Shown here one piece after another: positions 1 to 64,000 of a stretch of DNA of 64,000 nt. A program made the position numbers and the translations under genes. Position 1 is the stretch's first letter. Each line of letters starts with the position of its first letter. This DNA is from an uncultured Chthonomonadaceae bacterium (GTDB taxonomy: Bacteria > Armatimonadota > Chthonomonadetes > Chthonomonadales > Chthonomonadaceae), in assembly GCA_963835065.1 (NCBI GenBank), contig CAWIEK010000009.1:96001-160000 (forward strand), written 5' to 3'. Below the pieces are notes generated by a model. It saw nothing but the letters and a program-made list of their open reading frames with translations, had not been told where the DNA came from and searched no databases.

Positions 1-508
1 TGTGGCGTAGATGGCGTATCCACTGGCAGGCATTTGCCCACCTCTGCACATCGAACTTGTCCGCTTCCCAATGATAATGCCGCTTGCCGTCCAGGGTTGA
101 CAACACGGGATTAGGATAGCCGTCAGCGCTATAAGTCACTGTCCACAGCAGCCATTTGCCGCTGGGCGCAGGTTCGCACTCCATCGGTTCAGCGCACAGG
201 CTGTTGAGCATTCGCGTCAGCCCCACTTCAGGAGTTCGCTGTCCGGTGCGGGTGTCCAGTCGCTGCACTTTCCCTGTCCACTGGCTCGGCCACCGATAAC
301 CTTGATAGGGGTCGCCGGTGACAAGCAGCAGGGTATGTTCGTCCAGCCAGTACCCCTGCGTATCCGGCGCTTCGCGGTGATAATCCAGTACCCATGTGGC
401 GCGGGAACGTAATAGCCGCTCAGGACGGTACAAACGCCAGCCAGCGGCCAACGTCGTTCCCAAAAGCAGCAGAGCTATCATGCCAATCTTTACACGCCTT
501 CCCGCCAT
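1..508 (-). CDS. Hypothetical protein with N-terminal membrane anchor (runs off the window edge)
   Basis: ATG at 508 after GGAGG; MAGRRVKIGMIALLLLGTTLAAGWRLYRPERLL..., open to position 1. Confidence 0.6.
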   Translation of the reverse strand, partial: MAGRRVKIGMIALLLLGTTLAAGWRLYRPERLLRSRATWVLDYHREAPDTQGYWLDEHTLLLVTGDPYQGYRWPSQWTGKVQRLDTRTGQRTPEVGLTRMLNSLCAEPMECEPAPSGKWLLWTVTYSADGYPNPVLSTLDGKRHYHWEADKFDVQRWANACQWIRHLRH

Positions 509-668
509 CCGAAATCCTCCCGCCTCCCCGAAGCGCGTACCCTTAAACCCGGCTCTTCCCCTGTGTTTCGTGTTCCTGCTTCACTTTGGGAACACGACTT
601 TGCTGCGTTCGGAGGGAGAGGGGAGCGAGTGCCCAAGCCTTGCGCATTGCTATGAACAGGTACGGTGC

Positions 669-866
669 TTCGACTCTCATCCGGCCTTCGGCCACCTTCT
701 CCCTTTCAGGGAGAAGGCGAATGTGTTCAATGGGCAGTTGAACAGGAGAGGGCAAATCTGTCAGAAAGCCTTGCGTTTTCCATAAACGCCGTATCAACGC
801 ACCCAATGAACAGTTTAGCCTTCGCCCTGAAAGGGAGAGGTGGCCGAAGGCCGGATGAGGGTCGAA
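669..866. repeat. REP/REPIN-like inverted pair (CTCATCCGGCCTTCGGCCACCTTCTCCC...GGGAGAAGG family)
   Basis: Two ~50-nt palindromic units in inverted orientation; near-identical pair at 20680-20878. Confidence 0.85.
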
Positions 867-935
867 ACTATCATACCGCGCCTGTTCGCAGCAATACCAC
901 AATGTTTAGGTGTTCGCACAGGGCGGCTTTCTCTA

Positions 936-1647
936 TCAGTTTTTGTAACCATATTCCCTGAGCAGAGCCAGCATCTCAGGGTGATTCTCATAACGTCTCG
1001 CGGCCTCTAGAGCCGGCACGTCTTCGCCGTCGTTTTGACACTTCGCGCCTCGACTGAGCAGCAATTGAGCCATATCCAGATTGTTGCCTTTGATGGCGCA
1101 GAGCAGGAGAGACATTCCATTGCGCGTTTCCGCGTTCACTTTCAGCGCCCGCATCCAACAAAAGTTTCACGCAATGGAGGTTGTTTTCACCATAGTTCCC
1201 CTGATACACGCCCGCAAAAACAACGACGGGAACTTCAAACTCATCCTTAGCATTGACATCGGCTCCATGCGCAATCAACGCGTGCACGATTTCGGCGGGT
1301 TCTTTGCGCTTGGGCAGGGGATGAGCATCCTGATCGCCAGCAAATATTATCTGTAAAGTAGTCAGGCCGCTTGTCTCAACCGCTGACTGCTTGCCCCGAA
1401 GTCTATCCCACAGCATCTGTCGAAAGGAGCGCGGATCGGGAACCGCCACACGGGTTTTCGCATCCGCTCCTTGCTCCAGCAGCGCGATAGCCTCCTGAGC
1501 CTTATTACGTTGAAGCGCCATGATTAAAGCGCGATTAAGATGCTCCTGTCGCCATTCTCGCCACGTTAGCACAACAGGCACAGCCATCAGCAAGAGCAGC
1601 AGGGCGGAAGCAAGAAGGGCAGAACGTTGGAAGCGACGTTTGTTCAT
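936..1647 (-). CDS. Ankyrin-repeat protein with N-terminal TM helix; frameshift near 1150
   Basis: IVHALIAHGADVNAKD and VKLLLDAGA in one frame continue as KVNAETRNGMSLLLCAIKGNNLDMAQLLLSRGAK in ORF 936-1154. Confidence 0.8.
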
Positions 1648-1918
1648 AAGTTCCTTTGCGCCTTTCCGCAGCAACGTCACACTATTTGCATGCTTCTGCT
1701 GCATCAAAATTGATTCCTGCTGCAAGCGCATACCCTCAATTCCGGCGCTTCTGTCTGACCGTTCCTGCGTTACTCAAGAAGAGCGGAAATGCGCTGGCCT
1801 TGTGCGGTGCTGTAAACAGGCGTGTTTCGTCCTTCGCGCCCTCTTGACCATACCGCGTTCTTCATAAACACTTACCGTCAGAAAAAAGACAGAAAAATCG
1901 AAAAACCGCAAGAAAAAC

Positions 1919-1947
1919 GAAACCATTTCCCTACTCACGACGTCATA
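1919..1947 (+). promoter_or_regulatory. ECF-sigma-like promoter (AACC-N16-CGTC) with upstream A-tracts
   Basis: gaAACCatttccctactcacgaCGTCata; same motif and spacing in front of the second copy at 51519-51546. Confidence 0.6.
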
Positions 1948-2038
1948 AAACTGTATAACTGTCTACTTAAAAGCCAGGTGGCGGGCCGTTGACAGTTCAG
2001 AGTTCTTATCAACTCTCCACTCTCAACAATCTAACCTG

Positions 2039-2190
2039 GAAGGGAGGTGCTGGAAGATGCCTGTACATTCCTCCCGTTCGCCCTGACGCTTACGAGGTCA
2101 CGACGCCTCTCTCCTACAACCTGACACAACGAGACATCGGGCTGGAAGCGCTGTATTGCCAAGATTTCGACGCTGCCTCTACATACTCTT
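2039..2190 (+). ncRNA. Candidate structured RNA / leader-peptide element, copy A (sORF MPVHSSRSP* at 2057-2086)
   Basis: 2072-2190 matches the reverse complement of 51284-51402 at 114/119 nt; GAAGGGAGGTG SD precedes the ATG in both copies. Confidence 0.55.
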
Positions 2191-2211
2191 TTTCTAGATG
2201 AGGGTAGAACG

Positions 2212-3408
2212 CTATTTGCCTTCCTTTGCCTGCTTGCGGTAGTCGCGCATGGAGATCAGCTGCAGGTACGCGCCCACCACCATAATCAGGAAGGCCAGCA
2301 CGAAGGTGTTTTGCGCGCCCTCCCGCCGCAGCAGGGGAATGGCGAATTGGGGCGCAATCGTACCCCGAATGCCGAAGAAACTGGAATGGAGCGCCTGATA
2401 CTGCGCCGCCTTGCCCGGTTCCGCGAACATCAGCGTGGTATTCAGGTAGCCTAAATCAATGCCGGACATACACAGCCCGCTGGCAATCGCCGCCAGGTAC
2501 AGCGCCGACATCCCCCACGCCCCCGCATACAACAATGGTATCGCCAGATTGATGCAGATCGCCGCCAGCACCGTTGCCAATGACCCCTTGCGATCCAGAA
2601 ACGTGCCCCAAAACACATAGCCCACAATCGTCATAATGGACATGATGTTTTGCAGATTGGCGACCTGCGTATTGGAAACGTGAAACTTGTCCACCTGCTG
2701 AATCGGGATCAAGGTCGCGGAGATTAAATTTCCAAAGCCGGAAATAAACACCGAGGCCGTAAACCAGCGAAAGCCGGGATTGCGCTTCAGAATGTGAATG
2801 GTGTCGCGCGCAAACGCGCCCGCTGTCGCCGGATTTTCCTCCGGCAGCACGGCTTGCAGGCGAATCCGGCTGAACGTCCACGCGCTCAAAACGCCGAACG
2901 CGCCGCCGATGAAAAAGCCCGCCCGCCAGTTGATAACGTGGTCCAGCAGCCGCCCCATCACCAGCGCCGATACCAGTGTCGCCAGGCTCATGCCCATGCG
3001 AACGATGCTCATCAAGCGGCCCCGGTGCGCGTCGGGGTAAATCTCCTTCATAATAGCGGTGTACGCGGGCGTGGAAATGGAAAAAATGAGCGGCGTGATA
3101 CAAACGAGGGCGACATACTGCGCCTGCGTGTGCAGCAAGGGAGCGAACAAAAACAGACCGCGCGCCAGCAGCCATGTCCACGTCACAAACGGCATTTTGG
3201 AGCGGCCTTCCATCTGCCGCGCCCATAGGGTAGCGAAGATGTAGCCCAGCGCGGGAGCCGCCGTAATCCAGCCCATCTGCCCTCGCGTGGCGTGTATCTC
3301 GGCGCGCGCGATGCGCAGCACGAAGGTCCAGATGCAGCCCTGATAAATGCCCGCGCACAATCCCGTCACCATGTCCCATTGCCAGGCCGTTCGGGTCTGT
3401 GGGGACAT
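2212..3408 (-). CDS. MFS transporter
   Basis: About 12 hydrophobic segments; MFS-like loops IYPDAHRGR and WGTFLDRKG. Confidence 0.88.
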   Translation of the reverse strand: MSPQTRTAWQWDMVTGLCAGIYQGCIWTFVLRIARAEIHATRGQMGWITAAPALGYIFATLWARQMEGRSKMPFVTWTWLLARGLFLFAPLLHTQAQYVALVCITPLIFSISTPAYTAIMKEIYPDAHRGRLMSIVRMGMSLATLVSALVMGRLLDHVINWRAGFFIGGAFGVLSAWTFSRIRLQAVLPEENPATAGAFARDTIHILKRNPGFRWFTASVFISGFGNLISATLIPIQQVDKFHVSNTQVANLQNIMSIMTIVGYVFWGTFLDRKGSLATVLAAICINLAIPLLYAGAWGMSALYLAAIASGLCMSGIDLGYLNTTLMFAEPGKAAQYQALHSSFFGIRGTIAPQFAIPLLRREGAQNTFVLAFLIMVVGAYLQLISMRDYRKQAKEGK

Positions 3409-3449
3409 TCTCAGTAAAAAGGCGCGCAAACGGGCGGCAAAATCGGAAA

Positions 3450-6400
3450 TCAAGATGTTAGGTCTCCAGAATTGCGTTTTCTGGCCCACGCGACGCCCTG
3501 CGCGATAGCGGCGCGCATGGCGTCATCAAAGCCGTACCAGTCGCAAACAATTTTATCCGCTTCGCGTTGGAGGCCGCAAAACAGCGCCCACCGCTGCTGC
3601 GCTTCTTGTCCAAGCGCAGCATAGGCGGCAAGCCATCTTGAAGCGGCAATCGGTTCCGGCATCTGCCGCCCTTGCGCCTGCGCCCACGTTTGATCGCTCC
3701 GACTCCACTCGTCCAGAAACAGGCCCAGAACGCGGGCAAAATCAGCCGCGTAGGGCTGTTCTTCTCCCACGCCGGAAACGATTCGCTGCCGCGCATGAAG
3801 CGCAGAAACGCGCTGATTGGACGCGCCCTGATTTATCACTTCCCCTCGCGCTATCATATCGCCAAGCGTCAGTTTGGGCAGTGGCGTCGTGTTCAGGACG
3901 GCGGACGGCGGCAAAGTCACCGTTCCGGTTTCTGTTCCGGGCAGGATGGCATGAAGCCGCGTCACAAAATCGGCTTCAAGTTCGGCGCGAATATGCAACA
4001 TCCGGTCGGCCAAATCCGCCAGTTCGGCAACGGGAAACGTCGCCGGGTCAGGCACAGGAACGCGGTACAATTCTTCCTTTCCGATGTGGTTGTTGGTAGA
4101 AAAAAGATTTATCATGTAGGCGACAGGTTTGCTGACAATGAAAGCAAGAAGCGCCCTGCCGGTTTGAACCTCTGCTGTAGGCGCAAGCGAGATGCGCCAC
4201 AACTCATTCGTAAATGCAATCGGGTGAGTTGCGTCCCGTTCAAACCAGGTTGCAATCAAGGTGTCTCGCGTATTCAAACGGGCGACTTGACGCAAAACAA
4301 TGCCGAATTCACGGGCTGGTAGTTGTTGAACGGCTTCCAGATTCCTCGAGGCGGTAATGTTGGCAGTCGTAAATCCGGTGTTTGAACCAGGTGGAAGCGG
4401 CCTGGCCCAATCGGAAGGAATAGCGGGCAATGGCGCAAACAAATTCGCATTTTCGCCTTTGTAGATTGCCACATCTCCTTGCGCATAACTCCCATTCCTA
4501 CCTTTTACCCGTAATGGATTAAGATGCGTCGCATTCACGTCGCCCTGTTTGAAATCCGAAAACGTTTGAGCAAGCAGGGTTCCGAGCGTGAACGTCAATT
4601 CGTTGCTGACCATTCTTGCCTGCTGCCAGATTGCCGCATCGGTCGGGTTGTTGGAAACCAGCCACGCGCCGTTCCACGTTCCATTTTGCGGCACGGCGTC
4701 TACTACGGACGGGGCTGTAAGTAGGACATGGCCGGCCTGCGCGTCCGGGGTGTCATTGCCGCCGCCGACAACAATGGTCTGCGCGTCAATAGAATGTTCG
4801 ACGGCCACGATGCCGACAGCCTGATCCACGCCGGGAAACAGCATATCGCCGCGAAAAAAGCGGACGGCGGCGAAGGGCGCGAACGGCGGCGTTCGCAGCA
4901 GGTTCCGCGCCGCTTTCGCGCTTGGATCGCCGAAGATCGTCAGAGGCACAATAAACGCCATGCGCCCGAACTCGGCTAGATAGTAAAGCCCCAACTTCAG
5001 AAACAGCAGGTACAGGTTCAGGTCACCCGATAGTGCCGCCGCATAAAACGGCGCGCTGCGATATCGCTCTGCTGCCAGCGCCTCGCGCTTGCTCGTGACG
5101 TAGGGCGGGTTCGAAATCACGTATTGAAAGCCCGCCACAAAGCCGTTTGTTCGCGCCTTGATCGGGTAGGCTTCATCAGCCAGTCGCTCATTCAGCGTGT
5201 CGGGAATCGTGGAGGACTGCCCGGAAACATGCGGGTCGTCCAGCACGTCGCGCGGCAATTCCAGGCTATCCGTATTGACAATATTGAAACGGTCAATCGG
5301 GTAGTTCTGCCCCGCCTGCTGTAAAACCGCCAGATCGTTCAGCGTCTGAATCAGCAGGTTCATTTCGGCAAGGTAGCAGGCGAAGGGCAGCAGTTCCATG
5401 CCGTGAAACAGGCGGATCAGGTCTTCCACAAATCGGCGAGCCAGTTCCACGCGCAGGTTCGGGACGCTCCGTAAGCGCATTTTCATCCTCCGGCAGATGT
5501 TCGCGGCGGCAGATCGAGGCCACAAGGGCGCGGCGATAGCGGCGGGCCGCATGGACAAGAAAACTGCCGCTGCCGCAGGCCGGGTCGAGGATGGAACGCC
5601 CGATGACCGCCGCGCCCTCATAGCCGAGCAGGTCAAGCATGTACTCCACAACGCGAGGCCGGGTGAGAAAATGGCCCTTACGCTTTTGCGCCACCCGGTC
5701 AATATAGTTTTCGTAGGTGAAGCCGATCACGTCACTGGCAATATCGGCAAATGAGTAGCGGCACAGAAACGCAAGCGTTTCGAGCAGCAGAAAGTCGTCG
5801 GGAACAAACCAGTTGAAAACCGGCTGCTGAAAGAAGTGCAGATAGTAGTTGCCCGCTTTGCGCGTGAGCAAATTGCAATAAATATCGCCCACAATGCTGA
5901 CGCTTTCCAGTTCCCAAAACTGGCGGCGCGCGTAATCCAGCCACACTTGAAAGCCGCCGTTGCTTGCCATGCGCGGCTGCATCACCTGCTTGTCTTCCAG
6001 AACGCGAACAAGCAGCATACGCACAAAGAAAACATAAGCCACCTGTTCGGCAAACACTTCCGGCTTGATGTCCTCGGCGTCCGTCTGTCGGTTGCTCCAC
6101 ACCTGGTAGGCATGAGCGACAAGCAGGCGGCCACTGCTTTCAAATCGCAGCGAGTACAGAACGCCGCTGATGCGCAAAACATTTTCTTTCCAGATGTTGA
6201 ACTGCGCGTTAAGCGCGGGGGTTAAACTCCTGCCCTGCGACTTGACAAGCACCGGTTCAATTTGCTCCAACTCCTGTTTTGTGCTTTCACCAGGTTTGAG
6301 CGCATTCAAAGCCGCTGCAATGCTTTCCGGCTGATACGTGAAATTACTTAACAATTTTTTGGAAGCGTCCTGCCATTCCGACAGCAGGCGCGTTTGCGTG

Positions 6401-7131
6401 ACGTTCGCCTCCTCTTCTCCGGCAAGCGCGGCGCGAATACGGGTTAATGCGGCCAGGCGCAGGTGATCCAGTGACTCGCGGCTGCCCGCGATAAACTGCG
6501 CAAGCGCCCGGTCGGTGGTAAGGTGAATCGCGTTCGCTTCAAACGTGGCCGAGTCAACGGCAATGCTTTCCGCGAGGCTTGCAAATTGAAAGAAGCGCGT
6601 TCGGCTGAACAACAGTTGAAACAGAGCCAAATTGGTGGTTTGCGTTTCCCGAACCTCATCCGTAACGGTTTGCGCTCCAAACAGGGCTTCCACGTTCACA
6701 TTGACCAGTGTTTCGGCGTCGGACATGTCGTTGGCGGCAAAGCGCATAGCGACAATGCGGCGCATGTTGCACCAAACCGCGTAACCCGCTGTGCCGATGC
6801 AGTAGCGGCGCATCTGCTGAATATGTTTCGGCTCTAAATCAAGCGTACTGTTTTTGTCCTCCCATACAAACGCTGTGCCGACCGGCCCTCGTACAATGTA
6901 GTCCGGGCGGTTTTCCCGATTGCCCGCCTGCGTCAGGTTGTAATTCAGCCGGGCATCCTCGAAACCCAGCCATTCCAGCGCGTAGCGGGCGAACTGCTGA
7001 TCTACGGCATTGGCTTCATCGTTGCTGCGCTCACTTTCCGGCAGCGCCAGGTAAGCGCGATAATCGCACTGTCGCCCACCCACATTCAGGCTGATACGAT
7101 CAATAACGGCAGATTGAAAAGCAGCAAGCAT
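3450..7131 (-). CDS. Type IIG-like fused restriction endonuclease / N6-adenine methyltransferase (~1225 aa); single frameshift near 5458
   Basis: N-terminal PD-(D/E)xK (RPDYIVRG...WEDK), GHFLTRP, motif I DPACGSGSFL (ORF 5293-7131); motif IV NPPY and TRD-like C-terminus (ORF 3450-5702). Confidence 0.85.
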
Positions 7132-7134
7132 AGC

Positions 7135-8109
7135 TTACTTTTTGTCCCCTATGCCTTTGAGCCACTCCCCCGCCCGCTCAGGCCAGTGCGAGATAGGATT
7201 TTCCGAGGGGCGCAAGCCGTAGCCATGCCCACCCTTGGCATAGATATGCAGTTCAACCGGCACTTTGGCGGCTTTTAACGCCTGCCCGTAGACAAGCGCG
7301 TTTTCGACGTGAACCGGGTCGTCTTCGGTCATGGCGATAAACGTCGGCGGCGTGTCGGTGGACGGCTTGATTTCGGGAGCCAGGCGCGTCAGGTCGTCAT
7401 TGGGAGTGAGGTACGCGGGATAAATCAGCAGGGCAAAGTCCGGGCGGCAGCTTTCCTGATCCGCCGCATCTACAGTCGGATAAGCGCGAGTTTCATGGTT
7501 GCTGCAAAGCATGGCCGCCAGATGCCCGCCTGCGGAAAAGCCCAGGATGCCGATACGCTTGCTGTCCAGTTCCCATTCTCTGGCATGATGGCGCGTCAAA
7601 CTCAGCGCGCGCTGCGCATCCTGAAAGGCAGCCGCGTGTCGTTCCAGGCTGGGACGGGCGGGAACGCGGTATTTCAGCAGAACCGCCGTATAGCCCAATG
7701 AGTTCAGCCACGCGCAGACTTCCGTGCCTTCCAGATTCAGCGCCAGAATCGAGTACCCGCCGCCCGGACATACGACAACCGCCCCGCCGTTCGCCTTGTT
7801 TTTGGCGGGGCGGTACACGGTAATCGTCGGGCGCGTCACATTGCCTGTGCGAATCACGTAATTTTCCTGCGAACCGTCCTGCCCCGGCTTGGTGGTGTCG
7901 AGTTCCGCGCCGATGGTGTCCAGTTTGCCCGCGTCACCCGGAGCCACGCCCGGCCACAGCGCAATCGTATCTGAAGCCGTTAGTTTCACGCTCCGATAAT
8001 CCGGGGGCGCGGCGCTTGTGGGCGCGGCAATCATCGCCGCCAGCACACACAGCACCAGTCCGCCGCCCATCTTCCACAACAATGTGGCGTTCAGAACCGT
8101 CAAATACAT
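7135..8109 (-). CDS. Secreted alpha/beta hydrolase (acetyl esterase-like)
   Basis: Signal peptide, CPGGGY, GFSAGG nucleophile elbow, GGHGYG. Confidence 0.9.
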   Translation of the reverse strand: MYLTVLNATLLWKMGGGLVLCVLAAMIAAPTSAAPPDYRSVKLTASDTIALWPGVAPGDAGKLDTIGAELDTTKPGQDGSQENYVIRTGNVTRPTITVYRPAKNKANGGAVVVCPGGGYSILALNLEGTEVCAWLNSLGYTAVLLKYRVPARPSLERHAAAFQDAQRALSLTRHHAREWELDSKRIGILGFSAGGHLAAMLCSNHETRAYPTVDAADQESCRPDFALLIYPAYLTPNDDLTRLAPEIKPSTDTPPTFIAMTEDDPVHVENALVYGQALKAAKVPVELHIYAKGGHGYGLRPSENPISHWPERAGEWLKGIGDKK

Positions 8110-8176
8110 CTTTGTCTCCTTATGTTAGCTATAATGTTTTCAATGTTGGCGTGAAATGTCTCGCCTGTAAAACCGG

Positions 8177-8731
8177 CTATTTCCGCTCCTCAATCAATTT
8201 GGTGAGCAGTTGGATTTGTTCCTGCTGCATCGCCACCAATTCCCCCCATTGTTGTTCGCGCAGCGCGTCAATCTTCTGATGCAGCGCCAATATCTCTAAT
8301 TCGGACTTCAAGTTGACTTGATAATCGTGTTCGGCGGCAAGCCGGTCTTTTGCCGCATAGCGGTTTTGAGACATCATAATGACAGGGGCTTGCAGCGCGG
8401 CCAGCATGGACAAAATAAGATTGAGGAAAATGTAGGGATAGGCATCAAAAGGTTTGCCGATCCGCGTCAAAATCACCGTATTCAGCACGACCCAGGAAAG
8501 CAGCAACGCCAGGAAAATAATGATAAACGTCCAGGAACCTCCAAAGATTGCAATGCGGTCCGCAAGGCGCTGTCCGAACGTCAGGGTTTCCTCGAATTCC
8601 TGATTGGTGTTGCGGCTGATGTGGCCTCGTTTAGTCAGACGCTCAATAACCCGCTGCTCGCTTTCGCCTGCCTCGCCGCAGGTTTGCAGAAACGTTGCCG
8701 TCAGTTCTTCTATGGAGTTGTTCTTTAGCAT
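8177..8731 (-). CDS. DUF1003 family membrane protein
   Basis: TFGQRLADRIAIFGGSWTFI...FDAYPYIFLNLILSMLAALQAPVIMMSQNR. Confidence 0.92.
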   Translation of the reverse strand: MLKNNSIEELTATFLQTCGEAGESEQRVIERLTKRGHISRNTNQEFEETLTFGQRLADRIAIFGGSWTFIIIFLALLLSWVVLNTVILTRIGKPFDAYPYIFLNLILSMLAALQAPVIMMSQNRYAAKDRLAAEHDYQVNLKSELEILALHQKIDALREQQWGELVAMQQEQIQLLTKLIEERK

Positions 8732-8795
8732 GGCTTATTTCTTTGCTTATTTTTACAACGCGCCAAACACGCCCATTGCCGCCCAACGTCCTGCC

Positions 8796-9686
8796 TCAAA
8801 TATCTCGCTTCTGGAACAAAGCCGCGCCGATGAAAAACACTGCCACTATGTAGACAGCCACGTAAACGGCATCAAGGTGGGCGAAATGCAAATGCCTTTC
8901 CCCCCAACTGTTTAAGAACTCCGGGGATTGCCATTGTCCAAACCCGCGTCCGCTAAAAGAAGGCCGAATCAGCGGTTCAACCTTATTCTCAACCCACCAG
9001 CCTACATAGCCTTGCGGCACAACCAAGCCGGCAATATCCGCGATCCAGCGCAGAATGTCAACGTCGTATTGATTCCCCAGGGCATTGAAAACGCCGTCGA
9101 ACCAGGCCAAAGCCCCCAGTGTGACGGCGAGGACAGTCCCAAACAGGCGCGGCGCAACCGTTGAAATCGTCAGTGTGACGGTTGAAAGCAGGATGGGAAA
9201 CAGGGCGAGCAGCGGGCCGGCGCGTAAAATGCTACTGACATTTACATCACATTGCTGGTTGAACGACGCCCACACCATGAACGTCCATACAAGTGTGCTG
9301 CAAACCAGAATAAAATTGATACCGATCCATTTGCCGAGCAGAATCTGCCAGCGCGGCACAGGCTTGGGCAGGATTACAGACATCAATCCGCTTTCGATTT
9401 CACCAGAAATCGCGCCTCCCGCCAGCAGGGCTGAAAACAGCGCTCCCAGCGATTTAATCGAGGAAAGGCAGAGCGACATGACAATCGCCCTCCCCGTGAT
9501 CTGGTTCAGTAAGTAGCGCGGAGGATAAATGCGTCCCGTTGCCAGCATGTGGTTATTGTGGTTCTGCATTGGCACAAGCATCAGCGACAATCCCAAAACC
9601 AGCAAGCCCATCAGCAGCGCTCCGAACAGCGTTCGCCGTCGTACCGCTTCTTTCAGCGTCATCCCCGCAATTATAAAAACGGCCAT
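8796..9686 (-). CDS. ABC-2 type transporter permease
   Basis: TLKEAVRRR, ISGEIESG...ILPKPVPRWQILLGKWIG, terminal FQKRDI. Confidence 0.88.
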   Translation of the reverse strand: MAVFIIAGMTLKEAVRRRTLFGALLMGLLVLGLSLMLVPMQNHNNHMLATGRIYPPRYLLNQITGRAIVMSLCLSSIKSLGALFSALLAGGAISGEIESGLMSVILPKPVPRWQILLGKWIGINFILVCSTLVWTFMVWASFNQQCDVNVSSILRAGPLLALFPILLSTVTLTISTVAPRLFGTVLAVTLGALAWFDGVFNALGNQYDVDILRWIADIAGLVVPQGYVGWWVENKVEPLIRPSFSGRGFGQWQSPEFLNSWGERHLHFAHLDAVYVAVYIVAVFFIGAALFQKRDI

Positions 9687-9946
9687 GTTGAGCCGCGCCC
9701 TTTCTAAAACATTGAAAATAATTTTCAAAGCCTTCTATTCCATTGTACCTAGTTCTGCTTCCTGTCCTGACATTTGCGCTGAAAATGTCAGGACTGCTGA
9801 ACCGAATCTTTCCCTTGTGGAACAAACAAGGTATAACCGAGTACCAGCCAAAAAATCAGCAGGAATCTTCCTGCTTCAAACGGAATCTATGAAAATAACT
9901 CTGTCACCAACATTCATTCGCGCCCGTATATCGTAACAAGGTGAGA

Positions 9947-10037
9947 GGCATCAGGCATTAGGCATCAGGCATTAGATACAAGATAAGAGTTAAAACTTAG
10001 ATGCTCAAGTTCCTAATGCCTGATGCCTGATGCCTAA
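9947..10037. repeat. Heptamer inverted-repeat hairpin (TAGGCAT/CAGGCAT ... ATGCCTA/ATGCCTG)
   Basis: Tandem 7-mers in opposite orientations; same unit at 30594-30663. Confidence 0.8.
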
Positions 10038-10066
10038 CGCCTACAAAAACACGAAAGAGTAAGTCC

Positions 10067-11716
10067 ATGCCGATGATGTTCCATTCTCAGGAAGACCATT
10101 CCGAGGAAAACCACGCGCCGCAGATTGCTGCTCAGAATACGCAAGCGCCTGCGCAGGAGCGCCGCTATGACCCGGAAACGCTGCAAAAAGTGGCGATCCT
10201 TGCTACGCGCCTGCAGCAGGAACACCACGAGCAGCCTGCATCACCCGCGCAGTTGACGGCTTCGGATATGGAAGCCATCGGCCTGGAAATGGGCCTGCAT
10301 CCCGAATTCGTACAGCAGGCGCTGGCGCAGTTGGAAGAGGAACACGCGCGCATGGAAGTGGAAAAGCAACGACAGGAAGCGGTAAAGCAGAAGCAGCAGG
10401 AACAGATTGCAGAACAGCGCCGCCTGCGCGAGCAGACGACCCTGCACAAAACCGCGCTGCAGACCGAACTCGCCGCCGGGAACGCGGAGTTTTATTCCGC
10501 CTGCGCCGCCCTTGCCATTCCCTTCGCGTTCGGGTTTCTGGCCTGGCACTTCAAAAGCACGCACTGGATGGGCGGCCTGCTCACGGACGGCTATTCGCAT
10601 CCCATGATGGTGACGCGCCCCGGCATGTTGGCAGGCTTCACGATGATCGCGCCCGCGCCGCTCGCCCTGATGCTGGGCTTTCTGGCCGGCAAAAAGCGCG
10701 TCGCCTTTGCCGCGTCCGCCGCCATGATGCTTGCGCTCGCTCCGACGTTTCCGTTCCTTGTGGAAACCGGGCAGACTTATTTCTCAATCCTGCGCAACTT
10801 GTTCGATTATACGGGCGAGATGTTCGGCTATGTGTTCTTTGGCCTGCCCGTCGTCGGCCTGATGGCGATCACGGGAGCCTGGGCGCGCAAAACCTATTTC
10901 CCGTTCGGCGGCAGGCAGCGCGACAATGCCGACGTAAATTCGGTTCAGCACAAAGAATACGCCGCGCCCAAAATCGCGCCCGCGCCCCAATTGCAGCCAA
11001 TGTCCTATGCGCAGGGCGCGCAGGCGCAGTCCTATGCGGCACAATCCAATACAGCGGCACAACCTTACCAGGCCGCGCAGCCTTACATGCCCGGACAGGC
11101 GTATGGGCAGACACCGCAGTACGCGCCGCCACCGATGCAGACTCCCTATACCGGACAAGCGCAGCATCCGGGGCAGGCATACGCGCAGCGCCCGGAGCAG
11201 ACACACGCGCCGATGCAAACCACGCCCATGTACCATCAAAATCGGCGCGCGGTCCTGAGCCTGGAAGTGGCGGACAAAGATAAGCTGCGGCAAAGCGCCA
11301 CGCTGGTTGCGGTAGACTATTCGTTCGGGCAGTTTCGCTCGTGGGTGGAAGAGCTTGTGCGCGGGTGCGGCGGCGAAATGCAAACCGGCGTCAACCTGAC
11401 AGCGACCTTTCCAACGGACGCGCAGGCAATGCGCGCCGCGCGCTTATTGCAGGAACGCTTGCCGCAGTTCAACCAATCGCTCAACCGCCTGCCCCTGCCG
11501 TTCCTGTTACGCGCCGCCGTGAGCGCGGGCGATGCCAATTCCAGCCTTGCGTCCCAGCGCAATGCGGCCCTGTTGCGCAACGCGAACCCCGGCGATACGC
11601 TTGTCAGCAGCGAAGTGGGCGCGGCGGCCTTAGCTGAATTGGGGCAGTTGACTCCCCTCCCCGCCTCGCTGATGGGCGAGATGGCGTTTGTATGGCGGGC
11701 GGAAAAGCAAGGATGA
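10067..11716 (+). CDS. Membrane protein: N-terminal helical domain, 4 TM, Q/P/Y-rich linker, degenerate class III cyclase-like C-terminus
   Basis: Hydrophobic segments, low-complexity linker, RAVLSLEVAD...ATFPTDAQAMRAARLLQ...LRAAVSAGD. Confidence 0.7.
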   Translation: MPMMFHSQEDHSEENHAPQIAAQNTQAPAQERRYDPETLQKVAILATRLQQEHHEQPASPAQLTASDMEAIGLEMGLHPEFVQQALAQLEEEHARMEVEKQRQEAVKQKQQEQIAEQRRLREQTTLHKTALQTELAAGNAEFYSACAALAIPFAFGFLAWHFKSTHWMGGLLTDGYSHPMMVTRPGMLAGFTMIAPAPLALMLGFLAGKKRVAFAASAAMMLALAPTFPFLVETGQTYFSILRNLFDYTGEMFGYVFFGLPVVGLMAITGAWARKTYFPFGGRQRDNADVNSVQHKEYAAPKIAPAPQLQPMSYAQGAQAQSYAAQSNTAAQPYQAAQPYMPGQAYGQTPQYAPPPMQTPYTGQAQHPGQAYAQRPEQTHAPMQTTPMYHQNRRAVLSLEVADKDKLRQSATLVAVDYSFGQFRSWVEELVRGCGGEMQTGVNLTATFPTDAQAMRAARLLQERLPQFNQSLNRLPLPFLLRAAVSAGDANSSLASQRNAALLRNANPGDTLVSSEVGAAALAELGQLTPLPASLMGEMAFVWRAEKQG

Positions 11717-11913
11717 AGGATGAAGCATGAAGGATGAAAATTTGGTCCCGCCTGCCGATAGCGATGGTAAGGCGGGAACCATTGGCGCGTCTTATTTGTT
11801 ACATAAGCGGCGTTTCGTTCAGAACCTACATAGCAAGCCGTCAGGCAGTTACCATGCAGTTACATTGCAGTTAGATAAATGGGCAACGTACCCATAGAAA
11901 AGGATTTTGCGCA

Positions 11914-13158
11914 ATGAAACGTTCGTATTTACTCGCTCCTGTCGCATTGGCGGGACTTTGGAGTTTGACCGGGTGCGGGCATCGAGTTCAAACAGCCTCC
12001 ATGGCTCCGCCGGTGACGCAAAACGCGCCCATGAATAACGGTGGAATGAACGGGGGAATGAATGGAGGCATGGGCGGCGGCATGAACGGCGGCGGGACAA
12101 TGCCTGTCGGCAACATGCAGGGCGGCGTGTATAACTGGCAGGACGTGCCCGCGAATCAGCAGGTGGGCATTCAGCGCGCGCAGTTCGATCAGGGCGGCTA
12201 CCAATTGATTACCGACAGCGGCGATACTATCGTCGTGCCGTTCGTCAACCAGAATTTGTACGTGATGAAGTTCGGGCGAACGAATGGACAGGCGTACTTT
12301 ATCAACGACAATGGCGTCCCGACGCTGTACCTCGCGCCCGGTTCCGGGCTGTCCAACGCCAGCGCGCAGGGCGCGATGTGGTATCCCATTCCCAACAACT
12401 ACAATTATACAAGCCCTATGTACGTTGGCATGGCTCCAAGCTGGAATGATTATGTGGGCATGGGCTGGTATCCGGGCATGGCGATGTACGGCGGTATGTG
12501 GGGCTACAACCCCTACGGCTTCCACTGGATGCCCGGCTTCAACATCAACATCGGCGGCAATCCCTATTACGGCTGGGGTTCGTACCACACGTACTACAGC
12601 AGCCATCCCGGCTATTATCGGCCCAGCGTGGTTTACCGCAACTACAACACAGCCCCGCGTGGAACCGGCTCGTACCGCTACACAGGCTCGTTCGCCAACA
12701 ATGGGCGCAGCACGGGTTCGTTCCGACCCGGCGCTTCCGGCTCCACCGGCTCGTTCGGCAGTCGGCCCTCGGGATCAACCGGCTCCTTTGGCAGCCGTCC
12801 CTCAACGGGCTTTGGTTCGCGGCCTTCCGGCACATTCGGAAGTGGTTCTAGTGGCACGGCAGGCGGCACGGGTTCGTTCGGCAGTGGAACCCGGTCCGGC
12901 GGAACTTTCGGCGGCGGCTCCTTCGGCGGGACGCGGCCGGCCTTTAACGGCGGCGCGTCTGCCCCATCCGGCGGAACCTCTGGCAGCCGTCCGAGCGGCA
13001 GTTCCTTCGGCGGTGGCAGCGGTGGTTTCTCATCGCGCCCAACCGGCGGCGGCAGTTCGTTCGGCGGTGGCAGTTCGTCCAGCCGGCCCTCCGGGAGTTC
13101 CTTTGGCGGCGGCTCAACACGCTCCGGTGGCTCGTTCGGGGGCGGGCGGCGCAGGTAA
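11914..13158 (+). CDS. Lipoprotein with Y/G/M-rich middle and G/S-rich GSFG-repeat tail
   Basis: Lipobox LTGC; tail of GSFGS/GGSFG repeats ending GGGRRR; AAAGGA RBS. Confidence 0.8.
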   Translation: MKRSYLLAPVALAGLWSLTGCGHRVQTASMAPPVTQNAPMNNGGMNGGMNGGMGGGMNGGGTMPVGNMQGGVYNWQDVPANQQVGIQRAQFDQGGYQLITDSGDTIVVPFVNQNLYVMKFGRTNGQAYFINDNGVPTLYLAPGSGLSNASAQGAMWYPIPNNYNYTSPMYVGMAPSWNDYVGMGWYPGMAMYGGMWGYNPYGFHWMPGFNINIGGNPYYGWGSYHTYYSSHPGYYRPSVVYRNYNTAPRGTGSYRYTGSFANNGRSTGSFRPGASGSTGSFGSRPSGSTGSFGSRPSTGFGSRPSGTFGSGSSGTAGGTGSFGSGTRSGGTFGGGSFGGTRPAFNGGASAPSGGTSGSRPSGSSFGGGSGGFSSRPTGGGSSFGGGSSSSRPSGSSFGGGSTRSGGSFGGGRRR

Positions 13159-13365
13159 GGGCGGCAGCAGCAGAGTTGCTGATGCAAATTCGTTCTGCAA
13201 AATCTTACATTGTTTCTGAAACCTGCAATAAACGTCAACGTAATGTGGCTTGGCAGCAATGCCGCGTTCGCTGCCAGGCGCAGGTTCCACGTCAAAAATG
13301 CGCTATACTGAGAGTGCTTGCTGAGGATTGATACGTCAAGCTTGATAAGATTGAAAAGAAAGAAG

Positions 13366-15801
13366 ATGGATACTATGCTTGCGCTGCGTCCAAAAACCAA
13401 ACAAAAACAGCCTTGTAAATCAACCCAATCGCTGCCATCCCTGCCGCGTGGCTATCGGTCAACCCGCTGGAACGCCAATCGGCGCGTCAACACGGGCGGA
13501 ACCCGGTTCGCCACGCTGGTCGTTTTGGTGGCGCTGGCGGCGGGCGGCGTGTTCGCTTTTCGCCATTTCTTTCATCGAGGCGGCGAGGGCGCGGTACAGC
13601 TCATTCCCGCGGATACGCTCGTTGTCGTGACCTTAGACACCACGCCCTCCCCGGCGCAGGTGCCGGTGTTCAAGCACATCATGGACACCTTCAAAGCCGA
13701 GCATCTGGACGCCGAGCTGGAAAAGGCGATCAGCAGCGTACAAAACAGTTCGCCGCTGGCGCGCGATACGCGCCCGTTTGTGACCGGCAGCCTCGCGTAT
13801 GCCCTGCTGAAAACAAACGCCGCGAATACGGGCGCGGGATCAGCCCCCAATGGGGACAACGTGGTGTTCTTAGCCGTCAGCGATGCCCGCCGCGTTCAGG
13901 AAGCCCTGACGCGCGATGCGCAAAAGAACACGGTGAACAGCTTTGACTATTACACCATTGCGGGCCAAACCAACTGCATGGCCGTAATCGGCAGCTACCT
14001 CGTCTTGGCGGACAAGCCGCAGGACCTGACTAAAATTGAGGCGGTACGCACCGGGGAAACGCCGGCGATTTCCACGCAGACCGACTACCAGCAGGCGCGC
14101 GCCGGGCTTCCTTCCGACAGCAACATCATGCTGTTCGTGTCGCAAGCCGCCATTGCGCAGGCGCAGCAGGCCGCGCAGGGTTTGGCGGGCGGCGGGAGCG
14201 GCTCAAACAATACATCGGGTGGCCTGCTGAACAGCACCAGCAATCCCCTGAACCACGCGCACTATCTGGCAATGGGATTTGCCGTTCACGACCGGGGTAT
14301 TGATGGCGTTATGCTGTCGCCTGCCGAAGCGCCCGCCAACGCGGACGGACAGGCAATCAGCCATATCGCGCCCTTCGACGCCGAAATGTTCCGCAAAATG
14401 CCATCGGGGGCGTATGGAATTATAGCAATGTCGCAGCCCGGCCAATACTACCATTACGCCACTGCGGTAGCCGCTTCGGTCCCGGACTTTCAGCACACGA
14501 TGGACGAGGGCGTGAAAAGTTTCGAGCAGGAAACCGGCATGAGCGTGACCCGCGATATTCTGCCCGGCGTCAACGGCAACCTCGCGCTGGCCGTCTACCC
14601 GGACGCGAACAATTCCCGCAAAAGCGTGGATGGCCTGCTCGTGATGGACGACGCCAACGGAGCCGACCCCGCCAAACTTGCCGACCTCGTTCGCGGGTAT
14701 GCCGAGCGCGCGTCCGCGCAGCATGGCGGGCAAGCCTGGCATTACACGTCTGAGAACCGCAACGGCGTCCTTATCTGGACTCTGAACCCGGAAGCGCAGC
14801 GGCAAATTCAATCCCTCGGCGGCGATTCGCCGGACAGCAGAGGACAGGGAACAGGAAACAGGGAACAGGGTAATCCGTTCTCCATGCCGTCAACGCCGCC
14901 TGGTTCGGGGAGCAATCCTGATGGCGGCATGGGAAGTGGCACTATGCCCAACTCCGGCAGCAGCAATATGAATGGAGCCGACCGGCGCGGGGACAATGGC
15001 GGATTGCTGCAAAGCGGAGGCAGCAGCCGACAAAGCAACGATACGGATGTGCATATCCATGCTAACCATAACGGGCGCGTGTACGACGATACGTTCGACC
15101 TGCATCACGGCGACGACCGGGTACACGCCGACCATAACGGCGTGGATGTGCAGTCGGGGCCTGGCAACACGGTACACGTGAACCGGGGCGGACTGAGCGT
15201 TCATTCCGATGACGGCAGCAGTGTGGACATCAACCCTAACGGCATTGACATCCATGCCCATGACGACGGCACAACGCCGGGGGGAATCGCGCAAAACAAC
15301 ACGGGGCCAACCAGTTTCGGGCAAACGGGGCCGGGACAATCCGCGCCGGGAGTATCTGCGCCGCCCCATGCGAGCGACATGCAGGAGGCCATGCGCAACA
15401 AAACGGTTGCGTATGCGCAGATCGGACACGTTCTGCTGATAGCGTCGTCGCGCCGCATGTTGGATCGCGCCATTGCCGCCTATCAGAGCGGCAGCGACAC
15501 ATTGGCGAATGATCCGGGCTACGCGCAAATGCGGCAGCAAATGATACCGGGTACGCAAAATGCCCTGCTGCTGAACCTGCCGGCCATTCTGGAAGCCGTC
15601 AGACCCTACGTGACCGATGCGATGCGCAGCGACAGTTCCGGCATCAATGTCGAAGACATTCTGCGCGTGGCAGGCGCGCCCGGCAACAGCCTCGTCGCCA
15701 CCCAGCAATACGACGGCAAAACCTTCAAAACCACCTTCTTCCTGCCGCTGGATTACGAAAAGGTGATTCATTTGATCGGCGCGGGAACCAGGCATCAGTA
15801 A
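13366..15801 (+). CDS. DUF3352-like membrane-anchored protein with long low-complexity insert
   Basis: TM anchor then AVQLIPADT, IGSYLVLAD, SVTRDILPGVNGNLALAV, VLLIASS...LANDPGYAQ. Confidence 0.7.
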   Translation: MDTMLALRPKTKQKQPCKSTQSLPSLPRGYRSTRWNANRRVNTGGTRFATLVVLVALAAGGVFAFRHFFHRGGEGAVQLIPADTLVVVTLDTTPSPAQVPVFKHIMDTFKAEHLDAELEKAISSVQNSSPLARDTRPFVTGSLAYALLKTNAANTGAGSAPNGDNVVFLAVSDARRVQEALTRDAQKNTVNSFDYYTIAGQTNCMAVIGSYLVLADKPQDLTKIEAVRTGETPAISTQTDYQQARAGLPSDSNIMLFVSQAAIAQAQQAAQGLAGGGSGSNNTSGGLLNSTSNPLNHAHYLAMGFAVHDRGIDGVMLSPAEAPANADGQAISHIAPFDAEMFRKMPSGAYGIIAMSQPGQYYHYATAVAASVPDFQHTMDEGVKSFEQETGMSVTRDILPGVNGNLALAVYPDANNSRKSVDGLLVMDDANGADPAKLADLVRGYAERASAQHGGQAWHYTSENRNGVLIWTLNPEAQRQIQSLGGDSPDSRGQGTGNREQGNPFSMPSTPPGSGSNPDGGMGSGTMPNSGSSNMNGADRRGDNGGLLQSGGSSRQSNDTDVHIHANHNGRVYDDTFDLHHGDDRVHADHNGVDVQSGPGNTVHVNRGGLSVHSDDGSSVDINPNGIDIHAHDDGTTPGGIAQNNTGPTSFGQTGPGQSAPGVSAPPHASDMQEAMRNKTVAYAQIGHVLLIASSRRMLDRAIAAYQSGSDTLANDPGYAQMRQQMIPGTQNALLLNLPAILEAVRPYVTDAMRSDSSGINVEDILRVAGAPGNSLVATQQYDGKTFKTTFFLPLDYEKVIHLIGAGTRHQ

Positions 15802-15922
15802 GTAGTCAGAAGTGAGTAGTCAGTAGTCAGTAGAAATGCCTCTCGACTCAACTCTCTGCGCTACAGTAATAGCTTATAAGAAGTGGTTGTCCTACTGACT
15901 ACTGACTACTCACTTCTGACTA
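15800..15922. repeat. Heptamer hairpin (AGTAGTC)n...(GACTACT)n
   Basis: Visible tandem 7-mers in inverted arrangement; sister copy at 17059-17180. Confidence 0.85.
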
Positions 15923-15939
15923 CTTTCGGAGACATTCAC

Positions 15940-16386
15940 ATGAATAATGTCGTATTTCAAACCGGGGGCGATTGGGACAGCACGACGCTGTTCAACAATG
16001 GTATGGAAGTGATGGCCGCGCAGTTGTTTGTGGAACTCCATGCGGGGCGCGACTTCGACGGCATGCCTTCACGGGGCGGCGTGTACGATGGCGGCGAGAT
16101 TACCGCGATCATCCGCCCGCAGGACAACCCCACCTATGAAATGGGGATTTTCCCCGGTCGGCTGGAAATGATTTTCCCCGGCCATACCCTTGTGCTGGAA
16201 AACACGCATCCAGGCTTTCAATTTGAATTTACGCGCATCCTCTACAACAATCAGGACGTGACCAACCATGTCGTAGACCTGTACGTAGACATCAATGCCG
16301 TTGACAACGTGGTGACGGCGTACATTACCCTGTACAAAGCGCACTGGTTCGGCTCCGATGAAGTGGCGACGTATACTATAGTTTGA
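15940..16386 (+). CDS. Hypothetical beta-rich protein (148 aa)
   Basis: GGAGA RBS, typical codon usage, co-oriented within the cluster. Confidence 0.8.
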   Translation: MNNVVFQTGGDWDSTTLFNNGMEVMAAQLFVELHAGRDFDGMPSRGGVYDGGEITAIIRPQDNPTYEMGIFPGRLEMIFPGHTLVLENTHPGFQFEFTRILYNNQDVTNHVVDLYVDINAVDNVVTAYITLYKAHWFGSDEVATYTIV

Positions 16387-16404
16387 GTGTGAGTGAGGAA
16401 AAAA

Positions 16405-17055
16405 ATGACACATCCAAATCGTTCGAGTTGGATTCGCTTGATGCGCGCGGGACTGGCGTTTCTGTTGACGGGCGTGATGGCGCTTGCGCTGTTTGCGGAC
16501 GGCGCGATTGCGCAGCGGCGCGGCGGGGGCGGCGGGGGCGGCTCGTTTGGGCGCTCCGGCGGCGGGGGTGGCTTCGGCGGCTCGTTCGGGCGCGGCAGCA
16601 GCGGGGGCGGCAGTTTCGGCAGTGGCGGCGGTTCGTTTGGCCGTTCCAGTTCCGGCGGGGGTGGCAGTTTTGGAAGTGGAGGCGGTTCCTTCGGACGCTC
16701 CAGCAGCGGCAGCTTCGGCAGCAGCAGTAGTGGCGGGTCGTTCGGGCGCAGCGGCAGTTTTGGCGGTGGCGGAATTACCCGCTCGTCCAGCGGCACCATG
16801 ATGTATCACAACTCCCCCGCGTATGGCTACGGCGGCTACAGCTACTACTGGGGTTCGCCCTCCTGGTACTACTATACGCCGTTCCATCCCGCGTTCTACT
16901 ATTACCCGCCGTACTACAATGATGGCGCTTACTACGCGGGCGGCTTCAACTTCGGCCATTTGCTCATCAGCCTCCTTGTCTTCGCAGGCATCTTCTGGGT
17001 GATCGGCAGACTGTTCTTCCGGCGCAAAAACGTTCGGTTTACGAGCTATTCGTGA
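16405..17055 (+). CDS. Signal-peptide / Gly-rich / Tyr-rich / C-terminal TM protein
   Basis: AIA-QRR signal cleavage, GGSFGRS repeats, YYWGSPSWYYY, C-terminal TM followed by RRK. Confidence 0.8.
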   Translation: MTHPNRSSWIRLMRAGLAFLLTGVMALALFADGAIAQRRGGGGGGGSFGRSGGGGGFGGSFGRGSSGGGSFGSGGGSFGRSSSGGGGSFGSGGGSFGRSSSGSFGSSSSGGSFGRSGSFGGGGITRSSSGTMMYHNSPAYGYGGYSYYWGSPSWYYYTPFHPAFYYYPPYYNDGAYYAGGFNFGHLLISLLVFAGIFWVIGRLFFRRKNVRFTSYS

Positions 17056-17058
17056 CAG

Positions 17059-17180
17059 AGTAGTCAGTAGTCAGTAGTCAGTAGTCAGTAGAAAATCTGC
17101 TCTTGTAAGCTGTTACTGAGGTACACGGCTTTGAAGAGACAGGTGTTTCTACTGACTACTGACTACTGACTACTGACTAC
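17059..17180. repeat. Heptamer hairpin (AGTAGTC)n...(GACTACT)n
   Basis: About 4-5 tandem units on each arm. Confidence 0.88.
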
Positions 17181-17196
17181 TTCGGAGACCCCCATC

Positions 17197-17757
17197 GTGT
17201 TCGGCAAACCTTCGCAGAACAATCCCGGCAATCGCAATCCGGCGGGCAGTGCGGCCAATAATGGACAAAGCGCCAATCGGCCTGCGGTTGCGGACGAAGC
17301 GCAGATACAGGGCGGCGGATTGGCGCAGATTATTGTCACCGGGCTGTCGCCCCTGACGTTTTATCTGTTTTTGAATGACCAATTCGTGTCGCAGTTGGAT
17401 GTGGAAAGCCTGAACGTCGCCATTGAAGCGCCTTCCGACAATGATCCGAGCAGCGGCATGATACGGGCGACATTAGCCCGCTACGTGGACGCGATTACGG
17501 GCGGCAAAACCGTGCAAAGGACAGAGTTGTTTCCCTGTACGCTGGAAATTGTGGCGCAAAAACGCCGCTTGTCCGTGATTTGCAAGGACCCCAACACCTT
17601 CGATGGCTTGTTCTTAACCGTCGGATTACAGCCGGATGGAACCAGCCGCGATCTGAACGGCGTTCATTCCCTGAACGTTTTGCTGACCGAAGGATTGTTC
17701 GACGCCAAAATCATCTGGAGCGACGGGCAGACAGACAACGTTTTCCCGCAATCGTAG
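17197..17757 (+). CDS. Hypothetical protein, possible remote paralog of 15940-16386
   Basis: GTG start after GGAGA; ELFPCTLEI resembles GIFPGRLEM. Confidence 0.75.
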   Translation: MFGKPSQNNPGNRNPAGSAANNGQSANRPAVADEAQIQGGGLAQIIVTGLSPLTFYLFLNDQFVSQLDVESLNVAIEAPSDNDPSSGMIRATLARYVDAITGGKTVQRTELFPCTLEIVAQKRRLSVICKDPNTFDGLFLTVGLQPDGTSRDLNGVHSLNVLLTEGLFDAKIIWSDGQTDNVFPQS

Positions 17758-17968
17758 TTGAAAGGCGCGGTAAATAGCAATGCAGACAGAACTTCAAAGT
17801 GATATACTGTAACAAAGCGCAGGGCGTGACGTATAAGTGATATGTCACGCCATCGCTTTCAATCGCTTTCAATGGTATTGGTTCAACTCTCAACTGTTTA
17901 GCGCCTGTTTCCTGCGGTATATTTACGCGCTGCTCCACCCGGACGTATTTGGAAGAAGGCCACGCATT

Positions 17969-19318
17969 ATGCCCTTTCACTATTCGCGGACTCGCAGTTC
18001 CGTTGTTTCAGGTTCCACTTCCAATTCGCGCGGCGCGCTGCTTTCGAGCGCGCGCTACTCGTGCCCCTGGATGGGCACGCTTGCTCTGTCACTGGTTCTG
18101 GCTGTCATGTCGCGGCCGGGATCGGCGCTGAGTGGGGAGAAAGCGCCTGGCGACACGGCCCCAACCGCCGCTGCAAAGGGCGCAAGCGCGGACGCCGGGG
18201 GCGCGAAAACGCCCCTGGCAGATCCGACGCCGGTTGAAGACGGCGAAGTGAAACTAGGCCGCATGAACGCGGAAGAAAATGACCGACAGGTAAAACTGAT
18301 TACCGACAGCAAGGTTTTGGAGCGCGTGAACCGCATCGGGCAGGAGTTGGCGCGTATCGCCAACAACTATCCCATTCCCGCGACCTGGGGCAGTTCGCAA
18401 TTGAAGGCGTTCAAGTACACCTTCAAAGTGGTGGACGATAAAGATGTGAACGCTTACTCGCTGCCGGGCGGCTTTATTTATGTTCACAAAGGCTTGATTG
18501 ACGCCGTGCGATCCGATGATGAACTGGCCGGCGTTCTGGCGCACGAAATCGCCCATGCCGCGCACCACCACGTTTTGAAACTGCTGCGCGAACAGCACAA
18601 AATTGAGAACTGGATGGTTCCTCTGGAACTGCTGGCGGCTGCGGCGGCCATGAGCAAACGGGGACAGGGCGGGGCGGGCGCGCTGCAGGCCATTCAGGTG
18701 GGACAACTGTACGCGACGGCCAAAGTAAACGGGTTCGGCATTGAAGCCGAAAAGGACGCCGATCACGCGGGCTTATTGCTGATGACGCACTCGCGCTACA
18801 ATCCCGTCGGCCTTTACAGTTTTATGATTCGTCTGGCGCAACTGGAGAAATCGCATGAGCGCGGCGACCTGGGCATTTTCCGCACCCACCCGCCCGGAGC
18901 GGAGCGCGTCGAATCCGCGAAAGAACTGCTCGACAACCTCAACATTCCCATCCGCCTGGCGGATGTAGACCCCACCATTCGCGCAGTCGTCACGTCCGTC
19001 AAAGACAGCGGCATTGAAATGGCCGAAATCAAGATACGGGGCATGGTCGTTTGCCGGGTTATCAGCGACGACGGTATTCCCGCAACGGAGCGCGCCACTG
19101 ACATTGGCAAAAAGCTGACCAAACTGCTGGATGATCGCCTGCAGCCCTTCGAGGTCAAGGTAAGCCGGGACGAAACGCGCATCATGGTTCGCAATCAAGC
19201 CCTGCTTACAGACGCGGACGCCCACGCGCAAAACAAAACATTGGCGGAACTTGCCCGCCAGATCGCCGATGCCGTCGCCCAAATCAGCCAGAAAGCGCAA
19301 CTGGAAAATAATCCGTAG
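17969..19318 (+). CDS. M48 family zinc metallopeptidase
   Basis: VNAYSLPGG, ELAGVLAHEIAH (HExxH), EKDAD, THP. Confidence 0.92.
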   Translation: MPFHYSRTRSSVVSGSTSNSRGALLSSARYSCPWMGTLALSLVLAVMSRPGSALSGEKAPGDTAPTAAAKGASADAGGAKTPLADPTPVEDGEVKLGRMNAEENDRQVKLITDSKVLERVNRIGQELARIANNYPIPATWGSSQLKAFKYTFKVVDDKDVNAYSLPGGFIYVHKGLIDAVRSDDELAGVLAHEIAHAAHHHVLKLLREQHKIENWMVPLELLAAAAAMSKRGQGGAGALQAIQVGQLYATAKVNGFGIEAEKDADHAGLLLMTHSRYNPVGLYSFMIRLAQLEKSHERGDLGIFRTHPPGAERVESAKELLDNLNIPIRLADVDPTIRAVVTSVKDSGIEMAEIKIRGMVVCRVISDDGIPATERATDIGKKLTKLLDDRLQPFEVKVSRDETRIMVRNQALLTDADAHAQNKTLAELARQIADAVAQISQKAQLENNP

Positions 19319-19365
19319 ACGCAAAACTGCGGGAGTAGAGCCAATACCATGTAAAACAAGACTCC

Positions 19366-19453
19366 GTAGGGGCGCAATTTATTGCGCCCTCTGGCGCGCT
19401 TGCGCCCTCTGGCGGATGTGGCTAATTGCGGGCGTGATTTATCACGCCCCTAC
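19366..19453. repeat. GTAG-type REP inverted pair
   Basis: GTAGGGGCGCAATTTATTGCGCCC ... GGGCGTGATTTATCACGCCCCTAC. Confidence 0.8.
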
Positions 19454-19483
19454 AAATATTGTTTGAATGGCAGCGTAATTAAA

Positions 19484-20674
19484 ATGATAAGCCTGACATT
19501 TTTGATTGGAATTGCTGTGATGGCAGGCGTAACCCTGTCCGGCGGGACACCTGCCAGCGCAGAGGTGGCAAAACTGCCGGAAAGAGAGCAATTGCCTGTT
19601 GTCAAGCAATTGCCCGATCCGTTTCTGTTTCTGGATGGAACGCGGGTTCATAGCAAAAAGGAGTGGGCAAAGCGGCGTGAGGAACTCAAAATGCTGGCGC
19701 AGTATTACGCTTATGGCGTGTTGCCCCCGGCAGGCGGCGCGGTTCACGCCGAAGAACTGGAATCCACGCACAATTCTGCGCTTGGCGCGACGGAAAAGAG
19801 ACTGCTGCTGCGCATGGGGCCGGAAGGCAAGGTGCAGGCGCATCTGCTGCTGACTATTCCCGACGGCGGCAAGCGGTTCCCCGCTATTGTTGTTGGCGAT
19901 TTATGCTGGGGCAAAGTGGAACCGGAGATTGTCGCGGAAGTGGTGAAGCGCGGCTATATTCTGGCCGAATTTGACCGTACCGAAGTTGTACCGGACAAGA
20001 ACGTTCATACGGGCGGCTTGTACGACGCTTATCCCAATGGAGATTACGGGGCGGTTGCGGGCTGGGCGTGGGGCTTTCACCGGGTAGTAGATTATCTGCA
20101 CACGCTGCCTAACGTAGACGCCAAACACATTGCGGCAACGGGACATTCGCGGGGCGGCAAAGCGGTTCTGCTGGCGGGCGCGTTGGATGAGCGCATTGCC
20201 CTGACCGCGCCCAATGATGCGGGCTGCATGGGAACCGGCTGTACGCGCTTTATCTACTCCGGGGAAACCGTACCCATTATCACGAAGAATTTCCCCTACT
20301 GGTTTTCGCCCCGCCTGACGGAGTTTATCGGTCACGAAGAGCAGCTTCCGTTCGATCAGCATAGCATGAAAGCCCTGATTGCGCCTCGCGCCCTGCTGGA
20401 AACGCAGGCGTTGGGGGATGAGTGGGCTAATCCGCAGGGGGCGCAGTCCACCTATCAGGCGGCAAGAACCGTCTTCGACTATTTGGGCGCGGGTGACAAA
20501 ATCGGCATTGCCTACCGTCCCGGCGAACACGCGCAAAAACTCTGGGACTGGCAAGCCCTCCTGAACTTCGCCGACCTCCAGTTCTTCCACAAACCCACCG
20601 AACGCAGCTTCAACGCGCTCCCCTACCCCGATGATTCCAAGCGCGTCTTTGCGTGGACAGCCCCGGCGAAATAG
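19484..20674 (+). CDS. Secreted CE15-like glucuronoyl/acetylxylan esterase
   Basis: Signal peptide, LPDPF, WAWG, GHSRGGK, PFDQH, LIAPR. Confidence 0.88.
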   Translation: MISLTFLIGIAVMAGVTLSGGTPASAEVAKLPEREQLPVVKQLPDPFLFLDGTRVHSKKEWAKRREELKMLAQYYAYGVLPPAGGAVHAEELESTHNSALGATEKRLLLRMGPEGKVQAHLLLTIPDGGKRFPAIVVGDLCWGKVEPEIVAEVVKRGYILAEFDRTEVVPDKNVHTGGLYDAYPNGDYGAVAGWAWGFHRVVDYLHTLPNVDAKHIAATGHSRGGKAVLLAGALDERIALTAPNDAGCMGTGCTRFIYSGETVPIITKNFPYWFSPRLTEFIGHEEQLPFDQHSMKALIAPRALLETQALGDEWANPQGAQSTYQAARTVFDYLGAGDKIGIAYRPGEHAQKLWDWQALLNFADLQFFHKPTERSFNALPYPDDSKRVFAWTAPAK

Positions 20675-20679
20675 TGGGC

Positions 20680-20878
20680 TTCTACCCTCATCCGGCCTCC
20701 GGCCACCTTCTCCCTGCAAGGGAGAAGGCCAATGTGGTAGTCTGGTGCGCTGATTGTGGAGTTGGTTGGTGTATAAGGTTCGCGCGCTCGTTTCCCATCC
20801 CTAATACAACCGCCCACTGAATAGTTTAGCCTTCTCCCTTGCAGGGAGAAGGTGGCCGGAGGCCGGATGAGGGTAGAA
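20680..20878. repeat. REP/REPIN-like inverted pair (same family as 669-866)
   Basis: CCCTCATCCGGCCTCCGGCCACCTTCTCCCTGCAAGGGAGAAGGC and its reverse complement. Confidence 0.88.
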
Positions 20879-20922
20879 ACTCCCAAAATAAAAGAGGCTC
20901 TTCATTGCTGAAGGGCCTCCGA

Positions 20923-21230
20923 TGCGGGGAACGGGACTCGAACCCGTACGTCTTACGACCCAGGTTTTTCTTACCACTACAGTTTTCACTGCCCGTAAGG
21001 TTTGTGGTCTGGACCATACCTTCTCCATATCCCATAGGATTTAGGAGGTTTCCATCTGGCCTCTACACCTTCTCAAGGGAACGAATTTGTATTCCCTGAG
21101 CTTGGCTCGGTATTGCCATGTTAAATTCTAACGAAGGGTTCACCGAATTTGGAAACTTCTACATTGAACTTTTCAGTTCAAGCACTCAATTTGTTTAAGA
21201 CCTGTGCGGCTGCCATTACGCCACCCCCGC
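20923..21230 (-). tRNA. trnL: tRNA-Leu(UAA), intron-containing (exons 21197-21230 and 20923-20969; CCA not encoded)
   Basis: Acceptor GCGGGGG/TCCCCGC-A, anticodon stem CAGGT/ACCTG with spliced loop CU-U^AA-AA, long variable arm, T-arm ACGGG-TTCGAGT-CCCGT. Confidence 0.95.
20970..21196 (-). ncRNA. Group I self-splicing intron (IC3-like, 227 nt, no ORF)
   Basis: P1 CTT^AA/TTGAG with U-G at the splice site, P2 TTGAACT-GAAA-AGTTCAA, P3 GTTTCCA/TGGAAAC, P4 TTCGGT/ACCGAG, P7 GGCCA/TGGTC, P9 GAAA loop, terminal G. Confidence 0.93.
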
Positions 21231-21253
21231 GCATACTTTAGTAGAACCCTCTT

Positions 21254-21283
21254 ATTATAACCCTCTGCCCTCCTTTCCGTCAA
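21254..21283 (-). promoter_or_regulatory. Sigma70-type promoter for tRNA-Leu
   Basis: TTGACG-N18-TATAAT on the minus strand, 23 nt upstream of the tRNA. Confidence 0.7.
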
Positions 21284-21375
21284 CCACTGTTTTGAAAACG
21301 TTGCTGTTTTTGCATCCTGCCGGGCGGGAACAGACAGATGCGTGGTAAACTGTTACAACAATACCAATACTGCCG

Positions 21376-22451
21376 ATGGTTCTAACGCCTGCTTCTCAAC
21401 AGCCCATGAAACGTTTTCTTGTGTGTATTCCCGATTCTAAAGTGGGCGATTTTTTGATGAGCGTTCCGACGCTTGCGGCTTTGCGCGCGCATTTTCCCGG
21501 CTGCCATATCGCGCTGCTGCTGCGCCGCCCCGATCCCGGCGAGTGGCTGACGCGGCATCCCCTGGTGGACGACATCATCTGGTGCAATCCTGACGACCAT
21601 ACCCGCCGTCAGGGAATGGCAGGCGTGGTACGCGAGTTACGCAAGCGCAAGTTCGATGTGGCGATTTATCGCGGACGCAACGCGCATTTCGTCTGGATGT
21701 TCTGGCTGGCGGGCATCCCCATGCGGATCGCCGGTTCCAACCGCTACTACAAATTCCTGATTACGCACAACACAGCCTTTAACCGCGAAACTCCTGACCG
21801 TCACGAACTGGTGTATAATCTGGAGCAGTTGCGTCCGCTTGGCATTACGGCTCCCGATACCGCCATGCGCTTTCCCGTTTCGCTACAGGAGCAAGCGCAG
21901 GCAGACGCACTTTTGCGCGAACAAGGCGTTCAGAACGGCAATACGCTGATTGCCATTAATCCGGGCTACGCGGGCAGTTCGCGCCCCTGGCCTGCCGAAC
22001 GGTTTGCCGAAGTGGGCAAGCAACTTGCGGCGAAAACGGGCGCGCGTATTTTAATTGTCGGGCGCAAGGGCGACGCGCAAATGGAAAACGGGTTTTGCGA
22101 GAGTTATCGGCTCGGCCTGCGTGGACCTGACCGGCAAAACTTCCGTGCCCCTGCTTGCCGCCATTTTGCAGCGCTGCCGACTGCACATCAGCATTGACAC
22201 GGGCACATCCCATCTCGCTGCGGCGATGGACACGCCCAATGTCACGCTTATTTCCCTATATCAAGCATTGGGAGCAGCGCATTCGCTGGCGTCCCTGGCA
22301 GACCGAATCGCAGCAACGCTTACTCGGCCCGCTTGTACGCTGCGCAGGGTGTGCGCGGCGCTGTACCAAAACGGAAAACGCCTGCGTGGACAGCATTACC
22401 GTTGCGCAGGTGGTTGACTGCCGCGCTGGATTTGCTGGCTTCCACTGCTGA
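21376..22451 (+). CDS. GT9 family glycosyltransferase (heptosyltransferase-like); about two frameshifts
   Basis: VGDFLMSVPTLAALR, INPG...RPWPAERF; DLTGKTS...IDTGTSHLAAA in ORF 22055; C-terminal Cys cluster in ORF 22155. Confidence 0.85.
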
Positions 22452-22502
22452 TACCACGCGCAAGATAACGGATGAGACAACGGCTTCCGAGGTGACATTG
22501 GC

Positions 22503-23646
22503 GTGACGAACTTGCCCTCCAAACCTGCCCCTGCTCCGTCCGGCAGCCGCGACATTTCCGCAAGCGCGTCCGAAACCGCGCCCCGCTCCATCGTTGTGAT
22601 CGCCAAAGAGCATATCGGCGATCTGGTCTGCACCACGCCCGCCCTGCGCAGCCTGCGCCGCCTGTATCCCGACGCCCATATCACCGTTGATGTGGGCGAA
22701 CGCGCCGCCTGCGTCCTCGCCAACTGCCCGTATGTGGACGAGGTTGTCAGTCGTCCCGCGCATCAGGGAATTGTGGGCAAAGCAAAGTACGTTGCCTGGC
22801 TGCGCAAGCGTAAATTCGATTTGGGCGTCGTCCTGTATGACAGCCCCGATTTGCGCCTGTTCCTGCGGCTGAGTGGAACGCCGCGCCGCATTGGGATAGT
22901 ACGCAAGCCCCGTTTCGCAAACTGCCTGACCGACATCGTTGACTGGAACCCGAACGGACACGAAACCAATGACAATTATCGGAACGTGATCGCGCATTTG
23001 GGCGGCGATGTATCCGACGCGCGCCCCGAAGTGTTTCCTGCTATTGCCGATGAACAGGCCATACAGCAGATTCTAAAAGCCGAGGGAGTTGCGCCCGATA
23101 CAACCTTGATTGCCCTGAACCCAAGCACGTCAATGGCGGGCAAATTCTGGCCTGCTGAACGCTTCGCCGAATTAGGCAATCTGCTCGCGCCCCTGCCCAA
23201 CGCGCGCCTGCTATTATTGGGTGGCCCCGGTGACGAAAGCCTTGCCAATGAAATTTGCGCGGGCATGACAGTTCAACCTATCACGCTGACCGGCAAACTG
23301 ACCATCCTGCAACTGGCAGCCCTGCTGAAACATTGCCGCGTTCTGGTGACGGGCGATACCGGCCCCATGCACCTTAGCTGCGCGGTGGGTACGCCCGTCG
23401 TTGCTCTATTCGGCCCCACAAATCCAATCCAAACCGGTACCCGGCTACGCGCCCGGCAACACCATCATTCGCAAAGTTTCCGCCTGCCCCGAGTGTACGT
23501 TATACGTGTGCCGCCACAACAGCGCGTGTCTGCGCCAAATCACCGCGCAGGAAGTGGCACAGGCGGTTCATAATCATTTGCGCGTTTCCCCGACTGCTCC
23601 ACCTTCGCATACTTCACCACTTGTTCTTAACCTTACTTCGGGGTAA
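22503..23646 (+). CDS. GT9 family glycosyltransferase; frameshift near 23438
   Basis: IGDLVCTTPALRSLR, KFWPAERF, GDTGPMHL...PVVALFGPT; CPEC...CLRQIT in ORF 23401. Confidence 0.88.
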
Positions 23647-23691
23647 AATAGCAGAAGAATTTCTGCATGGCCTGTGAAAGTGGTGTAAACG

Positions 23692-25191
23692 TTGAACGCG
23701 CAAACTTTTTTGTCGGCACAATGGAACCATCAGCGCGTCACGATTGGCCTGACGCCGCCCGATGAATTGCGGCGCTTGTCTAATGCCCGCCTGCTGACGT
23801 GTCCCGGCTGCGGTTCGCCCGTCATTCTCCACGCGGGAAGCGTCCGCGCCCACCACTTCGCGCACCTGCCCGGAGCCGTCTGCTCCGCCCCGCAAACCGA
23901 ACCCGAAACGGAAGAACACCGCGCGGGCAAACTGCTCCTCGCCCAATGGCTGCGCGCCTGCCTCCCGGACGCCGATATTGTCGTGGAAGCCCACATTCCC
24001 GAAACCAACCAGCGCGCCGATATTCTTGTTGTTCTTTCGCCCCACCAGCCACGCCTCAATTTCAATGCGCAAACGTTCCCGGTACGCGACCCCGCAACGT
24101 CCGCCGTCAATACGCCGTCCACTGCCAACGCGCCTCACGTACAAGACAGAACCAATGGCCGAGTTGTTGCGCCCGCCGTCACCAAATCACAGCGTATTGC
24201 TATTGAATACCAGTGCGCCAACATGCCGGCTAAAGAATGGCGCAGGCGGCATCAGCTTTATCGCAACGCGGGAATTCAAGATTTGTGGCTGCTCGGTGGC
24301 TCACGCCTGTTGCGCGAAGCGCCGCCCGCTGCCAACAGCGATACGAACGAAAATCCTAATGTAAACGCAAACCGCGCTGCGAACATAAAGCAAGATATTG
24401 GCAACACCCCTGCGGCAAATACTCCTGTCGCCCCCGCGCTGCCTTCCACCATCCTGCGCACCCACGAACTGGAACGCGGTTTGTTGTGGGACGGCGCACC
24501 GCTGCTGTTCCTCGACGCTATTGGCGAGCAGATTGCCATCGGCAGCCTTGCCCGCTTCCGCCCCCATCCCGACGCGCAGGCCATGCGTCCCGAAGGCCGT
24601 CTTGTCACCCGCGCCCTTCTCGATCTTCCTTTTCCCTTTGCGCTCCTCGACTGGCCCAGCGCCCTGCACCCGGAAGAACCGCTACAGGGAACAGGGAACA
24701 GGGAACAGGGAACAGGAAAAACCAACCACCAATCACCAGCCACCAACCACCAACTCTGGCATTGGCTGGCGCAGCGGCATCGGGTCACGCCGGACACGCT
24801 GGATTCCTTTTTCGGCCTGCCGATTAAGAACGCGGACGTTTTTGCCTGTGAAAACCGGGCCTGGCAAGCCGCCCTTTATTACCGCTTTATACATCGGCGC
24901 GTGGGAGACCGCTGGTGGCTCGGGGAAGTGGAAACGTGGACGCGCGCTTATCTGCCCCTGACGTTTCCCGTCCATCTCAAGCGTCTCCAGTACGCGCTTG
25001 CCGAGTATCAGGAATTGCTTGCTGCCGGAGGGATGTTGTCCCTGCCGCGCGGCTACAATCGTGTCAACGCCATCGTCACCGCCGACCTGACCACCCTTCC
25101 CGAACCGCCCGACCCACAGGAAGTCCTTCGACTCGCCCGCTACCGCCGCACCCTCGCCCGCGAAGCCACTGCCGATTACGCCGCGAAATAA
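23692..25191 (+). CDS. Competence protein CoiA-like nuclease family
   Basis: CPGCGSPVILHAG...HFAH, ETEEHRAGKLLL, QRADI, IAIEYQC, YRNAGIQDLWLLG. Confidence 0.8.
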   Translation: MNAQTFLSAQWNHQRVTIGLTPPDELRRLSNARLLTCPGCGSPVILHAGSVRAHHFAHLPGAVCSAPQTEPETEEHRAGKLLLAQWLRACLPDADIVVEAHIPETNQRADILVVLSPHQPRLNFNAQTFPVRDPATSAVNTPSTANAPHVQDRTNGRVVAPAVTKSQRIAIEYQCANMPAKEWRRRHQLYRNAGIQDLWLLGGSRLLREAPPAANSDTNENPNVNANRAANIKQDIGNTPAANTPVAPALPSTILRTHELERGLLWDGAPLLFLDAIGEQIAIGSLARFRPHPDAQAMRPEGRLVTRALLDLPFPFALLDWPSALHPEEPLQGTGNREQGTGKTNHQSPATNHQLWHWLAQRHRVTPDTLDSFFGLPIKNADVFACENRAWQAALYYRFIHRRVGDRWWLGEVETWTRAYLPLTFPVHLKRLQYALAEYQELLAAGGMLSLPRGYNRVNAIVTADLTTLPEPPDPQEVLRLARYRRTLAREATADYAAK

Positions 25192-25195
25192 ACTA

Positions 25196-25377
25196 ACCAC
25201 CCGCTGCGCTAGAGACACAGAGGCACAGAGAGGGAACACAGAGGAAGAAAAGAAGAGAATAAACCTCTTTGCTTCCTTTGCCTCTTTGCGGTTCCTTTTC
25301 TTCTCCTTGTTCTCTTTTGTTTTTCTCGCATCGGTTTTTCCTCTGTGTCTCTGTGTCTCTAGCGCAGCGGGTGGTTA
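25196..25377. repeat. Palindromic element AACCAC...(GACACAGAG)n...(CTCTGTGTC)n...GTGGTT
   Basis: About 35-nt terminal inverted repeats between convergent genes. Confidence 0.85.
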
Positions 25378-26415
25378 GTTTGCTTTGTTCTGGACGATGA
25401 GGAGCGCGCGTTTGGAGGTAATGACGTGGTTGTTGCGGTTGAGGGCGCGGACTTCGACGAGATGTTCGCCTTCCGTTTCGCGGCGCGTATCCCACTCGAA
25501 ATTGAACGGCGGCACGTTTTGGGACGAAACAATCTGGCCGTCCACAACGTAAGTGACGTAAGCAATCGGGTCGGGTTCGCCGGGGGGAAGTTTGGCTTTC
25601 AGATTGAGGACTCCGGCTACGATAGAGCGGTGTTCCTGCCGGGCGCGCGCAAGCGATTGCGCCAGATACGCTTGTTCCAGCGCCGTCACGCGCTGCTGAA
25701 GCAGTTCAGGGCTAAGGGAGGTTGAGGGTTGAGGGTTGAGGGTTGAGGTACTGCCGATTGTGTTCCTACTGTTCCCTGTTCCCTGTTCCCTGTTCCCTAT
25801 TTCCTGTTGTGGCCGCGCTACTACAATTACGATAGGCTCGTCCTGTTGGGGATCGTACAAGGTGGGAAAGGGGCGGAGCGCGCGGGGAGCGATTTCCAGT
25901 TTTACCGGCGCGTCGGGTGGCGGCGTCAGGTCGGCAAAAATGGCGGTATGAGGAGCGATATTGGTCATAATCGCGCCGGCTTCGCCCGCAGCAGGCATCG
26001 AGCCGCGTTTGCCGTTCGGAGATGAGAGCGCAGTCGGGCGTAATTTCAGGACTTGGCCCAAACTCACGGTAAAGGCAATCCCGTCGCCACTGCTGCGCAA
26101 CACAATTCCGGGCGTTTCGGCGCTTCGTTCCAACTGCACAGTGGTCGCGGGGCGCGTCACGCGGCCAATCAGCGCATAATGCTGTCCCCCATCTACGCTG
26201 ACGCTTATACGGCCCTGCATGGTATTTTCCACGCGAATCCGGTACGCTTCTTCGGAAGCAGTACGCCGGGGCGCAAGCGGAACCTCGTCCTGCGGCCCTT
26301 GCTGCGCATAACCGGGCAGGCACAACGCGGATAACAACGTGAAAGACAGCATTGCCCAACAAACATGCCGAACGATTACGGAAATGGGTCGAATGGAAAA
26401 TTGAAAAACGTTCAT
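25375..26415 (-). CDS. Secreted protein with C-terminal Ig-like domain
   Basis: Signal peptide (GYA-Q); VTYVVDGQ...PPFNFEWDT...GEHLVEVRA. Confidence 0.75.
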   Translation of the reverse strand: MNVFQFSIRPISVIVRHVCWAMLSFTLLSALCLPGYAQQGPQDEVPLAPRRTASEEAYRIRVENTMQGRISVSVDGGQHYALIGRVTRPATTVQLERSAETPGIVLRSSGDGIAFTVSLGQVLKLRPTALSSPNGKRGSMPAAGEAGAIMTNIAPHTAIFADLTPPPDAPVKLEIAPRALRPFPTLYDPQQDEPIVIVVARPQQEIGNREQGTGNSRNTIGSTSTLNPQPSTSLSPELLQQRVTALEQAYLAQSLARARQEHRSIVAGVLNLKAKLPPGEPDPIAYVTYVVDGQIVSSQNVPPFNFEWDTRRETEGEHLVEVRALNRNNHVITSKRALLIVQNKAN

Positions 26416-26705
26416 GCGCTTTCTCAGAAACGGAACAGCGAAGCAGAATAAACATTTTATCAATACTTGCTTCGCGTTTGAAATTACGAGCGGGAGGTAA
26501 TCGCAGTATACCACGTCAGAAGGGTGTTAGGTATTGGGTATTAGGTGTTGGGCTTTTGTCCTTGCTTTCTCCTTTCTCCTTTTTCCTTTTTCCTTGCAGA
26601 AGGGTTTTTCGCGGCGATGTCGAACTTACCCCACAATACTCTCCCGCGCCTGCTTACGCTGCTACCGTTTCTTTCATCCTGTCGGCGCAATTTCGGAGGC
26701 TTGCT

Positions 26706-28034
26706 ATGCAGATTGAGCTGCCCATTGATATTTTCACGTTTCCCCATGTTCCCCTGCCCGCTGTTTGGACGGTGGAGCAAATTTATGACACGCCCGCACT
26801 GACTTCGGAGCAGATTACGGCTCAGGCGCGGCAGGCGGTGGATGCGCTTGTGGAGCGCAAGGGGCTTGCGTCCGGCGCGACGGTTGCCGTTGGCGTGGGC
26901 AGTCGCGGCCTGGACAATCTGGTGACGATTGTTTCCGCCGTAATCGCGCAGTTGAAAACGCGGGGGATGCAGCCGTTTGTGGTTCCCGCGATGGGCAGTC
27001 ATGGCGGCGCGACGGCGGAGGGGCAAATTGACGTTCTGCACGGCTATGGCATCACGCCGGAAACCGTTGGCGCGGAAATACGGGCCACGATGGAAGTGAA
27101 TCAGATCGGCGTTTTGGAGGGAGAAGACGCGGGCGAGTATGCCGGCCAGCCTGTATATTGTGACCGCAACGCTCTTGCCGCCGATGCCATTCTGTTAATC
27201 AACCGCATCAAGGCGCATACGGATTTCAGCGGCGAGTGGGAGTCGGGCATCGGCAAGATGAGCGTCATCGGGTTGGGCAAGCGGCACGGCGCGGAAAGCG
27301 TACACCGGTATGGAGCGCACGGCCTGCGGGACTTGATCCCACGTCTTGCCCGTTATAACGCGCAGCATTTGCCCCTGATTGGCGGCATTGCCCTGATCGA
27401 AAACGAACTCGGCCATACGTCGGAACTTCACGCCCTGCTGCCCGACCAGATTGGACAAGACGGCGAACGACAGTTGTTGCAGCGCGCCCGCGCCATTGCG
27501 CCGCGCCTGCCCTTTGACGAACTGGACGCGCTGATTATTGATGAAATGGGCAAAAACATCAGTGGCAGCGGCGTGGATACCCATGTTATCGGCAGGGGAA
27601 CCATGCCCAGCGTTGCCGAACATACGTGGGGCGGGCCGGACATCCGCATAATTGCCGTACTGGATTTGACCGCCGCTTCGCACGGCAACGCCACCGCTTT
27701 CGGGCTGGCCGATCTGGTCACGCGCAAATTGATTGAGAAAACCGATTTTGCCGCCAGTTACATCAACATGCGTACCAGTGGCGAGGGCGGCGTCCTGCGG
27801 GGGCGATTGCCGCTCATTCAGCCGACGAGTGAGGATTGCGTCCGTACCGCGTATGCCTGCTGCGGCAAAGCGGAACCCGATCAGGTACGCTTCGCCCGCA
27901 TCCGCAGCACGGCGGACACGCAGTATTTGGAAGTTTCGTCTGCCCTGCTCGCAGAAGCGCGGCAAAATCCGCGTTTGCGCGTGGCTGCCGAGTCGCATCC
28001 GCTCGATCTTTGCCAACCCGTCCGCCCGTACTGA
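26706..28034 (+). CDS. Lactate racemase domain (DUF2088/LarA-like) protein
   Basis: VGSRG, PAMGSHGGATAEGQ, NRIKAHTDF, ESGIGKM, GKNISGSGVD. Confidence 0.85.
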   Translation: MQIELPIDIFTFPHVPLPAVWTVEQIYDTPALTSEQITAQARQAVDALVERKGLASGATVAVGVGSRGLDNLVTIVSAVIAQLKTRGMQPFVVPAMGSHGGATAEGQIDVLHGYGITPETVGAEIRATMEVNQIGVLEGEDAGEYAGQPVYCDRNALAADAILLINRIKAHTDFSGEWESGIGKMSVIGLGKRHGAESVHRYGAHGLRDLIPRLARYNAQHLPLIGGIALIENELGHTSELHALLPDQIGQDGERQLLQRARAIAPRLPFDELDALIIDEMGKNISGSGVDTHVIGRGTMPSVAEHTWGGPDIRIIAVLDLTAASHGNATAFGLADLVTRKLIEKTDFAASYINMRTSGEGGVLRGRLPLIQPTSEDCVRTAYACCGKAEPDQVRFARIRSTADTQYLEVSSALLAEARQNPRLRVAAESHPLDLCQPVRPY

Positions 28035-28068
28035 TTTACCTTCGCTCGTGTCATGAGGCAATACCATC

Positions 28069-29184
28069 ATGCAGCAGCGCCTTGTCGCATCTGAAACCGC
28101 TTCGCATCCCTTGCCGTATACGCCTTTGCAGACGGAAGCCGGAACCGTGTCGTCGGGGGAACGCTTGCCGGTCACGCCCGAAGAAAAGCGCAAAATGCAG
28201 CAGCGCATCCGGCGCGTCCGGCGGCGCAGCCTGCTGACGCCGGACGTACTGGCGCAACTGGGGCAATCGCGCCTGCCAACCCAAACCCTCCACGCCCTGC
28301 TGACGATGCTGGAAGGGCCGTTTGAGGAGCATTGGGAGGAGCGCACTGCCGCAGTGTGGGCGCTCGGCCTGGCGCATCTGACGCCACGCCAACAGCAGAC
28401 CGTCAGTTACGCGCTGTGCCATGTTCTGCGCCGCAAAATGCTGACAGGGCGAGTTCACAAAGAGCGCTGGATAGACCCGCCCCTTGTGCTGGTCGCCATG
28501 CCCTGCCTGCTGTGCTGGTTGTTTGCCCTGCTCGCGCATACCTCGGAAGCGCAGGGCAGCCCGGTTGTTTTTCAGGCGGGCGCGCTATTCGGCAGCGTTT
28601 ACATTGCGCAGCGGTTCAACCAATCTCTCAAAACATCCGCGCTTATTCGTGACAATCGCTTGCGCGCAACGGCGGCAACGGCGTTAGGGCGCATCGGCAG
28701 TACGCATAGTATCGCCACTTTAGCCCGCGCCGCCCTGGACGGCAATACCAGCGTTCGCCATGCGGCCGTGCCGGCGCTGCAAGCCTGTCTTGCCAATCTG
28801 ACGCCCGCGTATCCCGGCGAACTGGAAGCCGACGTAATCCCCAACCTGTGCCGCCTGCTGGAACGGGCGCGCGAACAATTGACCCACAACAGCGCGCGGG
28901 CATCCGAACTGGCGCTGAGTATTCTGGACGCGCTGACGATCATTGGGGATGGCCGCGCCGCGTCTACGGTCAGCAATCTCATCAATACGGGGTGGACAGC
29001 CCCGGTCAACCGTGCCGCCAAAGACCTGCTTCCCCTGCTCCTGGCTCGTCAACAGCAGGAAACCGATCAGCGCGTGTTGTTGCGCGGCGCGGCCACGCCC
29101 AGTGATACGCCCCAAACCCTGCTGCGCCCCATCGAAACCGATGGCAGCGAAGATCAGCAGCACACACTATTGCGTCCCTTGTAA
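28069..29184 (+). CDS. HEAT-repeat membrane protein with C-terminal LLRx repeats
   Basis: WEERTAAVWALG, 2 TM, AATALGRIG, LLRG..LLRP..LLRP tail. Confidence 0.78.
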   Translation: MQQRLVASETASHPLPYTPLQTEAGTVSSGERLPVTPEEKRKMQQRIRRVRRRSLLTPDVLAQLGQSRLPTQTLHALLTMLEGPFEEHWEERTAAVWALGLAHLTPRQQQTVSYALCHVLRRKMLTGRVHKERWIDPPLVLVAMPCLLCWLFALLAHTSEAQGSPVVFQAGALFGSVYIAQRFNQSLKTSALIRDNRLRATAATALGRIGSTHSIATLARAALDGNTSVRHAAVPALQACLANLTPAYPGELEADVIPNLCRLLERAREQLTHNSARASELALSILDALTIIGDGRAASTVSNLINTGWTAPVNRAAKDLLPLLLARQQQETDQRVLLRGAATPSDTPQTLLRPIETDGSEDQQHTLLRPL

Positions 29185-29192
29185 TTTCACCA

Positions 29193-29346
29193 ACCGGACG
29201 CTTGGTTCCGGGTATTGAAAATACCCGGCAGGAAAGTACAAGCGTCCTGCGGACGCGGGAATCTTTATACAGAGTTGCGTCCGCAGGACGCTTGGCGGAA
29301 CGCCACCGAGACGGGTATTTTCAATGCCCGGAACCAAGCGTCCGGT
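29193..29346. repeat. Palindromic MITE/REPIN-like element
   Basis: Nested inverted repeats; core TTGAAAATACCCGGCAGGAAAG...CAAGCGTC shared with the centre of 54057-54454. Confidence 0.85.
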
Positions 29347-29364
29347 AGTGAATACCAACCCAAC

Positions 29365-30582
29365 ATGCAGCACCAGCATATACAAGAAGAAGCGCGCGAG
29401 TTCAGCCTGCCTCCTGATACAGGGGGGCTGCGTACTATGCCGCCGGATGTGTCGGCAGATGCTGCAGCTTGCCTGAACATGGAAACGGAAACACAGGCTA
29501 AAAATGATCCTTTGATTTCAGAAGTATTACCAATCGAAACACGCCAACAAACGCCGTTTATTCAGAAGTTGCGGCGTAAATTGTTCCGGCGCTCCTTTCC
29601 GTCCATGCCGCAAGCGTACTCGGAAAATCCCAGCCCGCTTGACGCGCAAAAGTTCAGTGCGGCATTGACCGCATTATGTAACCCCGCGCCCAGCGCCTGG
29701 CGCGAACGCATGTATTGCGCCTGGCTGCTTGGTCATGCGCCCCTGACACCCGCACAGCAACTTGAAGCAACCCGCGCTTTAGGCAGCGAGGTACAATTCC
29801 GCTATGTATCCCGTTACGACCGGTTTCGTGCCCACTTACGAAGAGTAGAGTATCAAACGCTGCCATTGGCTGTCATCAGCGCTCTATGGATTACTCTGCC
29901 AATTATCCGGCACGGTACTCATCATCATACTACGCTTGATCTATCTACGTCTGTATTCATGGTTGCCGGTATGTTTTTGGCGCTGTATGTCTCTCTTTTT
30001 CCAAGTGTCTTTCTGCTTTCCGCGCTTCTAAACATGCGCCGCGTCAACAGTGTGCGCGTTGCCGCGATTCTGGCTTTGGCGCGTTTGCGCGCGCCGGAAG
30101 CTATCGGGCCACTTTCCCGCGCCGCTCTGGATGTCAGTCATGGCATACGAGTCGTGGCGGAGGAGAGCCTCCGCCAATGCCTGCCGCAGATTACGCCTGA
30201 CCACTATGGGCGACTGGATGCGGATACGGTTCCCGCCCTGTGCAAACTGCTGGATGTTAAAAAAGAGCGGTTGTTTGCCGGACACCTGCATACCGAGCAA
30301 CTGGTGCTGGATGTATTAGACGCATTGGGCAAAATCGGCGATGGCAGCGCTGTGCGACATGTGGAAAGCGTAGCCGAGGATGGCTGGACGTCGTCTGCGC
30401 GCGACGCCGCCCGCCAAATCCTGCCCCTTCTGCGCCAGCGCCAACAGCAGGAAAACGAACTCCGCCTCCTCCTGCGCGGCTCCACGCCACCCCCGACTTC
30501 CCCCGACCAGCTTCTGCGCCCCACCCTGCCCACTCCCCACACTGCGCCTGAACTACTATTAAGATCAGGGAGTAGGGAGTAG
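29365..30582 (+). CDS. HEAT-repeat membrane protein, tandem paralog of 28069-29184
   Basis: WRERMYCAWLLG, 2 TM, DALGKIGDG, LLRG..LLRP..LLRS tail. Confidence 0.78.
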   Translation: MQHQHIQEEAREFSLPPDTGGLRTMPPDVSADAAACLNMETETQAKNDPLISEVLPIETRQQTPFIQKLRRKLFRRSFPSMPQAYSENPSPLDAQKFSAALTALCNPAPSAWRERMYCAWLLGHAPLTPAQQLEATRALGSEVQFRYVSRYDRFRAHLRRVEYQTLPLAVISALWITLPIIRHGTHHHTTLDLSTSVFMVAGMFLALYVSLFPSVFLLSALLNMRRVNSVRVAAILALARLRAPEAIGPLSRAALDVSHGIRVVAEESLRQCLPQITPDHYGRLDADTVPALCKLLDVKKERLFAGHLHTEQLVLDVLDALGKIGDGSAVRHVESVAEDGWTSSARDAARQILPLLRQRQQQENELRLLLRGSTPPPTSPDQLLRPTLPTPHTAPELLLRSGSRE

Positions 30583-30665
30583 GGAGTAGATATTAGGCAT
30601 TAGATGCAAGGCAGAAGACAGAAGGCACTTGTGCCTAATGCCTAATGCCTAATGCCTAATGCCTC

Positions 30666-30698
30666 TTGACAAGCCTCGGAATCCGATGTATACTATAA
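30666..30698 (+). promoter_or_regulatory. Sigma70-type promoter for the padR operon
   Basis: TTGACA followed by overlapping TATACT/TATAAT, then AAGGAG RBS. Confidence 0.6.
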
Positions 30699-30725
30699 TC
30701 CAATGCAAGGCGCTAAGGAGCAAGA

Positions 30726-31157
30726 ATGGACGAGGAGCGGGAACTGCTCAAAGGAAATACGCCCACGCTGGTACTGGCCGTTCTTAAGGACGCGCCCCGA
30801 CACGGCTACGGCATTGCCCGCGAAATCGAGCGGCGCAGCGACAACGCCTTGAAGTTCAAGGAAGGAACGCTTTACCCCGCGCTGCACGCTCTGGAACGCG
30901 AAGGGCTGATTGTCGGCGCGTGGGAAAAAGAACCCGGCGGGCGCGAACGCAAAGTGTACCGCATCACGCCGCAGGGATTGGCCGCCTTAGCGCGGCGCGC
31001 GCAAACGTGGAACGCCTTCGCCAACGCCGTGCAAAGCGTGATTGCGGGCAGTCCACAGGGAGACCAACATGCAGGAACACCATCAGCAGCAGGAACCGGA
31101 ACAACAAACGTATTCCCCATCCCCGGTCTCCGGCCCCATCCTGAACCCACCGGCTGA
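30726..31157 (+). CDS. PadR family transcriptional regulator
   Basis: LLKGN...HGYGIAREIE...EGTLYPALHALE...RKVYRITPQG. Confidence 0.93.
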   Translation: MDEERELLKGNTPTLVLAVLKDAPRHGYGIAREIERRSDNALKFKEGTLYPALHALEREGLIVGAWEKEPGGRERKVYRITPQGLAALARRAQTWNAFANAVQSVIAGSPQGDQHAGTPSAAGTGTTNVFPIPGLRPHPEPTG

Positions 31158-31887
31158 TACCGGCGCTACAGACGCGCTGCTGGACGCTTATCTGGATTCG
31201 ATCTGCGCCAATCTGCCGCCCGAAGTGGATTCGGATGCCGCGCAGGATATGCGCCGTGAAATGCGCGGGCATTTGCAGGCGGCAGTGGTTGCCGGGCAGG
31301 AATTGGGCTACGCGCCGGAACAGTCTGTAGAACATGCGTTCGCCCAATTCGGCAAGCCGCAGGTTGTGGCGCGGCAATGGCAGGAAGAGTGGGAAACAAC
31401 GCTTACGGCAACAAAGGCTGTTCCCTTCCTGCCCTCGCTGAAGCTGGCGTCGAAAATGTGGGCGGTTTCGGGAGGCATGGCAGTTGCCGCCGGCGCGATT
31501 CTGATGATGCTGATTTTAACACAGCCTGAGTCACCCTTGCGTCTTCCCCTGATGTTTTCGATCTTTTTCGGACCACCGCTCGTGTCGGGAACGATCATCG
31601 GAATGCGAGCGCGCCGCCATCCGGTTCTTGCCACGCTGGCGGGCTATGCCCTGCTGCTTCCATTCCTTATTGTGGGGTTTATCGGCGTCAACGCCTGCCA
31701 AGCCCCTTATGTCAGTTGGCTGACAGGCAAAACCTTCACGTATCCATTCGGCTTGTCCGTTGAGGCAGGTATTCGCAGCGCGCTGTCCTTCATGCCGCTG
31801 TGGATTATTCTCAGCGCTTTCAGTTCGGGCATGGTGACACTGGCCCGCCGCTACAAAACGCGCGCCCGTCGGCAAATCGCGCGCTGA
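31069..31887 (+). CDS. HAAS/permease-prefix-domain membrane protein (typical PadR partner)
   Basis: DAYLDSI...RREMRGHL...AFAQFGKPQVVA followed by 4 TM helices. Confidence 0.8.
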   Translation: MQEHHQQQEPEQQTYSPSPVSGPILNPPADTGATDALLDAYLDSICANLPPEVDSDAAQDMRREMRGHLQAAVVAGQELGYAPEQSVEHAFAQFGKPQVVARQWQEEWETTLTATKAVPFLPSLKLASKMWAVSGGMAVAAGAILMMLILTQPESPLRLPLMFSIFFGPPLVSGTIIGMRARRHPVLATLAGYALLLPFLIVGFIGVNACQAPYVSWLTGKTFTYPFGLSVEAGIRSALSFMPLWIILSAFSSGMVTLARRYKTRARRQIAR

Positions 31888-32017
31888 ATAAGTGAAGTAG
31901 AGAATGTTGAGAGGAAATCCGATTTTCCGTGTCGAATGATAACAGGGTTGTTCGATAACATTGCGCCCTGTAATTTTAACACGCTGCCCACGCAAGGGGC
32001 AGAAAGGAAATAGTTGG

Positions 32018-32788
32018 ATGAAGGAAGCAATAAGCCGCCGCGCGTTAATCGGCGGAGGATTGGCGCTGGCCGGCGGGCTGCTGGCCGGGGAAAGCGCGGA
32101 CGCGGCTCCCAAAGCCAAGCGCAAAGTAGTGGTCTGGTCGGAGGGAACCGCGCCGAAGAACGTCTATCCCGATGATATTAACACAGCCATCGCGGAAGGA
32201 TTGAAGCCGCTCAAAGGCTGGGACGTGACAATCGCCAACCTCAAAGACGCCGATCAAGGCTTGCCCGACGAACTGCTCAACAACACTTCGGTGCTGATCT
32301 GGTGGGGACACCAGAAACACGGCGATGTGAAGGATGAACTGGTACAGCGCATCGTGAAGCGCGTCAAGGACGACGGCATGGGCTTTATTGCCACCCATTC
32401 CGCGCACTATTCCAAGCCGCTCAAAGCCATCTTGGGCACGAACTGCGGATGGAAATACTACATTGATGATGGCGCGCCCGTGGAACTGATCGTGAAAGCG
32501 CCCAAGCACCCGATTGCCAAAGGCGTGAAGGACTTTTTGGTTCCCAAAACCGAGCGTTACGGCGATCCGTTCGAGGTTCCCACGCCGGATACGCTGATTT
32601 TTGACGGCGTTTACACGCTCAAAGACGGCAAAAAAGAGAACGCGCAGCAGGGCATGGTGTGGCAGGCGGGCGCAGGCCGCGTGTTTTATTTCCAGCCCGG
32701 CCACGAAGCGTACCCCATCTACTTCATGGAAGAAATACGCCATATTTTCCGCAACGGCGTCGAGTGGTGCGCCAACAACAAAAAGTAG
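32018..32788 (+). CDS. ThuA-domain protein with Tat signal
   Basis: SRRALI twin-arginine motif; VLIWWGH, HSAHYSK, GRVFYFQPGHE. Confidence 0.9.
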   Translation: MKEAISRRALIGGGLALAGGLLAGESADAAPKAKRKVVVWSEGTAPKNVYPDDINTAIAEGLKPLKGWDVTIANLKDADQGLPDELLNNTSVLIWWGHQKHGDVKDELVQRIVKRVKDDGMGFIATHSAHYSKPLKAILGTNCGWKYYIDDGAPVELIVKAPKHPIAKGVKDFLVPKTERYGDPFEVPTPDTLIFDGVYTLKDGKKENAQQGMVWQAGAGRVFYFQPGHEAYPIYFMEEIRHIFRNGVEWCANNKK

Positions 32789-32810
32789 CGTTTCCTATAA
32801 CATGCAAAAG

Positions 32811-32852
32811 CGCCTCGTTCCTTTCCAGAAGAAAAGAACGAGGCACTTTTTG
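32811..32852. terminator. Intrinsic terminator between convergent genes
   Basis: GCCTCGTTC...GAACGAGGC followed by a T-run. Confidence 0.65.
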
Positions 32853-32889
32853 TTACCGGCTGCGCCGACTTCAAGTATGAAGCGCGCTC

Positions 32890-33123
32890 TTACTTAACGG
32901 AAGGAACGCTTTCCGGCGGCGCGCCGGAAGGCCCCATTTTACTCTGCGCGGCTGCCTTTTGCTTGGCGATAGCGGCGGCGGCGTCCGGCGACATCTGGCC
33001 GGTGCCTTTGAAGTTTTGTTCTTCCTGCTTGGTCATTTCGGACTTTTCACTGCATCCGAGAACCGCGCCGCCAAGAAGAGCAGACAAGCAAAAAACCGCG
33101 ACGTATCTGTGTGACTTGTGCAT
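32890..33123 (-). CDS. Small lipoprotein
   Basis: Lipobox VLGC; directly downstream of the prepilin-like gene. Confidence 0.75.
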   Translation of the reverse strand: MHKSHRYVAVFCLSALLGGAVLGCSEKSEMTKQEEQNFKGTGQMSPDAAAAIAKQKAAAQSKMGPSGAPPESVPSVK

Positions 33124-33211
33124 GTCCTGGATTCCTCGTTTACGCTCTCGCGGCAACCGTTGTCGCGAGAGCGTGATGTTTGACAATGTTTCTGAGGGTA
33201 TGCAAACGCGG

Positions 33212-34030
33212 CTATTTGCGGGTGGCGTCCCACATATTGTCCTGCGGGCGATTCTTGGGGTCAGGATTGGTCGTGGACGGGCGCAGCGACTTCACATGTC
33301 CATCCGCCATCAGGAAGTTGGCTGTGTCGGTGTGATGGGCGCTGACGGCTCCGTTGGGGCCATTCGGGAAAGCGGCTTTCGGGTCGTTTGTCCCGTTGGG
33401 AATCTCGCTGGGAGCGGCCCAGTCCCACCAGTTCACACCGGCAAAGCAGTTGCCGTACCAGTCGCTGTTGTTGCCATCCGCCGTGCCGTTCATCGCCGCG
33501 TCCGCGTTATGCTTGTCCGTCACCATGATGGTTTCGGCCACTTTGTTCACGACCGCCAGCGTTTGGGAATGGCCCAGCCATGACTGGTCCATAGGCGTGA
33601 AGATGCCCTTCACGACGTTGCCATTGGAGTTATCTATGAGGCCGTTGCAGCCGTAGGAGATGGGAACGCCCGCCCAGGGAACCAGCCAGGATTGCGCCGA
33701 AATTTTCAGGGCGTCATCCACGTCGCGGTAAACGGCGTAGCTTTTGATGTAAGGCTGCGTGGTAATGGCCCACGAGTTGTGCCAGGTCTCATCCATGCCC
33801 ATGGGGAAGGTCTCATCAAAGTCCTGCGTGTACATCAGGATCGCGGTTCCCATCTGCTTGACATTGGAGGTGCAGGAGATGGCGCGGGCTTTTTCGCGCG
33901 CCTGCGCAAAGACGGGGAACAGAATGGCCGCCAAGATTGCGATGATGGCGATTACGACAAGCAGTTCGATCAGGGTAAATCCCTGTGAGGACTTACGGAC
34001 CGGAGTGGCAACGCTTCTGCGCGTTTTCAT
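33212..34030 (-). CDS. Prepilin-type N-terminal cleavage / DUF1559 (H-X9-DG) protein
   Basis: [48 protein letters not shown]. Confidence 0.93.
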
Positions 34031-34107
34031 GGTTGTTGTCCTTCTCATGATTCTCATGATTCGAGTGAAATGTTCGAGATTCGAGTGGTATCCGATGCAG
34101 GCATATT

Positions 34108-35277
34108 TTACAGCGCTTGTTGGCGCGGTGGGCCGACGGATTTACGAACAATAAGTTCCAGTTCAAACACCTGGGTATCCGACAATGCGGACACAGGCAG
34201 CACGGTCGGCAATGACGCAGCGCCCTTGTTCATCCCCTCCTTTCCATTGGTTTCATTGGCCGCGCAGGCCGGCTCCGAACCGGACACGACCGCATGATCC
34301 AACCCTTCGCCGCTGATTTGCATCAGCAAACGCTCCACGGCGCGGCGTCCCATTTGTCGGAACGGCTGCCGAACCGTCGTCAGCGGCGGCGTTGTCGAGC
34401 GCGCCAGCAGCGTATCATCGAAGCCGACAACGGAAACGTCGTCCGGCACGGCCATATTGTTTTCGGCCAGCACTTCCATGCCGCCATAGGCGATGGCGTC
34501 ACTGGCGCAAAAGAACGCTGTCGGAAACGCGGCGCGGGGCCATTTGGCAAGCGCCTGCTCCATGCAATGCCGCCCCGACCAGACGCTATAATTGCCCTGC
34601 AATACCAATTCAGGGTCATAGCCAATTCCGGCTTCTTCCAATGCGGCGCAATACCCGCTCAAACGCTGCTGCACTTCCCGCATATCCAGCCCGGCGGTGA
34701 AATGCGCGATCCGGCGATGCCCGTGCGCCAGCAGATGCCGCACCGCCGCATACGCCCCGGGTTCGTTGTCCACTTCCATGTTGGCGATTGTGGCAGATTC
34801 CGGCTGAGTGCCATGTATCATCACCAGGGGCGTCAATCGCCGCAGATCTTCCAGAAAACCGCCGGAAAAGCGGGGCGGAGCCACCAGGATAATGCCGTCC
34901 ACGCGCCCATCGCAAAAGCCGGGGATTCGGCTTTGTTCCGATTCCCAGTTGGCGAGGGAACAGACCGTGATGTTCTGCCCCTGTTTGGTGGCGGCTTCCA
35001 GGATGCCGTTCAGCACTGCCAGAAAATACAGGTTTATTTCACCGCCGTCCACCACCGACACCACGCCGATAGTATCCATGCGCCGGCGGTTCAGTCCGCG
35101 CGCAACACCGTTGGGACGGTAGCGCAATCGGGCAGCCGCTTCCACGATGCGCGACCGCGTGGCGTCCGACACGCGCGCCGAAGAGCGCGAGCCGTGCAGC
35201 ACAACAGAAACCGTCATGGCGCTGACACCGGTTTCTCTGGCAATATCCTGTAAAGTAGGGGCGTTGGTTCTGGTCAT
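34108..35277 (-). CDS. LacI family transcriptional regulator
   Basis: [43 protein letters not shown]. Confidence 0.95.
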
Positions 35278-35503
35278 AGTTAGTAAACACTCGATTGAAT
35301 AGAGTATACAGCCATTTAGCGATAAATCAGACCCTTTTGATATTATTTTTCAGATTATTTTTCGCAATAGATGCGATCTCTGGCTTTGATGTTCCCTACA
35401 CATCACATCTATATCAAAATTCGCGCTTCTATGCTTGACCAAGTCTTAGCAAGCAATTATAGCAATCTGCCTCCGCGCTTTTTGCTCGGTTCATTTTGCC
35501 CGC

Positions 35504-35845
35504 CTACTCTTCTACAACGCGAACCGTTACCATTCCCCCTTTCAATATCGCCTGGCAGCCAAGCCGGGACGTGGCAATCCGGTCTTCCGCCGAGGTCAGC
35601 CGATCCGCCTCCACATCCTCCATGCGGGAAAGATGCTCCATTCCAACTAAAATATGTACATGGCACGTCGTACACGCGCAATTGCCGCCGCACTCATGCT
35701 CCAGCGGTATGCCATTGTCCAATGCCGCGTCCAAAATCGTATCCCCTGCCCGCGCCGCAACGGTTCGGTTCTGCGGCAAAAACGTCAGCGTCACTGCCGA
35801 ATGTTGTTCTGATTTTGTAGTTTCCTGCACGGTATGCCTTCTCAT
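35504..35845 (-). CDS. 2Fe-2S ferredoxin (ISC/adrenodoxin type)
   Basis: HECGGNCACTTCHV...SRLGCQ. Confidence 0.92.
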   Translation of the reverse strand: MRRHTVQETTKSEQHSAVTLTFLPQNRTVAARAGDTILDAALDNGIPLEHECGGNCACTTCHVHILVGMEHLSRMEDVEADRLTSAEDRIATSRLGCQAILKGGMVTVRVVEE

Positions 35846-36075
35846 AGATTAGTGTTAAACCGTTCCCAAATCAAACAAGCAAAGGAGTTTTACCCCTTCG
35901 CGCCTAAACTTCACTCACCAATCTTCCAATATCTGAAATGCGAGGAAGACGGAAGAGGGACTATAGGAAGTATGGAAGACAGAAGCCGAACACCGAACAC
36001 CAACTGCCGAATACCTGACTCATCCTCAACACTTGAACACTTGAACCCCAACAAAATCAAGGAGACTCCTAAAAT

Positions 36076-37485
36076 ATGACCACCGTTGATCCGAAAGTGT
36101 TTCGGACCTATGACATACGCGCCCTTGTGCCCGACATGGTGACGCCTGACAGCGAGTTTTATGGCGAACTCAACAACCCCGACGCTTTCCTCGCCACGCT
36201 GACCGCCGCACAGGTGGAACAGATTGGGCGCGGGTTGGGCGAACTGCTGGACACGGATACCGTTGTTATCGGGCATGATGCCCGGCTGTCCGGTCCCGCG
36301 TGGGCGGACGCGCTGGCGCGTGGACTGGCGCAACAGGGCGTCAACGTGGTTTTAATCGGCTATGCCACAACGGACATGGTGTACTACGCTTCCGGCAAAA
36401 TGAACGTGTGCGCCATTGAAATCACCGCCTCGCACAGTCCCAAAGAATTGAACGGCATGAAAATCGTGCGTCCGGGCGCGCAGGTCATCGGCATGGGTTC
36501 GGGCATGGAGCAACTGCGCGACATTGTGGTTTCTAATCAGTTTCGGGAGGGCAGGCCGCAGGGGAGCATTACGCGCAAAGACATTCTGGCCGAGTCCATT
36601 GACCATCTGATGCAGTTTATTGACGTGGACAGCGTGAAGCCGTTCACCATCGTTGCGGACGCGGGCAACGGCGTCGGCGGGCCGGCAGCCCACGCGCTGT
36701 TTGCCCGTTTCCCGCAACTCAAGGTCACGGAACTGTTCTTCGAGCCGGACGGCAATTTTCCCAATCACGGTCCCAACCCGTTTGAACACGAAAACATCGA
36801 GCCGTTAGTCGCCGCCGTAAAAGCGCAGAAAGCCGATTTCGGCGTGGCGTGGGATGGGGATGCCGACCGCGTGTTCTTTGTGGATGAAAACGGAACGCCG
36901 ATTTCCGGGGATGTGATTACCACCCTCGTCGCCCGCCATTTTCTTAAAATGCACCCCGGCTCAACCATTGTATATGATTTGCGCGCGTCGTGGGCCGTGC
37001 GGGACTGGGTTTCCAAATTGGGCGGCGTACCGGTTTCGGAGCGCGTCGGCCATTCGTTCATCAAGCGCCGGATGCGGGCGGAAAACGCGGTTTTCGGCGG
37101 CGAAGTGTCCGGGCATTACTACTTCCGCGACCATTTCTACGCCGACAACGGCTATATCCCGCTCCTGTCCCTGCTGCAAATGCTCAGTGAAAGCGGCAGT
37201 ACGCTCAGCCAACTCGTTGCCGGCTTGGGCGCATACTACATTTCCGGCGAAATCAACTCCACCGTGCCAGATGTAAACGCCGTTCTCAACCGCATTCAAA
37301 CCCAATTCGGGGACGGCGACATAGACCTGCGCGACGGCATCACCATCGAATATCCCGACTGGCACTTCAACGTGCGCCCGTCCGCCAACGACCCGCTCAT
37401 CCGCCTCAACCTCGAAGCCCGCAGCCAGGACGAGATGGAGCGCAAGCGCGACGAACTGCTGGCGATTATACGGGCAAACGGTTAA
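36076..37485 (+). CDS. Phosphomannomutase/phosphoglucomutase
   Basis: FRTYDIR, TASHSP, DGDADR, GEVSGH, VRPS. Confidence 0.95.
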   Translation: MTTVDPKVFRTYDIRALVPDMVTPDSEFYGELNNPDAFLATLTAAQVEQIGRGLGELLDTDTVVIGHDARLSGPAWADALARGLAQQGVNVVLIGYATTDMVYYASGKMNVCAIEITASHSPKELNGMKIVRPGAQVIGMGSGMEQLRDIVVSNQFREGRPQGSITRKDILAESIDHLMQFIDVDSVKPFTIVADAGNGVGGPAAHALFARFPQLKVTELFFEPDGNFPNHGPNPFEHENIEPLVAAVKAQKADFGVAWDGDADRVFFVDENGTPISGDVITTLVARHFLKMHPGSTIVYDLRASWAVRDWVSKLGGVPVSERVGHSFIKRRMRAENAVFGGEVSGHYYFRDHFYADNGYIPLLSLLQMLSESGSTLSQLVAGLGAYYISGEINSTVPDVNAVLNRIQTQFGDGDIDLRDGITIEYPDWHFNVRPSANDPLIRLNLEARSQDEMERKRDELLAIIRANG

Positions 37486-37533
37486 CCACGGGGATCACGG
37501 GAACACGGGAGAAGAACAGGGGAGAAGACAACG

Positions 37534-38886
37534 ATGGATCGCGCGCTTTGGAGTAATCCGAATACTGCCGTAATTGTGGCCGCTATTGCCGCAACGCAAA
37601 TGCTGTGCGGCGCGGTGATTCTGCTGCTTCTCCATTTGTGGCTGCGGCAGCGGGATGTGAAAGACCGGAGCCTGCTCTGGCTGTGTATCAGCCTGCTCAG
37701 TTGGGCAATAATCCATGCTTCCAAATTGCTTTCCGGGCCGTGGAAAATCAGCAACGCGGATGCCATCAGCTACACCCTTTCCCCGGTCAGCAGCATTTTG
37801 TTTACTATGACGGCGTTTCAGCTTGCGCGCGTCCGCGAACTGTTTCAAAACAAGGATCGCAAACACTGGCCGCGCAGCATGGTCGCAAGCGTTGTCGCCG
37901 CGTCCCTCGTGGAGTGGATTTTGCTGTTCTTTTATCCGCCTGCCGCAAAAGTCATAGACGCAACCACGTCCAGCCTCGCCCTTATTATCTTAGGCATCGG
38001 CCTGATGTACTCTTTCTACATCTATAACAACCAGTATCTGGCGGCGCTGACCGGGGTAACGTTCCTCTATCAGATCGCAAAACAATTTCTGCTGGCGCTG
38101 CAAACCGCGTCGGGCGCGCGGGCGATTTTCGACAGCGCGAGCAGCACCATTACAACCATGCTGTTCATCGCGCTGGCAGTGGCGTGGGGGCTGTCGGATA
38201 CGTCGCGCTTACGGTTTGTGGGTGGCTCGTCCAACGTGAATGTGGTCGCCATTTTCTTCGATTTGCGCGGCTCTTCGCAGTGGGCGAAACAGGTGACGGC
38301 AAAGCGCAGCGCCTCGCAGGTCGGATTGTTTATGGACAGTCTGCGGGAATGGGCGCGGAACCAGGCGTTGAGTTTTCCCGACAATCGCCCGGACTTTATC
38401 AAGTTTTTGGGGGATGGGTTCCTCTTTGTGTGGGAAGTTTCGGACAGGAAACTGCTCTGGGAACGGGCCGGAATAGAAGTGCGGCTGGCCTACAAAATCT
38501 ACAGCGAGTACGCCGACTGGCTGAAAACGGAGGATTGGGAGCAGGAATTGGGCAGTGTGCCGCCCGCGTTGGGCATTGGCGTGGATGCGGGGCATGTCAT
38601 CCGCATTACCTACGAGAATGGAGCCAACGATTATATCGGCGCAGCCGTCAACAACGCCGCTAAATTACAAGATTTAGCGCGGCCCAACGGGGGTGTCGTA
38701 GTACTTAATTCGACGTGGCAGCAGTGCAGCAACTGCAGCGGCAGTTTGACGCAAACGCTGGAAGACAAATTTATTGCCAATTACCTTCTTCATCCCACCG
38801 AAAAAATAGGCGACGACGAAAAAGTATACGCCACTGCAGAAGTCGTATTTTCATCACGCGGCAGCGTCGAAGCATCCAGTATCTAA
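37534..38886 (+). CDS. Multi-TM class III adenylate/guanylate cyclase-domain protein
   Basis: About 7 TM; FFDLRGSS, KFLGDG, GIGVDAG, DYIGAAVNNAAKLQ. Confidence 0.82.
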   Translation: MDRALWSNPNTAVIVAAIAATQMLCGAVILLLLHLWLRQRDVKDRSLLWLCISLLSWAIIHASKLLSGPWKISNADAISYTLSPVSSILFTMTAFQLARVRELFQNKDRKHWPRSMVASVVAASLVEWILLFFYPPAAKVIDATTSSLALIILGIGLMYSFYIYNNQYLAALTGVTFLYQIAKQFLLALQTASGARAIFDSASSTITTMLFIALAVAWGLSDTSRLRFVGGSSNVNVVAIFFDLRGSSQWAKQVTAKRSASQVGLFMDSLREWARNQALSFPDNRPDFIKFLGDGFLFVWEVSDRKLLWERAGIEVRLAYKIYSEYADWLKTEDWEQELGSVPPALGIGVDAGHVIRITYENGANDYIGAAVNNAAKLQDLARPNGGVVVLNSTWQQCSNCSGSLTQTLEDKFIANYLLHPTEKIGDDEKVYATAEVVFSSRGSVEASSI

Positions 38887-38959
38887 TATCTGCTTGTGCG
38901 CTTATTAATTCGTTCCCCCTCTCACCCCCGTGTCCTCCGTGTTCCCCGTGGTTCACTTC

Positions 38960-39682
38960 CTACGTGGTTTGCGTTAGCACGCGCTGCCAGCGAGGTTCGG
39001 GGATGCTCAGAAAGACTTTCACAATCTCAGGATCGAACTGCCTGCCGCTGAACTTTTCGATTTCCGTTCGGGCGGCGTCGAAGGGCAGGGCCGGACGGTA
39101 CGGGCGGTCACTCGTCATAGCGTCGAGCGTGTCGGCGACGGCGAAAATGCGGGCGCCGAGCGGGATGGCTTCGCCTTTCAGCCCGTAGGGATAGCCGCTG
39201 CCGTCCCAGGCTTCGTGGTGGTGCAGCACGATTGTGGCGGCGGTTTTCAGCAGGTCAATTTTAGCGCACATCTCGTAGCCTATGAGCGGATGCTGGCGGA
39301 TTTCAACCCACTCTTCCGGCGTCAGTTTGCCCGGCTTGCGCAGGATGCTGTCGGGAACGCCGATTTTGCCGATGTCGTGCAGCAGCGCGCCCCGCTCGAT
39401 GGGATACAGTTCCGCTTCGCGCAAATTCAGGAGGTCGGCGAGTTCGATGGTATACGCGGTCACGCGCTCCAAATGGCCTTCCGTTTCCGTATCGCGGGTA
39501 TTCAGCGCGCTCAACAGGGCGTCCAGCATGGTTTCAGCAGTGTGATTTGTAGCCGGGAAAACTGCCTGCATCCTGTTTTCCGCCGAGGCCAGGCTGCCGT
39601 TCTTCCTTGCCGCGTTGCGCGTTGGCGCAAGTGTGTCAAGGCTGTCATGCTGGGAAATGCGGCGCGCTTTCGGGTTAAACAT
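38960..39682 (-). CDS. HD-GYP domain phosphodiesterase
   Basis: LHDIGKIG, HHEAWDGSGYP, VADTLDAMTSDRPYR. Confidence 0.93.
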   Translation of the reverse strand: MFNPKARRISQHDSLDTLAPTRNAARKNGSLASAENRMQAVFPATNHTAETMLDALLSALNTRDTETEGHLERVTAYTIELADLLNLREAELYPIERGALLHDIGKIGVPDSILRKPGKLTPEEWVEIRQHPLIGYEMCAKIDLLKTAATIVLHHHEAWDGSGYPYGLKGEAIPLGARIFAVADTLDAMTSDRPYRPALPFDAARTEIEKFSGRQFDPEIVKVFLSIPEPRWQRVLTQTT

Positions 39683-39685
39683 AAT

Positions 39686-40515
39686 TCAGGCGTCCCGCTC
39701 TTCGTCGTCCCGGTGAATTGTCTTGAAATCCAGTTTCAAGTCCGGTTGATAATCCGGCAAAACGATGGCGTCAAAAGCCTTGCGAACGGCATCTTCCGGC
39801 TCAATTGCCGGCTCGCCATGCTGAGCGTCAGCCTCGTCAATCGCCTGCTCCGCAGCCCGGTCCATAATCGCGCGCAGAGTATCGGTATGTTTCCAGATGC
39901 GGTTGCCTTTGTGCCGCGCCCGCCGCAGGGCATCCATACTGCGCGCAATCAGCAGTTTCGAAGCGGGCACGTCCAGTGACATGGCCGCCACGCCTACGCT
40001 CAGGGTGAGCCAGGGCCGCTCCGCTTCGCCGCTATGGGCGGTCATGGCCGCGCGCAATCGCTCCGCAAGAGCCGTCGCCTGATGCTCCGGCAGCAAAGGG
40101 CATATCACCAGGAACGTAAACGCATCCGGCGATATTTCCGGGTTCGCGTGTCCCACAACATCATGGGTGCGCGTTTCCTGCCGCAGGCAGCGGGCCACGC
40201 CGCGCCCGATAAGAGCCGCGCCTTCTGCGCGCAAAAAGCGCAGCACGGGCGAGTCGTCTACGGCGATGCTGAGTACGGAAAGCGGCAGGTTGTGCCGGGC
40301 CACCATTTCAATCATGGTATCCAAATAGACGCAAACCGCGTCATGCGTGGCGACGCCGGTTTCGCCGTCAATGGGCAGCAGATAGTCAAGTCGGCGCGAA
40401 TACGTATCTTCCAGGCTGTCTGCCGCAATGTTTTCCCAGCTGCCGCCCGCCGGGGTCAAAGGCGGCGACGGGAAAACGGCGTCCGTTGGTTATCGAAATC
40501 ATTGGCGTGTCCATG
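39686..40515 (-). CDS. Degenerate GGDEF-like protein (start uncertain, possible 5' frameshift)
   Basis: DGETGV, PLSVLSIAVD, RTHDVVG, AERLR, LTLSVGVA; GG(D/E)EF motif absent. Confidence 0.7.
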
Positions 40516-40709
40516 CGGGTCTTCTTCCCATTCCATGCGCGTGTTGTCTCCTGCCGTGCGATGTTGCCGAAAGCGGCTCTCGGCGGTGCTTACTGGTAGA
40601 GAATTATCGGCAGAAGGAGGTTGAGAGTTGAGGGGTTAAAGAAATGATGAGTGATGAGTGATGAGTGGAACATCCTCTATTTGCATTTTTATTCATCACT
40701 CCTCATTCA

Positions 40710-42017
40710 TCACTCATCACTTTCCAAAGCGGGCATCGGCAAGCGGCGGCGGCGTTCGGGGGGGAGGAGGCGTTCCATCGTGTCGTCTACGGTAATGATT
40801 CCGAGCAGGCGCTCGTCTTCGCTGACGACGGGAACGGCGAGGAGGTTGTAGCGCCCGATGATCTGGGCCACTTGATCGGCGTGGTCGTCTACGTACACAT
40901 GAATGACGTTGTGTACCATGATGTCGCGGATGTAGGTTGCGGGGGCGGCAATCACCAGGTCGCGCAGAGAAAGCACGCCCACAAGCCGGTCTTCCTCGTC
41001 CGTGACATATATGTAATAGATGGTTTCGGCTTTGGGGGCGAGTTCGCGCAGGCGGGCAATCGTCTGTTCGCAGGTCAGGTTGGCGTGGAGCGCGACGAGT
41101 TCGGTTGTCATCAGGCCGCCCGCCGTATCCCCGCCATACGTCATCAGTTCCTTGACATCGCGGGCTTCGTCGGGTTCCATCTGACCGAGCAGGCTGTTGG
41201 AGCGGGCGTTGGGCAGGTCTTCGAGCAGGTCGGCGGCCTCATCGGGTTCCATGGCTTCCAGAATATCGGTTGCCGTTTCGTCGGGCAGGTGATTCATAAT
41301 CTGCACCTGCGTTTCCGACTCCACTTCGGCAATGGTTTCCGCCGCCACATCCGTATCCAGCGCGGAAATCACTTCCCGCGCATCGTGGGGGCTGAGTTGT
41401 TCCACAATGTCGGCAATGTCGGCGGGGTGCAGGCGGGCGATCTTGTCATGCGACACTTTCAGCCGTATGCGCCCGCCGACTGTGCCGGGTTCCAGCGTGT
41501 TCACATCGTCCCACGCGATCAGATTGGAGCGCAGCGGATGGCGGAACAAGCGGGCAAGGGCTTCTATCGGCTTGTGAAACGGATCGAAGCGGCGCAGCAG
41601 GGCGCGGAGGCTGGCATCCACGCCCACCACGCAGTACCCGCCGCCCACTTCGGCAAGCCGCACGTCATTGACGCGCACGACGCGGTAATCCTGCACGTCC
41701 ACGATCTGCTTGTCCAGAATGTCGCGGCGCAGGCGCAGGGCGTCTTCATGCGGAACGCACGGCAGCAGTTCGGCAAGGGGCGCGCGCAGCCGAATATCGC
41801 CCCGAATGTGGCCGCTGCCTTCCGGCCCGCGCGGGTCGGCGTCAAATTCCAGGGCGTCATACGGCAAACATATTTCACCCGTTGCCGCGCGTACCAGAAT
41901 CGCGCGCACGGCAGGCAGCCTCCCCTCCATATCAGCAATCGTATCTATGACTTTGCCGATAGGAACGCCATCGGGAGCCAAAACGCGCTTATCCAGAATC
42001 TGCGTGAGATATTTCAT
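40710..42017 (-). CDS. MgtE intracellular-domain / CBS protein (PRC barrels + MgtE_N + CBS, no TM region)
   Basis: ILDKQIVD..RVVRVND, LHPADIADI, TAGGLMT, LLAVPVV..LLGIITVDD. Confidence 0.88.
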   Translation of the reverse strand: MKYLTQILDKRVLAPDGVPIGKVIDTIADMEGRLPAVRAILVRAATGEICLPYDALEFDADPRGPEGSGHIRGDIRLRAPLAELLPCVPHEDALRLRRDILDKQIVDVQDYRVVRVNDVRLAEVGGGYCVVGVDASLRALLRRFDPFHKPIEALARLFRHPLRSNLIAWDDVNTLEPGTVGGRIRLKVSHDKIARLHPADIADIVEQLSPHDAREVISALDTDVAAETIAEVESETQVQIMNHLPDETATDILEAMEPDEAADLLEDLPNARSNSLLGQMEPDEARDVKELMTYGGDTAGGLMTTELVALHANLTCEQTIARLRELAPKAETIYYIYVTDEEDRLVGVLSLRDLVIAAPATYIRDIMVHNVIHVYVDDHADQVAQIIGRYNLLAVPVVSEDERLLGIITVDDTMERLLPPERRRRLPMPALESDE

Positions 42018-42023
42018 AGCGCC

Positions 42024-42052
42024 ATTATACAGCCTGGCGAAAATGTCGTCAA
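42024..42052 (-). promoter_or_regulatory. Sigma70 promoter positioned for a leaderless mRNA
   Basis: TTGACG-N17-TATAAT-N6-ATG. Confidence 0.7.
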
Positions 42053-42180
42053 TGCAATCTGCTCACAATCTTTTTCTGCGCCTGCTGAAATCTCTGAGCG
42101 TTGACGACGCGGCAGCAAGGCAATAAGTTCGCGCAGCTACAAGTTTTTTATAAAATTTCTCAAAAAGACATTCTTTGCCG

Positions 42181-42209
42181 TTGACAAACCCTATCCCTGA
42201 CAAGTATAC
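42181..42209 (+). promoter_or_regulatory. Sigma70 promoter for the prepilin-like gene
   Basis: TTGACA-N17-GTATAC/TATACT. Confidence 0.6.
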
Positions 42210-42418
42210 TGGCATTGTATCCCGTAGTTTCCATAGTTTCTCCCTGTCTTCCAGCATTGTTGTTGGTACAGGGTAGTCAACGACGCCTTGTGCAGCCATA
42301 TGAGCAAATAAGCTTGTTTCCTCAAATGAAGAGGGAACAAACTTATTCTCTGGCCGCGCTATGGCGTTTTTTGCGTTTGGCCGTTCCCGGCTTCATTTTC
42401 TTTTTTGGAGGTTCCCCC

Positions 42419-43195
42419 ATGGTTCACGTTCGCAAAGGTTTCACGCTGATCGAGTTGTTAGTGGTTATTGCCATCATCGCTATTCTCGCGGCGATTCTGT
42501 TCCCCGTCTTTGCCCAGGCGCGCGAAAAAGCGCGCACCGCGTCGTGCCTGTCCAACTTCAAGCAGTTGGGCATTGCCTTCACGATGTACCTGCAGGACAA
42601 TGACGAGGTGGTGCTGCCCCGTTACCAGGCCTGCCCCAGCACCGGGCCTGCCGCCACCCCGGACGATCCTCTGCTCTGGACAGCCACCATTCAGCCCTAC
42701 GTCAAGAACAAGCAGATTATGATCTGTCCTTCTTCCACGCAGTCCAAGTACGGCGACACCTGGAATACGCGCAGCGCGGTTTCTTCCGGCTACAACCAGA
42801 CCATCAGCGGCTGGTACTACGCCACCGACGCCTGTGGACAGTGGATTTTGCCCTCGCTGCCCGGCATTCAGTACCCCGCCAAGAACGTGATGTTCGCCGA
42901 CTCGGTTCCCGGCGCGCTTGCCGATGGCTATCGCGGCTACCTGTTCGGCAATACCGCTCTCAACGTTCCCTACACCACCGCCAGCGCGGGCAGTCTCGGC
43001 GCGCGCCACACGGAGGGGACCAACCTGACCTTCTTCGACGGCCATGCCAAATGGTACAAAGGAACGGCGGTGCTGTGGCATCCTGACGCGGTCATCAACT
43101 GCAAGGACTACAGCCTGTTTCTCAACCCCTGGATGGACGTCAACGACGCCCATATCAAGTTCAACATTTCCGATACCTGCATCCCCGATCCGTAA
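42419..43195 (+). CDS. Prepilin-type N-terminal cleavage / DUF1559 (H-X9-DG) protein
   Basis: [22 protein letters not shown]...; [16 protein letters not shown]. Confidence 0.93.
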
Positions 43196-43276
43196 TCCGT
43201 CAGGCGTCCCAACTTCCATTTCTGAACTTTCCTTTTCTGAACGGAAGGCTCTTCTCGAACGAAAGGCTTTTGACGC

Positions 43277-43495
43277 ATGAACCAGAAAGTGAATCCGGCT
43301 GTCGCCGCCGCGCTTGCCGCCGTCGTCGCGCTCTGTCTCCTCTTCATCGGGATGAAAGTCTTTCGCGGTGGCGGAGGGGGAGATACCGGCAGCGAGGGCA
43401 AAGCGGTGATAGTCAGGCCCAGCAACCCCAACGATCCGAAGTTTACCGAACATCTCCCTGCCGGCATTGCCGGCGGAGGCATGAACGGCAAATAG
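43277..43495 (+). CDS. Small single-TM partner protein
   Basis: MNQKVNPAVAAALAAVVALCLLFIG; followed by a terminator. Confidence 0.75.
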   Translation: MNQKVNPAVAAALAAVVALCLLFIGMKVFRGGGGGDTGSEGKAVIVRPSNPNDPKFTEHLPAGIAGGGMNGK

Positions 43496-43540
43496 TAGTT
43501 TTCTCGCGTTTACCTCACCGGGCGTCCACTTGTGGACATA

Positions 43541-43587
43541 CCCCTCTCCTGGCCGCTCGTTCCTCGCCAGGAGAGGGGCTATTTGTT
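43541..43587 (+). terminator. Intrinsic terminator
   Basis: CCCCTCTCCTGGC...GCCAGGAGAGGGG then CTATTT. Confidence 0.7.
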
Positions 43588-43806
43588 GCTATTTCTACAA
43601 CCACACAGGAAGACAATGGACAAAAAAACCGGATGCTTTGTGGGCATCCGGTTCAAGACGCAACGATTTACAATCGCGTCCGGCAAAAGAAGGGTGATCG
43701 TCGCTCGGAGAGTGAGCGTGATGATATTCTGCATCATAGATGTTAAGCGAGTATTAAGCCTGCATGAATTTTCCGTTAAGGTTTAGGCGGTTACTACACA
43801 CGGACA

Positions 43807-45063
43807 TCAGAACAGGCACGTATCCAGAAACGCATTGCGGAATTTGCCCTGCGGATCAAGGGCGCGAAGCATTTGCTTGAAATCCGGCAGGCGGGGGTAC
43901 AGAGGTTGGAGTTGCGCGGCCTGCATGGTAAACAGCTTGCCCCAATGCGGGCGGGCGTGAAACGGCGCAAGTTCGGCTTCGATCCGGGGCAGTAATTTTT
44001 CTACGGCAGGCCAATCCGGTTGCCAGGTGAAGTGGATGGCAACGCAGTCCTGTTTATAGCAGGGACTCATCCACAAGTCGTCTGCGGCAATCGTCCGAAC
44101 TTCGGAGATCAATAGATGCGGGGCAATGTGTTCCCGCAATTCGTAAACGGCGCTCAGGGCGGCAAGCGCGTTCTGACGCGGCACAAAATACTCCGTTTGC
44201 AGTTCCTCGCCGCTGCTTGGCGTGTACTCCATGCGGAAATGCGGCAGGCGCTCGTGCCATGCGCCGGGTATGCCCATTTGCGCGGTGCAGTTTTCCGCCG
44301 AAATGCCGGCAATCGGATGCAGGTCGCGCGTGGCAGGCGTCGCTCCGAACCAATCCGGTTCCGGCGTAAACGTATCCTCATCCCCAACCCGCCGCTTCAG
44401 CCACACTTGATTAAACTTCGCTTCCTGCCAATCGGTGAACAGGCTCACACTGTAAGCCGCCCCTAATATCTCCTCGAAATGGTTTTCCAATTGGCTCAGG
44501 GGCAGGTTCTCGTACACGTTCTGCCGCATGGTAAACGCGGGCACAAGATTCAGCGTCAACTGCGTGACCACGCCAAGCGCCCCAAGTCCGACAACCGCGC
44601 CCGCAAACGCTTCGCTGTCGGCTTCGCGGGAGAAATTCTTTATGTTGCCATCTGCCGTGACCATTTCCAGCGCGGATACAATCGAAGCAAGGTTCGCATT
44701 GCCGACCCCGGAGCCGTGCGTGGCCGTCGCGCATGCCCCCGCAACGGAAATATGCGGCAGGGACGCCAGATTGTGCAGCGCGTAGCCTTCCTCGTGCAGA
44801 AACCTGCATAACGTGCCGTACCGAATACCCGCCCCAACCATGACCGTATGCCGCTCCCGATCCAACCCCAATATCTGATCGAAATTCGCCAGCGAAAGCA
44901 TGTCTTCGCTCGTGTCCGCGATTCGGTTGAAGGAATGGCGTGTTCCCAACACTTTCACCTTGCGGCAGCGAGTGACCAACTCCTGCACTTGCGCCGTCGT
45001 TTCGGGGCAGTGCCACCGTGCCGCCCGATACGCTATATTGCCCGCCCAATTGCGTTCATCCAT
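43807..45063 (-). CDS. FAD-linked alditol/xylitol oxidase (ALO family)
   Basis: NWAGN, GTRHSFN, LASLPHISVAGACATATHGSG, ARPHWGK, DPQGKFRN. Confidence 0.9.
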   Translation of the reverse strand: MDERNWAGNIAYRAARWHCPETTAQVQELVTRCRKVKVLGTRHSFNRIADTSEDMLSLANFDQILGLDRERHTVMVGAGIRYGTLCRFLHEEGYALHNLASLPHISVAGACATATHGSGVGNANLASIVSALEMVTADGNIKNFSREADSEAFAGAVVGLGALGVVTQLTLNLVPAFTMRQNVYENLPLSQLENHFEEILGAAYSVSLFTDWQEAKFNQVWLKRRVGDEDTFTPEPDWFGATPATRDLHPIAGISAENCTAQMGIPGAWHERLPHFRMEYTPSSGEELQTEYFVPRQNALAALSAVYELREHIAPHLLISEVRTIAADDLWMSPCYKQDCVAIHFTWQPDWPAVEKLLPRIEAELAPFHARPHWGKLFTMQAAQLQPLYPRLPDFKQMLRALDPQGKFRNAFLDTCLF

Positions 45064-45354
45064 TGTTTTTGCTCACATCTCCGCCTGAAAAAGTCTCGAC
45101 CGACTTCCGTAATTGTCCAAACGCAAATACCAAATACCAAATACCGAACACCGTGAAATTCGCTCCCGGTTTCAGTTATTGTACCCGTTCTGATTTTTGC
45201 CTGCTGAGTTTAGAGTTCGGGGAATTTTTCAGATTGTGTCACGAACCGTTACCGCCATCGTTCTCGTATTATAAGCCAGGCATGAAATGTGATGCCTGAA
45301 GCCGTATGTGCCTGGATGCACTTACCGATAGACCTATACCAAGAGGTAAATTCA

Positions 45355-46329
45355 ATGCAAACCAAACTGACAAATTTTCGCGCTCGTACCGGAATGATTG
45401 TTCCCCTGGCGCTTGCCTGTGTTGCCGGAGTGTCATTGTCCGCTCCATCCGCCGTTTACGCGCAGGATCGCGGGCGGGACCGAGGTGGTGATTCCCGTGA
45501 CCGAGGCAATGATTCGCGGGATAGAGGCAGCGACTCGCGTACCGGACGAGACGACTCGCGTGACCGCCGCGATACCACCCGCGAAGAGGGACGTCGGCAA
45601 CGCGACGATAGCCATGTCCGGTTCACGCACTCCGACGAGGGACGCCGTTTTGACAATGGCGTGACATTGCGACGCGGAGCGCCGGTTTCCGACCATCGTT
45701 TCGATACGTACTTCCCACGCCACACCTATTCCTATCCGCATTATGCTTTCAATCGAGACGCGGGACGCGCGGTGATTTCGCCGTTCAGCTTCTACGTCGG
45801 CATCTTCCCGCCCTTCATTGATCGCAGCGCGGTGATTATTGCCGCGCCCCGCCACGTCTTCATTGACGTGCCCATCTACGTGCATGGCGAATACCGGGCG
45901 TATGGCGACGGACGCGACGATTACTACCTGAACCACCGTGAAGACGACCGGTGGCGGGATGATCCGGACTTGAAGCGCGCGGTTTACGACATGGAAGACG
46001 CCTTCCGCAACGATGATATCGCGTTGCTGGCTCCGCTCACCGACCCGGCAGCCAACATCTCGATCTTTGCAAAGGGACGCTTCGAGTATTCGCTCAATCC
46101 CAACGACTACCTGGATATGACCCGCGACTTCCTGCGCAGCGCGCATACCACCGGGTTTACCGCGTACCGCGTCCATCCCAGAGATCGCGGCGTCTATCAG
46201 GTCTTTGCCCGCCATACCTATCAGGACCAGAATGGGCAGAGCCGCACGGTGTACCTGTGCGTCGTGATGGAGCGCATCAACGACCGCTGGACGATCACAC
46301 AGATTGACACGTCGCCCGCCCGCAGTTAA
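45355..46329 (+). CDS. Secreted hypothetical protein (RD-rich repeats, NTF2-like C-terminus)
   Basis: GAGG RBS, signal peptide (VYA-Q), DSRDRG repeats. Confidence 0.75.
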   Translation: MQTKLTNFRARTGMIVPLALACVAGVSLSAPSAVYAQDRGRDRGGDSRDRGNDSRDRGSDSRTGRDDSRDRRDTTREEGRRQRDDSHVRFTHSDEGRRFDNGVTLRRGAPVSDHRFDTYFPRHTYSYPHYAFNRDAGRAVISPFSFYVGIFPPFIDRSAVIIAAPRHVFIDVPIYVHGEYRAYGDGRDDYYLNHREDDRWRDDPDLKRAVYDMEDAFRNDDIALLAPLTDPAANISIFAKGRFEYSLNPNDYLDMTRDFLRSAHTTGFTAYRVHPRDRGVYQVFARHTYQDQNGQSRTVYLCVVMERINDRWTITQIDTSPARS

Positions 46330-46359
46330 GTGCTTCGATTCCATGGCCTTCAACGCTTG

Positions 46360-46397
46360 GCCCCTTCTTCCAAAATTGGAAGAAGGGGCATTTATTT
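46360..46397 (+). terminator. Intrinsic terminator
   Basis: GCCCCTTCTTCCAA-AA-TTGGAAGAAGGGGC then ATTTATTT. Confidence 0.75.
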
Positions 46398-46467
46398 GTA
46401 TAGGCTCTTCGCCACAGCAGAGAAAACTCACGCAGGGAAACGTTGCGGTTGCGTCCAATAAGAAAGA

Positions 46468-47659
46468 ATGAAAATCACCGATGTTAAAGTCATTCTCACC
46501 TGTCCGGGACGCAATTATGTTTTCCTGAAAATCTTCACGGACGTGCCGGGACTGTACGGCGTGGGCGAGGGTACGCTGAACGGCAGCGAACCCGTTGTGG
46601 CCGAAGCCCTGCGCCATATCGCGCCCCTGCTTATCGGACGCGACCCGCAGCGCATCGAAGATTTATGGCATCTCGTGTATCGGCACAGTTATTGGCGCGG
46701 CGGGCCGGTCTTCATGGCGGCATTGGCGGCGATTGATTTCGCGCTGTGGGACATCAAGGGCAAGCAGGCCAACCTGCCCGTGTACCAACTGCTCGGCGGC
46801 AAGGCGCGCGACGGCGTGATGTGCTACACCCATGCGTTCGGGCGCGATGCGCTGGAAACCGAAGACCACGCGCGGCAAATTATGGCGCAGGGTTTCAAGG
46901 TCGTGCGCTGTCAGGTGGGCGTGTATGGCGGGGCGGGCGTGTTGGGCCAAAACCCGCCCGTAATGCCCGGTACGCCGCCCGAACAGATTTACGAGCCTAC
47001 CCCCTATCTGCTTTCCGTTCCCAAACTGTTCGCGCACCTGCGCGACAAATTGGGCATGGAAATCGAACTGTTCCACGACGTTCACGAGCAATTGCAGTCC
47101 CATTGAAGCGGCGCGGCTGGCGAAGGAACTGGAACCGTACCGCCTGTTCTTCCTCGAAGACCCCTTGATGCCGGAACACCGCGAGTCATGGCCGCTCCTT
47201 CGCGCCGCTTCCACGACCCCGCTTGCCATCGGCGAGATTTTCACGTCGCGCTGGGACTGCCTGCCCCTGTTCGCCAACCGCTGGATAGATTTCATCCGCA
47301 TCAAGCCCCTGCATGTCGGCGGCCTGACCGAAGCCCGCAAAATCATGATCATGGCCGAACCATACAACGTGCGCAGCGCGTTTCACGGGGCCGCTGACAT
47401 CGGGCCAATCGCGCAATCGGCAAGCGTCTCGCTGCAAGCGGTCATTCCCAACTTCGGCGTACAGGAATGGACGAGGTACAAAGACCCGGTTTACGAAGTG
47501 GTTTCCGGCGTACCCGCAATGCGCGACGGCTATTTGTACCCCAATGAGCGCCCCGGCCTCGGCATGGACATAGATGAGGAAAAGGCCGCGCAGTTCCCCT
47601 ACCAACGCGCTTATATGCCGCTCGTCCGCCGACAGGACGGCTCCATGCACGTTTACTGA
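46468..47659 (+). CDS. Enolase-superfamily dehydratase (RspA/mannonate dehydratase-like); frameshift near 47098
   Basis: CPGRNYV, YWRGGP, ALWDIKGK, HDVHE / FFLED, PLAIGE, NFGVQE. Confidence 0.88.
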
Positions 47660-47677
47660 GTAAATCTATAACTTCCC

Positions 47678-47757
47678 GGCGGGCACATACGAGGCGGGCG
47701 GGCACATAAGGGCGGCGGGCACAGGAGGCGGGCGGGCACAACATGTTGTGCCCCTAC
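47678..47757. repeat. REP-like tandem GGCGGGCACA units ending GGGCACAACATGTTGTGCCCCTAC
   Basis: Four GCGGGCACA copies and a terminal palindrome with CTAC. Confidence 0.7.
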
Positions 47758-47806
47758 AATCGGGAACTTGTTGTTTTACAGACCCTAAGCAAAAGGATAC
47801 AGAGTT

Positions 47807-48283
47807 ATGAAAACGCTGTTCGCTTATGTTTTGCTCGGCTGCGCCGCGACGCTTGCGACCGCAGCCGATGTGCCCACGCTCAAAGCCGACCACAAACCGG
47901 ACGCTGCCGCGCAGTTGATGAAAGTGGAGCGGGACTTGAATGAAGCCTTCAAAGCGCGGGATAAAAACGCTCTGATGGCGTTGTGTTCCGAGGACTTTGT
48001 GTTCACAGACGATGATGGCAAAATCAGCGGCAAGACGCAGTTTCTCAGGGATGCAACGAGCAACATTCAGGTGGTTTCCTATAAGTTGAGCGATCTCGTA
48101 GTTCATGTTTACGGAGATACCGGCATCATCACCGGAAAGTGGAGCGGGACGATCAAAACCGAAGACGCTGAATCCAAAACAGCCCTGCGCTTCACGGATA
48201 CATTCGTTCGCCGTGACGAGCGCTGGTGGGAGGTTGCGTCCCAACTCACGCGCCTCGCCCAAAATGATGCCCAAAATGAATAG
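47807..48283 (+). CDS. Secreted DUF4440/NTF2-like protein
   Basis: Signal peptide; EDFVFTDDDG, VHVYGDTGIITG, RFTDTFVRR. Confidence 0.85.
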   Translation: MKTLFAYVLLGCAATLATAADVPTLKADHKPDAAAQLMKVERDLNEAFKARDKNALMALCSEDFVFTDDDGKISGKTQFLRDATSNIQVVSYKLSDLVVHVYGDTGIITGKWSGTIKTEDAESKTALRFTDTFVRRDERWWEVASQLTRLAQNDAQNE

Positions 48284-49502
48284 ACTGCGAGGCAGCGCAA
48301 TGGTACGCCGCGTTTGTACAATCTTCTGTCTGTCAGCGCTGTGGGTGGCGGCGGGAGCGGTTCCGAAGCCCGGAACGGACGCGCCCGTCCGCTTCCGGGA
48401 ACATCTGATTGCCACACTGCCCGGCGTGTACCAGTGCGCCGTTGCCGACATCAATGGTGACGGCAAGCCCGACATTCTGGGATTGTCAAGCGGCAAAAAC
48501 GAGATCGCGTGGTACGAAAACCCGACCTGGCAGAAGCATGTTATCACAACGGCCACGCGCAGTAACATTGACCTCGCCGCGTATGACCTGGACGGCGACG
48601 GCAAACCGGAACTCGCGGTTGCCAGCGCGTTCGACCTCAACAACACGCGGCAGGGCGGCAGGCTGCAATGGTTTGCGCGGGGCGCGGACGCGGGCGCGGA
48701 GTGGACGGGGCACGATTTTGCTAATTTGCCCACCGCGCACCGCCTGCGCTGGGCCGATTGGGACGGCAACGGCAAAAAAGAACTGGTAGTCGTGCCGATA
48801 CTGGGCGAAGGCGCAATGTCGCCCGATTACGCCGCGCCCGTTTCCATCGTCACTTATGGCTTCGACAAAGGCAAAGTCCAATCCCATGTTGTAGACCATT
48901 CCCTCACGGTCGCGCACGGGATGCGGATTCTGGATTTCGATGGCGATGGGCGCGACGATTTGCTTGTCGCAAGTTACGAGGGCGTGACGTGGTTCAAGCC
49001 GGAGGGCAAAGGCGCGGCGCGGACGTGGCGTAAAACCCTGCTGGCAAGCGGGGAACAAAACCTGCCGCCCAAGCGTGGCAGCAGCGAAGTAGATCGGGGC
49101 TGGCTCAAAGGCAAACGCCCTTTTCTGGCGACAATTGAACCCTGGCACGGCAACGAAGTCGTTGTTTACCTGCCGCCCCCGGACGGCAAAGGCTTATGGC
49201 AGCGTCACGTTCTGGACACCACGCTCGAAGACGGACACGCCCTCGCCTGCGTTGACCTGGACGGTGACGGGCAAAGCGAAATCATCGCCGGGTATCGAGG
49301 CGGAACGCGCAATCTCTACGGCTATCGCGCTACGGATGCGACCGGCACAAAATGGCAACGCTTCACCATTGACGCGGGCAACATGGGCGGGTCAGGAATG
49401 GTCATTGCCGACATCAACGGCGACAGCAAACCCGACATCATTTGCTGCGGCAGCAATGTAATCAAATGGTACGAAAACTTGGGCGCAAAACCAGCGCCAT
49501 AG
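48276..49502 (+). CDS. FG-GAP/VCBS repeat beta-propeller protein
   Basis: Repeated DxDGDGxxD motifs; TIEPWHGNEVVVY. Confidence 0.88.
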   Translation: MNRLRGSAMVRRVCTIFCLSALWVAAGAVPKPGTDAPVRFREHLIATLPGVYQCAVADINGDGKPDILGLSSGKNEIAWYENPTWQKHVITTATRSNIDLAAYDLDGDGKPELAVASAFDLNNTRQGGRLQWFARGADAGAEWTGHDFANLPTAHRLRWADWDGNGKKELVVVPILGEGAMSPDYAAPVSIVTYGFDKGKVQSHVVDHSLTVAHGMRILDFDGDGRDDLLVASYEGVTWFKPEGKGAARTWRKTLLASGEQNLPPKRGSSEVDRGWLKGKRPFLATIEPWHGNEVVVYLPPPDGKGLWQRHVLDTTLEDGHALACVDLDGDGQSEIIAGYRGGTRNLYGYRATDATGTKWQRFTIDAGNMGGSGMVIADINGDSKPDIICCGSNVIKWYENLGAKPAP

Positions 49503-49527
49503 CCTATACCACTTCCAGAAGAGATTT

Positions 49528-49643
49528 CAGCCGCAAATACACGCAAATGCAAATTCAGAATAGACAGGATTAACAGGATTTTTAGGATTAAACAGGATTA
49601 ATGGAGTAGAAGGAATTGGTTCATTTGCGTGTATTTGCGGCTA
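49528..49643. repeat. Palindromic element AGCCGCAAATACACGCAAAT ... ATTTGCGTGTATTTGCGGCT enclosing CAGGATTAA repeats
   Basis: 20-nt perfect inverted ends between convergent genes. Confidence 0.8.
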
Positions 49644-49653
49644 AAATTCCTCC

Positions 49654-51231
49654 TCAGCGCACTCGCGCCACCGCCTGCTTCCAGCCCGCGTACAACGTTT
49701 CGCGTTGATCCGCGCTCATTTGCGGCGTAAAGATGCGGTCTACCGCCCACTGCGCGGCGATTTCTTCCGGCGTCTGCCAGAACCCGATGCCCAACCCGGC
49801 CAGATACGCCGCGCCCAAAGCCGTCGTTTCCGTGACCGCCGGACGCGCAACGGCTGTGCCCAAAATGTCCGCCTGCATCTGCATTAATGTGTTATTGACG
49901 GTCATGCCGCCATCCACGCGCAGTTCGGGAATGTCCAGACCGCTGTCCTGCCGCATGGCTTCCAGCACATCGCGGGTTTGACAGCAGACCGCTTCCAACG
50001 CCGCCCGCGCAAGGTGCGCCCGCCCCGCGCCCCGCGTCAGCCCGACAATCGCGCCCCGCGCTTCCGCATCCCAGTACGGCGCTCCCAAGCCCACAAATGC
50101 GGGCACAAAATACACGCCCCCGTTATCCGCAACGGAAGCCGCCAGACTTTCAATCTCCCCGGCGGAACGAATGATTTGCAGTTCATCCCGCAGCCACTGC
50201 ACCGCCGCCCCGGTCACGAACACGCTGCCTTCCAAAGCGTAGTTGATAGTTGATAGTTGATAGTTGATAGTTGAATCCATTGCTGATTGCCGATTGCCGA
50301 TTTTCGATTGAGGATTGGCTTCTTCCGTCTTCTCTTCTTCTCTTCTCCCTTCTCCAATCTGCCACGCAACGGTTGTCAGCAGGCCGTGTTGGGAGAATTG
50401 GGGCTGATTTCCGGTGTTCATCAGCAGGAATGAGCCGGTTCCATAGGTGTTTTTTACCATGCCCTGCAGGTGGCAGGCTTGCCCGAACGTGGCGGCCTGC
50501 TGATCGCCCGCGATGCCGGCAATCGGAATGTTTCTGCCCAATAAATCCGTCGTGGTTTCGCCGTAGATGTGGCTGCTCGGCTTGACGACGGGCAGAATTT
50601 CGGGGGGAATGTCGAGCAGGCGCAGCAGTTCCGCGTCCCATTCGCCGGTGAGGATGTTGAACAGCAGGGTGCGGGAAGCGTTGGAAACATCGGTTGCGTG
50701 AACCGCGCCGCCCGTCAAGCGCCACAGCAAAAACGTATCTACCGTGCCGAACGCGATTTCGCCCCGTTCGGCGCGGGTTCGCAGGCCGGGCGTGTTGTCC
50801 AGCAGCCAGCGTATTTTCGTGCCGGAAAAATAGGGATCGAGCGGCAGGCCGGTTTTGGCGCGAAACAGGGGTTCCACACCGTCAGATCGCAGGCGTTCGC
50901 ACAGGGGCAGGGTACGCCTGTCCTGCCACACAATCGCGTTGGCAACGGGGCGTCCGGTTGCCCGTTCCCACAACAGCGTGGTTTCGCGCTGATTGGTGAT
51001 GCCCACGCCCGCAATGTCCGCGCCCGTTACGTTTTGTTCGCGCAGAAGTTTGGCGACAACGCCCGCCTGACTCGCCCAGATGTCTTCGGGCGCGTGTTCC
51101 ACCCATCCGGGATGTGGGTAGCGCTGCGCATACTCCTGCTGCTCCACGCCCCGCACCGCGCCCGCCCGGTCAAACAAAATCGCCCGCGAACTCGTCGTGC
51201 CCTGATCCAGCGCTAGAATGAATTCCGCCAT
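49654..51231 (-). CDS. glpK: Glycerol kinase (with in-frame repeat-derived insert)
   Basis: [51 protein letters not shown]. Confidence 0.97.
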
Positions 51232-51283
51232 GTTGTGCCTCTCAGTATAAGACTATAACCAAAGCGTATATTTAGAAAGGGAT

Positions 51284-51433
51284 AAGAGTATGTAGAGTCA
51301 TCGTCGAAATCTTGGCAATGCAGCGCTTCCAGCCCGATGTCTCGTTGTGTCTGGTTGTAGGAGAGAGGCGTCGTGACCTCGAAAGCGTCAGGGCGAACGG
51401 GATGGGTGAAACATAGGACTGGCACCTCCCTTC
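51284..51433 (-). ncRNA. Candidate structured RNA / leader-peptide element, copy B (sORF MFHPSRSP* at 51388-51414)
   Basis: 96% identical core to copy A; lies directly upstream of glpK on the same strand. Confidence 0.55.
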
Positions 51434-51518
51434 TTAGTTGATAGTGGATAGTTGATAGTTGATAGGAACTACCAGCGTTCAACCTTCCTGTCTACATAGT
51501 AGACCTTGTTCTACTGTT

Positions 51519-51546
51519 TGGACGGCTGTGTGGGGCAAAAGGTTCG
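51519..51546 (-). promoter_or_regulatory. ECF-sigma-like promoter (AACC-N16-CGTC)
   Basis: cgAACCttttgccccacacagcCGTCcaa with upstream A-tracts. Confidence 0.6.
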
Positions 51547-51730
51547 CTTTTTCCGCGCTGTGCGGCGCTTTTTTACTTTTTATTTTTCGCGCGAGACTTT
51601 TTCTTTTCAAGTCCTAGAGCGAGAGGGCAGTATAGGCTTTACAAGTTGGTCCTACCCGGCTATAATACTTTGTCCGCGTGTGAGATCACTTACCGATCAG
51701 AGCGGTTCCACACAAACGTTTGGAGTAAAG

Positions 51731-54034
51731 ATGACGGCTCCGCAAAGCATACTTGAACTTGTAGACCGCTTCGCTTATAACCGCGATAACTACCGCAATC
51801 CGCAGTACAACGAAACTCAGTTGCGCCGGGAGTTCCTCGACCCCTTCTTTACCGCGCTCGGATGGGATGTGGAAAACAAGGAGGGCTACGCGGAAGCCTA
51901 CAAGGACGTGGTTCACGAGGACGCCATCAAAATCGGCGGCGTGAACAAAGCGCCCGATTACTCGTTTCGCATCGGCGGGACGCGCAAGTTCTTTGTGGAA
52001 GCCAAAAAGCCCGCCGTCAACCTCAAAGACGATCCGAAACCCGCGTTTCAATTGCGCCGCTACGCCTGGTCCGCCAAACTGCCGCTTTCCATCCTCAGCG
52101 ATTTTGAGGAGTTCGCCGTATACGATTGCCGCGTTCAGCCGGACGAGCGCGACAAGCCCGCCATTGCCCGCACCCTTTATATCCCCTATACGGAATACGA
52201 CGCGCGCTGGCAGGAAATCGAAGCCGTGTTTTCCCGCAGCGCGATTTTGAAGGGCGCGTTCGACAAGTACGCGACGGACAACAAGACCCGGCGCGGCACG
52301 GCGGAAGTGGACGCGGCGTTCCTCAAAGAGATCGAAACATGGCGCGAAAGCCTTGCCAAAAACATCGCCCTGCGCAATCCTGATTTGCGCAACCGCGACC
52401 TCAACTTCGCTGTTCAGATTATCATTGACCGCATCATTTTCCTGCGCATTTGCGAAGACCGGGGCATTGACATTTACGGCAGGCTGCAAGCCCTGCTCAA
52501 CGGCAAGGACGTTTACCCGCGCCTGCTGCAATTGTTCCGCGAAGCCGACGAGCGCTACAACTCCGGCCTGTTCCACTTTCGCATGGAAAAAGGGCGCGAC
52601 GAGGCGGGTTTGGACACCCTGACGCCGCGCCTGAACATAGACGACAAAACGCTCAAAGACATTCTGACGACGCTGTATTATCCCTGCCCCTACGAATTTT
52701 CCGTGCTGCCCGCCGATATTTTGGGACAGGTGTACGAGCAGTTTTTGGGCAAAGTGATCCGGCTGGACGCCAAACACCGCGCGGTTGTGGAAGACAAGCC
52801 GGAAGTAAAGAAAGCGGGCGGCGTTTATTACACGCCCACCTACATTGTCAACTACATCGTGGAGCAAACCGTCGGCAAACTGGTGGAAGGCAAAACGCCC
52901 CGGCAGGTGGAAAAACTGAAAATCCTTGATCCGGCCTGCGGTTCCGGCTCGTTCCTCATCGGCGCGTACCAGCGTTTGCTCGACTGGCATCAGCAGTGGT
53001 ACGAAACGGACGGCGCGGCCAAACACGCCAAAGGCAAGGATGCCCGGTTGTATCAGGGCGCGGGCAATACGTGGCATCTCACGACAAGCGAGCGCAAGCG
53101 TATCCTGCTTGCCAACCTGTACGGCGTGGACATAGACGCGCAGGCCGTAGAAGTCACTAAATTGTCGCTGCTGCTGAAAATGCTGGAAGGCGAAACGCAG
53201 CAGACGGTGAACGCGACGCTTTCCATGTTCCACGAGCGCGTCCTGCCCGATTTGGACGGCAACATTCAGTGCGGCAATTCCCTCATCGGCCCCGACTTCT
53301 ACGATGGCAGGCAACTCACGCTTCTGGACGAGGAAGAGATGTACCGCGTCAACGTCTTCGACTGGAAAAAGGCTTTTCCCAAAATCCTGACGGGCGATAA
53401 TTCCGGCTTCGATGCCGTCATAGGCAATCCGCCATACATTCCAATTGAGACGATTACTGAAGATGACAGACACTACTTCCAATCTCACCATAAGCAACTT
53501 GAGAGAAAGTACGATACTTCTATTGTTTTCATCCTCGCTATGCTTGAGAAACTAAATGCAAATGGATGTTTGGGCTTCATCTCCTCGCTGACATGGCAAA
53601 CAGGAGAAAACTTCCGTAAATTGCGCGAACATCTCTTCACAAAGGCGGGAGTAGAAACTTTGGTAAGTTTGCCTTTTGACGTCTTCAAGAACGCTTATGT
53701 AGACACGGGAACCTACATATTAAGGCGCACACCTACGGAGGAGTACGCCATTTACCGATTTCCGAAAAAGACGCAGGTCACTAACCTACAAAATTTACCA
53801 TACGCGAAGGTGTCATGTAGCCTTATAATGCCACCTGATTACAAGATAGTGCTTGAGTCGAACACACAGGCTATTCTGACTCGTGTATCTTCATCTTCTG
53901 GCTTTACTACATTGGGGGCGCTTACGACTTCGACGCAGGGATTAGCAGGGAACCGCTTCAAGAGGGTTTCTTCAGAAAGCGCAGACACATACCCATTTAT
54001 GACGCCCTGTGTGCCGACGGCAGACGGTACATAA
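51731..54034 (+). CDS. Type IIG-like restriction endonuclease-methyltransferase, apparently 3'-truncated
   Basis: NETQLRREFLDPFF, APDYSF...VEAKKP, GVYYTP, DPACGSGSFL, GNPPY; ends shortly after entering the specificity region. Confidence 0.88.
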   Translation: MTAPQSILELVDRFAYNRDNYRNPQYNETQLRREFLDPFFTALGWDVENKEGYAEAYKDVVHEDAIKIGGVNKAPDYSFRIGGTRKFFVEAKKPAVNLKDDPKPAFQLRRYAWSAKLPLSILSDFEEFAVYDCRVQPDERDKPAIARTLYIPYTEYDARWQEIEAVFSRSAILKGAFDKYATDNKTRRGTAEVDAAFLKEIETWRESLAKNIALRNPDLRNRDLNFAVQIIIDRIIFLRICEDRGIDIYGRLQALLNGKDVYPRLLQLFREADERYNSGLFHFRMEKGRDEAGLDTLTPRLNIDDKTLKDILTTLYYPCPYEFSVLPADILGQVYEQFLGKVIRLDAKHRAVVEDKPEVKKAGGVYYTPTYIVNYIVEQTVGKLVEGKTPRQVEKLKILDPACGSGSFLIGAYQRLLDWHQQWYETDGAAKHAKGKDARLYQGAGNTWHLTTSERKRILLANLYGVDIDAQAVEVTKLSLLLKMLEGETQQTVNATLSMFHERVLPDLDGNIQCGNSLIGPDFYDGRQLTLLDEEEMYRVNVFDWKKAFPKILTGDNSGFDAVIGNPPYIPIETITEDDRHYFQSHHKQLERKYDTSIVFILAMLEKLNANGCLGFISSLTWQTGENFRKLREHLFTKAGVETLVSLPFDVFKNAYVDTGTYILRRTPTEEYAIYRFPKKTQVTNLQNLPYAKVSCSLIMPPDYKIVLESNTQAILTRVSSSSGFTTLGALTTSTQGLAGNRFKRVSSESADTYPFMTPCVPTADGT

Positions 54035-54056
54035 AACCTCATGATTTTATCCGTAG

Positions 54057-54454
54057 CTTTGCGCGTTGTGGCGACGGGCTGAACCCCTTCGCTGTATGGC
54101 CTACGGCCCAGTGTCCTTCGGACACGCTTGCTTTGCAGGCTGTGAGTTCCTGTTATATACGCTTGCTGTGAAATGGGAGGCCGGGTACCGACAAGAGCGT
54201 TCCGAGTGTTGAAAACACCCGGCAGGAAAGGGCAAGCGTCTTGCAGACGCAACTTCCAGAAAGCAGGGGCGCGTCTGAAAGACGCTTGCTTTGTCCAGAC
54301 AGGGGTTTTCAACCCCCGGTAAACCACACGGGCGCTATTTCACAGCAAGCGTTATATAGACCTGCTACATCTCAACGATGGGATTATGTCCGAAGGACAT
54401 TGGGCGGAACGCCATACAGCGAAGGGGTTCAGCCTGTCGCCGCAACGCGCAAAG
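54057..54454. repeat. ~400-bp nested imperfect palindrome (composite MITE/REPIN-like)
   Basis: At least five arm pairs, e.g. CTTTGCGCGTTG..GGCTGAACCCCTTCGCTGTATGGC with its reverse complement. Confidence 0.9.
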
Positions 54455-54491
54455 ATGAAAGTATGATGAACAGACAGCTTCAGGATTTAAG

Positions 54492-55028
54492 ATGAACATT
54501 TTAGCCATTTCGGGAAGCCTGCGCCGCGCTTCCTCCAATACCACGCTGCTGCGCGCGGCGCAACTGCTGGCTCCCGACGGCATGAACATTACGCTGTATG
54601 CGGGATTGGGCGATTTGCCGCACTTCAACCCGGATTTGGAAGGCGCGGAACCGGAGGCAGTTCTCCAATTCCGCGCCCAAATTCAAGCCACTGATGGCGT
54701 GTTGATTTCCAGCCCGGAATACGCGCATGGCGTTCCCGGTTCGCTGAAAAACGCGCTGGATTGGCTTGTCGGCAGTGGCGAACTGGTGTATAAGCCCGTC
54801 GCCCTGCTCAACCCCTCGCCCCGTTCCACGTATGCGCAAGCCGCGCTCACCGAAATTCTAAACGTGATGACCGCGCAGCTTGTGGCGGACGCCTGCCTCA
54901 CGCTTCCTATCGCGGGAACACCGCTGGACGCGCCCGCTATCGCCGCGCACCCGGAGTTTGCTCCTGCTCTGCAAGCCTCACTTGCCGCGCTGGTTCGCGC
55001 CATTCAAGCCAACGCCGCAGCCGCTTGA
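54492..55028 (+). CDS. NADPH-dependent FMN reductase
   Basis: ISGSLRRASSN, LPHFNPD, SPEYAHGVPGSLKNALDW. Confidence 0.93.
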   Translation: MNILAISGSLRRASSNTTLLRAAQLLAPDGMNITLYAGLGDLPHFNPDLEGAEPEAVLQFRAQIQATDGVLISSPEYAHGVPGSLKNALDWLVGSGELVYKPVALLNPSPRSTYAQAALTEILNVMTAQLVADACLTLPIAGTPLDAPAIAAHPEFAPALQASLAALVRAIQANAAAA

Positions 55029-55042
55029 TGCTGCCGGTAACT

Positions 55043-55104
55043 CTTCACCACCAAGACGCCAAGAACACCAAGAGAAAACAGGCCACTAATCTTGGTGGTG
55101 AAGA
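55043..55104. repeat. Short palindromic element CTTCACCACCAAGA ... TCTTGGTGGTGAAG
   Basis: Perfect inverted ends with internal 9-nt repeats, between convergent genes. Confidence 0.7.
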
Positions 55105-55105
55105 G

Positions 55106-57286
55106 TTACTGTTGACGCAGGCGTTTCAGGGCTTTTTTGGCGTCGGTATCGCCCTGCGCGGCGGCTTTGGCGTACCATTTCAAGGCTTCCGCTTTGTCGG
55201 CGGGGGTGTCTTCGCCATTTTCGTAGATGCCCCCAAGCACCGTTTGCGCCCATACAAAGCCCTGCCCGGCGGCTTTGCGCAGCCATTTGATCGCTTCCGC
55301 AGGGTTTCTTTCCACGCCCCGGCCCTCGAAGTAACTGGTGGCAAGCAAACTCTGCGCTTCTGCGTCGTTCTGTTCCGCCGCCTTGCGGTACCAGATCACG
55401 GCTTCCACGCGGTCCCGATCCACGCCCTCCCCTTCCGCATAGCACAAGCCCAGCCGGGTTTGCGCGTCCGCGTAACCCTGTTCCGCCGCCTTGCGATACC
55501 AGTCCACTGCCTGTGCCGCATCCTTTCCGACGCCGACGCCGGATTGATAGTGCCAGCCGAGCCTGTCTTGCGCGGCCGCATAGCCCTGATCGGCGGCTTT
55601 ACGATACCATTGCAGCGCTGCAATCGCGTTTTTCGCCACGCCGTTGCCGTAATGGTAGGCTTCTCCAATGTTGCACTGCGCGTTCGCGTTGCCCTGCGCC
55701 GCCGCTTTGCGATACCACTTTAAGGCTTCCTGATAGTCCTTGCGGACGCCGGTTCCCCTGGCATAGCAGTCGGCGAGATAATCCTGAGCATCGCCATCTC
55801 CACTCTGCGCAGCCTGGCGGTACAACTGCACGGCGCGAGTTATGTCCTTGCCGACGCCCTCACTAAATTCATAGCAATAGCCCAGACTAGCCTGGGCGTC
55901 CGCATTGCCTTTTGCCGCCGCTTTGCGATACCACTGCACCGCCTGCGCGTAGCTTTTCTCCACGCCATTGCCATCGCGATAGCAGTGGCCGAGGTTGGTC
56001 TGCGCATCCGTATTGCCTTTTGCCGCCGCCTTGCGATACCAGTCCACTGCCTGCTTGAAATCCTTGCCGACCCCTTTGCCTGCATAGTAAACAAAGCCCA
56101 AACTATTCATAGCCTCGACACTGCCATGCTCCGCCGCCTGGCGATACCAGCTTATGGATTCGGCGTAATCCTGCCCCGGGCCGTCTTTGCTGTACAAATC
56201 TCCGAGAGCGTCCTGCGCGTCGGCGTTTCCTTTATTCGCCGCCTTGCGGTACCACTGCATGGCATCCGCCTCGTTTTTTGCGATGCCGTCCCCATCCCGC
56301 AAGCAGTGGCCGAAAACCAACTGCGCGTTCACATTCCCCTGCTCCGCCGCCCAACGGTACCAATGCGCCGCCAGCGCGTGGTTTTTGGGAACGCCGTTGC
56401 CGTTGAAATAGCACTCCCCAAGATCGTACTGCGCCCCTGCCACGCCCTGCTCCGCCGCTTTGCGATACCATTGCGCGGCCAGCGCATAGTTTTTGGGCAG
56501 GCCGGTTCCATCGAAGTAACATTCGCCGAGCCTGTCCTGCGCAAGCGCGAAGTTTTGCGCGGCGGCTTTGCGATACCACATCAGGGCTTGCGGCATATTC
56601 TTGCGCGCGCCGTCTTCCGAATAGACGCCAAGATTGAATTGCGCTTCCACGCTGCCTTGCGCGGCGGCTTTGCCGTACCATTTCACGGCAAGGTCGTAGT
56701 GCTGCGTGATGCCCCGCCCCCATCCGTAAGCGGCGGCAAGCGTGTCCTGTATCAGCCAATCGCCTTTTTTGGCTTCTTCCTGCATGTCTTGCAGCGCCCA
56801 ACGGTACATTTCTTCGGCAGAAGAGGGATTCGGGCTGGGCACGATCCCCTCCTCATAGCACACGCCAAGATAATAGAGGCCCACATTGTCATGCTGTTCC
56901 GCCGACTTGTTAAACCAGTCGTAGGCTTCGCGCGCCCCATTGGGACTGTTTTTCAGGCATACTCCCATCATGGCCTGGGCGCGCGCATCCCCCGCTTCCG
57001 CAAGCGGGCGCAGCAGTTTCGCCGCCTTCTGCCATTGCCCCGTCTTGAACACCTTTTCCGCAGCCAAATATGCCAACGCATGACGAAACGCGGGGCTGTT
57101 AGGCTTTAACCCACCCGCTTGCCCGGTCTCCGCCTGCCTCCGCGCGCCGATAAGCCCAACCCCAAATTTGCCCAACGATTGCCCGTTCGCAAGGCGGGGA
57201 ATGCCCGCCACGCCCACAATTGCCGCGCCAACAGCAGCCATTTTCAAAACAAACGCTCGTAAAGCAAATTGTCTCTGCCACCCCAT
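55106..57286 (-). CDS. Secreted Sel1-repeat protein (about 17 repeats)
   Basis: Repeated A..WYRKAAEQG.A.AQ..LG..Y..G.GV. Confidence 0.95.
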   Translation of the reverse strand: MGWQRQFALRAFVLKMAAVGAAIVGVAGIPRLANGQSLGKFGVGLIGARRQAETGQAGGLKPNSPAFRHALAYLAAEKVFKTGQWQKAAKLLRPLAEAGDARAQAMMGVCLKNSPNGAREAYDWFNKSAEQHDNVGLYYLGVCYEEGIVPSPNPSSAEEMYRWALQDMQEEAKKGDWLIQDTLAAAYGWGRGITQHYDLAVKWYGKAAAQGSVEAQFNLGVYSEDGARKNMPQALMWYRKAAAQNFALAQDRLGECYFDGTGLPKNYALAAQWYRKAAEQGVAGAQYDLGECYFNGNGVPKNHALAAHWYRWAAEQGNVNAQLVFGHCLRDGDGIAKNEADAMQWYRKAANKGNADAQDALGDLYSKDGPGQDYAESISWYRQAAEHGSVEAMNSLGFVYYAGKGVGKDFKQAVDWYRKAAAKGNTDAQTNLGHCYRDGNGVEKSYAQAVQWYRKAAAKGNADAQASLGYCYEFSEGVGKDITRAVQLYRQAAQSGDGDAQDYLADCYARGTGVRKDYQEALKWYRKAAAQGNANAQCNIGEAYHYGNGVAKNAIAALQWYRKAADQGYAAAQDRLGWHYQSGVGVGKDAAQAVDWYRKAAEQGYADAQTRLGLCYAEGEGVDRDRVEAVIWYRKAAEQNDAEAQSLLATSYFEGRGVERNPAEAIKWLRKAAGQGFVWAQTVLGGIYENGEDTPADKAEALKWYAKAAAQGDTDAKKALKRLRQQ

Positions 57287-57340
57287 CGGCCTTCTTCCTT
57301 TTCTGCTTCATTCCTCATCCTTCATCCTTCATCCTTTTCC

Positions 57341-58324
57341 TCATCCCGGATACCAGATCACGCGCGGTTCGTCCGGGCTGCGCTCGTAGTTCCAGGCGCG
57401 GTCAATGAGCGCGGGCAAATCCACTTTGGGACGCCAGCCGAGCAGGAATTTGGCTTTCGTGTTGTCCAGCCAGGTGGATTGAAACTGCGTGGGAATGTCT
57501 ACGGACGGCAGGCCGCGCGTTTGATGCAGGTATTCGGCCACCGCGCGGTAATTGACCGGCTCATCCATGCAGATGTTGAACGTTTCCTGCCGGGCGCGCG
57601 GATGGTCCAGCGCCATGATAATTGCCGTAATCAAATCATCCAAATGCACGAAATTGCGCTGCATCGGTTCGCCGTTTGTATCCAGCATCACGGGAACGGT
57701 TTCGGTTCGGGCGTATTCCGCCGCTTTTTCCGCTTCAACCAAATCTTTCCAGCGCGGCCCGCCGAACACATCATCCTCAAACGACAGCGTATATTTGAAA
57801 TCGTCCTTTTCCATGATCCAGGGCGCGCGCAGGCAGCAGCCATTCAAGCCGTACTGAACGTAATACTGCTCCAACATCACCTCTTCCAGCACTTTCGAGA
57901 GGGCGTAGCAGCCGGGGTACGCCGAATGTTTTTGCGTTTCCGTGACGGGCGCGGGAAAGCGATAAAAGAAATGCCCCATACCCGCGTCGCCGCCAAGCAG
58001 TATGAACTGCGTAAACGTTTCCGACTGACGGCACGCTTCCAGCAGCCAGAACAGCCCTTTCACTGTCACATCCATTATGGCGTCCGGCGTTTCCTTACAG
58101 GTCGCCAGATGCAGCACATGCGTCACGCCCTCCATCGCCGCCTGCACGTCTGAGTGAACGGCCATATTGCCGGTGACGACTTCCAGCCCGTCGCGCTCCG
58201 GCAGCCTGCGGTTGTGGCACAAAGCGCGTACAACGGTGGGCGTTTCGCGCGGTTCCGACAAAAAACGATGCAGAAACGCCTGCCCGACTTTTCCCGTCGC
58301 CCCCGTCACTAAAATGCGTCGCAT
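57341..58324 (-). CDS. NAD-dependent epimerase/dehydratase
   Basis: ILVTGATGKVG, HLAT, YALSK, RNFVHLDD. Confidence 0.92.
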   Translation of the reverse strand: MRRILVTGATGKVGQAFLHRFLSEPRETPTVVRALCHNRRLPERDGLEVVTGNMAVHSDVQAAMEGVTHVLHLATCKETPDAIMDVTVKGLFWLLEACRQSETFTQFILLGGDAGMGHFFYRFPAPVTETQKHSAYPGCYALSKVLEEVMLEQYYVQYGLNGCCLRAPWIMEKDDFKYTLSFEDDVFGGPRWKDLVEAEKAAEYARTETVPVMLDTNGEPMQRNFVHLDDLITAIIMALDHPRARQETFNICMDEPVNYRAVAEYLHQTRGLPSVDIPTQFQSTWLDNTKAKFLLGWRPKVDLPALIDRAWNYERSPDEPRVIWYPG

Positions 58325-58373
58325 AATTTAATTGGTTCCTTTTAGAGCCGGCAGCCTCACGGTACGAACCCGG

Positions 58374-58709
58374 TTATGGAACGCTGACAAGGCGCTGCGT
58401 TTCGAGGTTCGATATTCTTGGAGGCACATCGCTTGCGGCATGCGCGAAAGCGCGGGCGGCTTCCAGGTTGGCGCGAATCTCCTGCAATGGCCCCGCCGCC
58501 AGGGTCGGAAAAACGCCGCCATTTTGCTCGGCCTCGTGCGGCGGCATTCGCGTCAGCGTGGAATAAGTCTCTGCTAAAGAATGTGCCGCCAGTACGCCTG
58601 AAATTTCGCCATGAACGATACGCTCCCGCCAACGAAAAGCGCGTTCATGGTGTTCGTGATTTTCCCTCAGAGACGCAATCATCACGGAAGTATCAGGAAG
58701 AACTTTCAT
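58374..58709 (-). pseudogene. Truncated PIN-domain (VapC-like) toxin
   Basis: MKVLPDTSVMIA...H.HH...AHSLAETYSTLTRMP; C-terminal acidic catalytic residues missing. Confidence 0.75.
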
Positions 58710-59055
58710 CCTCACCTCTCAATACATCGGGAAAGAACGAGCGCAACCGCTCCTCTCGCATTTCCGCAACAAAATCACGCTCCGCGTCTTCCGGCGACAT
58801 TTTGCCCCCGCCTGCAATAGCCCAAAGCCCGCCCTAGTTGACAAGATGCGGTTGGACGTATTCCTCTTCTTCCTCTTCATTCGGGAGCGGCTCAATGCAG
58901 ACATCGGCCTCTTGTATCGCGTCCTCCCAATCTGCCATCAGGGCATCCAATGCTTCGCCCATTGTCCTGCCAACGGATTGATACCTGCCTGCCGTTGCTC
59001 GGAATCCTGCGGTTTTCACGTCACTCTTGTCAATAAGCACAGAAACCATTGCCAC
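58693..59055 (-). pseudogene. Antitoxin-like gene with internal TAG at 58834-58836
   Basis: Frame continues past the stop as GGLWAIAG...DFVAEMREER and overlaps the PIN start. Confidence 0.55.
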
Positions 59056-59206
59056 TGCTTTACCCTCCCATCATCAGAAATTCTCGTCGTTCGCTCTTAC
59101 TCTAACGAAAACTCGTGTCGCTGTCAGCGCAACCTTCTACGTCGGGCCAGACGTTTTTTGTTCAACGCCGCCTGAGCGATAACGGTGCGGCGCATATGAG
59201 CCGCGA

Positions 59207-59482
59207 TCATTGCAGCACCGGAGACACAGGTTGACGGCGCCCCTTGCGGCGTAACGGAGGCAGTTCTTTTTCCATTGCTGCAATCTCAATTTCTTCCCGC
59301 TCAATTTCTGCAAGAGTTTGTTCGAGACGTTGCAGCATTGCTTCTTTGCGGGTGATAATCTCTTCCCTTTTCCGTTGACTTTCTTCCAGTTCAAGCAGTT
59401 CGAGGCGTAAGCGTTCGTTATTGGCTTCAAGGCGTTTGTCGAATTCTTCGAGTGTCAGGGCTTCAAATCGCTTTACGGACAT
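59207..59482 (-). CDS. Small coiled-coil protein
   Basis: GAGGAGG RBS; E/R/L-rich heptads. Confidence 0.7.
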   Translation of the reverse strand: MSVKRFEALTLEEFDKRLEANNERLRLELLELEESQRKREEIITRKEAMLQRLEQTLAEIEREEIEIAAMEKELPPLRRKGRRQPVSPVLQ

Positions 59483-59645
59483 GGACGGGTTCCTCCTCAA
59501 CAGACTATGCCACAGAGGCATTCGGCAGTCGAGAGTGTCCGCCGGGTTGGGCTTTGCGCCTTCGCCTCGGATTTGTTTCCTCAACGGCGACGTACCAGCT
59601 GCTCAAACACCGGCAGATAAATTGCTCTTTTCTGTTCGACGATAT

Positions 59646-60008
59646 CTACATCACCGAAGCGAGGCCTGAATCTCGATGTAATGTATGCGGCTCCTGCAAA
59701 TTGGAGCAAAGACGCTCGATGTTTTCGATGGGATGTATCCGCAGTTGGTTGCGGCTGTCTCCGTCAATCCAAGTCGATTCGATTTTCTCTAAAAGTTCTT
59801 CCGCCGTCCATTCCAACGGTACGCCGTATTTGTATTCGTAACGGGTCAAGTCCCACCACAACTCGGTATTCTGCAAAAGCGGCTCCCACGCCCAGGGATT
59901 ATCGAGTATATTCTGCGCAACCACCATTTCCGACTCGGCTTCGACAACGCGGAAACTGCGGGTATCTACGCCATCATCACAAACTGAAGTGATTAAGAAA
60001 AGCGGCAT
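59646..60008 (-). CDS. Hypothetical acidic protein
   Basis: GAGG RBS, 120-aa ORF co-oriented with its neighbours. Confidence 0.65.
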   Translation of the reverse strand: MPLFLITSVCDDGVDTRSFRVVEAESEMVVAQNILDNPWAWEPLLQNTELWWDLTRYEYKYGVPLEWTAEELLEKIESTWIDGDSRNQLRIHPIENIERLCSNLQEPHTLHRDSGLASVM

Positions 60009-60024
60009 CGTACTTGTTCCTCTC

Positions 60025-60510
60025 TTACGGAATGCTGTCGGCGCATTCTCTGCACACTATATCCAGTACGCCCAATAGTTCCGGCAAGTTGGTCATCGGG
60101 TAGATTGCGGACTCATAAATTTCGTTCGCGTCCGTAAGTTTGTAAAACTGCCAATCCTGCCCATTGCTGACAATGCCAAACACAGTGCCCTGATGATTTT
60201 CCTGCCGATTGGTCCACTGACACGCTACCATTTCGGCCACGCACTGCGCTGTCCTACGTTCGAAATCGTCTCGTTTCGCTTCCGTCACGCACAAGAGCGG
60301 AGTTTCCAGATAGGCGCGTTTCGGCGCGATGAGATAATCGGCAATGCCCGTAAGCGTATCCGTTGCAATCAGAGCTTCTTTCCAGATACGGAGTTTGGGG
60401 TGCAAAGGAACAATGGCGGCAAAAATAAAATCTATCAGCAGAACTTTCGCTGCCTCCGATTTCAGTGTGAAGGCCGAGTATTTCCGTTTTACTGCCTGTC
60501 CATTGCTCAC
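60025..60510 (-). pseudogene. 5'-truncated PD-(D/E)xK nuclease-like protein (HsdR_N-like)
   Basis: SEAAK..LID, LTGIADY, VTEAKRDDF..AQCVAEM, FGIVSNGQDWQF; no credible N-terminus. Confidence 0.65.
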
Positions 60511-60672
60511 CTGATTGCCCCTTCCCAACTAAAACTCTCATCTAATGCTGTAAACACAGTCAATTCGAGATATGCTATGGGCCGGACAATATCTGCTTCA
60601 TACTCTGCCGCCGCCCATTCCACTTGCGCCTGCAGGATGCGGCTTCGCTCCATTTCTGGCATGGCAAAAGGT

Positions 60673-61473
60673 CTACTCTTTCCAATCCGTCATATCCAGT
60701 ACCAGGCTGCCGGATTTGGATTTTACAAAGGCGCGGGCGGTTGGCTCATCGAAAAAATGGGACTCGTCGAACAGGTGGGCGCAGGTTCCGTCACGGTCAA
60801 GGTTGAGTTCGCGCGCCCGCGCTAAAATGTCGCGCCAATTGCGGTTGCCATAGGAAGGCCATCGGATACCCGCCTGACAATAAGAGGCATCGGCGAAATA
60901 GCGCGCCTGCTGTTCGCCGCCCGGTTTGGCGCGGCGGGCATGCCACAGCGCGGAATGAACCAGCACGGCGGAACCCGGCGGCAGGTTATCCATCACGACG
61001 GTTCCCGGCAGAGTTGTTTCTCCGAGCAGGCGCAGCGCGTCGTTGCCCACAACCAGATTTTGACTCCGGGGCAGCGCCAGCAAATCGCCGATTTCACCAT
61101 TCAAGCCGTTGAGGTAGTAAAAGAAGTGAACCATGACATGCGAGCGGTTGGATTGCGGAAACTGCTCGTAATCCTGATGCCAGTGGACACCCGGCGTTCC
61201 CGCGCCCTGCCGGGCCGCATGAAGGTGGTGAAACGCGAACCCTTCGCCCATCACGTCCGTTACAATGTCCATCACGCGGGGATGACTGATAAGCGGTCCC
61301 AAATGTGGCATTTCACACGGGTAGGAACGCCGCGAACCGGCAGGCGGCGGCTCCATCAACACGTCAATGTCGGCTTTCAACGCCGCACATTCCCCATCGT
61401 CGAAGAACCGCTCAAAAATCAAGTAGCCGTCCGTCTGAAAGGATTGCCGCTGCGCCTCCGTAAGCCGTTTCAT
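60673..61473 (-). CDS. Phytanoyl-CoA dioxygenase (PhyH) family protein
   Basis: FQTDGYL, WHQD, LLALPRSQ, GSAVLVHSALWHA. Confidence 0.88.
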   Translation of the reverse strand: MKRLTEAQRQSFQTDGYLIFERFFDDGECAALKADIDVLMEPPPAGSRRSYPCEMPHLGPLISHPRVMDIVTDVMGEGFAFHHLHAARQGAGTPGVHWHQDYEQFPQSNRSHVMVHFFYYLNGLNGEIGDLLALPRSQNLVVGNDALRLLGETTLPGTVVMDNLPPGSAVLVHSALWHARRAKPGGEQQARYFADASYCQAGIRWPSYGNRNWRDILARARELNLDRDGTCAHLFDESHFFDEPTARAFVKSKSGSLVLDMTDWKE

Positions 61474-61624
61474 GATCGAGAATTCCTCCGGTACGAAAAT
61501 AGGGTTTTAGGGTTTTAGGTGGTTAGGGTGTTCGGTATTGGGTGTTCGACATTCGGTATTGGGCTTGTATCTTCTGCCTTCTGCCTAACATCTAATATCT
61601 AATGCCTAACATCTTCCATGCCGC

Positions 61625-61954
61625 TTACTCATGATCAAAAGGCGGGCGCTGCGGGGGGCGTGAAGAACCGTCGTTGGGCGGCGGGGGAGGCGGATAGGAA
61701 TCGGAGAAGGGCGAAGGCGGAGGCCGTCTCTGGTTTTGCAATTGCTGCAGGCGCGCGATCTCGGCATCCCGAATGATAACTTGCTGGTGAAGCTGGTCGC
61801 TGACGCGCGCCTGCTGCAGCGCAAGGGGCAGGATACACAAAAACGGCAGCAGCACACAGACGGCTCCCACAACCAGCCCGCCGCAGAAATACGCGAATGG
61901 TTTGGGAATTTTTACAGGGAATGTATCTGAGGAAGGTTCTACAGGGGAGGGCAT
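61625..61954 (-). CDS. Small membrane protein with Pro-rich tail
   Basis: Single TM, short coiled coil, PPPPP tail; AGGA RBS. Confidence 0.6.
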   Translation of the reverse strand: MPSPVEPSSDTFPVKIPKPFAYFCGGLVVGAVCVLLPFLCILPLALQQARVSDQLHQQVIIRDAEIARLQQLQNQRRPPPSPFSDSYPPPPPPNDGSSRPPQRPPFDHE

Positions 61955-61966
61955 AGCGGTTGGTTC

Positions 61967-62347
61967 CTATCGAGTCTGGACCTCAGCGAAGCGCGTTTGC
62001 GGAGTGTCGGCAGTAATCGGCGGCGGCGAGGACGCTGTTTTTTCTTTGCGCAGCTTATCCGCGCGGCTATAAGGAACAGAGCGCCCGGACAAGTTGGGCA
62101 TCGCCAGGCTTATCAGGCCGGAAAGCGCAATCGCCGCCGCCAAACCCAAAGCCGCCTGCTTCGCGCTCATATCCCGAATTTCCAGCGCGGCAGACGACAG
62201 CCTGCGCGTGGGCTGTACCGCTTCAGAGGCAGGCAGGGGCGGCACAAACCGCGTCCGATACTGATGGCCGCAGTACACGCAGCAGGCCGTTGTCAAACTC
62301 GTGGGCGTTTGGCAGCGCGGGCAGGCTTTTCGTAATTGTGGCTGCAT
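61967..62347 (-). CDS. Zinc-ribbon membrane protein
   Basis: CPRC...CVYCGHQY, one TM; GAGGAG RBS. Confidence 0.7.
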   Translation of the reverse strand: MQPQLRKACPRCQTPTSLTTACCVYCGHQYRTRFVPPLPASEAVQPTRRLSSAALEIRDMSAKQAALGLAAAIALSGLISLAMPNLSGRSVPYSRADKLRKEKTASSPPPITADTPQTRFAEVQTR

Positions 62348-62404
62348 AACTTCTCTCCTCAGCAACAACTTCTTCGGCAAAACTTTCTTGTACAACAATT
62401 GCTG

Positions 62405-62802
62405 CTACAACAATCGCTGCATAGTACGCCATAGATTGATGGTTTTCCTGCCGAAATGTTCAATTCCCCGCAGAATATACGGCATGAGAATAGAAATGCT
62501 TTGCAGGCGTTCTAAAGTATGCCCGATGCGCGGCGCTTGCGCCAGCCGGGAATTTTGTGCAGCGAGGGCGTGTCGGACTCTTCGGGAATGGAGCAGATCG
62601 TGCAATGGGGAAACTGACGCGCCAATTGCCGCGCATCCCGCCAGTTCGGTTCAAACCAGACGCGCAATTCATAGCGGGCAATCAAATACGCGGCATGGCG
62701 CAGGTTATCCCGATAAAATAACTGCCCCGAAGTGGCCGGCGGGTTTACCGGGCGCAAACCGGAACCCGGCCAGCTATACATCATTCGTAACGGATCGGGC
62801 AT
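62405..62802 (-). CDS. Hypothetical protein, probably frameshifted (ORFs 62512-62802 and 62405-62605)
   Basis: AAAGGGAG RBS before ATG 62802; two overlapping ORFs join into one plausible reading. Confidence 0.4.
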
Positions 62803-63081
62803 ACGCTCTCCCTTTCAATCTTCCGTCAGTCTTCGCGCTGTCAATGGCAAACTAACCGGCGACTGTGCGCCAAAAGCCCCCACCCGCTGTACCCCCGAAA
62901 TTCCACCACAGCCCCTAAAAGACGACCCGAATGGGCTGTCACTCCACTACACTTCCACAAAGCAATCGGGCAAAAACAAGGATGGGCAGTACAGGGTGAT
63001 ATTCCGGTAGACAGGCGTAAACACCCGTAAAAATAAAACAAAAAAGATGTAAAAAAGCAGTAGCAACGACCCTCCAGGCAC

Positions 63082-63165
63082 TTGACTTCGCGGCAGCGAA
63101 CAAGTACAATGGTGTCGTTACGGGGTAACTATGGGGGAACTACAGGGGTACTCGTTGGAGGGGAA
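63082..63165 (+). promoter_or_regulatory. mra/dcw promoter with G-rich direct repeats (candidate MraZ boxes)
   Basis: TTGACT-N17-TACAAT followed by GGGG tracts at about 11-nt periodicity. Confidence 0.65.
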
Positions 63166-63245
63166 GCAGTGACCGGCTCCCAATCCAACCCCTCATCCCG
63201 CTTTTCTCAGTTGTTTTCGTTGCAGAAAGCGTTTCACGCACCCGA

Positions 63246-63794
63246 ATGGCGATCAGTTCCCCTTCCCTACGCATGTGGGGGCGCTTCGAGCATAGCCTGG
63301 ACGACAAAGGCCGTGTCATCGTGCCCCAAAAATTTCGAGACAAGCTCGGCGAGGAATTTGTCCTCACGCTTGGGCCGGGTCATCACATTCGCGTGTATCC
63401 CATGCCGATTTGGGAAGCGATGGAAGAACAACTCGTCAGCGTAGACGTTCACGACGAATTTAATCCCGACCTGGTGTTTTTGCAGCGCATGTTCGGCAAC
63501 TGCGAATTTGCCAGTTCCGACCAGCAGAACCGGCTCTCCATTCCGCGCCATTTGCGCGACTGGGCCAATCTGCGCGAAAGCGACGCGGCGGTCATTATCG
63601 GCAACGGCACGCGCCTTGAAATCTGGAATCGCCCCGGCTGGGACGCTTACAGCAACGACTTTACGCCCGAAAACGCCGCCATCGCCGCCCGCAGCCGCAG
63701 AATCAGCGATCCGGCAACAACAGTAACAGGCGAACGCGCCAACAGTCCGCTGACCGCCGCCGAACAGCCCGACGATGTAATTACGAAAAGTTAA
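63246..63794 (+). CDS. mraZ: Division/cell wall cluster transcriptional repressor MraZ
   Basis: GRFEHSLDDKGRVIVPQKFR, DQQNRLSIP, GNGTRLEIW; upstream of rsmH. Confidence 0.95.
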   Translation: MAISSPSLRMWGRFEHSLDDKGRVIVPQKFRDKLGEEFVLTLGPGHHIRVYPMPIWEAMEEQLVSVDVHDEFNPDLVFLQRMFGNCEFASSDQQNRLSIPRHLRDWANLRESDAAVIIGNGTRLEIWNRPGWDAYSNDFTPENAAIAARSRRISDPATTVTGERANSPLTAAEQPDDVITKS

Positions 63795-63827
63795 TCATAA
63801 CGGAACGTTGACAGTTGAGTTACTGCC

Positions 63828-64000
63828 ATGAACTCTGAAAACCCGGAAGAACCGCAAACCGCTTCCGAAACTATCAACTATCAACTATCAAGTACCAACT
63901 ACCATACGCCCGTCCTGCTGGACGAAATTCTGGACGCGCTCAATCCGCAGCCGGGCAAAACAATTTTAGACGCCACGCTTGGCGGCGGCGGGCACAGTCT
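63828..64000 (+). CDS. rsmH: 16S rRNA m4C1402 methyltransferase RsmH (5' part)
   Basis: HTPVLLDEI...[12 protein letters not shown] directly after mraZ. Confidence 0.93.

Follow-up and report, generated by a model that had tools for sequence, protein, structure and literature searches.

The window analysed here, 64,000 nt of contig CAWIEK010000009.1 from an uncultured Chthonomonadaceae bacterium (assembly GCA_963835065.1, hereafter G000), carries two copies of a short intergenic cassette, copy A on the forward and copy B on the reverse strand. An earlier note, made from the letters of the window, had described both, and all of the sequence elements it listed were found as described, with 114 of 119 nt identical between the cores at 2072–2190 (A) and 51284–51402 (B). 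The two copies and the genes beside them are laid out as follows.

1880..1918, +: copy A, A-tract region before the promoter, probably UP-element-like; common to most copies
1919..1946, +: copy A, ECF-type promoter motif (-35 GAAACC 1919-1924, -10 CGTCAT 1941-1946; within it AACC 1921-1924, N16, CGTC 1941-1944)
1961..1967, +: copy A, second conserved motif, GTCTACT, near the predicted 5' end
1968..2041, +: copy A, length-variable leader of the MITE-type subfamily, with heptamer-like repeats
2042..2049, +: copy A, Shine–Dalgarno sequence (SD) GGGAGGTG, complementary to the 16S 3' end of G000
2057..2086, +: copy A, micro-ORF MPVHSSRSP-UGA (ATG 2057, TGA 2084-2086)
2094..2109, +: copy A, hairpin H1 (5 bp, 6-nt loop), 7 nt past the stop
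2110..2126, +: copy A, C/A-rich variable linker, 17 nt in this copy; indels disrupt all frames
2127..2185, +: copy A, conserved CAACGAG, long stem and 17-nt loop
2131-2138/2172-2179 and 2141-2147/2165-2171, +: copy A, pairs of the long stem
2147-2161, +: copy A, invariant loop motif AGCGCTGYATTGCCA
2186..2194, +: copy A, pyrimidine tail
2212..3489, −: MFS-type transporter gene, convergent with copy A, outside the unit
49654..51231, −: glycerol kinase gene glpK, 3' of copy B on the same strand, outside the unit
51289..51347, −: copy B, long stem and invariant loop
51365..51380, −: copy B, hairpin H1
51388..51414, −: copy B, micro-ORF MFHPSRSP-UGA (ATG 51414, TGA 51390-51388)
51423..51430, −: copy B, SD GGGAGGTG
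51498..51504, −: copy B, second GTCTACT motif
51519..51546, −: copy B, ECF-type promoter motif (GAACC 51545-51541, of which AACC 51544-51541; CGTC 51524-51521)
51547..51608, −: copy B, A-tract region

Copy A converges on the MFS gene and so has no downstream gene to control, as the earlier note had pointed out, and no intrinsic terminator was found at its tail on the element strand. Copy B has the same orientation as glpK and lies ∼53 nt before it. Several other features of the window were recorded in passing. Within glpK, heptamer tandem repeats (50242-50269) run in-frame and add ∼30 residues; these heptamers recur in cassette leaders and at 63872-63885. Restriction-modification-like methyltransferase genes occupy 51731-54034 (+) and 3450-7131 (−), the former diverging from copy B and matching N6-adenine methyltransferase families below the cut-off. 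Two long REP/REPIN-like inverted repeats of one family are found at 669-866 and 20680-20878, and a 14-nt remnant of such a repeat end follows copy A at about 2198-2211. Finally, a tRNA-like gene at 20924-21230 (−), missed by ARAGORN, reads as tRNA-Leu(UAA) with its anticodon loop split by a group I intron (20992-21207, a match to Rfam RF00028), an arrangement that we take to resemble the cyanobacterial trnL intron.

The two window copies do not form a pair. Although the duplication described earlier is real, BLASTN identified 162 copies in the 8.0-Mb genome, and nhmmer returned the same 162, all of them full length. A covariance model built from 35 sequences found 47 copies (one weak) in G002 and 13 in G001, the other two genomes of the genus, and no match in 39 further family members or in 150 genomes sampled across the phylum; as these searches scored 84 (family) or 23 (phylum) candidates per genome under strict filters, remote relatives may be missed. 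In a pattern scan of a genome collection (39 of 64 parts), 25 of the 27 listed loci were labelled Chthonomonadaceae; one locus, L125, was a chance match, as were two metagenome pattern matches lying within genes. A shortened copy in a Solirubrobacteraceae (actinobacterial) bin, L139:1490-1610 (−), begins right at the ATG and adjoins an unrelated high-GC gene, and represents either a chimera or a transfer. The plasmids, phages and viral contigs searched contained no match. In four public DNA runs, summed contig depth was 280-2950 on the core and 0-25 on flanking genes, so assembly of G000 did not create the multicopy state. The view that the cassette belongs to no known RNA family held up, in that cmscan gave no gathering-score match to Rfam on either window copy and, at E ≤ 5 for four loci, nothing on the cassette. 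Nor is it described in the freely accessible literature that we searched.

Upstream of the SD, the family shares a promoter consensus, GAA(C/A)C(T/C)T-N14/15-(C/T)GTCTAA (139 copies tabulated), with A-tracts on its 5' side and the second GTCTACT on its 3' side. AAC and GTC boxes mark ECF promoters, and the ECF-type motif first recognized in the window copies proved to be family-wide: 156 of the 162 cores have a match to the promoter profile and 156 of its 159 matches precede a core, a recovery that is partly circular because the profile was built from 139 of these copies. A loose form of the motif was found upstream of 4 of the 57 sigma-70-domain genes in G000, and one ECF sigma gene (C44:302719) has GAACC-N16-CGTC directly before its own SD. 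Since ECF sigma factors usually autoregulate (PMC7826278), this sigma factor is a candidate reader of the cassette promoter, and we infer that it, or a relative, transcribes the cassette. Five G001 copies (L051-L054 and L056) keep the core but lack the ECF motif, which gives way to another promoter and a different leader. This leader contains a sigma70-like motif, a long hairpin and a CACAACATATAGT box, presumably NrdR-box-like, and the frames of these copies have 15 codons and start with GTG, TTG or CTG; scanning G000 for such boxes returned mostly a REP family. Separately, a 1737-aa gene in G000 (C24:17599-22844, +) has the same promoter motif with its ATG 6 nt past the -10 box (leaderless-like), and its first codons include the GTCTACT motif of the cassette leader. 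An upstream reading frame starting from the second GTCTACT motif was considered and rejected, as the frames divided 47/43/34 among 124 copies and none was conserved.

Translation signals are retained in nearly all G000 copies. SD and ATG are present in 160 of 162 copies, with the SD complementing the 3' end of the 16S rRNA; the ATG is in frame in 154 of 159 scorable copies, and the distance from ATG to stop is 24 or 27 nt in 154 of 159. The in-frame micro-ORF ending in Pro-stop, proposed from copies A and B, is likewise conserved, with Pro as the last codon in all 161 readable copies. This codon changes only synonymously (CCC 144, CCT 14, CCG 3), its first two bases being invariant in 162/162. 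Before it, position -2 is Ser in 119, Pro in 37 and Ala in 5 of 161 copies, and position -3 is Arg in 150 of 161; the stop is UGA in 155 and UAA in 6. The copy B peptide, MFHPSRSP, is the commonest form (51 of 159 translated copies). In G001 all 13 copies end in Pro-Pro-stop (UGA 7, UAA 5, UAG 1) with differing lengths and starts, and one has an internal stop. Among 4263 called genes of at least 600 nt, which are rough calls made in the present analysis, PP-stop is avoided, occurring 3 times vs 18.3 expected (P = 1e-5), and RSP-stop and RPP-stop do not occur at all; SP-stop, the commonest cassette ending (119/161), is not avoided (22 vs 26 expected). Pro-stop is a described stalling class (PMC13410324), genes with a C-terminal Pro are tmRNA-tagged (PMC3082878) and TnaC arrest occurs at Pro-UGA (PMC8450073).

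The sequence beyond the stop is predicted to form a structured RNA. H1 starts 7 nt past the stop in 155 of 159 copies in G000, 13/13 in G001 and 25/27 in G002. Across H1 and the long stem, 87 % of cells are paired (slid controls, 44–50 %). Two-sided changes numbered 25 cells vs 9.2 in shuffles; the count of pairs with such change (5) and the pair types were no better than shuffles (216/500 and 154/500), and these figures derive from a structure drawn from the same sequences, with few events, between related subfamilies. Two of the 20 drawn pairs are mostly broken, RNAalifold recovered H1 and five outer-stem pairs, and the energy of folding was no more favourable than that of shuffled sequences, with z scores of +0.3 for the complete unit and between -0.1 and +1.3 among seven cores. 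In 204 copies from three species (161+13+30), the loop motif AGCGCTGYATTGCCA shows at least 98 % invariance, and column conservation correlates between species (rho 0.65 and 0.37). The three pairings that the earlier note had proposed did not survive this comparison, being complementary in copies A and B and not across the family: GCCCTGA/TCGGGC is paired in just 64 % of cells and CGCTT/AAGCG in 72 %, their covariation does not rise above that of shuffles (54/500), and the arm thought to pair with the SD covaries instead with its own 5' arm in H1 (99 % of cells paired). In one G001 subfamily this arm is no longer complementary to the SD. With seven short queries, a search for loop pairing with rRNA yielded a single 7-nt match, between the H1 loop and 16S, which is chance level, and loop complements elsewhere in the genome were only scattered matches inside genes.

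The possibility, raised earlier, that the core is an IS or MITE end was borne out in part: a subset of copies sits inside an ISAs1-ended MITE (19-bp inverted repeats, about 460 bp, no transposase), and the core itself is cargo under its own constraint rather than an end. Twelve of the 162 copies have ISAs1-type ends on both sides, 16 on one and 134 on neither, and 11 of the 13 G001 copies likewise lack such ends; copies A and B show neither such ends nor a target-site duplication. Nine copies with these ends are flanked by 10-bp target duplications in which 9-10 of 10 bases match (shuffled controls, 1 and 2 of about 162; one further match is unrelated). The same 19-bp repeats terminate complete ISAs1 elements in G002, and G000, which is 92 % complete, gave no match to the ISAs1-associated domain and no intact ISAs1 transposase, only a remnant behind an ISAs1-type repeat on C48. 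An IS5-like MITE family of 80-90 bp, with ends AGGGTYYGTAAAT, was noted at G000 C8:about 64600-65650 and 42 sites, one beside a DDE transposase gene; its right end lies about 90 nt downstream of 14 further cassette copies. Similarity in the cassette flanks fades raggedly. Among 31 of the 47 G002 loci that were tested, 9 have a copy at the matching G000 place, 20 do not and 2 lack a flank match; over the G002 and G001 loci tested, 28 have a flank homologue without a copy, and a clean empty site with both flanks adjacent was found at 0/31 and 0/13 loci, respectively, with no empty-site joint in the four DNA runs. Seven of the 31 G002 copies match a G000 copy in one flank only, a pattern that recombination breaking at the copies would be expected to leave.

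Within 11 repeat-bounded copies, identity was 0.95 in the stem and loop, 0.92 in the SD and ORF and 0.91 from the stop to H1, and 0.83-0.85 in the terminal repeats, 0.80 in the 5' spacer and 0.77 in the internal linker. That a MITE-borne core is better kept than the terminal repeats or linker points to selection, the constrained parts being the last codons, the stop, the 7-nt spacer, the two helices and the loop. Block gene conversion would also homogenize the linker, and selection on the parts of the cassette appears the simpler reading. No individual copy is indispensable, given that copy number ranges twelve-fold among genomes and that only a minority of the G002 sites is shared.

The chromosomal placement of the copies bears on what they might do. 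The description of copy A as a stand-alone unit rather than a simple cis leader extends to the family, for which the downstream gene is convergent in 97, on the same strand in 64 and absent in 1 of 162 cases, and genes downstream of G000 copies are unrelated to one another. Neighbouring copies are rarely close in G000, with gaps of <10 kb in 4 of 105 cases vs 26.7 ± 4.6 expected; none of five control repeat families was depleted in close gaps, two of these being too small to tell. The gaps also depend on orientation, with medians of 21 kb for convergent (n=27), 36 kb for direct (n=58) and 48 kb for divergent neighbours (n=20; Mann–Whitney P = 0.0008; strand permutation 0/5000), a directional pattern that was spotted in these data before being tested on them. 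Counts over all pairs fall short of expectation out to about 10 kb when copies converge (1 vs 7.1), out to 20 kb when they point the same way (7 vs 28.8) and out to 30 kb when they diverge (4 vs 20.3). These distances add up as they would for a zone of about 15 kb upstream and about 5 kb downstream of each copy. With one tandem duplicate dropped, the orientation effect is present in both contig halves (12:2 and 7:2 under 30 kb), and it was not seen in the control repeats. The G002 medians (53/71/116 kb) follow the same trend, which is not significant (P = 0.21). We detected no replication-strand bias (38 leading, 39 lagging, 85 unclear) and no gene-strand bias within 20 kb of copies, and neighbouring copies were related to the same degree as random pairs.

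Comparison with described systems places the cassette beside several of them and within none. Multicopy sibling or dual-function sRNAs (Qrr, LhrC, SgrS and SR1) combine promoter-bearing copies, an alternative sigma factor and a small ORF with an RNA; the cassette differs in a copy number an order of magnitude higher, and no seed-pairing target, intrinsic terminator or Rfam match was found for it. With TnaC-type leaders it shares a short ORF ending in Arg/x-Pro-UGA, the presence of Rho and a ribosome hold at termination, which is proposed for the cassette; however, TnaC has 24 codons and is a single copy that controls a downstream operon (PMC8450073), whereas the cassette frame spans 8-16 codons in as many as 162 copies, with a conserved folded RNA behind it, and the 97 convergent and 64 same-strand downstream genes include no common gene or conserved co-oriented operon. 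The RAPP-like peptides ApdA, ApdP and SecM (PMC10987492) resemble it in a C-terminal Arg and Pro(-Pro) and a free N-terminal sequence. Cassette peptides instead end in R-[S/P/A]-P directly before the stop, or L-P-P-stop in others, rather than carrying RxPP/RAGP in elongation, and have neither a signal sequence nor a sec/yidC gene downstream. ISAs1-family MITEs share the 19-bp terminal repeats of the G002 ISAs1, the 10-bp duplications, the length of ∼460 bp and the lack of a transposase, but these traits apply to few of the 162 copies, 12 if both ends are required and 28 if either suffices, and the interior is more constrained than the ends (0.95 for the core vs 0.83-0.85). REP elements and naRNA4 are, like the cassette, dispersed intergenic repeats in the hundreds with proposed chromosomal or local transcript effects; REPs, in contrast, are short palindromes that lack a promoter, SD or ORF of their own, and the other G000 repeat families show no avoidance, unlike the cassette copies. 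The chromosome-organization role proposed for REP/naRNA4 in Escherichia coli (PMC4550694) is contested (10.64898/2026.03.23.713779), so that what may be the nearest precedent for a chromosomal role of the cassette is itself disputed. The cassette is thus a real, selected, genus-restricted, multicopy element outside the families tested, with a putative function.

A stress sigma factor probably drives transcription of the cassette, and a ribosome is probably held at its slow Pro-stop. We tentatively favour, as a possible reading, a local action in which this ribosome-loaded transcript works on its own chromosomal neighbourhood, and weighed it against four others. A diffusible, ribosome-capped RNA that acts by dose, with ribosomes, an RNA-binding protein or release factor as the titrated target in stressed cells and with the spacing a by-product of insertion, seems to us an unlikely alternative. 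The same translation and structure evidence fits it, as do the single-stranded loop invariant in three species, an own promoter in 156 of 162 copies and the absence of any link with the orientation or strand of neighbouring genes. Yet one copy would add <1 % of the dose whilst every core is full length and constrained; directional avoidance is not predicted, and no convincing complement to the loop exists in rRNA, with the matches in genes scattered. Less probable again is a portable TnaC-like attenuator, in which a ribosome stalled on the micro-ORF covers a Rho site within the C-rich linker or the tail, so that read-through from the ECF promoter into the adjoining sequence, as sense or antisense RNA, becomes conditional. 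TnaC works in this manner (PMC8450073), Rho is present in G000, C-rich sequence follows the Pro-UGA on an element strand that lacks an intrinsic terminator, and copy B is placed just before glpK. The convergent and unrelated downstream genes (97/161) argue against such control; moreover, the best-kept part is the loop 60 nt past the stop and not the linker, and face-to-face copies are the closest class, though their read-through would collide.

We consider it similarly improbable that the cassette is a selfish, MITE-like repeat that uses its promoter, frame and RNA for nothing but its own spread (or has them homogenized by gene conversion), with spacing due to target immunity or recombination loss. 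The subset with ISAs1-type ends and 10-bp duplications, the IS5-like MITE end near 14 others, the restriction to one genus, the unstable positions and the weak linkage between variable sites (r2 0.005-0.16) would all be in keeping with this. It accords poorly with the many copies that lack an ISAs1-type end (134/162 in G000, 11/13 in G001), with a cargo that is kept better than the ends and a conserved block interrupted by a variable linker, with the depletion of direct and inverted close pairs alike, and with the failure to find an intact ISAs1 transposase in G000. Recoding at CCC-UGA, by +1 frameshift, read-through or selenocysteine, to give a longer peptide is very improbable, and we disfavour it. 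CCC-UGA is +1 shift-prone (PMC3082878), a hairpin stands at a fixed distance after the stop, a tRNA-Sec was called in G000 and the +1 frame is open in many copies. However, coding past the stop is not kept in any frame: the stop and CAACGAG stand 39-46 nt apart without any mod-3 periodicity, the invariant codon positions are the third ones while first and second vary, and the stop is UAA or UAG in 14/27 copies in G002 and 6/13 in G001. A selenoprotein with a SECIS element was rejected on account of the UAA/UAG variants and of frame-breaking indels beyond the stop.

Under the local action that we favour, an ECF sigma factor would transcribe each cassette as a self-contained mini-gene, and the ribosome would terminate slowly at x-Pro-stop with H1 at its mRNA entrance. 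So parked, it might shield and present the ∼95-nt folded RNA behind it and protect the transcript from RNase J and Rho, both of which are encoded in G000; ribosome stalling is known to stabilize ermC mRNA (PMC7509114). The invariant loop would be a putative binding site for a partner, and the ribosome-loaded nascent transcript would act in cis on its chromosomal surroundings. In the twin-domain model, negative supercoiling arises behind the polymerase. Most simply, the cassette could act through such transcription-driven negative supercoiling behind its promoter, with the polymerase anchored, although a 250-nt transcript would presumably yield few supercoils per round. Each copy would then be selected individually, overlapping upstream zones being redundant or harmful, and the constraint on each of 162 copies together with the upstream-biased avoidance makes local action the simplest explanation. 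Several observations weigh against this reading: the unremarkable folding energies, the small number of covariation events, the frequency of SP-stop in ordinary genes, the spacing trend in G002 that falls short of significance, the G001 copies with no ECF motif or with an internal stop, and the varying copy number and largely unshared G002 sites. A more far-reaching version, which we regard as doubtful, is that the chromosome is tiled by ∼160 oriented, ribosome-anchored and stress-switchable mini transcription units, recruited from transposon cargo, which would set local DNA topology or domain boundaries through an RNA–ribosome complex over territories of ∼15 kb behind and 5 kb ahead of the promoter.

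Known arrest peptides each switch a single downstream operon in cis, and MITEs are regarded as passive repeats. In the present family, as many as 162 intact copies, standing alone and with no gene to control, combine a mini-ORF of the stalling type with an RNA under constraint, and their spacing depends on direction. If transcribed, the cassette would represent a class of ribosome-loaded non-coding RNA, and would offer a testable case of small transcription units organizing a bacterial chromosome.
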